DNA of 53,921 nt, the filler included, from Sluysia triapertura (Eukaryota), in assembly GCA_046118255.1 (NCBI GenBank). It is 4 parts of 4 records of this genome, joined end to end, with 100 filler letters (N's around TTAATTAATTAA, not from the genome) between each part and the next. Parts side by side here need not be neighbours in the genome. Positions count along the whole stretch, not along the records: positions 1 to 11,016 come from JBJNIA010190119.1; 3 more parts are not named here. One strand, 5' to 3'. Position numbers and translations under genes: made by a program. The notes beneath the pieces are model-generated. The model was not told the origin of the DNA. It saw nothing but the letters and a program-made list of their open reading frames with translations, and made no database searches. Shown here one piece after another: positions 1-53,921 of this stretch; the first letter of the stretch is position 1; each line of letters starts with the position of its first letter.

Positions 1-689
1 ACTACTAAGAGAATTAATGGAAGATAATAAAGTTATAGATAACCATAATGAAAGTAAAATTATAGATATTACAAATGGCAATGATGATTATACTGAAGAT
101 AAACCCGACTACATAATTGATTTAAATAAAAATCCACATATTGAAACTGAAGATAAAGAAACAAACACTTTTAAAAGGCCAGGTAGACCTAGAAAGAATA
201 ATGATGTCGAAACAATAATATCAACCCAATATAGAGAAAACCTATTTATTTAACTAAAATTACTTATAAGAATATAAAAGAAACTTTAAGTACTAAAACT
301 ATAATTTACACTTTATTATCTAATAAATTTTCTAACTTTGATAAGTATAAGACACTTTTACCTGAATTAAAGGAATACAAAACTGCATTAACCAAGATAA
401 TTAAAGTTATAGAAGAAAAATATAAGAATACAGACTTAAATGACTTTATAGATAATGGTCAATATAAAAACATAATAAATAAACAGATTAACGCTGGAAT
501 TAATAAAAATATACTTAAGATAATAATGACATATATAATATTTCAATGTAATAAAGCGACACTCTTAACTAAAGAAAAAATAGACAAGGTTATAAATTTT
601 ACTGATAAGAAATTAGGTACTCTAATTGAACAATTAGGAGAATGGAAAAATATTATAAAAGACAAAGATAAAGAAAAAGATAAAGATTA

Positions 690-1075
690 GGAATCTATTC
701 TAATGAAGATATCCAAGCGCTTGGCACGAGATCTTATTTCCAATTAAAAGATCTAAAGTACTTACTGATATAGTTGACAAAGCAATAGTAGAAAACGATG
801 GTAAAATAAATTTTGAATTACTATTAGGACCTGACCATTTTAAGAAAGCAGCACATAATACTTTAAAATAAATTTGGGGAAACTTTTTAGTTATAGGTCA
901 AGCTTTTTCAGGTTTAATAGAAATATATGTAATAATTAAAGTAACTGCTCTCATAATCTCTCAAATATTCTCAGTTGTAGGTATTTACAAAATATCAGGT
1001 TTTACTTGGAAATTAATAATTGGTTGTTTTCCATTTTTACCTAAATTCTTTTTACATCATCATGCTCATGCTTAA
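690..1075 (+). pseudogene. C-terminal (pre-TM/TM) remnant of a chuvirus-like viral glycoprotein (env-like)
   Basis: Manual translation with 1 frameshift and 1 stop: GIYSNEDIQ/AWHEILFPIKRSKVLTDIVDKAIVENDGKINFELLLGPDHFKKAAHNTLK*IWGNFLVIGQAFSGLIEIYVIIKVTALIISQIFSVVGIYKISGFTWKLIIGCFPFL. Matches the recalled chuviral G C-terminal pattern GIY.xED..I.FP...L..I / W..F..(F)G..SG..(G) followed by hydrophobic helices. Confidence 0.68.
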
Positions 1076-3262
1076 TTAAATGCTTTAAAGAAAGAGAAAA
1101 AACAAACTGAAGAAATTGCATTACAAACAATAGATATTGAACCAGTCAAAAAAGAAAAACAAAGTCTATATCAACCACCTCCAAGAAATTTAGTTTACAT
1201 GATATGCGCTAATAATTATAATAGCGCACGTAGACGTGAGAGTTAATGGTAGAATGTTATCTGCATTGGTTGATACAGGAGCAGTGGACTCATTAATAAG
1301 TGAATCGCTATTAACTAATAAAGAATTAAACAACATTCATATTTAACAGGAATAACTGGAGATGAAAGTGAAATTCTAGGAACATTAAAAATATTATGCG
1401 AAATTGGACAAAACAAGATTGAAATAAAATGTAGGGTAATGAGAAAATATCCAGAAGATATGATATTAGGCATGGACGTATTATCACAATTAAAAGGAGT
1501 CTCGTTAGATTTTAGCAAAGCAAAATTAATGGATAACTATACAGATAGACCAATTGATGATGATGTTATATTAGAAGAACCACGTTGGTTATTAAAAAGA
1601 ACAGAATGTATAATACTAGGGAAAACCAATAATTTAAGAAATGGGCCAATAATGTTTATAGCTTCAAAAAATAACCGAGAGAAATTAAATGTAGGAATTG
1701 CGGATTCAATATGCAGAATTAATGAAAGAAACATACCAATAAGAATAATAAATTATACAGATGAAAATAAATGGCTTTATGCAGGTACTAAATTGGCAAA
1801 AATAGTTAATGATAAATTACAAACACAAACAAACATGGTATCGGATGATAAACAAAAAAGTAAAAACATAAAACTTCAAAGAAACATTGAAGATGAAGAA
1901 GATTCTGAGGCGATACAAATAAAGAATAAGAATCTAACTAAAAAAACAAAAAGAAACATTATACCCTTGGGCAATTGCAAGAAATAAATATGATATTGGA
2001 GATTCTGTCATAATAAAATATGAAATTCCAATATTAGAAGATAAAGTAATTAGAAAAAGCCTTACAGAATTCCATGATGCAATCAACAGGAGATGAAAGA
2101 TCAAATAGATACAATGAAAAAGGCTAGAGTAATTAGTCCAAGTTTTTCTGCATTCTCATCACTAGTATTACTAGTTAAGAAAAAAAGATGGAACTATGAG
2201 ATTTTGTATTGATTTTAGAAAGTTAAATAAATTACAAGAAAAGATGTGTTTCCATTACCAAGAATTGATGAGTTCTTAGATAAATTAGGCAATGCTAATT
2301 ATTTCACTACATTAGATTTGCAGAGTGGCAAATCGAGATAGCCGAGAAGGATAAACATAAAACAGCATTTTCATGTGGAGATGAACTATATGAATGCCAA
2401 AAGATGCCGTTCGCACTAACAGGTGCACCGGCGACATTTCAAAGATGTATGAACTTCGTACTATCTGGTTGTAAGAATGTTATGGTTTACATCGATGACA
2501 ATCATATTTTCAAGAAATTGACACTCATGTAGTAAATATTGATAACACACTCAAAAGCCTTGAAGTGGCAAGATTAAAAATTAAACCAACTAAATGTGTA
2601 TGGGCAGAAGAACAAGTTGAATTTTTAGGGCATATAGTTTCACACAAAGGTATAAAACCAAATCCTAAAAATATAGAAAAAGTTGTTAAATTTCCACCGC
2701 CAGATAATGTAAAGAAAGGTCAAAGTTATCTAGGATTAGCCAACTATTATAGATTTTGCAAAAATAGCTAGATGTTAACACAAAAGAATGCAACATTCAA
2801 ATGGACAGAAGAACAAACAAAAGCATTCAAAAGATTATTTAACAAAATGGCCAGAAGCACATCCAATACCTAACCAGAAAGCTGAAACTGTAGCTCAAAT
2901 ATTAGTAGAAAAAATATATAGATAAGAACTCCAAGGAAATTATTAACTGACCAGGGAACCAATTTTACTAGTGATGAAATAAAATCTGTTGCAAATATAT
3001 TTAAGATTTTAAAAATATGTACATCACCATACCACCCTCAGACAGATGGGTTAGTAGAAAGATTTAATAGAACATTAATAAATATGTTACAATCATATGT
3101 AAATGAAAGACAGAAAGATTGGGATTTATATGTATCACCATGCTTATTTGCGTATAGAAGCTCAGTGCATCCTGCTACTAATTTTACACCATTCTATCTT
3201 ATGTACGGAAGATACTCAAACATGCCAGTAGATTTAGATTGGATTCAACCTTCATTTAATAT

Positions 3263-4123
3263 ATGGAAACTCCGGAATACGTAACTTTTATGAGAAAAAA
3301 TTTACAAGATGCTGGTTTACAAATGCGTTACACTCAGGAAACTTATAAAGATAATTATGATAAAAAAGAAAATGAACATAATTTCAAAGTAGGAGATAAA
3401 GTATTAGTAGATTATCCAATAGCGAAACCAGGATATTCTCCAAAACTACATAAACCATTTAAAGGACCTTATGAAGTAATGAAAACAACTTCTACTAATT
3501 TATATATAAAGAAACCTAATGATATGAATGCAGAAACTTTCGTTGTACATGTTAACCGATGTAAATTAGCACCTACTGACGAATACAATCTAAGAGATAG
3601 AAAAGTTACAAAAAGTGTACTAAAGGTTAAACCAAGAATAAAAGATAGAGACAAACCATCAAAGTCATCGAATATAGTGCCAAAACTAAATGCGGATACA
3701 AAAATAACAGATACAAATATAACAAAAGATAAACCAATAAGTACAATAAATATGATAACTTCTTCTTTTAACATACAAAATCATTTAGTTCAAAGCATTA
3801 AATTTAATCAGAGATGGGTACGAGCAGTTATAGATACAGGCTCAAATAACACTATTATAAATTATAATATCCTAAACGCATTAGAAGTTAGTATGCTTCA
3901 ACAGGCAGGATTAAGATTATTTGCAGTAGATGGCACATATATTATATTTAATGGTGTATTACAATGTCAATTAACAATTTTAGATACGGACCTATTCGAA
4001 ACAATATTAGCTTGGGAGAGATGTCCATATGATGTTATATCAGGAATGGATGTATTAAATATATTAGGAACTTGGGGTTCCATATCTAGGAAGAAGTTAA
4101 TTAGCGATAAGGCTGCCGCATAA
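3263..4123 (+). CDS. Integrase C-terminus (GPY/F) fused in frame to a second retropepsin-like aspartic protease
   Basis: The 286-aa ORF contains 'FKVGDKVLV...KGPYEV...VVHVNRCK', then 'RWVRAVIDTGSNNTII...CPYDVISGMDVL' (DTG active site plus an ILG.D-like motif). Confidence 0.8.
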   Translation: METPEYVTFMRKNLQDAGLQMRYTQETYKDNYDKKENEHNFKVGDKVLVDYPIAKPGYSPKLHKPFKGPYEVMKTTSTNLYIKKPNDMNAETFVVHVNRCKLAPTDEYNLRDRKVTKSVLKVKPRIKDRDKPSKSSNIVPKLNADTKITDTNITKDKPISTINMITSSFNIQNHLVQSIKFNQRWVRAVIDTGSNNTIINYNILNALEVSMLQQAGLRLFAVDGTYIIFNGVLQCQLTILDTDLFETILAWERCPYDVISGMDVLNILGTWGSISRKKLISDKAAA

Positions 4124-4419
4124 TTTATCTTAGTTGATATAGTGGGCTGTTCTTCTTTAATATGTATGAAGTTTATGTTGGATTTTTATTGTATCTTCAT
4201 TTTTTGTGTCGTATTGGCGGAAACTACGATTTCCCCTCAAAGGTTGGCTCCGATACATAAATCAATCTTGTTTGTGACGTAATAAGTCCTTAAAGTTGAT
4301 AAAGTCAGTGTTTATGATTATTTTTATGCCTGAAAATTCGATCATTTGTGCCATCGTCACAGGCTTGAGCATAATTGAGCTGTTGCTTCACTATGTTCGA
4401 ACCTGCAGGCCATTAACTA

Positions 4420-4920
4420 ATTACTATGAAGAAGGATAATCAAGAAGTGAGCTTGAAATTTTCATAATGTAAATTGTTTGAGAATAACAACCTTAAACAT
4501 TTTTCATTAGAAAATTTTTTGTGAAAAACTTAAAATCAATTAAATTAATTCAAACAATAATAAATTCATTACTTTTATGTATGTTAATAATTGTGATTCG
4601 TGTTAATAATAATGTTAATGTGAGAAGATAGGTAAAAATAGATCGAGTTGAGTGTAAGAAAATGATAGATGATCAAAAATCAATTTTTGTATTCTGTATT
4701 TGGTAAAGCTTGACAGACCATACCATGTAACTGTGAAAGTTATTTTTCTTGGTTTAGTGTGAGAGAATGTATGATTGTAAACCTCAAGAGTGATTGGATA
4801 GTGAACAATTATAAAATGAGTACTTGGAAGTTTTAAACTCAGAAGTATAAAAGCCGTATTACCAGTGCTGATTTCATGATTCCTTATTTATATATTTTTT
4901 AATATAAAATATAATTTTAT
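4420..4920 (+). repeat. Dispersed repeat family B, partial copy
   Basis: Aligns by eye to 8435-8800 and to the reverse complement of 18700-19120, e.g. 'tatgtatgttaata', 'aatgtgagaag', 'gtgattggat...tataaaat'. Confidence 0.8.
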
Positions 4921-5078
4921 TTATGATACTAATGGTTTATTTATTTTATTATATTTATAAATATAATTTTATTTATAGGTTGTTATCGCAACCATATAAA
5001 ACAATTTAAAATTATTTAAAAATAAATTAAAAATCTTATTTTCCAAAGAAGAAAATATTTTTCGAAAAATGAAAATTC

Positions 5079-5172
5079 GCTTCTAGAAGTAGAATATAAG
5101 CTTCTAGAAGTAGAATATAAGCTTCTAGAAGTAGAATATAAGCTTCTAGAAGTAGAATATAAGCTTCTAGAA
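5079..5172. repeat. Perfect tandem repeat, 21-bp unit GCTTCTAGAAGTAGAATATAA x4.5
   Basis: Units start at 5079, 5100, 5121 and 5142, with a partial unit at 5163. Confidence 0.97.
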
Positions 5173-5222
5173 TTTTCCAGAACATTCCATCGATTTTCAT
5201 TGACTGTTGATTAGTATATAAA
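5164..5222 (+). promoter_or_regulatory. Five-unit heat-shock element followed by a TATA box
   Basis: cTTCt aGAAt tTTCc aGAAc aTTCc (5164-5188) is a perfect alternating nGAAn/nTTCn run. TATATAAA lies 26 bp downstream. Confidence 0.7.
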
Positions 5223-6214
5223 CTACATCAGTTTAATGAGAATCGCCATTTTCAAAAATCACTTTAGTTTGATTTAATTTGCAGCGTCTTTGTTAACGAA
5301 ATTGTAAATTGACTGTTTGCAATTCGCAGTTAATTCAAAAATTGAAAAATATCTACTGGACTTCATTATTGGTAAATTATATGTTTATAGGGTCAATTTC
5401 ACCTTTATAAGTTGAAATTATAAAATATACGTAAATAAGTCCCGATATATTGACGGTTAATATCAACTTAAAATATTGTAGTATTAGATGAAACACTCTC
5501 GGAGCATTAATCTGTAAAAATAATTCTTTATATTCCCTTATCTTACCACTATTATTATTTAGACTTTTGTGTTTTATAAATAAAACGTTTTTTGAATTAA
5601 TTAGTTCTTAAAAGTTTAAGCATAAATTATTAAAGTTTTTGGAGAAAATTATACTCTTGAACACTTGTTAAGACCCTATCCACATAACAATTAGATAAAT
5701 TATTAGCTTAATTAGTTACAGAAACGCCATCTTCACGACATAAAACGTTTACCGTAACCGGACACTGCTGCAGGTTAAGAATTAGAAAAACCACAGCACT
5801 AAATTAAAATTATTAATAAATATAAATTAAATATTTTTTTCATTTATGATAAATTAAATGATCTTAGAAAGATTTACTTATTTATCATTGTAAAAGAAAC
5901 CCCCGTATTGTTTTAAATATATATTTTTTAAAGAATCCCTATTTATTTACTTAAAATCATTATTTGGAGTTCCCTTGTAAAATTATTTTTGATTATCACT
6001 CTTAGAAAATAAGAAATGCATTTTTAATTGTATGTCAAGTCACCTCTAGTTTTTTTGGAAAGATTATCGTGTTCTTAATATATCTTAAGATTACTGTAAC
6101 TTTGACAGTAACATGGTACAGTTACAAGCTATACCATGTTGTTGGAATAAAGGCCTAAAGTGCCATGGAATAATCACTGTGTAATTGACTACAATGAAAC
6201 AAAATTGTTAGTCG

Positions 6215-6245
6215 GAGCTGATAGTTTAGTGGTCACAGCATCGAA
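6215..6245 (+). pseudogene. 5' half of a tRNA-Ala-like gene split by a non-LTR retrotransposon
   Basis: GAGCTGA TA GTTTAGTGGTCACAGC ATCGAA matches 30752-30781, including the upstream flank aaattgttag(t/a)c. G3 is present. Confidence 0.8.
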
Positions 6246-8363
6246 TTGGTGCTTTATGGATTTTTCAACCTGTTCTCCCATGAAGTATTGTAACAACTCT
6301 GCGCCGGGATCCAATAAAATCACATTCGAACAAATCAAGAATGTTGATCCCAAAGCGAAGTTTCTTTTAATTTTCTTCAATAAAATAAAACGTTCCCAGA
6401 CATGAAAATCTTTCCTTATCCTTATAATTAAACCTAATTAATTTTATCTGGTCCATTGTGGAGACCTCATCAGTACCAATCAAGCTGCTATTCTTCGCTC
6501 TGATGGTTGCACTGAACACAATTTCCTTCATTCTTTACAAGAAATTATTGAGACTCTTAATTATAAAAAAATCCTACAAAATCCACTCCATGTCATCTTC
6601 TTGACTTGGCTAACACGTTTGGATCCGTGCTCCACCAATTAATTTGGTACACATTGTCTTGTATGGTTCTTCATCAATCCACCATTAATCTTATCAGAAA
6701 TCTTTACGATTCTTCGTCGACTCAATAGAAGTGTAACAAACTCTTGACGGATCCTGTAACAATTAAATATGGCATCAACTATGGTTGCCCAATCTCGGTG
6801 ACCCTGCTTTGCATCGCGATCGACTATTTATTTAGGTCTTTCACTGAAGAGGATAATATATACATTTATGGCTCCTCTTTTCCTCCTTACCTTGCCTATG
6901 ACAAAGCCTTAATAGCTATTTCCAATGGTAAGCTTCAGCAAAGGCCAAGTCAGTCAATTTAATTTTCTCCTTAACGAGTTCTCCTTATACATTGATAATG
7001 TGCCTATTCCGACTATGAAAGATGGTGATAAAATCACGTACCTATATGTTCCTTTTCGCGGGAAACTTGAAAAAACAGAACCTTAATTCACTTTTGGAGG
7101 AAAACCTGCAGTTTTCTCAAAAAATTGAATCTTAGTAGTAAAACAAGATTCTTATATAGCGCAACTTTCTTCAACTGGACAAATATGCGCACCTTCAAAC
7201 CTGGTGGTGCAAAATTCACACTGCCTTTATTAACTTATTATGTGTCGTTTTTCTCTCCTCCAATGATGACAATCAGATTAAATTATCCTTTAGTTGCGAA
7301 TCCTTATGTGGCACCATTTTTTATCAGTTTCATAAAGATAAAATTGGCAATAGTAATACTTTGAAATTCCTCAAATGTCAAGGTCTTTTGTTAACTGTCT
7401 CATGAAAAGTCCACTTTCGGACAGACCGTTCTCACTTCAACTTAGCGATTCTTGTTAGGTTTTCATGCTCAAGGTACGCAACAATATCCTTAAATTAAAT
7501 TTCTCGCCACATAACTTTCGCCCTCACAACCTTTAGCTTGCCGCTGGTGTCACTTTGAGAAAGAATCTATTTCTCATGTCCTTTGTTTGTGTCCTCACAC
7601 TCACACCAGCCGAACTGTGTGAGACAATAAATTTCTTGAATGCCTGGTTGAGATTCTTTATCGGAAGGGCTTTCCTTACGCCGATTATTGGGAACACTCT
7701 GCGCCCAGATATTCAAACCCGGTTTACTAATTCGACACAACTTTTTTTCATTGATTTTAAATCTCCAATTGATATCTAGGAGAACTTTAAATCTGCGCGG
7801 AACTTGTCTAAATATGAAGATTTGCGTGAAAAATTGCAAATGCAACTTGAGTGTCAGGTTTTCCTCGATACCTTTGTTGTGGGTGCCCCTGGTTTCTGAG
7901 ATCTTGATAATGACCCTCTTCTTAAATCTTTGGGTTTTCGCAAGACAGAAATTAAGACTCTAGCTCGTCAGTGTGCTCAGTTTTCCCTAGAGACTTCTTT
8001 TAACATCCTCAAGTTTCCTGTTTAACTAATTTATTTCCTCTTGATGTTTGAAATTTTTCCTATAAATTATTTTATTTATATTTTTTTTCTTGTTCTGGTT
8101 CTCCTATCACTTTTTATTTTTCAACTTTCTTTTTTCTCCTTTTTTAATCATTTCCTCATTTCAAATATTTTTCTCTCTTCACAAACTGCAGTCGTCAATT
8201 CAACCAAGATCCAATGACAAGATATACTTTTAATTTTTGGCATTAACTTTGAATTGGAGAAATTAACATTTTCTTGATCCCACTTTATATTATTTTTGAT
8301 TATTTATACTTTTTTATACTTTGTAACTTGTTTTAAAAAATAATTTTGAAATTCAATTTAATT
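6246..8363 (+). mobile_element. 5'-truncated, degenerate non-LTR retrotransposon of the R2 group (NeSL/Utopia-like, restriction-like endonuclease)
   Basis: RT region 0 'SAPGSNKITFEQIKNVDPKA', then 'DGCTEHNF', 'LDLANTFGSV', 'KYGINYGCPIS', 'LAYD'. RLE motifs 'LRPDI', 'FIDFKSP', 'KYEDL' and 'FVVGAPGF*DLDNDPLLKSLG' (cf. VGALGSWDP.N...L..LG). Pyrimidine-rich 3' UTR. Flanked by CATCGAA duplications at 6239-6245 and 8364-8370. Confidence 0.88.
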
Positions 8364-8411
8364 CATCGAACTGCACAATGAGAGGCCCGGGTTCGATTCC
8401 CGGTCAGTCCA
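8364..8411 (+). pseudogene. 3' half of the split tRNA-Ala-like gene (anticodon region CTGCAC, T-arm, acceptor strand)
   Basis: CATCGAACTGCACAATGAGAGGC CCGGG TTCGATT CCCGG TCAGTCCA, then TTTT and gaagtcta, the same tail as after 30822. Confidence 0.85.
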
Positions 8412-8434
8412 TTTTATGAAGTCTAATAATGTAT

Positions 8435-9366
8435 CTCTCAAGGTTATTGTCGGTTTTATTCTCAAAGAATGTTGCAATTGTGTGTGTGAGAAAAAATTGA
8501 TCAAATACTATGTATGTTAATAGTATTGCTGATTGTTATTTAAATGTGAGAAGTAATTTAAGTAAAAATATATTAAGTAGAGTTAAAGAAAATGATGATT
8601 GATAATAAATCAGATTTATGTGTTTTATACCTAATAAAGTTTGGCAGACTGTACCATGTAATTGTCAAAGTTGTTATTGTCGGTTTGATTCTCAAAGAGG
8701 TTTGGATGATTTGTGTGAGAGAGTGTTTGGTGATGAGACTGGGAAGTGATTGGATGATGAGAGTATAAAATAAAAGTTTCTAAATTTTTACGGCACAATG
8801 ACACTACAAGAAATTCCACTCTTTGGGTAAGGATAATATATTTCATTTAATTATTTTAATATTATTTTAATTTTTATTTTGATTATTATTATTATTTCAT
8901 TTGATTTTATAGTGGGACTATTTTTAAATTTTGTAATATTTGGTGGGGACTCCCTTTGCTATTTTTTTTAAAATATTAAATTTATCCATAAATAATATTT
9001 TTAACTTTCTGGATAGCGATATTTTTCAGTCCCTGTTGCGTCACTCTTTTTTAGTTGGATTTTAGTGTCATTATTATTATAAACGTTGTTAATTTTGTCA
9101 CTTAAGTTATTTTAGTATTCTTAGTGGAGATTCATCGTAACAGTAAATTATATTTTTTTAATTTTTGTTTAATAGTAAATTATTGTGTTATTTTGATTTG
9201 ATTTCAAAGAGTTAAATTTGCAGTGGGTAAATACTTATTGATATTAAGTAAGAAAATTACTTAAAATTATACTTGATATAGTGACTACATAAATTATTAA
9301 GATTCTTTTAAGTTGATCAAGTTAATATCGAGTTGTAATAATTAGTAAAATTTTAAAGACGCAACA
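8435..9366 (+). repeat. Dispersed repeat family B (long LTR-like; ends GACGCAACA, internal TGTTGCGTC at 9034)
   Basis: Homologous to 4420-4920, 18136-19120 (inverted), 29870-30420 and 53260-53891. Contains GATTGG followed by TATAAA. Confidence 0.85.
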
Positions 9367-9959
9367 ATACATTAAATTTAAAAATTCTGTCAATTCATTT
9401 TCGTTCCATTTTATTAGAAATAAGCAAAGAAAACATAACATCACTAAATGAAATATTAAATTAATTCAACGTACCAAATTCCAGAACATCCTTATATAAA
9501 AGTTAATTATAAAACTAATGTTCTGAATGATGTATTTGATCTACGATATTACTTCCTAGTATTAAGAAAGATAAAAATGGTTCAAACACAATTTTGGTAT
9601 TTATTTTTGGTGAAGGATATTTTTGGGATTGCTTAAGGATAAAGGTAGATATAAGGGTCAAGACTCAGGATAACAGAATAGGTTCAACATTATTAAAAAA
9701 TTAAGATGAGATATTATGATGAACTGTAATTGTAAGATAAATATATAAAATATTTAATTAAAACAAAATAATGAGAAGTATGAATAAATAACTCTTTACA
9801 AAGTTTTATTTGTTACAATATTAAAATGCATTTGTTAATTAACTTACTTAAAATTTGTTTAGTTTGATAAATCCGTAAAAAATTTTCCTGATAATAAAAT
9901 GATATTGGATTTAGTGTACAATATTGAGTTTGATTAGTATTTTTAATGATGAAGTATTA

Positions 9960-10915
9960 CGAAGCACATCAACGTAGATAACGTTATTTCAAATAATTCT
10001 TTTAATTTAAATTAAAGTTAAATACGTTCCGATGTCTAAGTATTAATAAAGTATGTATCAAATTGATGCTTATAGAGAAATCAATTCCAATGTTATTGAA
10101 CTTGACGTGTAACGTACGGATAACGCACAACGTATTAATGCAAAATGTGAGAAATATATTTATCATTTCATTAATTTTATCCTTAGATTAAATTGACTAA
10201 TTACGTTATTATTATAAAAGCAATGTAACAATGATTTTAAATTTTAATTAGAAGATATTAAGAAGATAAGGGGATTGTGCGCCACAAATCCCACTAACTC
10301 TAGATAATTAAAATGATAATGAAGTTGAACATAGACGAAAATTGCTATTGACATTTAATAAGTGAAATTAGTCGGCTTATTGCCGACTAAAGAAAATCGA
10401 CAGCTTTAATTTCCGTCTGATTTAGTTTCTCTAATTTCCATAAAAACTGCTATTTAAGCAATTACATTTCTACAAGAAAATCAGAAGAAAATAGTGAGAA
10501 AAAATTAATAAAATTAAAGATTTCTAGCTGTAGGGACGATCTTGATTAAACTGTGATATCAAGGCTTATTCTTTAGTAATTGATTAAAATAAGCACTTAA
10601 AGTTGGAGGAATAAAGATTAGTGGATTATTTTATATTGATTATAATTTTGTATTAATACGAGTGCGAAAATTTAAATAAGTTGTCACCCCTGGTTAATAT
10701 TTGTCATTGAAGAATAATTCATATTGTTGTAAAGAATAATTTGTATCGTTGATATAAAAATATTGTAATTTTATATAAAGAATATATCTAGATTTAGAAT
10801 TATTTAGTTATTGAATTTTAGTTTAACAAGTTGGAAAAATAAAAGTATTAAACTTAACAGTATCGAATATTATATATATTAAACGATATTTAAAAATCGG
10901 CCTCATGTGTAATTA
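9960..10915 (+). repeat. Dispersed repeat family C
   Basis: Shared blocks 'tatcaaatt(g/a)atgc', 'tgttattga..ttgacgtgt.acgtac', 'agataag.g..tgt..gccaca.a.ccca' and hairpin AGTCGG..CCGACT with 26996-27770, 43430-44322 (inverted) and 52390-52620. Boundaries approximate. Confidence 0.75.
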
Positions 10916-11016
10916 ACCCCTTAACGTTCAATTTTTTTCAAAAACTCATTTTTTTATTGCTGCATTATTTACTAAACTATATTTTAGTGTAAGCGTCTTA
11001 TAACTAGTAGTTGGCA

Positions 11017-11116
11017 NNNNNNNNNNNNNNNNNNNNNNNNNNNNNNNNNNNNNNNNNNNNTTAATTAATTAANNNNNNNNNNNNNNNNNNNNNNNNNNNN
11101 NNNNNNNNNNNNNNNN
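11017..11116. other. Assembly gap spacer (N44-TTAATTAATTAA-N44)
   Basis: Identical 100-nt construct with stop codons in all six frames occurs three times. Confidence 0.98.
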
Positions 11117-12499
11117 AGTAAAATAATTACTAACCTTAAAATTATATACTTTTAACTAAATTAAAGTATACCACAATTATTGAAACTATTACAGGGCTAA
11201 AATATTATGCACCATACATTATTTATGACACAAAATCATAAGCCAAAGATGATCTGTGCAGATTCTAAACTTGAATCATTGAATACTCACAGAGTAAGAT
11301 TGAATTTCTACTTTGAAGTCGGTTAATACCACTATTAAAAAGTGGATGTAACAAGATATTTCGACAGACCTTTCATGAAAATCATAGCATACACTGACGA
11401 TTTATCAATCCCTAGTTCGAATGTATTATCGTATTTGGCTAAGAACCTCGAACACATACTTTCAATTATAACTTTACACTTGCCATTCTCGTATCATAGT
11501 CGGAAAATATGTTTTTCGTGGTCTACGGAGTCTTTTCTGACAAGTTTAAACTTTAATATAAAACCCTTCTCAAAAGGCCATGTTTTCACAAGAATTTATC
11601 AGACTTAGGGAATAATATTTTACCAGTTGTTATATATTCTTTCTTTGTTTAAACAATTTTTTAATTCTCCGTTTTCTTTCTTTGCATCGCCTTATTCTTT
11701 GTAACTGAGTAATCTCAAAATTAAACCAAAATTTCTCTCAAACACCACGTCTTACATCTTTGCAATTTAAAGATGAATACATCGATAGCAGCTGCAAATT
11801 TTCTTATTTATTTAAAGCTTTTCAATGTCAGTTTATAATTTTCTATGTATAATCACTTTATATCAAACACAAGTTGCCATTTTCAATTTTACTTTAAAAG
11901 TAAATACATAATGATAAGATAAATCTAATAGTTAGCGAATTATTTGGTTAACTACAAATAAATGAATGATATTTACCTGAAACATGATTAACTAGTTTAG
12001 CACCTATTCTCATGATTTATTATTACTCCAACATTAGATCCTTCTCGAAAATTATGAAATAATGAATTAAATGTTATTTTGATCTTAGTTTCTGTTAAAC
12101 AAAGAACATCAATGCTCAATATTTCCCATAATTTTATTTTGAATACCAAATTTAATGTAATCACTTTCTAGATTTAATTATGATTTTTCTTTTTAAAATT
12201 TCAATACATTTTGGACATTTATACAATTAAAACCATGACAACATTTATGTAATACTGTTCATTTTGTTTATTTGTACAAGTTGTCCTCTAAGATTTTTAG
12301 AACATTATAAACACGTTGGTTTACTGATTTATATATGCAATTACGATCATTATAACCAAAATATTTACAAATATTTGAATTACTCTTTCCGAAACATAAT
12401 GATTCGTAATTTTACATCTTTGAATGTCGACATATATCTTTTCATTCGAATAAAAATAGTTTTAATTATGTGTCCTACTTTAATATGAACACAAGTATG

Positions 12500-12840
12500 A
12501 TTTCATAAAACCTGGCTTATCGATCACAGAAGAAATATACTGTAACTAACTGGACGAAATGATGCAAAAACATAGAGAAACAGCCTAGGTTGGTCAAGAC
12601 TTTAGGACTTAGAGTTGAAAGTTTTTAATCATCAACCACATTCAACAGACCTAGCCCCACTAACTAGAAAACAATTGAATTTCGCCAGGAATTCATTGGC
12701 TTTGGTCCGCCAGGATTTTATATTACCAGCCCGAACAACCTCCACTTAAACGGCCAAAGTATATAGACAAAAGTTTGAATAAAACAATTACTTATATTTA
12801 TAAGTTATCAACCCACTTTGTCTTTTATTACCTGATATTT
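12500..12840 (+). mobile_element. Mariner transposase C-terminal remnant
   Basis: 'KPGLSITEEIYCN*LDEMMQK' and 'LELKVFNHQPHSTDLAP' (cf. HPPYSPDLAP), then 'QEFI...PGFY'. Internally deleted. Confidence 0.75.
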
Positions 12841-13203
12841 ATTTACAATAGTTTCAATACCATTTTCAAAAAACAAGTTTGTTTTTTGGTAAAGAATAAA
12901 CATGAAGTTTATACGAATCTAAGATTGGTGTATTCAAATTAGTGAGAAAAAATTTCGTGTTGAGACTTTCATGTTTTTCATGACAATTAAACATAATTAG
13001 ATTTAATTATATGCTTGCCATGTTAAGTCAAGAAAAAAATTCCAACATAATGTAAAGGTAATTAAATCTTGCAGATTCCGAAAAATAATAAACATTCATT
13101 CTTATATAATTAGAAATATTAAATTTCGTACAAATATTACTTTTTATAATTACATATTTAAACATTAACTATTTATATAATATTTAAATTTATTAAAATC
13201 TTA

Positions 13204-13879
13204 CTATCGATTGTTTTCTGATTCAATTAATTTTTGCCGAAGATTATTATTTTCCTTGGTGCATTGATTTAAACGTTTTTCAAGTCCTTCAACATAGCAC
13301 GCCTTTTTAGCTCGACTGTTTTTTGCTGAAATTTTATTTCTTATTTTACGCCTTATATTTTTTAAAGCTCGTTCTTCCATTTTTGTTAATGGAAAATGAG
13401 TTGGAATTGTATAACCTTCTTTTAAAAGTAATGATTTTTCTTCTTCACTCAAACAAATTTTATCACCCTAAATAAAATCTTAAAAGAAGGGAATAACTTA
13501 CTGCTTTACAACACACAATATCTTCATTGTTCAAATTCGATTTCAATGTTAATTCGGGTTTCGACTTTTTAATATCTTTAATAGTAAAAGGCAATAAATT
13601 TTTTTTGTAGGAATCAGTATTAAAAAACAGTTTCTTACAACTGTTTTCCGGCGTATCTGTAGAAATTTCTTCAATTTCAAGATGATTTAATGATGATTCA
13701 TCCACATCGATAATATGACTTCTTTCATCACTAAAATCTTGATTTAACAGAACATCAAGGTCTATATCGAAGTCCTCTATTTGATCATTTGAAAACTCTG
13801 AATATGTTTGTAAATTTAAAAGGTTACAATCATTTTCATTATCAAATACAGGAGTATCTAACTGATATTGTGAAAACAT
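13204..13879 (-). CDS. CREB3/OASIS/CrebA-family bZIP transcription factor; exons 13879-13502 and 13467-13204, 34-nt GT-AG intron 13501-13468
   Basis: '[58 protein letters not shown]' is the ATB + basic region diagnostic of the CREB3 family, with an acidic N-terminus. Intron GTAAGT...TTTATTTAG joins the two ORFs in frame (CCKA|[11 protein letters not shown]). Confidence 0.9.
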
Positions 13880-16690
13880 AATATTTTAACAAGGTTCTAT
13901 AGGTGAGCTTGCAAGTGTCATAAAACCAATCAAAATTTCAATTATTACTATAAAAAGAAACTATTGCATCATACGTTTACATAAAAATTTCTGAAATAAT
14001 ACTATTTATACAATAAGTGAAAATTCATTTCTACTAAAATATGAAATATATAAATCAAAATGATAAAAATAGATAATATGAATTTATATTTTTAAAAGTA
14101 ATAAATTGAAAAAAACTACATAGTTATTCAAATTTGAATTTTTGAGTATAAAATTATTTTATTTCATTAAAATCTTATTTTAACTTATACTATTTTATTA
14201 ATTTTCACTTTCAAAGAGAAAAGTTGTAGTTTGTTAGATAAAATCAACAAATAAAGCACAATACATAAGTTGCTAAATGCCGCGTTTTTAATTATCTAGT
14301 GAAGTATTAAATATAAAAATAATTAAACTTGAGTATTATTTGTAAAATTTTTAAATCACAGTTTTGTAAAAATATTATTTATGAAAGTGGTTATAAATTA
14401 CAATTACGAAGTTACGTAAAATTATGAAATTATTAATTAAATGAATTATAATAGGGAGACATGGTTGAGGGTTTAATATGATCGTAATTAATTTACTCAT
14501 AAATATTTCGATGTTTTTTGCGAGTCTACACGATAAGAAATGACTCAATATGAATTTTTTAATTCTTGTTTCATTTATTTACATAACGTTTGTATGATCT
14601 TAAGTTACATAAACAGGCTAGTTCATTTTCTTGCACGATTGAATTTTTAATTTTATATAATTTGTAATTGTATTTGAATCTTGATAAGTTATTGTAATTC
14701 AGTTTTTAGACTGGTCCTAGAAAAATGATCACCTGAAGTCATAAAATAAGTCATCAGATAATTTGGAGGTGAATTGGAAATATAATGTAAAGTGAGTCCA
14801 CATACAATCCTAGGTTTACACACTTAAGAGCTAGTCCGTAGAATTTAGGTAGGTTTAAGTAAGTTAATGGATGTTTGATAAATTAGAACTCTCGAAAGTA
14901 TTAGCTGAGGTTGAATAATCCTTTCTCTTATATAGTTTTTTCTAATTTTAAATTATTAACTGCCAGTCACTTATACTTGTAATTGGGCTTGAAATGATAA
15001 AGAATGTATATGTCAAGACTAATTGATAATGCTATTTAAGGATTAGTTTTCCGCTTTTATGAAGCGAGTTTATATATTAATATTTTAAATACGATCCCAA
15101 TTAGAAAGGATCTTGTGAAAAAATAAATTCATTACAGAATCGTAGAATCGGATTTATAACTACACATTTTTATCACTGCGCTTGTCAAATTGTGGTGTTT
15201 AGTTTGTGTTGCACTTCTATAAATAAAACTAAACCTCAATCTGAATTCATCTCAAATACATAACCAACATACATCAGTATTTATTCTTACCTTAAATTTC
15301 ATACCTTTTTTAAACTCACAGACTATTAAATATTCCTAGACTCCTAATCTAAGTTAAAATGCTAAACTTGAGTAATAACAATAGGTAATTCTAACTATAA
15401 GCGTTAACAAATTGCCATCAAATTAACCGTTCTCTATATGTTTTATCGTTTCCCATTCTCAATGTACGGCTTACGATTTTTCTTAAAGAAAAAAATTTGT
15501 TTCGCACAACTGGAGAAACAAATAGAACATTGTAGTTATTAATTATTAACTTAAGTTTATTTAGTTGTATAAGCCAAAAAAACCAGAAATAAATGAAATT
15601 GAAAAGAAGATTTACAGGATGAGCCGATGCACAGTAAGTTAATTTATATGGAAGAAAGAATTGCAGAAGATTTTCCTGGAAAGTCACGTTTAGAAGAATA
15701 CGAAGAATAGCCTATCAAGGTAAATACAGAGTTTTGTTTAAATATTCGACTAACGTTGTGTTCGAAATAAAAATCATATTTTCCTATATAGATTGCGATA
15801 GAAACGAGAATGCAATCGAACAATATTAAAGCGTAACAGACTTTTTTTGTTTTTTCATGTTTTTGAATATTTTACTAGCGGAATAAAATTTATAAAAATG
15901 AAAATGTAAAATTTGTAAAATATGTAATTATAATTAATATTAAATTATCTTATTGGAATTATTAAATTATTTTTATTGAAATAATATTCTTATATTAATT
16001 ATAAAAAATATTATTAGAAATTATTTTATTGAAATTGTTAAATTATTATTATAATAATAAAATTGTTTAAATGTTATTGTTTAAATTATTAATAATTTAA
16101 TTTAAAAATAAACTTACTAAAATTAAATATTCGAAAACTATAAATAGCGAAACTGAATCGCTATAAATCATTAATTTTAAAGCTTAAATTGAAATCATAA
16201 TTATAAATTTTAATTTTGAATTTTATTTTAAAAGTTTGTCAGAAAATAATATTTGAAATTATCAATTGAATTTATCGAAGTTCAATCGATTATTGATTTT
16301 TTCAGAATATAATTTGAAATTATCAATAGAATTTGTTAAAATATTATTTAAAATTTTCGTTAGTCATTTTAAGTTATTTCTCTTGAATAAAAATTATTGA
16401 AATGTTTAGCAAAGTCTTAAACTGCATAAATAAATATAATAAATTTAATTATTATATTAAATTGATTATTACTACTAAAGTTTAAACTATTACCATTTTA
16501 ATAGCACCTGAGTTTTTATGTACATTATCGAATTTTGCTTTTATGATTAACTCGTATTTTAATTTATTAACTGTTTGAAAATTAACTAACATTGTTATAC
16601 TTTACCAGATTTTTTTTACGATTAATTAACCTAGTTATACGTAATCGAGTTTCACTTTATTAAATATTTCAAGACTAATTAACTTTAAAT

Positions 16691-17307
16691 TTAATCACAC
16701 ACACATTCTTTAGATGATTTATGGCCTGGAATCGATGATTCATTAGATGAAGCAAGCGTCATTGTAGGCAAACACTTCCAGTATGAGAATGTTTCGTTGG
16801 CATTATATATTTGGTCAGGTTTCAAATCATTTGCTTGAACGTATTCCTCAAATTCAATGCAGAATTTAGTAGCTGCCTCAAAATCTCCGTTAAGGCGTTC
16901 TCCATGGATTGAAAGCTCATGACGTTTCTTAAATCTGGTTAGCCATCCAGGGGGTGCGTTAAAGTCGTCTTTCAATCCCAATGAATCATAAAAGAACTTA
17001 TCTTTACGCGCAATTACAGAGCCTGTAATTGGCATTCCTTTTTCTCGTTTTTGATTAAACTATTTAAGCATAGTTGTACCTAAATCTGCATACAATGACA
17101 TTTTCATACTTTTCCGAGTTGAAGGATCTGCATTACTATCACAAACTCTTGTAAACTCCTCCAACTTTTTCTTTGCTTAATTATATCGCTAACTGTTTGA
17201 ACACCCACTCTGTAATATTTCGAAAGTTTATTTACCTTTTCACTCATTTCAATTAACTGAAGTTTTTGTTTCACAATCAGTACGACTCTTTTGCGATTAT
17301 TTAACAT
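16691..17307 (-). mobile_element. pogo/Tigger (Jerky/CENP-B-like) transposase N-terminal remnant
   Basis: 'RKRVVLIVKQKLQLIE...YRVGVQTVSDIIKQR' (psq HTH), 'PITGSVI...FNAPPGWLTRFKKRH', 'QIYNANET..YWKCLP', 'GHKSSKE'. Frameshifted and truncated early in the DDE domain. Confidence 0.9.
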
Positions 17308-18135
17308 TGTGCTAGAGTATTTTTCTAAAATAATTTAAAATTTAAAAAAATTTAATTATAATTAAAATTTTAATTATATTCCGCTCACGGATAATCGGGA
17401 GTTTACTAGAAGCTACCAGTGCACTACGTTTGTTACTCGAATTCGATTCACGAATGCTAAAGATAATAAAGAAACAAGCTACCATATATGCAAGAATATG
17501 AGTCATTTGGAGAAAGATGATCTTCATCGAAACTTTGTTTATGTATTACGATTCGTACTTATATGTTTTATTTTTCTATCGTCTATTTTTCATTGTGCTT
17601 GCAGGACTTGCTAAGTTCTCGGGGTTTTGTTGTTCTTATCGTAACAATATATTTTTATTTGGCATAGTTATTTTTGAATTTTGTATAATAAAATTTAATG
17701 TGTGTTGTTTTGTTTCTAAAATTAAATTACAAACCTGTTATCAGAAATGTATAAGAACCTATTGAATAAAGTGTTTGATATAAATTATACCAAACAAACA
17801 AACAGTAAGATTATATGCCGGTTTTCTACACAGAATTGAGATTGGATAATTTTTGTGTAATAGGGTGTATACTCAACACTATTTTTCTAAAGTCGTTAGT
17901 TTGGTTCCTTAAATATTCTAAAATATTATCATTGTTAAAATACTGTGAATTTATTGCGAAACCGAATTTATATTAAGTCTGAGGAAATATCAGATTAAAT
18001 TTCAATATAATTAACAAGCAATTACAATAAAATATTAAAAATTTTTACACTGCTTTGAATTATCAAAAATATAGTGTAATACTAAGGAAAAAGTTAGAAA
18101 TAAAATTGTAACGTATAATAATAATAATGTGATTT

Positions 18136-18331
18136 TGTTGCGTCTTTGCAAATCATTAATTACTATAAACCTAAATTAATTCAATTAGCTTAAAAAGAAT
18201 CTCAATTATCCAAGTACTTCCTAAAATCAAGTATAAGTTTTCAGTAATTCTCTCACCACAAAATTAAGCTTTTGAAAATCAAATCAATAACACCACAATA
18301 ATTTACTGTTTAAACAAAAATCAAATACAAA

Positions 18332-18381
<50 letters not shown>

Positions 18382-19120
18382 ATTATAAATCTCCACTACA
18401 CAATATTAAAAATAAGTAAAATGACGAGATTAATAATAACGTTTATAATAGTATCAAGGATATAACCAGGAGTGACGCAACAAACACTAAGAAAAATATT
18501 AATTATTATTCACGATTATTTCTTAATAATAATCAAATATAAATTTCCAAAAAACAACACAAAAACAAAAACTATTTTAATAAAATCCCCCCGAAAATAA
18601 TATTATTTTTAATTATAAAATAAATTCAAAAATTACTTAAAGCATGAATCTTCTCATTTGCATTACTAATTGTTGTTGTTATTGTTGTGTTGATGTTGTG
18701 AAGTAAATTTTTTTTGGTATTCCTTATATTTTCTCATCATCCAATCATTTCAAAATTTTAATTGAACATTCTCTCACACAAATCACTTCAACATTATTTG
18801 AGATTTAATTCGACAATAATAACATGATTCAGATTGTCATATTTTATTAGATACAAAACACAAAATTGATTTACGATTATCTGTTGTTTTTCTTTACTCT
18901 ACTCAATCTATTTTTACTTAAATTACTTCTCACATTAAAATAAAAATCAGCAATATTATTAACATACATAAAAAAATGAATTTAATTTCACTTTTTAGAA
19001 TTTAATTAGTTTTCAATTTTTCACCAAATTTTTTAATGAAAAAATATTTAAGTTTCTTATTCTCAAACAAACCATTCTACAAACATTTCAAACTCATTTC
19101 TAGATTCTCCTCTTTTATAG
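18136..19120 (-). repeat. Dispersed repeat family B, inverted copy with an internal (ATT)n expansion
   Basis: TGTTGCGTC at 18136 and GTGACGCAACA ending at 18482. Reverse complement aligns to 8435-9366 and 4420-4920. (ATT)n at ~18333-18381. Confidence 0.85.
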
Positions 19121-19802
19121 CAATCATTTAATATTAAATTCACTATCTTTTCATCACTCTAAGTATAAAAAATTCAATATTCCATAATTAAGAATTAATT
19201 GAAATTTGACTTTGCTCAATATTAATGCTTTCTTTGCAAGAACTAGGTCAAACCATATCTGCATCGAAAGGTCTTTTAAAAGAAATACGTACGCTTTGGG
19301 GTATTAATGAATGATTTTACATTAAATGCAATTAAATTATAATCAATTCTATTAATTTTTAATAAAATGTATGTAAACATTGTGTTGGTTCTTTTTATTA
19401 ATACACATCGATAAAATTTTTCAAAATAATGGCCACAATGTTATTTATAACAATTTTTTTGAAATGAAAAAAATATTGAATAAGATCTTAAAAATCTATT
19501 AATTATAACGTAAATTGAATCAATTAAAAAGTTATATAATGTTATCTTGATAACTAAAATTGGTGAATGATTTATATTTTGGCATATCACAAGTTGTATA
19601 AATCAGTAAGATCTTAATAAGTATAAGTAAACGTCAATATAAATAAAAGTTTCTATAAAAACAAAATTTACTTCTAATTTAGAATTGTGATTCAGTTTAG
19701 CTGGATGTCCATTGCTATTAACGCAAATCATGTTGTTATGAAATGGAGGATTTGAATTGATTGAATTACTTTCTAATGAGATGTTTAGCTTGTTGATTTG
19801 AT

Positions 19803-19979
19803 CTAAGTTGATATTAGAATTGGCATTGTTGACGAATGATAACATAGTTCTGATACGTTGTGAGCATATGGACATAGACGGCCATATCTGAAGCATATAC
19901 CTAAATTATTTGTAGCAAACAAACATAGTGCGTTTTTGTGTTTATTTTTATGAAAATCGCATTTCAGATGATTATTTAA
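19803..19979 (-). pseudogene. Unkempt-like CCCH zinc-finger fragment (not in ORF track); decayed coding sequence may extend to ~20400
   Basis: Translation KCDFHKNKHKNALCLFATNNLGICFRYGRLCPYAHNVSELC resembles the recalled Unkempt finger RRYHLRYYKTGICIHETDSKGNCTKNGLHCAFAHGPHDLR, with the same C-x8-C-x6-C-x3-H spacing. Flanking frames contain stops. Confidence 0.7.
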
Positions 19980-20579
19980 TGTTATGTTGGATAAACATCA
20001 ACATGCTCGATCATAGAATTTACTTATTTAACAAATTCTTCATTTTAGTGCCAGTCATTTTAGATTCTTTAAGATTGCTTCCTTTATCATCAAATCTTCC
20101 ATTCATAATTATATTCATTAATTGATTAGAATAAAGATGATCGTTTCATTTTATACAATAATTCAATACTTGATGCATTAATCGTATTGTCTATCTAAAT
20201 TTAAATGATGAAATATTTCTTTCGTTTTTTGCGATCGTGTACACGAGTATTAATTCAATCCTTTCATCTGAAACATAATTTTTGTCTGGATTCATTAAAA
20301 GTTCCAGTTCTGTTTTAAAGTCACGATTGTTTATTTTAGTAAAGTATATTAATAATCACTAATTCTTACGATATTTAGTTCCAATTATAAAACTTTTTTA
20401 ATACTTCGTTCCTAAAAGTTAAAATCACAAATAATTATTGAATAATTATTTTTAGCGTAAATAATTACAGAGTAAATTATGATTGAGACTTTTATAAAAT
20501 TTTAATTGTCCTTTCTGTTCACTTATTGTGTTGCCTATAATCTTTTAGTTTTCCATTAAGTTGTTCTAAAAGAAAAATT

Positions 20580-21580
20580 ATGTTGTTGTCCAAACAAAAC
20601 TGCTGCCAAAAGACCGGACAGCCAATAGAAATCAAATCAATCGCCTCTCAAAAACAAATTGTGTATATACAGTGAATGGCTGACCAATGAAAATAATTAT
20701 ATCTTTGTCACTAAGTTGAGATATTATTAATGTGAAATGTCAAAAAAGACAGCAAAATGGAGTTGCTGATGAGAAATACAGACGATTGTGAGAATAAAAA
20801 TTAGTTTTTAATTGAAACGGTCGTTGTTAACAGTAATAACGACAAGGACCATCATGATAATGATTATAATAAAATTTTTTAATAATAAAAATCAGTATTA
20901 ATAAAAGTGTAGCAATGTAAATAATAATAATAATAAACTAAAATTAATGATAATAAAATGAAATAAAATAAAATAAATGCATAAAAGACAAATTCTATAA
21001 AGTATTTATGCTTTTCTTTCTACATTTCTTTAATATATGAAAATAATACATAATATTAGAACATACAAATTTTTCTACATTTCTTTATACTTTAAACTAT
21101 ATCTTTTTCTTACATTTGTATAAAAACTTAAAATTTTGTTAAAAGGCTTTGTTCTTTGTGTTCGTTCGTTATTTATTGTTTGTGTTTTGTTGAAAAATAT
21201 GTTCTTTGCAATTCTTATTTCTTTTAATGATTCAAATGCTTTACAGATCATTTAACTGTTGCACAATGCTAAAGTAATTAAACTAGAGGCTGTTGAATTT
21301 GATATTTATTTTACAAAATAATTGTTGAATGAAGAATACGTGTTGTAATCAGAATAAGAATGTAAAAAGAAATTAAAGAATTTGGAGATGTTGAAATAAA
21401 TTCCATTTAGATTTTTGAAATAGATTTAAAATGTAAATTTAATGATTTTAATGTTATCAAATATTGAACTTAAAAGTATATTAGAATATATAAAATTTTG
21501 TACTTTATGAAGAAATAAAAGATGGAGTATTACAGAAATGTGATTTTTTATTATGAAGAATTAAATTAAAATTTTAGGTA
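20580..21580 (-). repeat. Dispersed repeat family A, diverged copy lacking the terminus
   Basis: G/T-skewed block similar to 32400-32980 and 40064-40400. CCAAT-containing inner end and (AAT)-rich segment. Confidence 0.5.
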
Positions 21581-21700
21581 ATAAGGTTTCAAATTTAATG
21601 TAGCATTCCTCATTCAAAAGTTATTCACAAAAAATTACTTTTTCTTAATTAAGTTAATTAAGATTTTAATTAATTAATCTTTTTTAGAGTTAATCTTATT

Positions 21701-22240
21701 CTATATTTAAAGGTTTTATTAAGGTTCTACAGTTATTTATTAGTTCATAAAGCATTCAGGAGGCTCTAGATGCTTCTTTTTTCTTCTAGATGATTCATTT
21801 TCCTACTTATTAATAATTACCATACTAAATTTATGCCTAATCCAATAACAATGATTTGATTTCTCAATTATTTTAAAGATTTAAATACTTCATAAGATTG
21901 CTCGAATAACTTAGATGCTTATCAACGTTTCAGGAATACTTAAAGCTTAATAAAGTCTCAGATGATCTCAAGGTTTACGAGGTCAAAAGTACTCTAATGC
22001 CTTCAAAGATTTTCCAAATCCATTTCAAGCTTCCACAAGGTCTCCACACCTTAATAAGTCTTTGGAATGCCAAGGTATTCTGTAGCTGTTAAAATTATTA
22101 TAGATGTTTTTACTTTCATGATTCTTATACGGTCAATGTTTTTAATGTTCAATCCATCAATTTGTGTTAGTTTTTCCTTCACTTTATAGTTCCACATGAT
22201 TCTCATTCATCTTCTGATCCAAGGTTGGACAATCTCAACA
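21701..22240 (-). repeat. Dispersed repeat family D (~500 bp, starts TGTTG(G/A)GATTG(C/T)CCAA)
   Basis: Reverse complement aligns to 29094-29592 and 52790-53256, e.g. 'catctagagcctcc'. Confidence 0.85.
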
Positions 22241-24022
22241 TAATAACAAATTTTAATTTGTATACATTAAATTAATAAAATTTTAAATGAATTTAATTTC
22301 TCTTGTTTTATTAAATCATATTTGAATAATTGTAAACAAGCAATATGGCGACCAAAATTGTAGTATATAAGTATTGAATTTTGGAAGCCATATTGCAAAA
22401 ACAATACAATCTGATCAGCAAGGAAATTTTTCAAATCAATCAGATTCATGAAAGTAAGGTAATTTTCGTTAAGTTTTTCGTCCTATTTTAATTAGGAGAA
22501 CTTAATATCTTACGTAATATATTATCAATCATCCTATCCCTTAACGGTAAGGCTAATTTGTAATTTTTAAAATCTTCAGCATTAAAGAAATTGTTAATAT
22601 TCTATAAATACAATTTAAAATATTATCGTTATTATATTTTTTGATTTATAATTTGTGCATCATACTTTAAGTGAACATATTTCGAGTGCATTAAAATATA
22701 AGGATTTTAGTCTCCGTTCTAAAATATTTTAGCATTTGATAGACCGTAAAAAGGCTAGCTCAATCTTCATATTATTCGCTAAACCGCACTAAGATTCAAG
22801 TATAAATTCTGAATTAATTGAATTAAGTATTTAGCTTAGTAAATACCGCAAAACGTTACTTATTATTTTCACTTGAATCACTACGTGACTAATCTAGGAA
22901 AATCCTAATTGGATGCCATCTTCATAGGTATAAGCTGTGTTTATTAGCGAATTGACCTCTAGATATTTTGCTAGGTTAAATTAAATATTTCGTAGAAAAT
23001 ACCAACAAGAATTTCACATTTGGAAAGCACATTTACATTTCGCTAGTCTTAATCATTAATTACCATACTCTTAGGAGGTACATAAAATCCACTTAACGTT
23101 TTAAATTATTTGTTCACGACCATTTTAAATAGGTGGATTAAAATCTAATTAAAATAAATCATTTCAATTAAAGTTCATTGCAACTTTAACGTTATAATAT
23201 AAGTCTCCATATTATTTCTGCTATTCTTTTTTTAGTTTGAATAAACTTTGATTAATTTAGCTTCGTAAATGATTATAAATTATAGAGCTATACTTAATTA
23301 AAATTAATACTAGATTGTGTTTTTGAAAAGGCTTTAAAGTACAAGCCTTTAAAATACTGTGTTGTAGTCCTACTTTAAATAAGGAATAAAAATATATAAT
23401 AAATAAACTACAAATTTGTAGTAAGTGCTTAGATTAAGTAATAATAAAGTCGATCAGATGACCTCATTAATCTTAAAATCCTGTAAGCAAACCCTTAACT
23501 GAGTAAGTCTTGTACTATAGACGAGTTCTTTATAATTTTAAATAAAATTTATGTTAGGTAAGTTTTTGAATAAACCACAGCAATATGATCAAAGGCCAAC
23601 ACAAAAAAGTGTTTAAAACGTCTGCATTTCAAAGATGACATTAGTTGACTTATATGAGTTCGCAGACGAATCTGGTGGGATATAGTAGTCATGTAACTAT
23701 TTATGATTATTTGTTTTAATATTGAACTTTTAATGAATTTGAATATTCAATATAAGAATTATAAATTCGATTTTTTATTTCTTTAAAAAGACTGAGTATA
23801 TAAGTTATTAAAAATATATTCAAACCAAAAAAGTAATGTTACACAGATAATTCTTTAGAAAACTAAAGTTATTGGATGGATTTAATATTTGAAAACAGTA
23901 AATTGAAAAATTACATTGTAAAGATAATTATATTAATTTATTACATTGATTTTAAGTCAATAAAATCTCTATTAATTTATTGTAATTATTAATTACAATA
24001 TTTAATATTTAATAAACTCTTT

Positions 24023-25252
24023 TTGATAATGTTAAATAATTTGCGTAACGAAATTTATAAAGCATTAACAAGTGAAATTAATGTGATACAAGAAGAAAGA
24101 AATTCAACAAAATTAGGTAAACGAAAAATATGTCATGATTATTTTTCATTTATTAGTAAAAAGTGCCCCAAATTAGCAAATGTTAATTTATCAACGCTTC
24201 TGCCGAATGAATTGAATATGGAAACTTTTTTAAATAGTCTTGGAAAGTGTTTTAAATGTGCAGGATGTGATAATTATTTTAATATTGAAAAGGAATGTGA
24301 CCAAGGTCATTTATTTTGTACAAAATGTATCAATAGTGGATTAGTTTATTGCCAGTGCTGTTGTAAATTTTTAACAATGATTGATTTAAAAGATAGTACT
24401 ATAGCGAAATTACTAGGAGCAGCTTTATTTAATACTTGTTCATTATGTGGTATAACAGTAAAAAAAAGTAGCGATATGAATTATCATTTAAAATACAAGT
24501 GTTGCTGCAATATTACACCATGCGATTATTTGTATATTGGTTGTAATTGGAGCGGTTCTGGTGATGATCATAAAAATCATGTAATGAATTGTTCTTTTAA
24601 AAACATAAAAATTAAAGATATTTATAATGCGTTAATTGCCTCCACTGAATACTATAATATTACATGTCAAAAACAACTTATGACCTTTCTAGATTGTGTT
24701 CGAAGAGAAAATTTTGGGTTAAGACTAATGCATTTTACTGTTAGTTTGTCATTTGATAAATATTCAACAGAAAACAATAATTTTGAAATAACATTTCAAA
24801 GTTCAACATTCCCATTTCCGCTAGAACGTAGTATTCAATTTTCTCTGTTGTTTTTTGTTACATGGAATTTACTAAACGAAGATAATGTTAAATATTACTA
24901 CAAATTACATTCAGAGAATTCGAATGAATACGATTTAAAGTTTTGCTTGATAAATTTTAAAACTAATCTTGATAAAAATTTTAATGGGATTTCGGATTTA
25001 TTTCACAGCTATGTACACAGAAAAGTTGGACAATCACAATCATTACTTTATGAAGTCAGTACTTGCGAGCACTTTTCAGTTAGCCGATGGAAAGAAATTA
25101 AAACATTAGACATAGAAGTATTAATTTTATATAATCACTTAATTATGCTTTCCAAGCATGAAATGACAAATAATCCATATTTAGAAAATATGATTTCAGA
25201 TGTATTACGCTTATTACCTAATTTGAGTCTTAGTTCTGTGACTAATTCTTAA
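24023..25252 (+). CDS. Cysteine/histidine-rich RING/TRAF-type zinc-finger protein, CYHR1/ZFTRAF1-like (likely start ATG 24029); intronless
   Basis: 409-aa uninterrupted ORF in DNA where long ORFs are rare. 'ECDQGHLFCTKC...CQCC...CSLC...HLKYKC..ITPCDYLYIGCNWSG..DDHKNHVMNC' parallels CYHR1 'CTNGHLMCAGC...CPNC...CGFC...HQKEEC..VTQCKYKRIGCPWHG...HEAAC'. Confidence 0.78.
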   Translation: MIMLNNLRNEIYKALTSEINVIQEERNSTKLGKRKICHDYFSFISKKCPKLANVNLSTLLPNELNMETFLNSLGKCFKCAGCDNYFNIEKECDQGHLFCTKCINSGLVYCQCCCKFLTMIDLKDSTIAKLLGAALFNTCSLCGITVKKSSDMNYHLKYKCCCNITPCDYLYIGCNWSGSGDDHKNHVMNCSFKNIKIKDIYNALIASTEYYNITCQKQLMTFLDCVRRENFGLRLMHFTVSLSFDKYSTENNNFEITFQSSTFPFPLERSIQFSLLFFVTWNLLNEDNVKYYYKLHSENSNEYDLKFCLINFKTNLDKNFNGISDLFHSYVHRKVGQSQSLLYEVSTCEHFSVSRWKEIKTLDIEVLILYNHLIMLSKHEMTNNPYLENMISDVLRLLPNLSLSSVTNS

Positions 25253-25408
25253 GTTTTTATTTTTATTTTTTTAATATTTGTTATTTATCACGTATTTTTA
25301 ATACGGATTAGAAAATGAGTTTTATTGTGTGTTTAGATTTTATTAATTGGTATAGACAATTTAATCAAACTTTTATTAAGCTTGTTAAGAATATTTTAAA
25401 ATTCATGA

Positions 25409-26047
25409 TGTTAGAGTACCATCACAACCCTTAAAAACCTTATAATTACAAAAAACAAAATAAGTTTTCTAGAATATTCTAGAAAATTCGAGAATGATAG
25501 TTGATTTTGATTGGTTACAATCAAACCTTGTGCGATTTTTTTGGTTTGCAAAACAAAATATTTTAAAGCTATTTTCGGTATATTTTTATGCCTTTCTTTG
25601 TACAGCACCTGTCTCCTGCATAAAAACAGGACTCTACTGACTAGTGTAAATATTATATTCAGTTGATCAGAGTTTTATTTGAGTTTTATTTTTAAATCTT
25701 ATGTCCATATTAGAAAATTTTATGCTTAATTAAAAAAGTAGAATTTACATAGTAAGTTATTTTTTATTAGGATCGTTTAGTCTCCCGGATGAGAAATAAT
25801 AAAGACAACGCAAAAACATTTAATCGAATTTTTCGAATTGAATGAGGGTAAAAGTTTATATTAAAAATCACAATAATAGAAAATTAAATGCGTAAGTTTT
25901 TTCATATTCATTTGTATCTTAATTTCAACGCTGTTATCTTTGCTATAATTGATAATATTTATGTTTTACATTAATACATTTAAAAAAGTGTTAATTTTGA
26001 ATTAATTTGTGGTGGATTAATTTAAATTTTAATATTAAATTTTAACA
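25409..26047 (+). mobile_element. Solo LTR (639 bp, TGTTA...TAACA) with 6-bp TSD TCATGA
   Basis: TCATGA at 25403-25408 and 26048-26053. Inverted termini TGTTA/TAACA. Internal HSE; orientation inferred from the HSE and CATAAAA at ~25619. Confidence 0.8.
25466..25495. promoter_or_regulatory. Six-unit heat-shock element
   Basis: tTTCt aGAAt aTTCt aGAAa aTTCg aGAAt. Confidence 0.72.
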
Positions 26048-26995
26048 TCATGATTTGAACCCTCACTATTGATGTGGTTTCGTAAGGAAAAGCCTACAAT
26101 CATAAATGTTTTCAGTAATTTGAGAGTTCACCTTAATCCGAGTCTTAAATAATTAATGGTTTGTCCAGATGATTTTAAAATAGAATAGTCAAGTAAAGTC
26201 GAGAACTTAAAATGCAATAATCTTAAAACTGTAACTGCAATATGAAATGCTACTTAACGATTTTGGTTAAGTTCTTTTTAAGATTAAATTTCTAGCCTTA
26301 ACTAGGTTAATTTAAAATATATTTGAGTCCTTTTGTAAACCAGGATGAAAATGGTATTGTATCGTTGTATTTAAACCGACGTGAAAAAATTACAAAGCAG
26401 ACAGATTTTATTAAATTAAAACTATAGAATTTGAACCTTTTAATTTATAGCCTTATTTAAAAGGGATTGTAAAATTGTACGTGTAATTTAATTTTCGGTT
26501 AAAATGATACATAATTTCGGTTATAAAGTGATAACAACGTATTTAAAATAGTATGTCTATTGTAATTGTAATTAAAATTTTTAAACTAAATTTTTGACTT
26601 TAAGTCTTCAATAATTACAAAAATTCAATTTTAAGTGGTTTATAGAACAAAACTAACGTCTAAATGGAGTTCAATGAAACATAATAATGATGATTATTGT
26701 CTATTCCTTCAAAAATTCTTAATAAGATTATACCGTAGAATTGTCGAAACAAAATTCTTAGCAATTGAACAATATTATAAAAATTTTAAAAATGTAATGG
26801 ATTCGCTGAATAAATTGTTATAAGAAATTACAAGAATTATGTTATAATTCGTAATATAACATTTGATTGCCAAATAAATTTATAATAAAATTGATGAGCA
26901 AATAATATAAATGATAACAATGATTATAATAGAATAATTATTTTCATTATATTATTTAATATTATTATTTAAATAATATATTTACAATTTATTAT

Positions 26996-27770
26996 TGCTG
27001 GGGTTAACGGAAATAAAATGACTGAAAGAATATTGCAACATTAAGGTAAAGGGATCAATATTTTATAAAGTTTTACAAAAAAATTTATAAGTATATTAAT
27101 TAATTAATTTAATTAGAATTGTTTGAAAATCATTTTTAATCGATAACTTTTCTTATGATATTTGCATGGAGGTGGGTATCACACATAATAAAATACAATC
27201 ATGAAATGTATCAATAATATGAAAACTAAGATGGTATGAAACACGTCATGTAGATAACGTAAAATCATTAATTTAAATTAATTTTCTTTATTATAAAGTT
27301 ACGTTTCTATGTATTATAATGAGCGTACATAATAAAAGTATCTATCAAATTAATGCACATTAAGAGATCATTCTAAATATGTTATTGATATTGACGTGTG
27401 ACGTACCCTTAACATGTTGTGTATTGTATGGAAAGTTATTATTCAAAACAAGTGTTATATTGTTTAGATTTATATTCAATTTAAGTTAATCTGTTGTTGT
27501 ATTGATAAGTATTATTATAACTATGATCTTGAATTTTAATTTTATTATGTCCAAAAGATAAGAGTTTGTTTGCCACAGAACCCATTATCTTTGGTTAATT
27601 CCTAGATAATATTAAGACGGAAATTCGACCCAAATTTATGTTCAAATTTGATTAATAAAATTGGTCGGAATAAAACCGACTTTAAGTCGGTGAGTATGTC
27701 TTGTCAACAAGCACAATAATTAAGTCGAATTCCCGACTTCTTAGCAATCATCCAAAATTAAATGGAGAAG
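26996..27770 (+). repeat. Dispersed repeat family C (5' terminus TGCTGGG)
   Basis: Start 'tgctggggttaacggaaataaaatga' matches the reverse complement ending at 44322. Internal blocks are shared with 9960-10915. Confidence 0.8.
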
Positions 27771-28299
27771 TGATGTCTTGTGACAAAATACAAATGAAAA
27801 TAAAAACAAATTGGAATCATGTTTAAAAAAACTTTAATTTACATAAAATGCGTAAACAAAAATTAAATCGAGCGTAATACTCAATAAAATGTTCCAATTC
27901 ACATTTCATTGAAGTAAATATCAGATTATTAACAATTAGCAAAAATAAAAATTTTTGAATGGAAAAAGTGTGGAAATTTGGATCATTTGTTTGTTGAAAT
28001 AAAAAAATTAAAATTTTTAATAACATTGTTAATAAGGTTGATTAAATTTAGATGAAATAAATAAGCTTAAAGATAATATTGAAATAAATGATTTAGTTAT
28101 TTAGGTATTTTTGACAAAGATCCCGAAGTATTCAATTATGCAAATGCAACGTAACGAATCAACTGGATACTCCTATTCAAAATTTATCTGATATTTTTAG
28201 TAAGTTTTTATGTTGTACTCTTATAATTTTAGTGTTGACATCTTTTATTATATAATTGATAATCTCATTTTTGTTTGGAGAATGATAGATCATAACCAC

Positions 28300-28800
28300 T
28301 TTAATATTATAAATCGAATTATACGCCTTGTACTTTGAACAATTTTTCTAAAAGTTACGAAATTAAATCAATGTCAAGCATCTTGGGATCTCAATTCTAA
28401 GCTTTCTCCAATTGACAGTATTGAAATAAATCTTAACCGAAACTTGAAATTAACCCAAATTATGATTAAATTATTAAGTGATAACTTATATAACGAAGTA
28501 AAGATTAACAATGATTTCTTTTCAAGTTTAAGATTAAATAAGGTAAACGTTATAATATTTAAACCAAGTACGATTTTAATTTATATCAAGAATATTTTCT
28601 TAATTATACTATGGGAAAGAATGCATTACCGAGTAGGTAACAATTATATCAGTTTCTATTCAAAATTTTTAAACTTAGTTAAAGCTCATTCAAATTCAAT
28701 AAAATCAATAACATTTTATTCCAAATAATTTCAAAAAGTATTTACGCATTACCCAAATTTACAACTCTACAAATGTTAATAATCTGAAGAAGAATCTTTA
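28300..28800 (+). mobile_element. Highly degenerate LINE reverse-transcriptase remnant
   Basis: 'IMIKLL..NLYNEVKINNDFFSSLRLNKV....KPSTILIYIKNI' resembles the RT segment V.IN...S...GV.QG..LSP.LF.IYI.D. Catalytic motifs are not recognisable. Confidence 0.35.
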
Positions 28801-29093
28801 ATTATACGAAATCATAATTTTTTAAAATTTTCACCTTTATCTTTCTTTATATCAACCCTATGAAATTTTCTAATTTTCTAAAATTATCTCGAGGAATTTG
28901 AGTGTGCAGAACGCTAATACGCATTATTAAAACACGTGATTTTGTTCACACAAAAAACTAATCATTTTTATAAGTTTAATTTACAAATTTGTCAAATATA
29001 TTCTTACAATTATTTTTACTCTGTATTGATTATTCCGTCGAATTATGATCTTACATATTAAACCTTCCGTATACCAAAAAGTATATATGTATT

Positions 29094-29768
29094 TGTTGGG
29101 ATTGCCCAAGTGTAGATAAGAAGATGAGTGATAAACACGTAGAACTATTAAATGAAGAAAAAACTGATACAAAGTGATGGATTAAACATTATAAACATTG
29201 TTGAAAAAAAAAGAAAATATTTATAATACTTTGGAGTTCCAAAGACATATGTGAGGGTTTGAGATGGGCTTGAAAAACTTTTAGAAGCATTAAGACACCT
29301 TTGAAACTTAGAACTTCTAAATCATGAAGACCTTAGTAACCTTTAAGTGTTTTGGAACAACGATGAGCATTTGAGATCCTTTGGCAGTCTTATGGAGTGT
29401 TCGAAATTTTTAAAATAGTTGACAAATAAAATCATTGTTATTGACATTAAGAATAAATCTAGTATAGTAATAATTAATATGAAGAAGTAGAAAAAGGAAT
29501 AAGAGAGGTGAAGGTGAAAACATCTAGAGCCTCCTCAATGCCTTATAAACTGCTAAATAACTTTAAAACCTCAATAACACATTTAAACATAGTGTTGGGA
29601 TTGCCCAAATGAGGATCTGGAGATGAATGAAAATATATAAAATCATATAATGAGGGAAAACTGATACAAGAGATGGATTAAACATATAAACATTGTTGAA
29701 ATAAGAATCATGATAAAGAAAACATTTATAATGATCATAACAGCTAAAGAATATCTTAAGGTTCCAAA
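29094..29768 (+). repeat. Family D, head-to-tail tandem (units start at 29094 and 29593; second cut by gap)
   Basis: TGTTGGGATTGCCCAA occurs at both starts, 499 bp apart. 'aaaactgatacaa..gatggattaaaca..taaacattgttgaa' is repeated. Confidence 0.88.
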
Positions 29769-29868
29769 NNNNNNNNNNNNNNNNNNNNNNNNNNNNNNNN
29801 NNNNNNNNNNNNTTAATTAATTAANNNNNNNNNNNNNNNNNNNNNNNNNNNNNNNNNNNNNNNNNNNN
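29769..29868. other. Assembly gap spacer
   Basis: N44-TTAATTAATTAA-N44. Confidence 0.98.
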
Positions 29869-29869
29869 G

Positions 29870-30420
29870 TTAATCAAACTGTTTTGTTTTGCTTGACACG
29901 TCGTTTTAGTTGGTTTAATCTTTAAAAGAGGTTTTGATGACTTGTTTAAGATTAATTCCTGATTGTGAACGTGGAAATGATTGGATGACATAAAAGTATA
30001 AAGTAGAAATTTAGGAATTGTTGCAACACAACAAAAAAGAATATCCATGTTCTTGATAATGTTTTGAATTTTGTTCTAAATATTAATTTTATTTAAAATA
30101 AGGAATTTTTTTGAATTTTATCTTAAAGTATTGATTTTGTTAAAATAAATTGAATTTATTTTTGGGAATTCACCCTTTGAAATTTATTTAAAATATATTA
30201 AAGTGTAAAATTATTTGTTTTTCATCATATGATTAATATAATATAGAAGAATTTATTATTTCGATAAGAATTTTAAGAATTTCAATTATTGTTAATAATA
30301 TCTTTGTCATTTTGATATAAGGCAACAGTATTGTACTTTGGTAATTGAATTTATAATTAAAATTTGTATTCATTCTGTTTATAGTGAGTTTATTGTAATT
30401 AAAGAATAATCAATAATTTG
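29870..30420 (+). repeat. Family B, diverged copy
   Basis: 'aaagaggttt.gatga.ttgt...tgattggatga...gtataaa' and 'ggga.....ccctttg' are shared with 8690-8960. Confidence 0.6.
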
Positions 30421-30751
30421 CACCTGTTATACGATTACTGAAAATATATCGAAAATTTGAACTAATTTAATTATTGAGTTATTGTTAATAATTTTAAAGA
30501 TGCAAAAGTCCGACTTCACCAAAAATAACACTTTAATCCAAATTTTAATTAAATCAATTAATAAACAAACTTATCCATTTTTGGATTTCAAGCATAACGG
30601 ACAATATCACATATCAACTTTCACGTTATGTGCGATTTATCCACAAACCATATTTATTACAATTATTTATATTAATACTGTTGGGGTAAAAGGCCTAAAA
30701 ATAAGTGCCAAGTAGTATAATTGAATATATTAAAAAAGAAATTGTTAGACG

Positions 30752-30822
30752 GGTCTGATAGCTCAGTGGTAGAGCATCGACTCCGCAGACGATGGTCCCG
30801 GGTTCGATCCCCGGTCAGTCCA
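30752..30822 (+). tRNA. tRNA-Ala-like gene or pseudogene (anticodon CGC in an imperfect arm), inside a ~160-bp repeated cassette 30679-30839
   Basis: GGTCTGA TA GCTC AGTGGTA GAGC A TCGAC TCCGCA GACGA TGGTC CCGGG TTCGATC CCCGG TCAGTCC A, then TTTT. A and B boxes intact. U70/A73 and the two-copy consensus GGGCTGA/TCAGTCC give the G3.U70 alanine identity. The anticodon arm is imperfect, so it probably does not decode. Confidence 0.75.
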
Positions 30823-30899
30823 TTTTACGAAGTCTGACAACTGTGTTGGAGAATTAATTTTTAATGTGACGTCAACAAATCGTAGATCATAACACGAAA

Positions 30900-31527
30900 T
30901 GCTAAATTTCTTTTCAACTTCTCCATAACATATTGCTGGGTGGATTTGTATTTCTTTGAACTTCTTTTTATTTCTCTGTTTTCTTTTATTACTTAATTTT
31001 GATGGTAATATGCGTAAAATGCTTTCGGTCTTTTCATCTAATTCATAACATATCATCTTATCTAACTTCTCAATTACTAAATGTTGCATAGGATAAAAAA
31101 TTTCTTTAATTTGATTTGTATGGCAAATCATCAAAATTCGACACAGAGTTGCTACTACAATGTGGGTATCTAAAAAAATTAAATTCCGTTAGTTGATCGA
31201 TCATATCTACATCACTAGGTGAACGCATTATTTTTAGATTTAATCCTTTATTCATTTTTATTAACTGAACGTACTTTCGTATTGCTAATTCAACTGTAGG
31301 AATCAAAATCATTACATACATTAATCGTTGATCGTGCACTACTCATTGTTGAATAAATGGAATACCGTAGGGAACAATTTTTTACTAACAGTTTTTGACA
31401 AACTAATATCATCTTTACGTTTCAGTAATAATGGCATAGCATGTTGTTGGACTTGTGCCGGCTTTGAATATTTTAATTTTGAAATATAATCTAAAATTGG
31501 GGACATTTTGGTTACCGTTGTAATCAT
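30900..31527 (-). pseudogene. Intronless decayed DEAD-box RNA helicase N-terminal domain (DDX47/Rrp3-like)
   Basis: Across frameshifts: Q motif 'KYSKPAQVQQHAMP', motif I 'SKTVSKK', Ia 'QRLMYVMILIPTVELA', Ib 'THIVVATLCRI', II 'HLVIEKLDKM', then 'TESILRILP'. Order and spacing fit DDX47-type helicases; catalytic residues are lost. Confidence 0.82.
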
Positions 31528-31699
31528 TTTTTAAAGTAAAGTCTTAAATTTGTACAAAATTCTTTTTTTGCTAATACTCAATATTCTTAGTTATAAAATC
31601 AGAGATTATTATTTATTTATTCTGTATTTTTCTATTTTTTAATTTTGCTGATCAATAGTTTACTATTTAATACTTCTACATTCAATTCTTAAATCACTA

Positions 31700-32982
31700 C
31701 TACTAATTTTGTTATTAATGCTGATTGGTAGTGATTGGCTAATTTTTTTAATCAAACAATAATTGATAATCAACGAAAAAATAAATCTATCTATGATTGG
31801 ACGTCCAAATGGAAGAGACACAACATAAAACATAAAGGCAATTTATTGGACGTCTAATCAATTATAGTAAAAGATAGAACATGTAGTTGAATGTGAAACC
31901 GCCTGGCAACCGTCATCAATTTTAATTGAATTGAATTAAATTAAGGTTGTCAATTTGTAACTGCATTAAATAATAAAATCAATAACAATGATTATATTGT
32001 TACTAATGCGAAAAAATAAAAATCACGTTAAATAATAATAATTGTAATACTAAGTAAAATAAAATAGAGTGAAACGGTGAAAAATAAAACAAATCTTTTT
32101 GATGTTCTAATAAAAAAACACGATCTTTCTTATATTTATTTTTCTTATTCTCGACATAATTGAAATATCTTTATTTATTATAAATGTCTTAGAAGCTGAA
32201 TGTTAAAAGGTTGTGAGTTTATAATGTTTTAAATTATGCTTTTACATTTACAATAAAATTTAGGTGTAGCTGTTATTCTAATTCTATTAAGTAATGAATG
32301 AATGTTTTACAAGAAATTTTTAGATATGCTTTAATGTTTTAAGTGAAAGAAAAGTTTGGGTGTTAGAAGATTGTGCCTTAAAAATGTAGTGAGTAAAATC
32401 TAATGTAAATTAATGGTTTTGACTGTATTTATGGTTTGGATGTTAACAGATTGTGTATAAAAAATGTTTTAAGCTATAAAATGATTTTGATGAGTCTGAA
32501 CGAAATAAAATATAGCGACGATTTTGATGCTTTTTAAAAGTAACTGTAAGATGTAAATAAATGTGATTATGGTTATGCTGTTATAGAATTATGAGTAAAA
32601 TATTTATTATTAATTTTTTTGGTGCCTGTTATTACTCTGAAAGTCTATGTGCTTTTATGTTACGAAGTATGAAATAGGGATGTTTTGAGCAGTTTAGGAT
32701 AAAGTTTTAGTGGATGTAGAGGAAATAAAATGTAGAAAGGTTTAGATGAAAAATAGTTAAAGAGTTATGGAATGTGATTTTAAGTGAAGTGTGTTGAATT
32801 AAATTTAAAATATTTGGATTAATTTTTAAAGTACTTCTTTGATGATTTTTGGTGTTGAGTATGATTTGGATGATATGAAATTTCGTGTTTAGAGTGTTTG
32901 AAAGTATTACAAATTGTGAGATGTTCTGAAGTGTAATTTTATTGAATATTAAAAATTTTAAAATATTGGGTTGACCAACACA
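31700..32982 (-). repeat. Dispersed repeat family A (terminus TGTG(G/T)TGG(C/T)CAAC; CCAAT-rich inner end)
   Basis: Terminus gggttgaccaacaca at 32982. Block 'aatgtaaattaatggttttga..gtatt..tggtttggatgtta' is shared with ~36190 and ~49415. Four ATTGG boxes at 31720-31860. Confidence 0.75.
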
Positions 32983-33199
32983 TTCAACTTAACATTAATT
33001 ATATTTTTAACTTTGATAATGCATTTATTTAATCAGCATACATTTACTGTCATTATTTATTCACATTTCTCCCTTAGCGAAGAAGCTTGGTCCCAAAAGC
33101 CATATCTGTGTGCATTATGAATAAGGTATTCAAACATGAAATTATCAAAAATGAAGCAAAATAATATTAGAAGCAATTATAAAATGCATATAATATTGT

Positions 33200-35065
33200 G
33201 AATGAATATATTAATTTGACATCCTTTTAATACAGAGGCGCCGTTTTTGTGTAGACCCTTTATGATTTATAAAAGTTCTTAATTTGCGTCCTTTTATGTT
33301 TACGTTGGGAAGAAGAAAGAGCAGCTGTAAGATCTGGTAGGATAGGGACATGTTTATTTTTAGTTTCGAATGTCATCGTCTCTTTTATGTTGTGAAACTT
33401 TATTATTTCTTCTATTTCTTCTTCAAATCTATCTTAATCTTATAATTTATTTTCCCGCTAATTTTTTTTCTAACTTCGTACATTAATTCTTGCATATCAT
33501 TATTTTCATTTCTTGTGGATCGTTACATTCTACCTCATTATCATTTTCGATTTTATGCAATAGGTCATAAAGGTTTGATACATCGTCTACATCTACTGAC
33601 TCCTTGATACATTGTGTTCTAGGTTTCCTTCCATGCCTTAGTAGCTTTATTTGTCACGCTTTTTATTTGCTTATCACTTATTATTGGTGATATTGTATTT
33701 TTAATTTCTACTTTATTTTGATCTTACCTGGGCTTTCTCTAGAAAGGTATCTATTTCTATTAATATTACTTTTTCTGTATAATTCACTTAGGGAATTCGC
33801 AATCTACTATTTTAACGTCATTCAATCCCTGATCGTAAAATTTTGTCTTAATTTGCACACCATAATAATCCATTTCACTCCGAATTTTGTCTCTAATATA
33901 TTTTCCAGTTATATGAATCTAATTTTTATTTTTTGATTTGTATTATTTTCCATAATTTAATATCAGTTTTGTATGTTCGTTTTTTCATGTTCGTTAAAAT
34001 TCTTTATGTCTTACTAATATTAATATATCCGTTTGTGAATTCTCCTAAACAATCTTTTATGATCTGTCCTCCAAATTTCTAATTTTATCTTTATAACTTA
34101 TTTTGTTGATTCTTGTAAAACTCTTATTTTAGGTGTCTAGTTGATCATTATCGTCACTTTCATTTTCATCTTATTCCTACTAATATTGTATTCATTTAAC
34201 CATCAAGAACTTGAATTATCTTCATTTTTTATCATGTACATTTTTTCCGTTCCAATGGAAAACTTGATGAATATTCCAGACATGCTCTTTCATAATGTCT
34301 ACATTGTTTACTGTATATTCTTCCTCTAATGTCAATTTTATTGCTTTCCGCAGAAAATTTATTACAATTATCGTTATAAAATCTAACTTCATTAGGGAAT
34401 CCGTATCTATGATGGTATCCTGTTAGTGAATTACTTGAATTATCTATGAGATTCTCGGTGAAAATGTGTTGAATAAGTATTATTGTAGAACTGTCCATTT
34501 CTTGTATAAGGTTTATAACGATTTGGTCTCCTTATTTTCTGAAAATATTTCTATAAAACCAAATTTTTTTAAGGATAATCACCATTACCATGAGGAAATT
34601 TTTGCCTAATAATTTGCTTCTGAGCAGGATTTTTATTATTTCATTATTATTTATTAATATTTCATTATCATAAAATGCTTCTGTAACATTTGGAGATCTT
34701 GATCTTTCTTTCAATATCACATTTGTCTCTGCTATTGTGTTTCTTATTATTAATTTTTTTTCTAATTTTCGAGCCTTTTCTAATGTTGCTTTATACCTAT
34801 CAGTACTAAATACTGTCAATAAAGTACCCATATTCTTTTCAATTCCTTTAATTATCTGAAGGTTTTTTATCAATTTTTTTCTTTCATCTTCACTATTTGT
34901 CTTAGGTAGATAAGCCCGTCGGCTAAAATTCTTAATTGGTAAACGTATTCAACAACCGTTTTGTCATTTCTCTAAATAATCGCTTGAAATATCTTTTACA
35001 AAAACCAATTTTAATCTTTCCCAGTCATTTTCTGACTCAATTTGATCAATTTGAATATATTCTAC
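33200..35065 (-). mobile_element. Very degenerate LTR-retrotransposon internal region (gag/protease/RT-like)
   Basis: Coding-like strand skew, gag-like 'ATLEKARKLEKK', protease-like 'MDSSTIILIQ' and a weak RT-like segment near 33850. Many stops. Confidence 0.4.
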
Positions 35066-35899
35066 AGTAAACTCAAGACCAAAACACACCAAACATAAAC
35101 ACAATCATAGGCAAACATGAGCACAATCCAACATATTTCTTATAAATAAAATTTTAAACAAACTTCATTGAATCAAATCAACAAACATCATACATAAAGC
35201 AGACAGAAATTTTATAATATTAGATACCTTACGCATTATACGCAGTACTGCAATCAAAATTTAATATTATTCAATATAACATTATTAAAATATTGTTATT
35301 TGTAAACTTTCTAATTATATATGTTTATTATTTTTAATGTACCTCAAGCATTTATGAATCACAACGCAAAGTTGTTCAAAATTTATATCGTTGAAAATCA
35401 TACTTATTTTTTGACTATTGAAAAGCAATTTCAATCAAATACAAGCAAAGCCTAAATACATCGATATGTCATCTGAAAATCATGGTGTGTTGAATATTAA
35501 GTCAAAATAATCAAATGAGTTACATATTAATTTATCGAAAAAGAAATTTCCAGAAAAATATGATAATTTTACAGTCCACATTGATAAACCAAAACAATCG
35601 TTACGCTGTTCAATGCAACAATACTCCGTTAAACGTTATGAAATTGTTTTACGGATGATTCATTTCAAACCAAATGATAAATCCAAAATGCCTTATGATT
35701 TTGATTAATAATAAAAAAACCACAAGTTTAAATGTATTCTATTTTAACTGCAAAAACCTTTTCCCATACAATTTTAATGATAAATCAGCACTTGTTATTA
35801 AAACCTTTAATTTTATGAATCATTAAATGTTAGAAACATTCGATTCGTTACAAACTTATGGTGCGTAATGCGTTTTAATATTAATTTATATGTTATTTT

Positions 35900-36528
35900 T
35901 ACACTTCAAGTGAATTAATTTTAAATGTTAGCATAGACCTTAATGTTTTACATGAAATAATGTTTCTGGCTGAAGATATGTTAAGTTGTAAATGTTTACG
36001 ATACTTTTTGAATGCTGATTAATGTTTTTGGGTGAAGGTAACGTTTTACTATTAGAATTTAATGGAATGAGATCATGAATTTATGATGTTTGATTTAGTT
36101 TGGGGATGTATGTTGATTAATTTCGAATGGGATTGTGAGTGAATTATTTGAGTTAAAAGAATGCAAAATAAAATATTTTTAATGAATTTTTAATGTAATT
36201 TAATGGTTTAAGACGTTATTGTGGTTTGGATGTTATAAGGTATCAAATAAATAATTTTGATGAATTGCTTGAAATGAATTGGTGGTATTTTTTACTATGA
36301 GATTGTAGGTTTGAAATATTTTGAAAAGTGAAAATTTATATTGATGGATCTGAAGCGAAATGAGATATAAAAGCGATTGAGATGAATTTTACGGGATTGT
36401 TATATATTATTAAAGAACATGATTTTAGATATGATGGATTAGTTTTAAATGGATTTAAAATGTGTAATGCATATTTGAAAGTTAGAATTTTTGTGAAATT
36501 TATTAAGATTAGTGGGTTGGCCACCACA
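35900..36528 (-). repeat. Family A copy
   Basis: Terminus gggttggccaccaca at 36528, plus shared internal blocks. Confidence 0.75.
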
Positions 36529-39058
36529 TAAGAATAACTCAAACTCAAATTCAATCAAATTTAAATTGCATATCAAGTTAGGTTTTATTCACCAATATTG
36601 CTTGTATATAAGTTTAGGTTTGTTTTAACCTGCAAAATCTTATTGCTTTCAAATTTTAAAACCTGTGGATGAGCCATTAATTTCGTAAGTCTCGGATACT
36701 AGAGAACTTTTTTATTTTTTTATGATTGTAGGTTGTCTTTTTAAAAGCAAAACATAAAATATTTAAATGACCGAGCAAGCATCGGAATTCACACTATTTT
36801 TGATTGTTAACGTATTTATATTTATTTATGATAGAATAATTAAAGCATTTTGTAAAAAAGGAAATTGATTTTAGAAAGGTGCTCAGTCACTACAATGAAT
36901 TTGATTTTGATTTATGTATTCAATCTTATTACTAGTACTTTGTTACAAGTATATTAAGTAAAAACCTAACATAAAATTTATAAAATCATGAAATTAGAAT
37001 CGGTACGTTTATAAATACAATTATCTGTGATCTTTTGTAAATTTTTAATTATTGGTTTTAACAGATATGAGAAGAAATTAAGAAATTTTTTTTCTTCCTT
37101 GAAACAAATATTGTAAATTGAGACTTTAAGGGAATTTTGAAAATTAAATGCACAACGCACGATATCATGTATAACGATAATTTATATTAATATTTAATGT
37201 TTATTTGATATACTTTGAGTTTTGCTAGAAGTTTATATTTTTAAAAATTTACGAATGATTTTAATATGAAGTTGAGTAAAAGTCATAGATTGGCGAACGC
37301 AGATCGAACAAAGCTCGTAATATTTAAAGTAAATCTCTTTTTTTCAATACCCACTTTAAATAAAGTAAGAAACCATTAAAATATTTATTATTGTAATAAA
37401 ACATCTTTAAGAATTACTTTAATTAAATTTTTTATTACTTTTAATTAATATTAGACTTATGAACTTTCAAACTTATTTTATGTTTGCTAATTATAATGAC
37501 TCTTATCATTACTCGCGAACCTTAGGTACCTTTATTAAACCTTTAAATTTTACAATAGATGACTTTTAATTATTTAACCAATGTCAAATTATTTTAAAAC
37601 CATAAAATAAAAATTCTTTATCTGTGAAGTCATGATTCTAACTCCTTTCTGATGTTAAACATGCGAAAGCGAACAAAAATTTAAAATTTTCATTTAGTCT
37701 CAAAGAATTGACAGAAAACTAAATGTACTAAAATCGATTTATAGAAATTTAAATAGAGTTATATTTACTCATTTATAATTGATTCGGAAATATTTAGTGA
37801 TGTGTTAATTCGCTTATAAATATTCATTCCAAACTGATTTCCTTTTAGATTGATTTACTTGAAATGACCTTTACTAAATCAAATTATTTTTAGGATTACA
37901 ACTAATCTATTTAAAATTTTAGTAAGCATAAATACAACCAATGTTTCTGGGGTTAAATTAAATGCGGTTTTTATTTTACATATCATCTATTGTCTTTTAA
38001 ATATCAATATTTCATTATAATTTGTTACATTCATTGTTTTAAAATATTTCATTGGATTTATGTTAAGAATTTTTTTGCACTTCCAATTTTAACAACAGAA
38101 ACGAGTTAAAAGAAATCATTGTATAAAGACTTAAAAGTTATTTGACATTGTTAGAATAAAATATATCTAAAATTCGATTTGATTAAATATTTAAGAAAAA
38201 TGCAAAGTTAAAGTTTTAATAGCTGTTACTTATTGTTTTGCATTAGCAATAAAAATAAAGATTAAAAAAATATATTTTGAAACTTCATATTCGAAGTAAA
38301 TTAATTTTAAAGTTAACATTTTAATTTTTATAACTGTTAATATAAAATATCATTTTGATTAATCTAAAAATGTAAATCATTTTGTTACTTAACAAAATAC
38401 TAACAAAAATGCATAAAAAATTATGTAAGTCATTTTGAAAATTAACTTCATATTAAAAACATCAACGATATAAATATAAATGGTTTTAAACGAAAGTTTT
38501 AATACAACTAGTGATAAAATGATTGTTTCTCACCATTATTTAAATGAATATAATGATTGAATAGCAATATTATGAATGCATTTAGTATATGTTACAATAA
38601 TAATGCTAAATAATAATTGGTTGAATATTGTAGGAAGAAATTAATTATAGGAAAAAATCATTGTCCCTACTACCGTTAACTTCGAATACGTTTGCAGAGT
38701 ATATAGTTTTGGGAAATTATAAATTGAAAACGAGTGATTATTAGTTATGTGAGTAAAATTATATTTGTTTTCCATTAAAAATCATAATGGCCGAAGAGTT
38801 CATCATTTTTAAAATTTGAAATTCCGCTCAAATAAAAACAATAATAGGGAGAAAGTATATATATACTACAGGTATAACAATAAAAGACATTCTTACTTTG
38901 ATTTTATCGTTCGAGCAACAAGCAGTAAGCACTAAGGTTCTGATTTTCTTCGTGATCAATGTTACGAAAATGGGCACTACTGATATTCGGATGTTTATGG
39001 ACATGTACTTCATTATTAGTGTCTACAAGTAATGCGTCCGGATGTCAATGTATTAAGT

Positions 39059-39511
39059 TCACAAAACTTTATCATATTGCTTATTGGTATCAATTTGGTT
39101 ATCGGCATCTCTGGAAGTATCATCCTTAATTACTAAAACATTAAGTTCGTATACGACTTTGTCATGATGTTGATTAGCATAAACTGCATTATTAACATAT
39201 CTACAAATATCATGTTTTACTATAAAAGCATTAAGTTCATGTAAAATTTTATGATCACGTTTATTCACATATATTTCGTTATGGGACAATTTACAAGCAT
39301 CATCATTTAATAATAAAACATTGAGTTCGGGTTCATGTTTATCATCAGATTTATTCTTATATATCTCATTATTGGAATCACTGAAACTACCATCTTTTAA
39401 TATCAAAGGATTAATCTCAGATACAGCTTTATCGTCATGCCTGCTAACATATACTTTATTATTGGCTTTGTTGCAAGTATCATCTTGTAATATTAAAGCA
39501 TTAATTTCCAT
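39059..39511 (-). CDS. Unknown protein segment made of five 30-aa tandem repeats (possible exon or pseudogene)
   Basis: Consensus E(I/L)NxLx(L/I)xDDxCxxxxNx(I/V)YxNxxDDKxxx with a 90-bp period. A frameshifted sixth unit follows the stop. Confidence 0.6.
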   Translation of the reverse strand: MEINALILQDDTCNKANNKVYVSRHDDKAVSEINPLILKDGSFSDSNNEIYKNKSDDKHEPELNVLLLNDDACKLSHNEIYVNKRDHKILHELNAFIVKHDICRYVNNAVYANQHHDKVVYELNVLVIKDDTSRDADNQIDTNKQYDKVL

Positions 39512-40063
39512 TGATCTTTTAATTAAAATTTTTGTAGAGTTAATTAAATTTTTATATCAGCATTCACTATTATTGTAAGTGACGTTGCTAATATTATTGT
39601 AAGTTGTGTCTAAATTTATTCTGAGCTACAACTAATATTAGTAGTCTATAAATATAAATATAAACAATGCATGTGGTGTTTTAAAATTTTTATACTAGAA
39701 TCGAGTATGTTTTCGTGTTGCACATCCTTCCAATAAATATTAACTCCTATCGAATCTGCATTATCTGAAGTTTTGAATTCGCTGATTTGAATTGTTTGCA
39801 ATAATATGAACATCATTTGTATTAATTGATAATTTCGGAGTTTTATTTTATTTTGTCTGTGTTTACTGATCCTAATGTACCTTGATCATTAACGAATAAA
39901 ACCTTGACCAATCTCATAACCTACTTCATTGAGAAATTCTTTTCAAATCCATTAAAACAATTTTTTAATTACTAAAAGTAAATCTGTGTCAGATAATTTA
40001 ATATTTTGCAGAAATATTCGTATCTTCCAGCGATACATTTTGAGTGTTTTTGGCTATGGAAAT

Positions 40064-40648
40064 TGTGGTGGCCAACCTAATATCTTAAAATTTTAATTCA
40101 ACACTACACATAAAATTACACTTCATAATTAACTTCTTTTGAATTCTTTAAAATTCTCTATACTTTAAAACACTTTGAATTCACAATATCCCAACAATAA
40201 AATCATTCTCAGCACCTTAAATGATCAAATGTACATTTCAAAGTTTATTTAAAACATTTCAAGTTCACAACTGTTCATCACTCAATCATTAACATCAGTG
40301 AAAAACATTAATTTCACACCTTAAAATCATTTTTGTCAAAATAGAATTTCTTGAACATTTTTAGTTTAGATTACACTAATTCTTTTAAGAAATTCAATAA
40401 TAATTAAAACAAACAGTTTAAAAAGCTATTAAAGAAAAAAAAGAATTATTTTTCATAAACGAAAAAAAAAGAATAAAAGATTTTTATTTACAAGAATTAG
40501 AAAGGAAAAGAAACAGAATATAAGGAATTTACATAATTATTTTAATTTCCATTTAAAGAAGATTTTTATTTATGTCTTAAGACAAGAATAAAAAATTTGA
40601 GTATTTGTGTAATTATTTTTATAATTTTATTTTATGTTATTATTTCCA

Positions 40649-40699
<51 letters not shown>

Positions 40700-40863
40700 T
40701 ATTATTATCTTTATAACTATTAAACATGATTACTATTAAACCACTATTAAAATAGCAACCATGTACACAAACTGTCAAGTAGAACTGTATTGACAAATCT
40801 AATTTTTAACCGTCACCACTATATTAAATAGATCAACTGGAAAGTAACGTCCAAAGTACAACA
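40064..40863 (+). repeat. Family A copy, opposite orientation, with (ATT)n at ~40652-40708
   Basis: Starts TGTGGTGGCCAACC at 40064; C/A-skewed body. 3' boundary approximate. Confidence 0.72.
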
Positions 40864-41599
40864 AACTAAGGTGTTGGTAAATTTTTACTTTGATCGGGAT
40901 TAAGTTTTCGTTGTCGCATTTTTCTGTGTATAGTCATTTTAAAAGCCAAATGAGTATCATGAAGAGTTGTTGCTGTATTTTGAATCTTCTGATGTGGACA
41001 CAAAATTAATAAACAGAGTCTGCAATTATTGTAAGCATATTTTTCTCGAATATCTTGCATAATTATCAATCAATACTCTAAAAATAGTGTAATTATATGT
41101 CGGATCTTGACAATCTGAGCCAGGATCAGTGATATGTTTATCTATTTTCATATCGTTGTTGGTTAATCTCAACTCTGAATTAAGCTTTAATGTTGCATTT
41201 TCAATTAAGATTGGAATGAGGCGAAGTTATTATATAGGAGAAGTGAGTGCTAAAAAGAAAAAAATGTGACGTCAGTTAGAAAAGATAATAGAAGGTCCTG
41301 AGTTAAGAGTTTTAAGATTCTTAATTATTTTTTGATTTCTCAAATTGTGCATGAAATTATTAAAAAAGCAAAACTTACTTTTCATTATTCAAGAGTAACT
41401 TTATCATGAGATTATGACTTTTACTAAAAACACGAATAGCGTTTAGTTCATTTTCATGGATTTCAAAATCAAAAAACTTCAGATTTTTTAAACATATATA
41501 GCCTTAATCAATTAAAACACATAACTTTTATTGAAATTATAAACTGAATTTTTTATTAAATATAAAGTAAAACAAGGTCATGAAAAAAATGCAAAATTC

Positions 41600-42090
41600 T
41601 TATTTTGATGTTTGTCAAAAAAATTTTTCTACCCAATCAATATCTGAAATGTCACTGCCACGAGCCATAGATCTGTGCAAAACGAAATCGTTGATTCTGC
41701 AATTTATTCTTTAAGGGTTTTAATACTACTAGCTACGAGTTGGGCTATATCAAGAAGAATTTTTTTAGCCACAGTAGTTGCATAACTAAAGATTGTACGG
41801 AAAACTCGTTTGCGACTTTGAAACTGTCAGATAATTTTAGTATCGATTACGGTTATGGTTCAAATAGGACTTCTAAATGACTTCTATTGTATTCCGAAAT
41901 CCAAAATATTTCAAAGTGTATCCGTTTTCTAATACATTCCATGTCAGTATCATTTTCATGGTCCTGTTCCTTTTCCAGTGTCGAAATAACCTTCATGCTA
42001 GTGCTCTTTGTACTTTTTTGATATGCTGATTCATGGAAACTATCTGATTTATATTCCAACAACTATGACAACTGTTCATACTGAAACTCT
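41600..42090 (-). mobile_element. hAT-type transposase remnant
   Basis: 'LKE*IAESTISFCTDLWLVAVTF' resembles the hAT first-catalytic-Asp motif S.TTD.W...AVT.H. Decayed upstream coding sequence. Confidence 0.5.
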
Positions 42091-42678
42091 CATTTCTGTA
42101 CATGTAAGTATATAAGTAATAATTATATCGAAAATGATTCATAATGAAAATAAGGACTATGATGTTGATAAACTATAAGTATTGAAACAATTGATTATTC
42201 AAATTTAGTATAATTGACTTTGTCTCAGTATTTTGTCATTCGTTGTTTATTGTTCGTAGATTATATAGCGTGTAATGAAATAAGATGAAAACTGAATTTT
42301 TATATGTGAATTTTTTGTAATCTGTTATTTGTTAAGTTCGAATTATTTTGGATGTAACGAGATAGCACTACTTACAATGAATTTGTATAGGTGGGATCTC
42401 TTAAAAACCATCTCTTTCTGTAGATAAACCGCTACTACTCATGGAAACATGAATATTTGAATTTTTTAAGCATAATTTAGATATACATTTATATATCAGT
42501 TTAATGATTCTTTTTAACTTTATAAAGGTCACCCTACTATATCTTTATTTAAAAATTATCTTCAACTTAACTTTTCTCAAACTAAAGTTGTTTTTTCTGT
42601 TGTATTAAAATCACTCGTATAAGTCGCAGTAAAGATTAAAAAAACAACCTTTTTCTTAGACAAGTCACGGCTTATAAA

Positions 42679-42778
42679 NNNNNNNNNNNNNNNNNNNNNN
42701 NNNNNNNNNNNNNNNNNNNNNNTTAATTAATTAANNNNNNNNNNNNNNNNNNNNNNNNNNNNNNNNNNNNNNNNNNNN
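42679..42778. other. Assembly gap spacer
   Basis: N44-TTAATTAATTAA-N44. Confidence 0.98.
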
Positions 42779-43429
42779 CGATCTTCTGTTAGCATACTCG
42801 TTTTAGCTGATTTTCCATGCCTTACTGAAGTCTACGTTTGATCTGTAATATTTTCTAGATATTAACAAAGTATGATGGATTATATCATTTTCGAATTTGT
42901 CTATTAGATTTTGGTCTACACTATATTATTTATAGGTATTTCTAATTACTTTTGGTGCTTTTGAGGTTGGTAACAGTTTTTAAGTTATGAAATAAATATT
43001 CGTAGATATTTAGTTATTTTAGATATTGTAAAGTATGTACAATGTATATAAAGTATGATGTATGTATGTGAGACTAAAAACATCTAAACATATAATAATA
43101 ATGTAATATAATAATAGTATTAATGAAAAAATAATTGTACTAATGTTAATAATGTTATAGTAATAAAATAATGATAACAATAATGGTATTAATAATAATA
43201 ATAATTATTATTATTATAATTATAATGGCAGTAATAATAATAAAATTTTGTATAAAAATAATAAATTACTTAACATTTTAGGAAGTAAATAATTTATTGA
43301 ATATTTAAATAAAAAAGTTTTAATTTTAAAATTTTTATTAGTTATTCATAATAATGAGTACTAAAAATATTAATATTGTATTTCATTGTGTTGTGTTTTT
43401 ATATTTTTAAATTAACAACGATAATCATA

Positions 43430-44322
43430 TAGATCAATTAAAATGAGCCTGAATCTCAATATATTATAACTGTATCACGAATTATATCGCAAGAGAAATC
43501 AAATAATAATTAACTCAATATAAATCAATATAATTTTCATGACTATTAATTATACTTCACTGTAAATCAATCTCAAAATAATTCAGTAAAATATAAATTA
43601 ATTATAATATTCAATCTCAGGGGCATGCACAACATATATAAATTTTAGTGCCCAAATAACAATAAATAGAAAATAAAAACTCAAGACCCAATTAAACACA
43701 AATAAATTGGTTTAAAAATAAAATTTAGTCAGATTAATGTTTGCCACTACTGTATTAAATTAGCCCTCTCGTAACAAAAATAATAGCAAATGAAGCAATT
43801 TTTAGTGTTAAATGATAGCCTAATGTGGTTCTTTATATAGTGTTTAGATAATTGCTAGGAAATTTGGAATTAGACTTAATTATTGTGCTCATAGACAGCA
43901 GATGCTTATTTCTTAGAGTCGGTTTTATTAATTTTATTAATCAAAATTGAACGTAAACTTCCTTCAAATTTCCGTCTTAATATTATCTAACAGTTTTGCG
44001 GTATTCAATAATAACTTTATAAACATGTGAATTTCAATAAAGTATATAGAATGATCTGTTAATGTGCATTAATTTGATCTATGTTTTTACTACGTATGCT
44101 CGGTGTTCATAACACTGATAAATTTCATAATTGTATTTCATTATATTTGATACCGGCTCATATACAAACATCAACGCAAAGTTATTGAGTAAAAATGATT
44201 TGCAAACAAATTTTATTTAAATTAATTAATAAATTTACTTTTAAATTTTAGGAAAGTGTTGTTCCCTTTGCCTTCAAGCTGCGTCACACTAACATTCATT
44301 TTATTCTCTGACGATCCCAGCA
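43430..44322 (-). repeat. Family C, inverted copy
   Basis: Reverse complement starts TGCTGGGATCG. Shares 'agcacaataattaagtc.aattcc', 'tagataatattaagacggaaatt' and 'atcaaattaatgcacattaa' with 26996-27770. Confidence 0.8.
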
Positions 44323-46138
44323 TCATGAAAGGCTGATTCTTTTTCACAATCAACAAAAAAGTACAAGTTATAATTTTCAAGAGCTAAAAATTTACTGGTA
44401 CTTTTGTGATTTTTGGCACCCACTATTATTTGCACTTGTAAACATTACAGCAAATATGATTTAAGTTTGGGTCCAGCTGCGATCGACGATTTAGATCCTA
44501 CGGAAGACAAGGTCACATGATTTATTAGAAATTTTGTTACGAGTCTATGATTACAACTTGGAAATAAGTACGCAAGGATTCAACTTAAACAGATTCGTAA
44601 ATGAAATCGATGAATTTCGTTCTATTCAGATTTTTACTAAAATTTATTTAACATTCTTATGACTTTAATAAGTCTTTTACTATTTTAAATTATTCTAATG
44701 ATTGTTTAATTTAACATTTAATAAACCTTTCTTGATTTCACGTTTACTAAATAACTTGCTTTAAGGTTATATAAATATACCTCAATAGAAATTCAATAGA
44801 TATTTTAATTGTAGTGAACTCTAAATCTACACATCACAATCACAAACACATTTCATTACAAATCCACACTTCATTTTTTGTTGCTTAGTAAAGACTTATA
44901 ACAGTAATTTGTATTTGATTTTTTTGTAGTCATTAAATAATTGAATTGTTTATTTTATTTTAAAAACTTTGCGTTGAATAAATAACATCATCGAAATAAG
45001 GAAATTTGTGATAATTTTATATTGGATTTAGTGATTAATTATTGAGGTTTTGTTAAATAGATTAACCGAATTAATTTGCTATTATTATTGAGTATAAAGA
45101 CGGGATAATATCATAAACATATAAATAAACAAATAAACATTATAAAAGTTTCACAAATTCTCACAAATATATACATCGATCTTTATTTAGTTAATTAGAG
45201 GATCATTTAAAGATATTTAGAAATAAATAATATAGCAAAAGATAAGTATTATATATATGTACACTGTGGATATATACATATGTAGCAGCAACTTTGAAAA
45301 TGAAACGATTATCATTTAATTGTATAAGTATCCTCAGACTAAGATTGGTAGTAATTTATGTACATAGTTTTTAAAGCAGTATAGAAATTTAAAAAATCCT
45401 ACAACCACGTCTTCTTCGTAAATTGTTGATTATAGGTGAACCAGGAGAATTTATTATTTTGTAAAGTATTTTTAAAAATAGAAAACACTTTCAGGATATA
45501 TACCAGCATTGATTCTTGCATATGCCTTTGAAGTATTAAAATTTCTTTAAAAAGCCCAAAAGGAATCAATACAACTTATTAATTTATTATTAATTTAAAA
45601 TCCTTCAGGAGTGACTACTTTTTGGTCATAAAGAACTTGTTCTAGGTGAACACATTAAACTTCTATTTTGTGAGTGTAGGGAAATTACATCAAAATTACA
45701 AACACACTTCCTCACATAAAAACATTTCTTATATTAACAAAACACTAAATAAACTACTTGACTCATTCCAAAACAAACTTAGTCATAATTATGATGAGTT
45801 ACGGTTATTGTTAGCATAAATTCCGTTGTAATAATAATTATTATAATAATATCACAATAACATCAACATCATCATATTAAAATATATAATAATTCTATTA
45901 TTGTTATCATTATGATTTCTGTTATTTTCACAATTAATCTTCTTTTTATTCTTTTGTTGTATGAATTTGTATATATTTATATATGTGTAATTCTTATCAA
46001 TTTACTTTTGTGCTTAAATTCAACATTTTTCAGAGCTAATATTAAGTTATTATTAATCAAAAATATGAAATTTTTATGTTATGTAGATAAATCGTTTAAT
46101 TATTGTTTTACAATTTAATAAGCTCCTTTATATATTAA

Positions 46139-46410
46139 ACGGGAGATTATTATGAATCTTTGTCAGAAGATAGTATTTTTATTATTCATATGATCATAGG
46201 TGCTTCTGCTGGTGTTGTTGACCATTCTATTGTTTATCCTGTTGATTCTATTAAAACAGACTCAACGTATTCGTCCCGTTTTTAATTGAAAATAAATGGA
46301 ATTATAGATGGTCTCTATCCCTTTTTTAAAGAAGGTATAAAAAGACAACTAAAGGCTTTGATGCAGTAGCATTAGGTTCTGGACCAGCACATGCATTGTA
46401 CTTTGCCAGT
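46139..46410 (+). pseudogene. Mitoferrin (SLC25A37/SLC25A28-like mitochondrial iron carrier) N-terminal pseudogene fragment, not in ORF track
   Basis: GDYYESLSEDSIFIIHMIIGASAGVVDHSIVYPVDSIKT /fs/ ...KEGIKRQL /fs/ KGFDAVALGSGPAHALYFAS. Compare mitoferrin DYESLP...[24 protein letters not shown]...GAGPAHAMYFA. Intronless, frameshifted and truncated. Confidence 0.88.
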
Positions 46411-46460
46411 TCACTTTATTCTCCCACTTTTGGAAGATTTAATAATGTCCCCATGGATAT

Positions 46461-47084
46461 TCAGGTCTCATAGCTACTGCTCTTCCTACTATGTCTAGTA
46501 GAGTAAGTAACATGCGAATAATCATTATAGTTGGCTAATTCAACATTAATCTTTTCTGATTTGTTTATTTCATAAGTTGATTTACTAGGAGCCTTGTAAT
46601 CATAACAATTTGTTAGATCTTTGCATCGTTCTAAACTAATATATACTCTTCTATTTATTTGATAAGGTGAAGATTCATGGAATAACAACATTCTATTACT
46701 TAAATTTGAATTAAAGGGATACGATCTTTTTTTAAATTCAATTTCTTTAAATGTTAATAATAGGTCTGAACTACTAATTCTGTGGTATGATGTATCTTGA
46801 AATAATTGGTCTCTAATATAGACAGAATCTTTATTTGGTTTAGGAAATTTTAAATGTAATGGGTCTTTCAAATGATGTACAACAAATATTAAATCCAAAG
46901 TTTGTACAATTTCCCAGTTACGCTCTTCATTACTATCATAAAATCCATCGATTACGTTAAGGTACATGTCTTTGATAAATTTTTTACACTTGATTTCATT
47001 GAAATTTTTATTTTCACATCTACACATCATAAAATGACTTTCACGATAAACATGAAAAGAGGCAAAATTACTAAATTGCATCAA
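46461..47084 (-). CDS. Hypothetical 207-aa ORF, no recognised domain
   Basis: Unusually long open frame for this base composition. Lies directly downstream of a family-A-like repeat. Confidence 0.4.
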   Translation of the reverse strand: MMQFSNFASFHVYRESHFMMCRCENKNFNEIKCKKFIKDMYLNVIDGFYDSNEERNWEIVQTLDLIFVVHHLKDPLHLKFPKPNKDSVYIRDQLFQDTSYHRISSSDLLLTFKEIEFKKRSYPFNSNLSNRMLLFHESSPYQINRRVYISLERCKDLTNCYDYKAPSKSTYEINKSEKINVELANYNDYSHVTYSTRHSRKSSSYET

Positions 47085-47239
47085 GACTTAACAATTATTA
47101 TTTTTGGTTGTAATCAAATTGGTGTACTAAATTTTGTTTCTTTTAATTAATCTTTTTGAAATTTTTTCTAACGATTATTTTTATTATCACTGTGAATTTT
47201 TGAATAACAATTTTAATTTTTTAATTATCTTTTTAATTT

Positions 47240-48100
47240 TCCTTTGATTGCTTGTCCAACCAGAGATGTAAAAATTAATGCCGAAATTAACTCTGGTTGG
47301 ACAACCAGTTATACTCCTATTCACTTTTTCAATACACAATTAACCACTACCAATGATGACAGAAATTCGCAGGTAACAACTAAACGATGACACCATTGAT
47401 GGTGGCAATCATTGTATAGAATGTAATTTAGTCGAAAATTAATGGAATCAAAATAAAGCAATGATAATAATAATAGATAATAATGAAAATAAATGGTGAT
47501 AGTAATAATAATAACTAGAATTTTATTATTATTACTATTATTAATAAATTCATTTATTAATTTATTTTAAAGCTAAAAACACAATCTTGCTTTTAATTCC
47601 TTACTTTCTCTACATATAAAAGAAAATTAAATATCATAATAACAATAGCAACAAAGATATCGTCATTATTATTATTATTATTGTCATTATTATTATTATT
47701 ATAAATACATGAAGTCTTAATATTTCTTGAAACATGATCTTTCTTTGTACTCTTTAATGTTTCTGATCATATTTAAATTTATTTAAATCTAAAAATCTTT
47801 GAATGAAATTTGGTTTAAATTAGTTTTACATATATAGTTGATGTTTCAAGATGCGATTTTAGCTCTAATGCTGTACGGTAATGTGTAGGACGTTTGAAAT
47901 GAACTTTTTAATGCTGATTAATGTTTTTGACTGAGGGTAATGTTTGAATATTAGGAGATTGCGACCTAAAGATACATTGAAAAGAGTGTCGTTTAGTGAA
48001 TGTAAATAAATAATCAATAATTATGTTATGATGTAATAAATAAATTTGAAAATGGATGTGTGTAGAATCAAATATATTGATTAAATAATTTATATTCATT
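47240..48100 (-). repeat. Family A-like copy lacking the terminus
   Basis: 'aatgctgattaatgtttttg..tga.ggtaa.gttt' is shared with ~36010. CCAAT/GC-richer inner end and AAT-rich segment, as at 20580 and 31700. Confidence 0.55.
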
Positions 48101-48795
48101 TATTTCAATGTTATAATGTGTATTATCGATTAAATAATGTTATAAATTTCATTTATGTTCATTTATTTCAAAATTTTTGGAATTTAATAAATATTAATTA
48201 AAGTAAGATTTTCTTAAATTTTGAATTTTTAATTTTTAAAATAATTTTTATAGTGCTAATTTTTACTTTTGTAAAGGAACGTATTTATTTTTATAGTTTA
48301 TATAACTTGTTTTAATACGGAACATATTTTTATAATTTATTTTTAATTTGTTTCAATAATGACCTCAAGGTCATTTTTTGTAATATATAAGAGCCCTTAA
48401 AACGAACATAAAATTACACATAATCTTATACACAAAAATCTTACGAAAGAAATTCTTTTGAAAATAATTCGATCCGGTTGAACTGCATCCACTTCAAGAC
48501 ATTTAACAATTCGTTGTCGAAAAGCTAAGCTATCATTACAATTATCGTTAGTTTTATTAATAAACACTTTGAAATTTTTAAAACTGCCTACTTAAAATAT
48601 ACGAAATATTTAGTTCAGATTTTGCTACTACTTCAAAGTAGCGTATTATATTTCTCATTTAAAATTTTCTGATTAAAGATTATTTATTAAATAATCTTCT
48701 TAAATTATAGTGATATTATTATATATTGAATTGTATAAACTTTTTTCTTTTGCAATAAATTTATTATACTTTGAATTATTTATTATTAGCATTAC

Positions 48796-48987
48796 AGGTT
48801 CTAGTACGAACCTTATTAACATCAATTATTTGTTAAAGGTTCCATTTAGAACCTAATTAAAATCATTTTGTAATTGGGAAAGGTTCATTTTAGGAACCTC
48901 ATTAAAATCACTCCTTCAAAGATTCAATTGAAGAACCTAATTAAAATATTAATACTCCAGGTTCGAAGTAAGAACCTTATTAAAATC
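48796..48987. repeat. Array of five palindromic units AGGTTC-N6/7-GAACCT-NATTAAAATC separated by unique 10-16-bp spacers
   Basis: Units start at 48796, 48837, 48881, 48920 (AGATTC variant) and 48959. All loops and spacers differ. Confidence 0.9.
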
Positions 48988-49299
48988 TAATAAAATTTTG
49001 TATTGATAAGAAATTAAACATTACGAGTTCTTCCTAAAGAATATTATAATTACTAGAGCCTCCATATACTTCGTAAAAAGAATCTTTTGATATATACTGG
49101 CCCTAAAAGGTAAGCTCAGTATGTTGGTGAACTCACTCTAAGCTAGGCATTTTGTTTTATTCTATTTTTACCTTTCTCACATAAAGAAGATAAATTATAA
49201 TCTAATTTTTATAGTCTAATTGTACAATGTTGAAAATATGGTTTATTTTCTTGCTGTTTTTAAGTGATATTGTCCTTTTGTGATATTGGTGATAAAACA

Positions 49300-49646
49300 A
49301 TTAAGAATTTGGAATATTTAAATTGATTTGAAAATGTCTAGTAGTTGATTTCGAATGTGACTGAAATTGAATTGTTAATAAATGAAGAATAAAATGTTTC
49401 AGAAGAATTTTTTATTGTAAATTAATGGTTTTGAATGTAATTGTGGTTTGGATGTTATAAGATTGTGGATTTGAATTGATTTTAACGGATGAAAATGTTT
49501 TAGTGGATATAAAGGAGATAAATATAGGGATGTTAAAATGTTAGAGAATATGTGTTGGTTTAGTTTAATATTGTTTTATGTTAGTTATTAAATGTAAATT
49601 GTAGATTTTGATAAAATTTGTTAATAGTGAAATGTTGGCCACCACA
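49300..49646 (-). repeat. Family A terminal fragment
   Basis: Ends gttggccaccaca at 49646. Shared block at 49415-49470. Confidence 0.75.
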
Positions 49647-49699
49647 ATCAAAGTCTGTACAAGAATTCGTATAATTCGTGTTTAAAACACGAAGTGTTT

Positions 49700-50050
49700 C
49701 TGTGTTGTATCGTGCTTAGCATTGAATATTCCTTATTATTCTTTGTACATTTTTTGTATGAAAATATTCCTAATTATCTCAATTCAGAAAGAGTTTATAT
49801 ACCATCGACGTATGTATTATCTGCAAGTTTTGAATCTTTTATTGCATCTAGTATCACAAATCTTCTTGATATATGTAAAACATTACTTAATACTCAGGAA
49901 TATGGTGCATTAACAAATCCCATGTCTAAATTTTCATCCAGTGTTACATAGATAAAAATTCATGGATACACTGAAGCATTTGGAAGGTATATAGGGTTAT
50001 TTTGTGAAGTGCTTATGAATTAATTAAACATGACCTTTTTCTTAACCAGT
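49700..50050 (-). mobile_element. Possible BEL/Pao reverse-transcriptase remnant
   Basis: Minus-strand translation 'LDMGFVNAPYS*VLSNVL...KLADNTYVDGI' resembles FG...SP.LL and N.YVDN of Pao RT. Confidence 0.35.
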
Positions 50051-50564
50051 CTGATAAGTGTTGTTTCTTTTTGAAATATGTAATTAAGAAAATATGTATA
50101 ATTTACCAAATTTAGCAGTATGTGATGGACATAAAATTCATTGCGGTGTACATTATTTTGTTACATTTATTACTATTGTTATTGTTTTATTATTATTATT
50201 ATTATTATCATTATTATTATTAATTTTTAATTTTTGATGTTTAATTTTTAGTCAAATTTTATTTACTTAAAATATTCAGTAACTGGAATTTGACTAAAAT
50301 ATATGGATATTTTATTGTAATTTTACTATTATCATTACTATAACTACTATTATTGTTAAGAATACAGTCATTACTACTATTACTACTACTACTACTAAGT
50401 TACTACTATTACTATTACTACTAGCTGTTGTTGCCTCGATATCTAAAATTATAATTACAAAATTATATTAAGTAATTAATAGAAATAAATTGTACTGATT
50501 TTATGGAAGGTGATATTAAAATTTTGGTTGAAACAATACTTGACAATGCTCTTAGCGAAGCGAT

Positions 50565-50978
50565 GTGCGAAGAAGCATTGGTTTATTAATTCGTAATGTT
50601 TATGGAACAGAAAATCACAAAGATTTGCATTATGTAGATATGTCAAAAAATTATATTTCAAATATAGAAGCATTAAAGGAAATTTATTATTTATTTAAAC
50701 TGAATGGTTCATTTAATAAAATAGTTAATATATCCAATCAAATCTCACAGTTTCTTAGTAGAACTCAATCTCAAACGGAACCAAACCTTTCAAGTATAAA
50801 AGTTGAGTTTCTTAAGTACTTGAATCTTAATCATCCGGTTTCGATGTATATTGGAGGTTTAGAAGAAACGAAATCCACGGTTGAATTAACTGATATCAGA
50901 ATATATACTAATACGTTTATTATACTTTTAAGAGTAATTATATTATATTGTTCATTTCTTCAAAATAAATTTAAATAA
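50565..50978 (+). pseudogene. Leucine-rich-repeat protein fragment (SDS22-like LRR)
   Basis: 'DLHYVDMSKNYISNIEALKEIYYLFKLNGSFNKIVNI' gives two LxxLxLxxNxI units. No complete gene model is visible. Confidence 0.5.
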
Positions 50979-51199
50979 AATTTCGTTGTATGTTTTCTAG
51001 AATTTGATTTCTTGCTAAAGGCCCTAATCCTGTTTTGTTAATTAATTTTATAATTTATAATATATAAATTTATATAAAATTTATAACATATTTGTTAATT
51101 TGTTGATAAAGTTATTAAAGCGATTAGATGTTATAAGCTCTCCAAACGCATATTCGAAAATTTATTAATAAAGAAACAGCTAAACTTATTTTTCATTCA

Positions 51200-51520
51200 T
51201 TGATAACTAACAACACAGAGTTTAACAATGATTTATTGTACTCAATTTCAGAAAGAAAAGTGAAAAAATTACAATTAATAATTAATAAAGCAGCAAGACT
51301 AATTATCCAAGTTGGAAGAAGATCTCATGTAACACCTTATCTTAAGGAATTACATTGGTTGCCAATAAAAGCAAGAATAGAATTCAAAATCAGACAATAA
51401 TTTACAAATGCTTACATTACGGAAATGCTGAATATCTTTTAGAAAAATAAAAAATTTAGAAACTAAGATGAATATTTCATTGAGACATAATAATAATCTA
51501 TACAGAATCCACAGTACACA
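51200..51520 (+). mobile_element. CR1/L2-group LINE ORF2 C-terminal fragment
   Basis: 'KLQLIINKAARLI...RRSHVTPYLKELHWLPIKARIEFKI' is the typical L2/CR1 post-RT motif. Confidence 0.88.
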
Positions 51521-52389
51521 ACCATCACTGCCAGAGAATGTCAAATTAGTGGAAGATTATCAAATATTTAAGTTTTCTCAACTAGTTTTCGTACATTGTT
51601 TGATAATATGCATTCTTTTGAAGAAAACAGTCTTATCAAAATTATAAATTAAACACAGTTTGGATTCGAGTTATACTTACAAATTGGTTATAATTTTCGG
51701 AAAATAATTTCATCCATCTCGTCTTTGATTTAAATTATATAAATCACTAAGTTTAAAGATAACTTTGTGTTGCATAATTCATTTAATGTATCCATATGGT
51801 CCGTAAAATACATTGTTTCTTCATATTTACTCGATGAGTCTGTACTCAGATCTTCAAGGTTACTTTTTCATAAGTTTCTATATTAAATTTTTTCATACCA
51901 ATCACAATTTGTAATCTTAAATTCTACTTTAAAAATAAATAATTAATTATTAGATATATTCAATAGTTTATTTACTGTCAATATTGGTTATTAATGAATC
52001 TAATATATTAAAACATCTGTTAATTTGAAATATTATGCACGGCATTGTTTTGAATAAATTGAATAAATTCCAAATTTATTTTTATATTACATTTTTCGAA
52101 CTTTTCCCAAAGTAATATCCAAGTAATCAAAAAATTCATCTAAAAATTATCAATTGATTTACTTGATGTGCTACTCGTATTATATTTTTATTTTTGTATT
52201 ATTTTTATTATATTCCAAACAATGTCAACTATCACAATAATACCACCGCCGTTTGATCATTCTCGTTATCTATGAAAAGAACAAATTCTTGCAGGGTTCG
52301 CCTATAGAGATCGATATTGGAGAATTTTGAATGACGTTTATCTAACTGAACATTCGTACTAGGTATATTTTATCGTGATGGTAACTTTA

Positions 52390-52620
52390 ATTAGCGAGAA
52401 ATGAGTATCGAAATCGACGCATACCTTACACTTTTTATGTTTACTGTAAGTTGATGTATTATTTGAATAGGAAAATATTGCTGCAATAATGATATTTTAT
52501 TTTGATTGCGTTATGTTAATAAGATAAGGGGATTGTTCGTCACAAATCTCATTGTCTTTGAGTAATTGTGAGAGACAATAAATTGGAAATTATCGTCGAA
52601 GTCGACTCGTAACCGACTCA
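52390..52620 (+). repeat. Family C fragment
   Basis: 'agataaggggattgt.cg.cacaaatc.ca' and AGTCG...CCGACT, as at 10265-10390. Confidence 0.65.
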
Positions 52621-52789
52621 AAAAATAAGTAATTATACTTATAAGTAATCACTTGTATTTTCCAAGTTTTAATCTACTTAGTAATGGCATTTTCTTTAAA
52701 ATTAGAATAAAGCAGAAGAAAAAGAATAAAGCTTCACTTCCAATAAGGGAACTGTCACACGCGTTTGTATTAAACATTGTGACTATATG

Positions 52790-53256
52790 TTTATATATTA
52801 GGAGATTAGTAAGAGACATATAGAATTGAGACAAAGAGTGATAGAGTTGATACAAAGTGATAGATTGAAATTATAAACAATGTTGGAAAAAGTATCATGA
52901 AAATAAAAACATCTATAATAATAATAAGCTAAAGAACCATATATGGTGTCGAGACCTTGTGGAAGCTTGAAATGTACCTGAAAAACCTTTGAAGGTATTA
53001 GAACACCTTTGAGCTTATTAATTTTGAGATCATCTAAGACTCTATTAATTTTTAAGTATTCTGGAAACCTAGAGAAGCATCAAAGATCTTCGAGTAATAT
53101 TATAAATCTTCAGAATAATAACGATAAGTTTAATGTTTAATAATTAACATAAAGAAGTAGAAAAAGGAATCAGAGGGGTGAAGGTGAAAACATCTAGAGC
53201 CTCCCGAGTGCCTTACAAATTACCAAAAAGCCCTGGAACCTGAATAAAACCTTTAT
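52790..53256 (+). repeat. Family D copy
   Basis: 'agaagtagaaaaaggaat.agag.ggtgaaggtgaaaacatctagagcctcc' is nearly identical to 29483-29534. Confidence 0.88.
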
Positions 53257-53259
53257 TTT

Positions 53260-53888
53260 TAATTATTGTTATTTTATTATTTTGAAATTAAAATAGGGTA
53301 AGTAAAGATAATTTTAATATAAGTTAATATTGTGCTACTTTTATTGTAAGCTGTTTGATTTTATTTTCAGCCATTTTAAAGTATTTTTATGGGAAACACC
53401 CTACGCAATTTATTTTATCTAAACATTAAATATTCCTATTTTAAATATCACAGTTAAGTTTTAGAAAGGCTTTTTACCAAAAAGTTTTATTATAATCGTG
53501 ATTATTCTTGGTTATTTAAGTAGCATAATTATTATTAACTTTTTAAACATTGATATTGTTAGTGTCTGTTGCGTCACTCCTGGTTTTTTAGTTAGATTGT
53601 AGTATTCTTAATATTATTATCAACGCTATTATTAATTTTGTCATTTTAGTTTTGTTTAGTGGAGGGTCATACTAATAACGATAAATTCTAATTTGATTTT
53701 TGTTTAATAGTAAACTATTGCCTTATTTTTATTTGATTTTTAAGAGCTTAATTTTGGGGGAATAGTTATTAATATTAAGAGAATTACTGCAAAATTATAC
53801 TTGACATAGTGACTACTTAAATTATTAAGATTCTTTTAAGCTAATCAAGATAATATTGGGTTATCATAACTAATAATATTTATAGACG

Positions 53889-53891
<3 letters not shown>
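53260..53891 (+). repeat. Family B copy (TGTTGCGTCAC at 53567; ends GACGCAA), followed by (TA)n to the window end
   Basis: Close similarity to 8900-9366. Confidence 0.85.

Positions 53892-53921
<30 letters not shown>

Follow-up and report, generated by a model that had tools for sequence, protein, structure and literature searches.

The first 4 kb of the window, by which we mean the whole 53,921-nucleotide stretch of Sluysia triapertura DNA analyzed here (filler included), raise the question of whether the end of an envelope glycoprotein lies directly ahead of the protease of a Ty3/Gypsy element, and whether the two were once parts of a single polyprotein. The analysis presented below indicates that positions 1 to ~4090 are very probably one decayed, internally deleted, envelope-carrying Ty3/Gypsy (Metaviridae) copy of the gag-env-pol type, with env in the same ORF as pol. 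The start of the window falls inside the element, and no LTR pair, primer-binding site or gag was found within the window, nor was a second copy of the element. The coordinates of all features of the element are collected in Table 1.

Table 1. Features of the envelope-carrying Ty3/Gypsy copy, numbered along the window
Feature	Positions	Strand	Basis or remark
Probable pre-env spacer, first piece, with AT-hook-like KRPGRPRK (~175-198)	2..253	+	
Second piece of the probable pre-env spacer, with a candidate helical domain of Bcl-2-like type (~319-678)	235..690	+	
Junction: signal peptide and most of env ectodomain missing	688..692	+	about 1.5 kb, inferred
Env C-terminal remnant, HSV/gB-type (PF24664)	690..1075	+	ectodomain end, membrane-proximal region, TM, second weaker hydrophobic stretch
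Charged cytoplasmic linker ending LVYMI (1190-1204)	1076..1204	+	translation
Aspartic protease 1: DTG at 1272, GMD near 1471	1206..1510	+	split by frame change
Spacer, Ty3/Gypsy reverse transcriptase (YIDD) and connection region	1510..2849	+	RVT_1; several frames, stops
Second deletion point, lacking RNase H and the zinc finger of integrase (~305-330 aa)	2833..2849	+	
Integrase core and C-terminal GPY/F-type/SH3-like module	2833..3610	+	rve, Integrase_p58_C
Aspartic protease 2 (DTG at 3833), following integrase in frame	3743..4084	+	gag-asp_proteas

The envelope remnant and the pol region that follows it

The first-pass annotation had read 690-1075 as a membrane-protein C-terminus with chuviral-G-like motifs, and this was indeed borne out by Pfam: frame 2 of 707-1246, with stops read as X, matched PF24664 (Monjiviricetes_fusion) with an E-value of 5.1e-16 and 58.2 bits, against a curated cut-off of 27. 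The match covered only positions 490-641 of the 653-position profile, which corresponds to the last, C-terminal quarter of a fusogen of class III. The peptide GIYSNEDIQAL, encoded in frame 3 at 690-722, is similar to GxY..D, a motif found in the relatives described below, and the TM helix was located at ~902-958 (Kyte-Doolittle mean 2.04). The remnant was 56% identical to the relative P0002 over 112 amino acids, and a PDB sequence search with it returned no match. It is to be noted that ‘chuvirus-like’ holds as a family resemblance, by PF24664, whereas capture from a chuvirus is at most conjectural, the nearest relatives among the matches listed being envelopes fused to retroelement proteins.

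The annotated course from the charged linker to LVYMI and, after one frame change, to the DTG protease was correct as to that change (frame 2 to 3); however, the reading is broken at further points, namely, by a frame change near 722, by two stops in frame (869 and 1073) and by another frame change just past DTG, at ~1325-1345. The linker and LVYMI are the likely lead-in to a protease cleavage site. The distance from the GxY..D motif to DTG is 194 codons in the window, compared with 193-453 amino acids in the 12 relatives measured. Both Asp_protease_2 and RVP scored above the Pfam cut-off at aspartic protease 1, while the gag-asp_proteas match of the post-integrase domain (E 2.4e-4) was below the curated cut-off. 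The stretch from the spacer through the connection region is collinear with residues 1175-1685 of P0005; this relative also has a protease at the equivalent post-integrase place (2319), its residues 2161-2397 aligning to window 3260-4057. Overall, the window and P0005 are collinear from env through PR, RT and IN to the post-integrase protease, and the best PDB match of P0005 was Ty3-G Gag-Pol (E 3e-121). The order PR-RT-RH-IN, with Ty3-type RT and integrase, was thus obtained from Pfam, PDB and the relatives together, RNase H being deleted in the window copy and present in its collinear relatives. The proposal that env lies ahead of the protease in a Gypsy pol is therefore supported by the Ty3/Gypsy domains downstream, by the spacing and by the natural fused ORFs of relatives.

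The copy itself is inactive, decayed and twice internally deleted. A complete PF24664 ectodomain with its signal peptide is absent from the window copy and present in 11 relatives, in all of which an internal signal-peptide-like stretch precedes the ectodomain and 454-482 amino acids separate the mature N-terminus from the GxY..D motif; since all 11 agree in this, ~1.5 kb appears to be gone at ~690. Env homology begins at that very point, with about 470 residues and the signal peptide missing relative to the relatives, which upholds the ectodomain deletion that had been proposed there, and no match to the ectodomain or signal peptide of relatives was found in window 1-720. Across the second junction, the alignment to the window jumps from residue 1685 to 2017 in P0005 and from 1630 to 1935 in P0008. 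The RT and integrase of the window contain many stops and many frame changes.

Envelope and pol in one reading frame

With a word-index search, a single longer relative was retrieved, P0002, whose natural ORF leads from the glycoprotein end into a protease. An exhaustive search with P0002 as query produced 548 matches, of which 150 were listed, and 18 relatives (P0002, the best matches and several other long ones) were scanned by Pfam. It should be noted that this selection was biased, because the query carried both glycoprotein and protease domains. PF24664 and a protease were found in one ORF in 13 of the 18, and five of these (P0005, P0007, P0008, P0029, P0079) also contained RT and RNase H, with integrase reached in four of the five. 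In the remainder, the DTG of P0010 was recognized by its motif alone, the ORFs of P0012 and P0017 stopped at the glycoprotein, and P0057 and P0062 were without glycoprotein. A CCHC knuckle was found upstream of env in P0003, P0008, P0010, P0013 and P0079, and Retrotrans_gag in P0013; in P0008 and P0079, one ORF extends from the Gag zinc knuckle to integrase. In the intact relatives, a single frame encodes, in succession, Gag (CA, CCHC), the spacer, the internal signal peptide, the ectodomain and TM of the glycoprotein with its cytoplasmic tail, then between one and several proteases, and finally RT, RNase H and IN. Of the hydrophobic stretches that follow the ectodomain, the first scored above the second in 13 of 13 relatives measured. 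Thus, env lies upstream of pol in the same element, both by the layout of the window and by the 13 relatives in which a single ORF spans env and protease. The single-polyprotein reading advanced in the first-pass annotation is likewise supported, since the five natural, stop-free ORFs with RT join env to pol, and these intact ORFs document that env and pol are one polyprotein in this clade.

For the env C-terminus, a quick tree was computed on 134 columns from 128 rows, comprising the window and 127 of the 150 matches listed; the other 23 were excluded for coverage under 95 of 132 positions. One split, with 98% SH-aLRT, placed the window, 15 of the 16 protease-fused envs and nine short or truncated rows on one side, and 103 mostly stand-alone glycoproteins on the other, with P0002 as the sister of the window (83%). 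The stand-alone glycoproteins, of ~650 amino acids, are unannotated, and their chuviral or insect env identity is assumed.

These results bear on two other identities for the locus. The remnant could derive from another element, as the 3' env of a gag-pol-env arrangement, or from an endogenized chuvirus G, and could have come beside a Gypsy protease by insertion or rearrangement; it is true that, of the 127 PF24664 rows used for the tree, 105 terminate shortly past the TM (stand-alone or fragments), and that EVEs of Jingchuvirales often have Gypsy fragments as flanks, according to the accessible part of PMC10084718. Nonetheless, the closest sequences among the matches listed are protease-fused envs (53-56% identity) and not the stand-alone group, the spacing to DTG agrees with that of the fused ORFs, and the same relatives match best for env and for pol, as seen in P0005 (env 51% identity, RT piece 65%, integrase 66% over 106 amino acids). 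A separate origin of the remnant is largely refuted by the natural fused ORFs, and we consider it very improbable. The other identity, a BEL/Pao element of the Anakin kind rather than a Gypsy element, is more improbable still: the pol of the relatives matched Ty3 best, RT_RNaseH and Integrase_H2C2 were matched, the integrase tail of the window is Integrase_p58_C, and the Pfam scans of the window and the 18 relatives contained no Peptidase_A17, DUF1759 or DUF5641, which we take to be BEL-type families. What would speak for BEL/Pao is P0116, which joins a stand-alone-type G in frame to a protease that, judged by its motifs, is presumably BEL/Pao-like. Anakin elements also share the glycoprotein family, as stated in the accessible part of PMC7642597. 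P0116 is possibly an independent env-protease fusion, with a glycoprotein from the stand-alone group.

The upstream stretch and a candidate Bcl-2-like domain

Directly before the env signal peptide, three of 11 relatives carry a Bcl-2-like domain (P0006 25-122, P0012 1-80, P0017 1215-1325), in which BH1- and BH2-like segments are present. PF00452 (Bcl-2) was matched in all three, with a best E-value of 2.3e-5 and scores under the Pfam cut-off, and the top PDB profile matches of these stretches were Bcl-xL (E 4e-4). A structural model of the P0006 domain (pLDDT 64) retrieved Bcl-2-family titles in 47 of the 47 Foldseek matches listed, all with E-values above 0.1; with the same model, the top VIA matches were BHRF1 and GIV66 at Z 8.0, and 14 of the first 16 rows were of the Bcl-2 family. 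The modeled fold thus resembles that of viral Bcl-2 proteins, namely, EBV BHRF1 (Z 8.0, rmsd 2.8, 94 aligned), grouper iridovirus GIV66, and poxvirus F1L and M11L, with rmsd values of 2.8-3.0 over this group; however, the viral Bcl-2 proteins sit in large DNA viruses, whereas the P0006 domain is embedded in a retroelement polyprotein and is only 10-14% identical to them. Sequence and fold searches agree, and are consistent with a Bcl-2-fold domain in these three relatives. When 7998 longer candidates were searched by profile for further Bcl-2-like spacers, nothing beyond the three input proteins was recovered.

For the window itself, the likeness is fainter. The ORF at 235-687 ranked first among 696 window ORFs when scored with an HMM built from the three relatives (8.7 bits, E 0.075), and seven of 2000 shuffles scored as high (p about 0.004). 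The hhalign probability of this ORF was 1.9%, and it had no Pfam match and no usable Atlas match. A model of the window spacer (pLDDT 59), for which the underlying alignment contained the three Bcl-2-like relatives, gave nothing significant in Foldseek (best E 1.8); in VIA, BAK1 appeared at rank 4 with Z 6.2, five of 50 rows were of the Bcl-2 family, and Z was under 8 throughout. The Bcl-2-like stretch ends in G-E-W, 16 codons short of the ~690 junction. Taken together, these predictions are suggestive only, and tilt modestly toward 235-687 being a Bcl-2-like domain.

The evidence has to be weighed against the idea that env and pol are as described above, while 1-690 is other sequence joined at ~690, its Bcl-2 likeness having arisen by chance. 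No significant match was found for window 1-720, in six frames, among the 150 relatives listed (best domain E 0.007); besides this, the lack of an Atlas match, the low hhalign value and the absence of any near-length Bcl-2-like homolog among 907 candidates all fit foreign sequence, as does the lower GC content (0.225 versus 0.29). Yet, the strand and the A-rich skew are the same as in the env-pol part, and 1-690 holds an AT-hook-like motif and then a Bcl-2-like stretch, each of which is a module found directly upstream of env in relatives. A GRP[RK] motif occurs upstream of env in three of 11 relatives (P0003, P0005, P0009), and a weak tblastn match linked residues 24-44 of P0005 to window 146-208 (38% identity, E 0.26). 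With the first rank in the HMM search and the shuffle result added, a foreign origin of 1-690 appears unlikely, though it retains appreciable weight, and we continue to regard the two upstream pieces as a probable pre-env spacer.

Accessory domains, a proposed route and known elements

Several relatives carry additional domains in the polyprotein. Two or three tandem aspartic proteases lie between env and RT, in one ORF, in P0003, P0004, P0005, P0006, P0009 and P0013. A post-integrase protease is found in the window and in one of the three env-bearing relatives that extend beyond integrase, namely P0005 (~2310-2400); P0062, in which env is absent, also has one (1558-1659). A second signal-like stretch, ectodomain and TM follow integrase in P0005 (2485-2738), P0008 (2254-2568), P0029 (2775-3197) and P0088 (1502-1767); these tails showed no Pfam match, no convincing mutual likeness and no counterpart in the window. 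By eye and motifs, the pre-env spacers also hold what we take to be candidate ubiquitin-like domains in P0003 (~480-555) and P0017 (~1025-1105), and a presumed DEDDh-exonuclease-like domain in P0029 (~115-295). In the literature consulted, neither extra aspartic proteases, including the post-integrase one, nor a second post-integrase membrane protein were found described.

The domain order suggests how such a polyprotein may be handled, its threading topology being deduced from established membrane-protein biogenesis. The polyprotein would thread through the ER membrane, with Gag and the spacer remaining cytosolic; the internal signal peptide would bring the ectodomain to the lumenal side, where signal peptidase would cleave it. 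The single TM would halt transfer, leaving PR-RT-RH-IN on the cytoplasmic tail of Env, and Pol would enter budding particles with Env until the protease frees PR-RT-RH-IN. Since Pol would be carried on the Env tail, a Gag-Pol frameshift would not be needed, and because env and pol form one polyprotein, this assembly route would be unlike that of retroviruses or insect errantiviruses. The spacer would carry cytosolic modules that vary among members, a Bcl-2-fold domain being the module in some of them. By analogy with viral Bcl-2 proteins, such a domain would most likely blunt apoptosis of the host cell and so delay the death of the producing cell. The element is potentially enveloped, although the decayed copy in the window is incapable of any of these steps. 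On balance, and by a narrow preference, we interpret the locus as the fossil of an invertebrate retroelement with a virus-like polyprotein, comprising Gag, a spacer into which an apoptosis regulator of Bcl-2 fold was captured, a class III fusogen that is threaded through the ER and delivers Pol via its tail, and proteases duplicated ahead of RT as well as behind integrase, with a second type I membrane protein closing the chain in intact members. If true, the Bcl-2-fold domain would mean that an LTR retroelement relies on a way of countering apoptosis that large DNA viruses are known to employ, and both the polyprotein and this domain bear on whether non-insect enveloped retroelements act as real viruses. 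The literature searched, which included few subscription papers, yielded no report of an LTR retroelement with a Bcl-2-like domain.

The gene order itself is not new. Nematode endogenous retroviruses (NERV), the subject of a 2022 article by Sacco et al. in J Gen Virol, reportedly have a continuous gag-env-pro-pol ORF. Metaviruses with env between gag and pol, they are cited as such in the accessible part of PMC13524379 (Chary and Hayashi, eLife RP108449), the same source that describes, from Nematoda, Bryozoa and Platyhelminthes, GAG-ENV-POL Ty3/gypsy elements whose ENV is of HSV/gB type, so that the novelty implied for this order in the first-pass annotation is not supported; on that point, since the order is already in print, the window adds one more decayed member. 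Nor is there support for the assumption that this type of glycoprotein is known mainly from Pao elements of arthropods, because 114 arthropod gypsy elements that carry a homologous, Chuviridae-like glycoprotein are reported there. The accessible data of PMC10084718, with no clear Gypsy capture, fit the arthropod-Pao premise, but this is superseded by the later PMC13524379. According to the latter, as far as its accessible part goes, GAG-ENV-POL elements are not monophyletic, and errantivirus activity was inferred from copy number only.

Among published elements, the ‘ancient errantiviruses’ of Platyhelminthes, i.e., six Schmidtea elements (Smed_errantivirus_1-6, 1-215 copies, C1a group; accessible part of PMC13524379), resemble the window in having a Ty3/gypsy pol with env ahead. 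Compared by eye, and with the ectodomain of the window itself missing, the ectodomains of P0003, P0005, P0006, P0009 and P0012 show the motif pattern of the Smed rows, unlike the nematode env rows (accessible part of the PMC13524379 supplement), which differ from the ectodomains of the window's relatives. The window element is probably near the flatworm group. The accessible main text of PMC13524379, figures aside, contains ‘protease’ once, no ‘polyprotein’, no extra proteases and no mention of Bcl-2, and its preprint, in the part accessible, does not mention ‘single ORF’ or ‘in frame’. Anakin BEL/Pao elements and the G-derived EVEs of Jingchuvirales (accessible parts of PMC7642597 and PMC10084718) have the same glycoprotein family (PF24664, gB-like), although the retroelement superfamily of Anakin is different, and the stand-alone glycoproteins fall across the 98% split from the window. 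In sum, the window copy belongs, as an inactivated member, to the gag-env-pol, HSV/gB-type Ty3/Gypsy elements already known, with accessory features that were not found described.

Across the window, GC content is low (20-38% per kb). The sequence has the character of animal DNA, with the ZFTRAF1/CYHR1-like ORF described below and several transposon remnants, such as a Tc5/pogo-type transposase fragment at 16691-17059 on the minus strand (PF03221, E 1.2e-9). A decayed, GC-richer stretch at ~6150-8030 (+) has motifs that suggest a non-LTR element of the type encoding a restriction-like endonuclease; Pfam produced no convincing match for nine side ORFs, of which six come from 6.4-8 kb. The sole Rfam match in the search, at 30752-30822, is tRNA-like with an irregular anticodon loop and has a partial copy at 8386-8429; it is probably a tRNA-derived SINE head. 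A 21-nt repeat occurs in four to five tandem copies at 5071-5175. The filler between parts, at 11017-11116, 29769-29868 and 42679-42778, consists in each case of 44 N, a 12-nt TTAA-type spacer and 44 N. Lastly, an uninterrupted ORF of 419 codons at 23993-25252 (+) resembles ZFTRAF1/CYHR1, with RING and TRAF zinc finger (Atlas 0.95).
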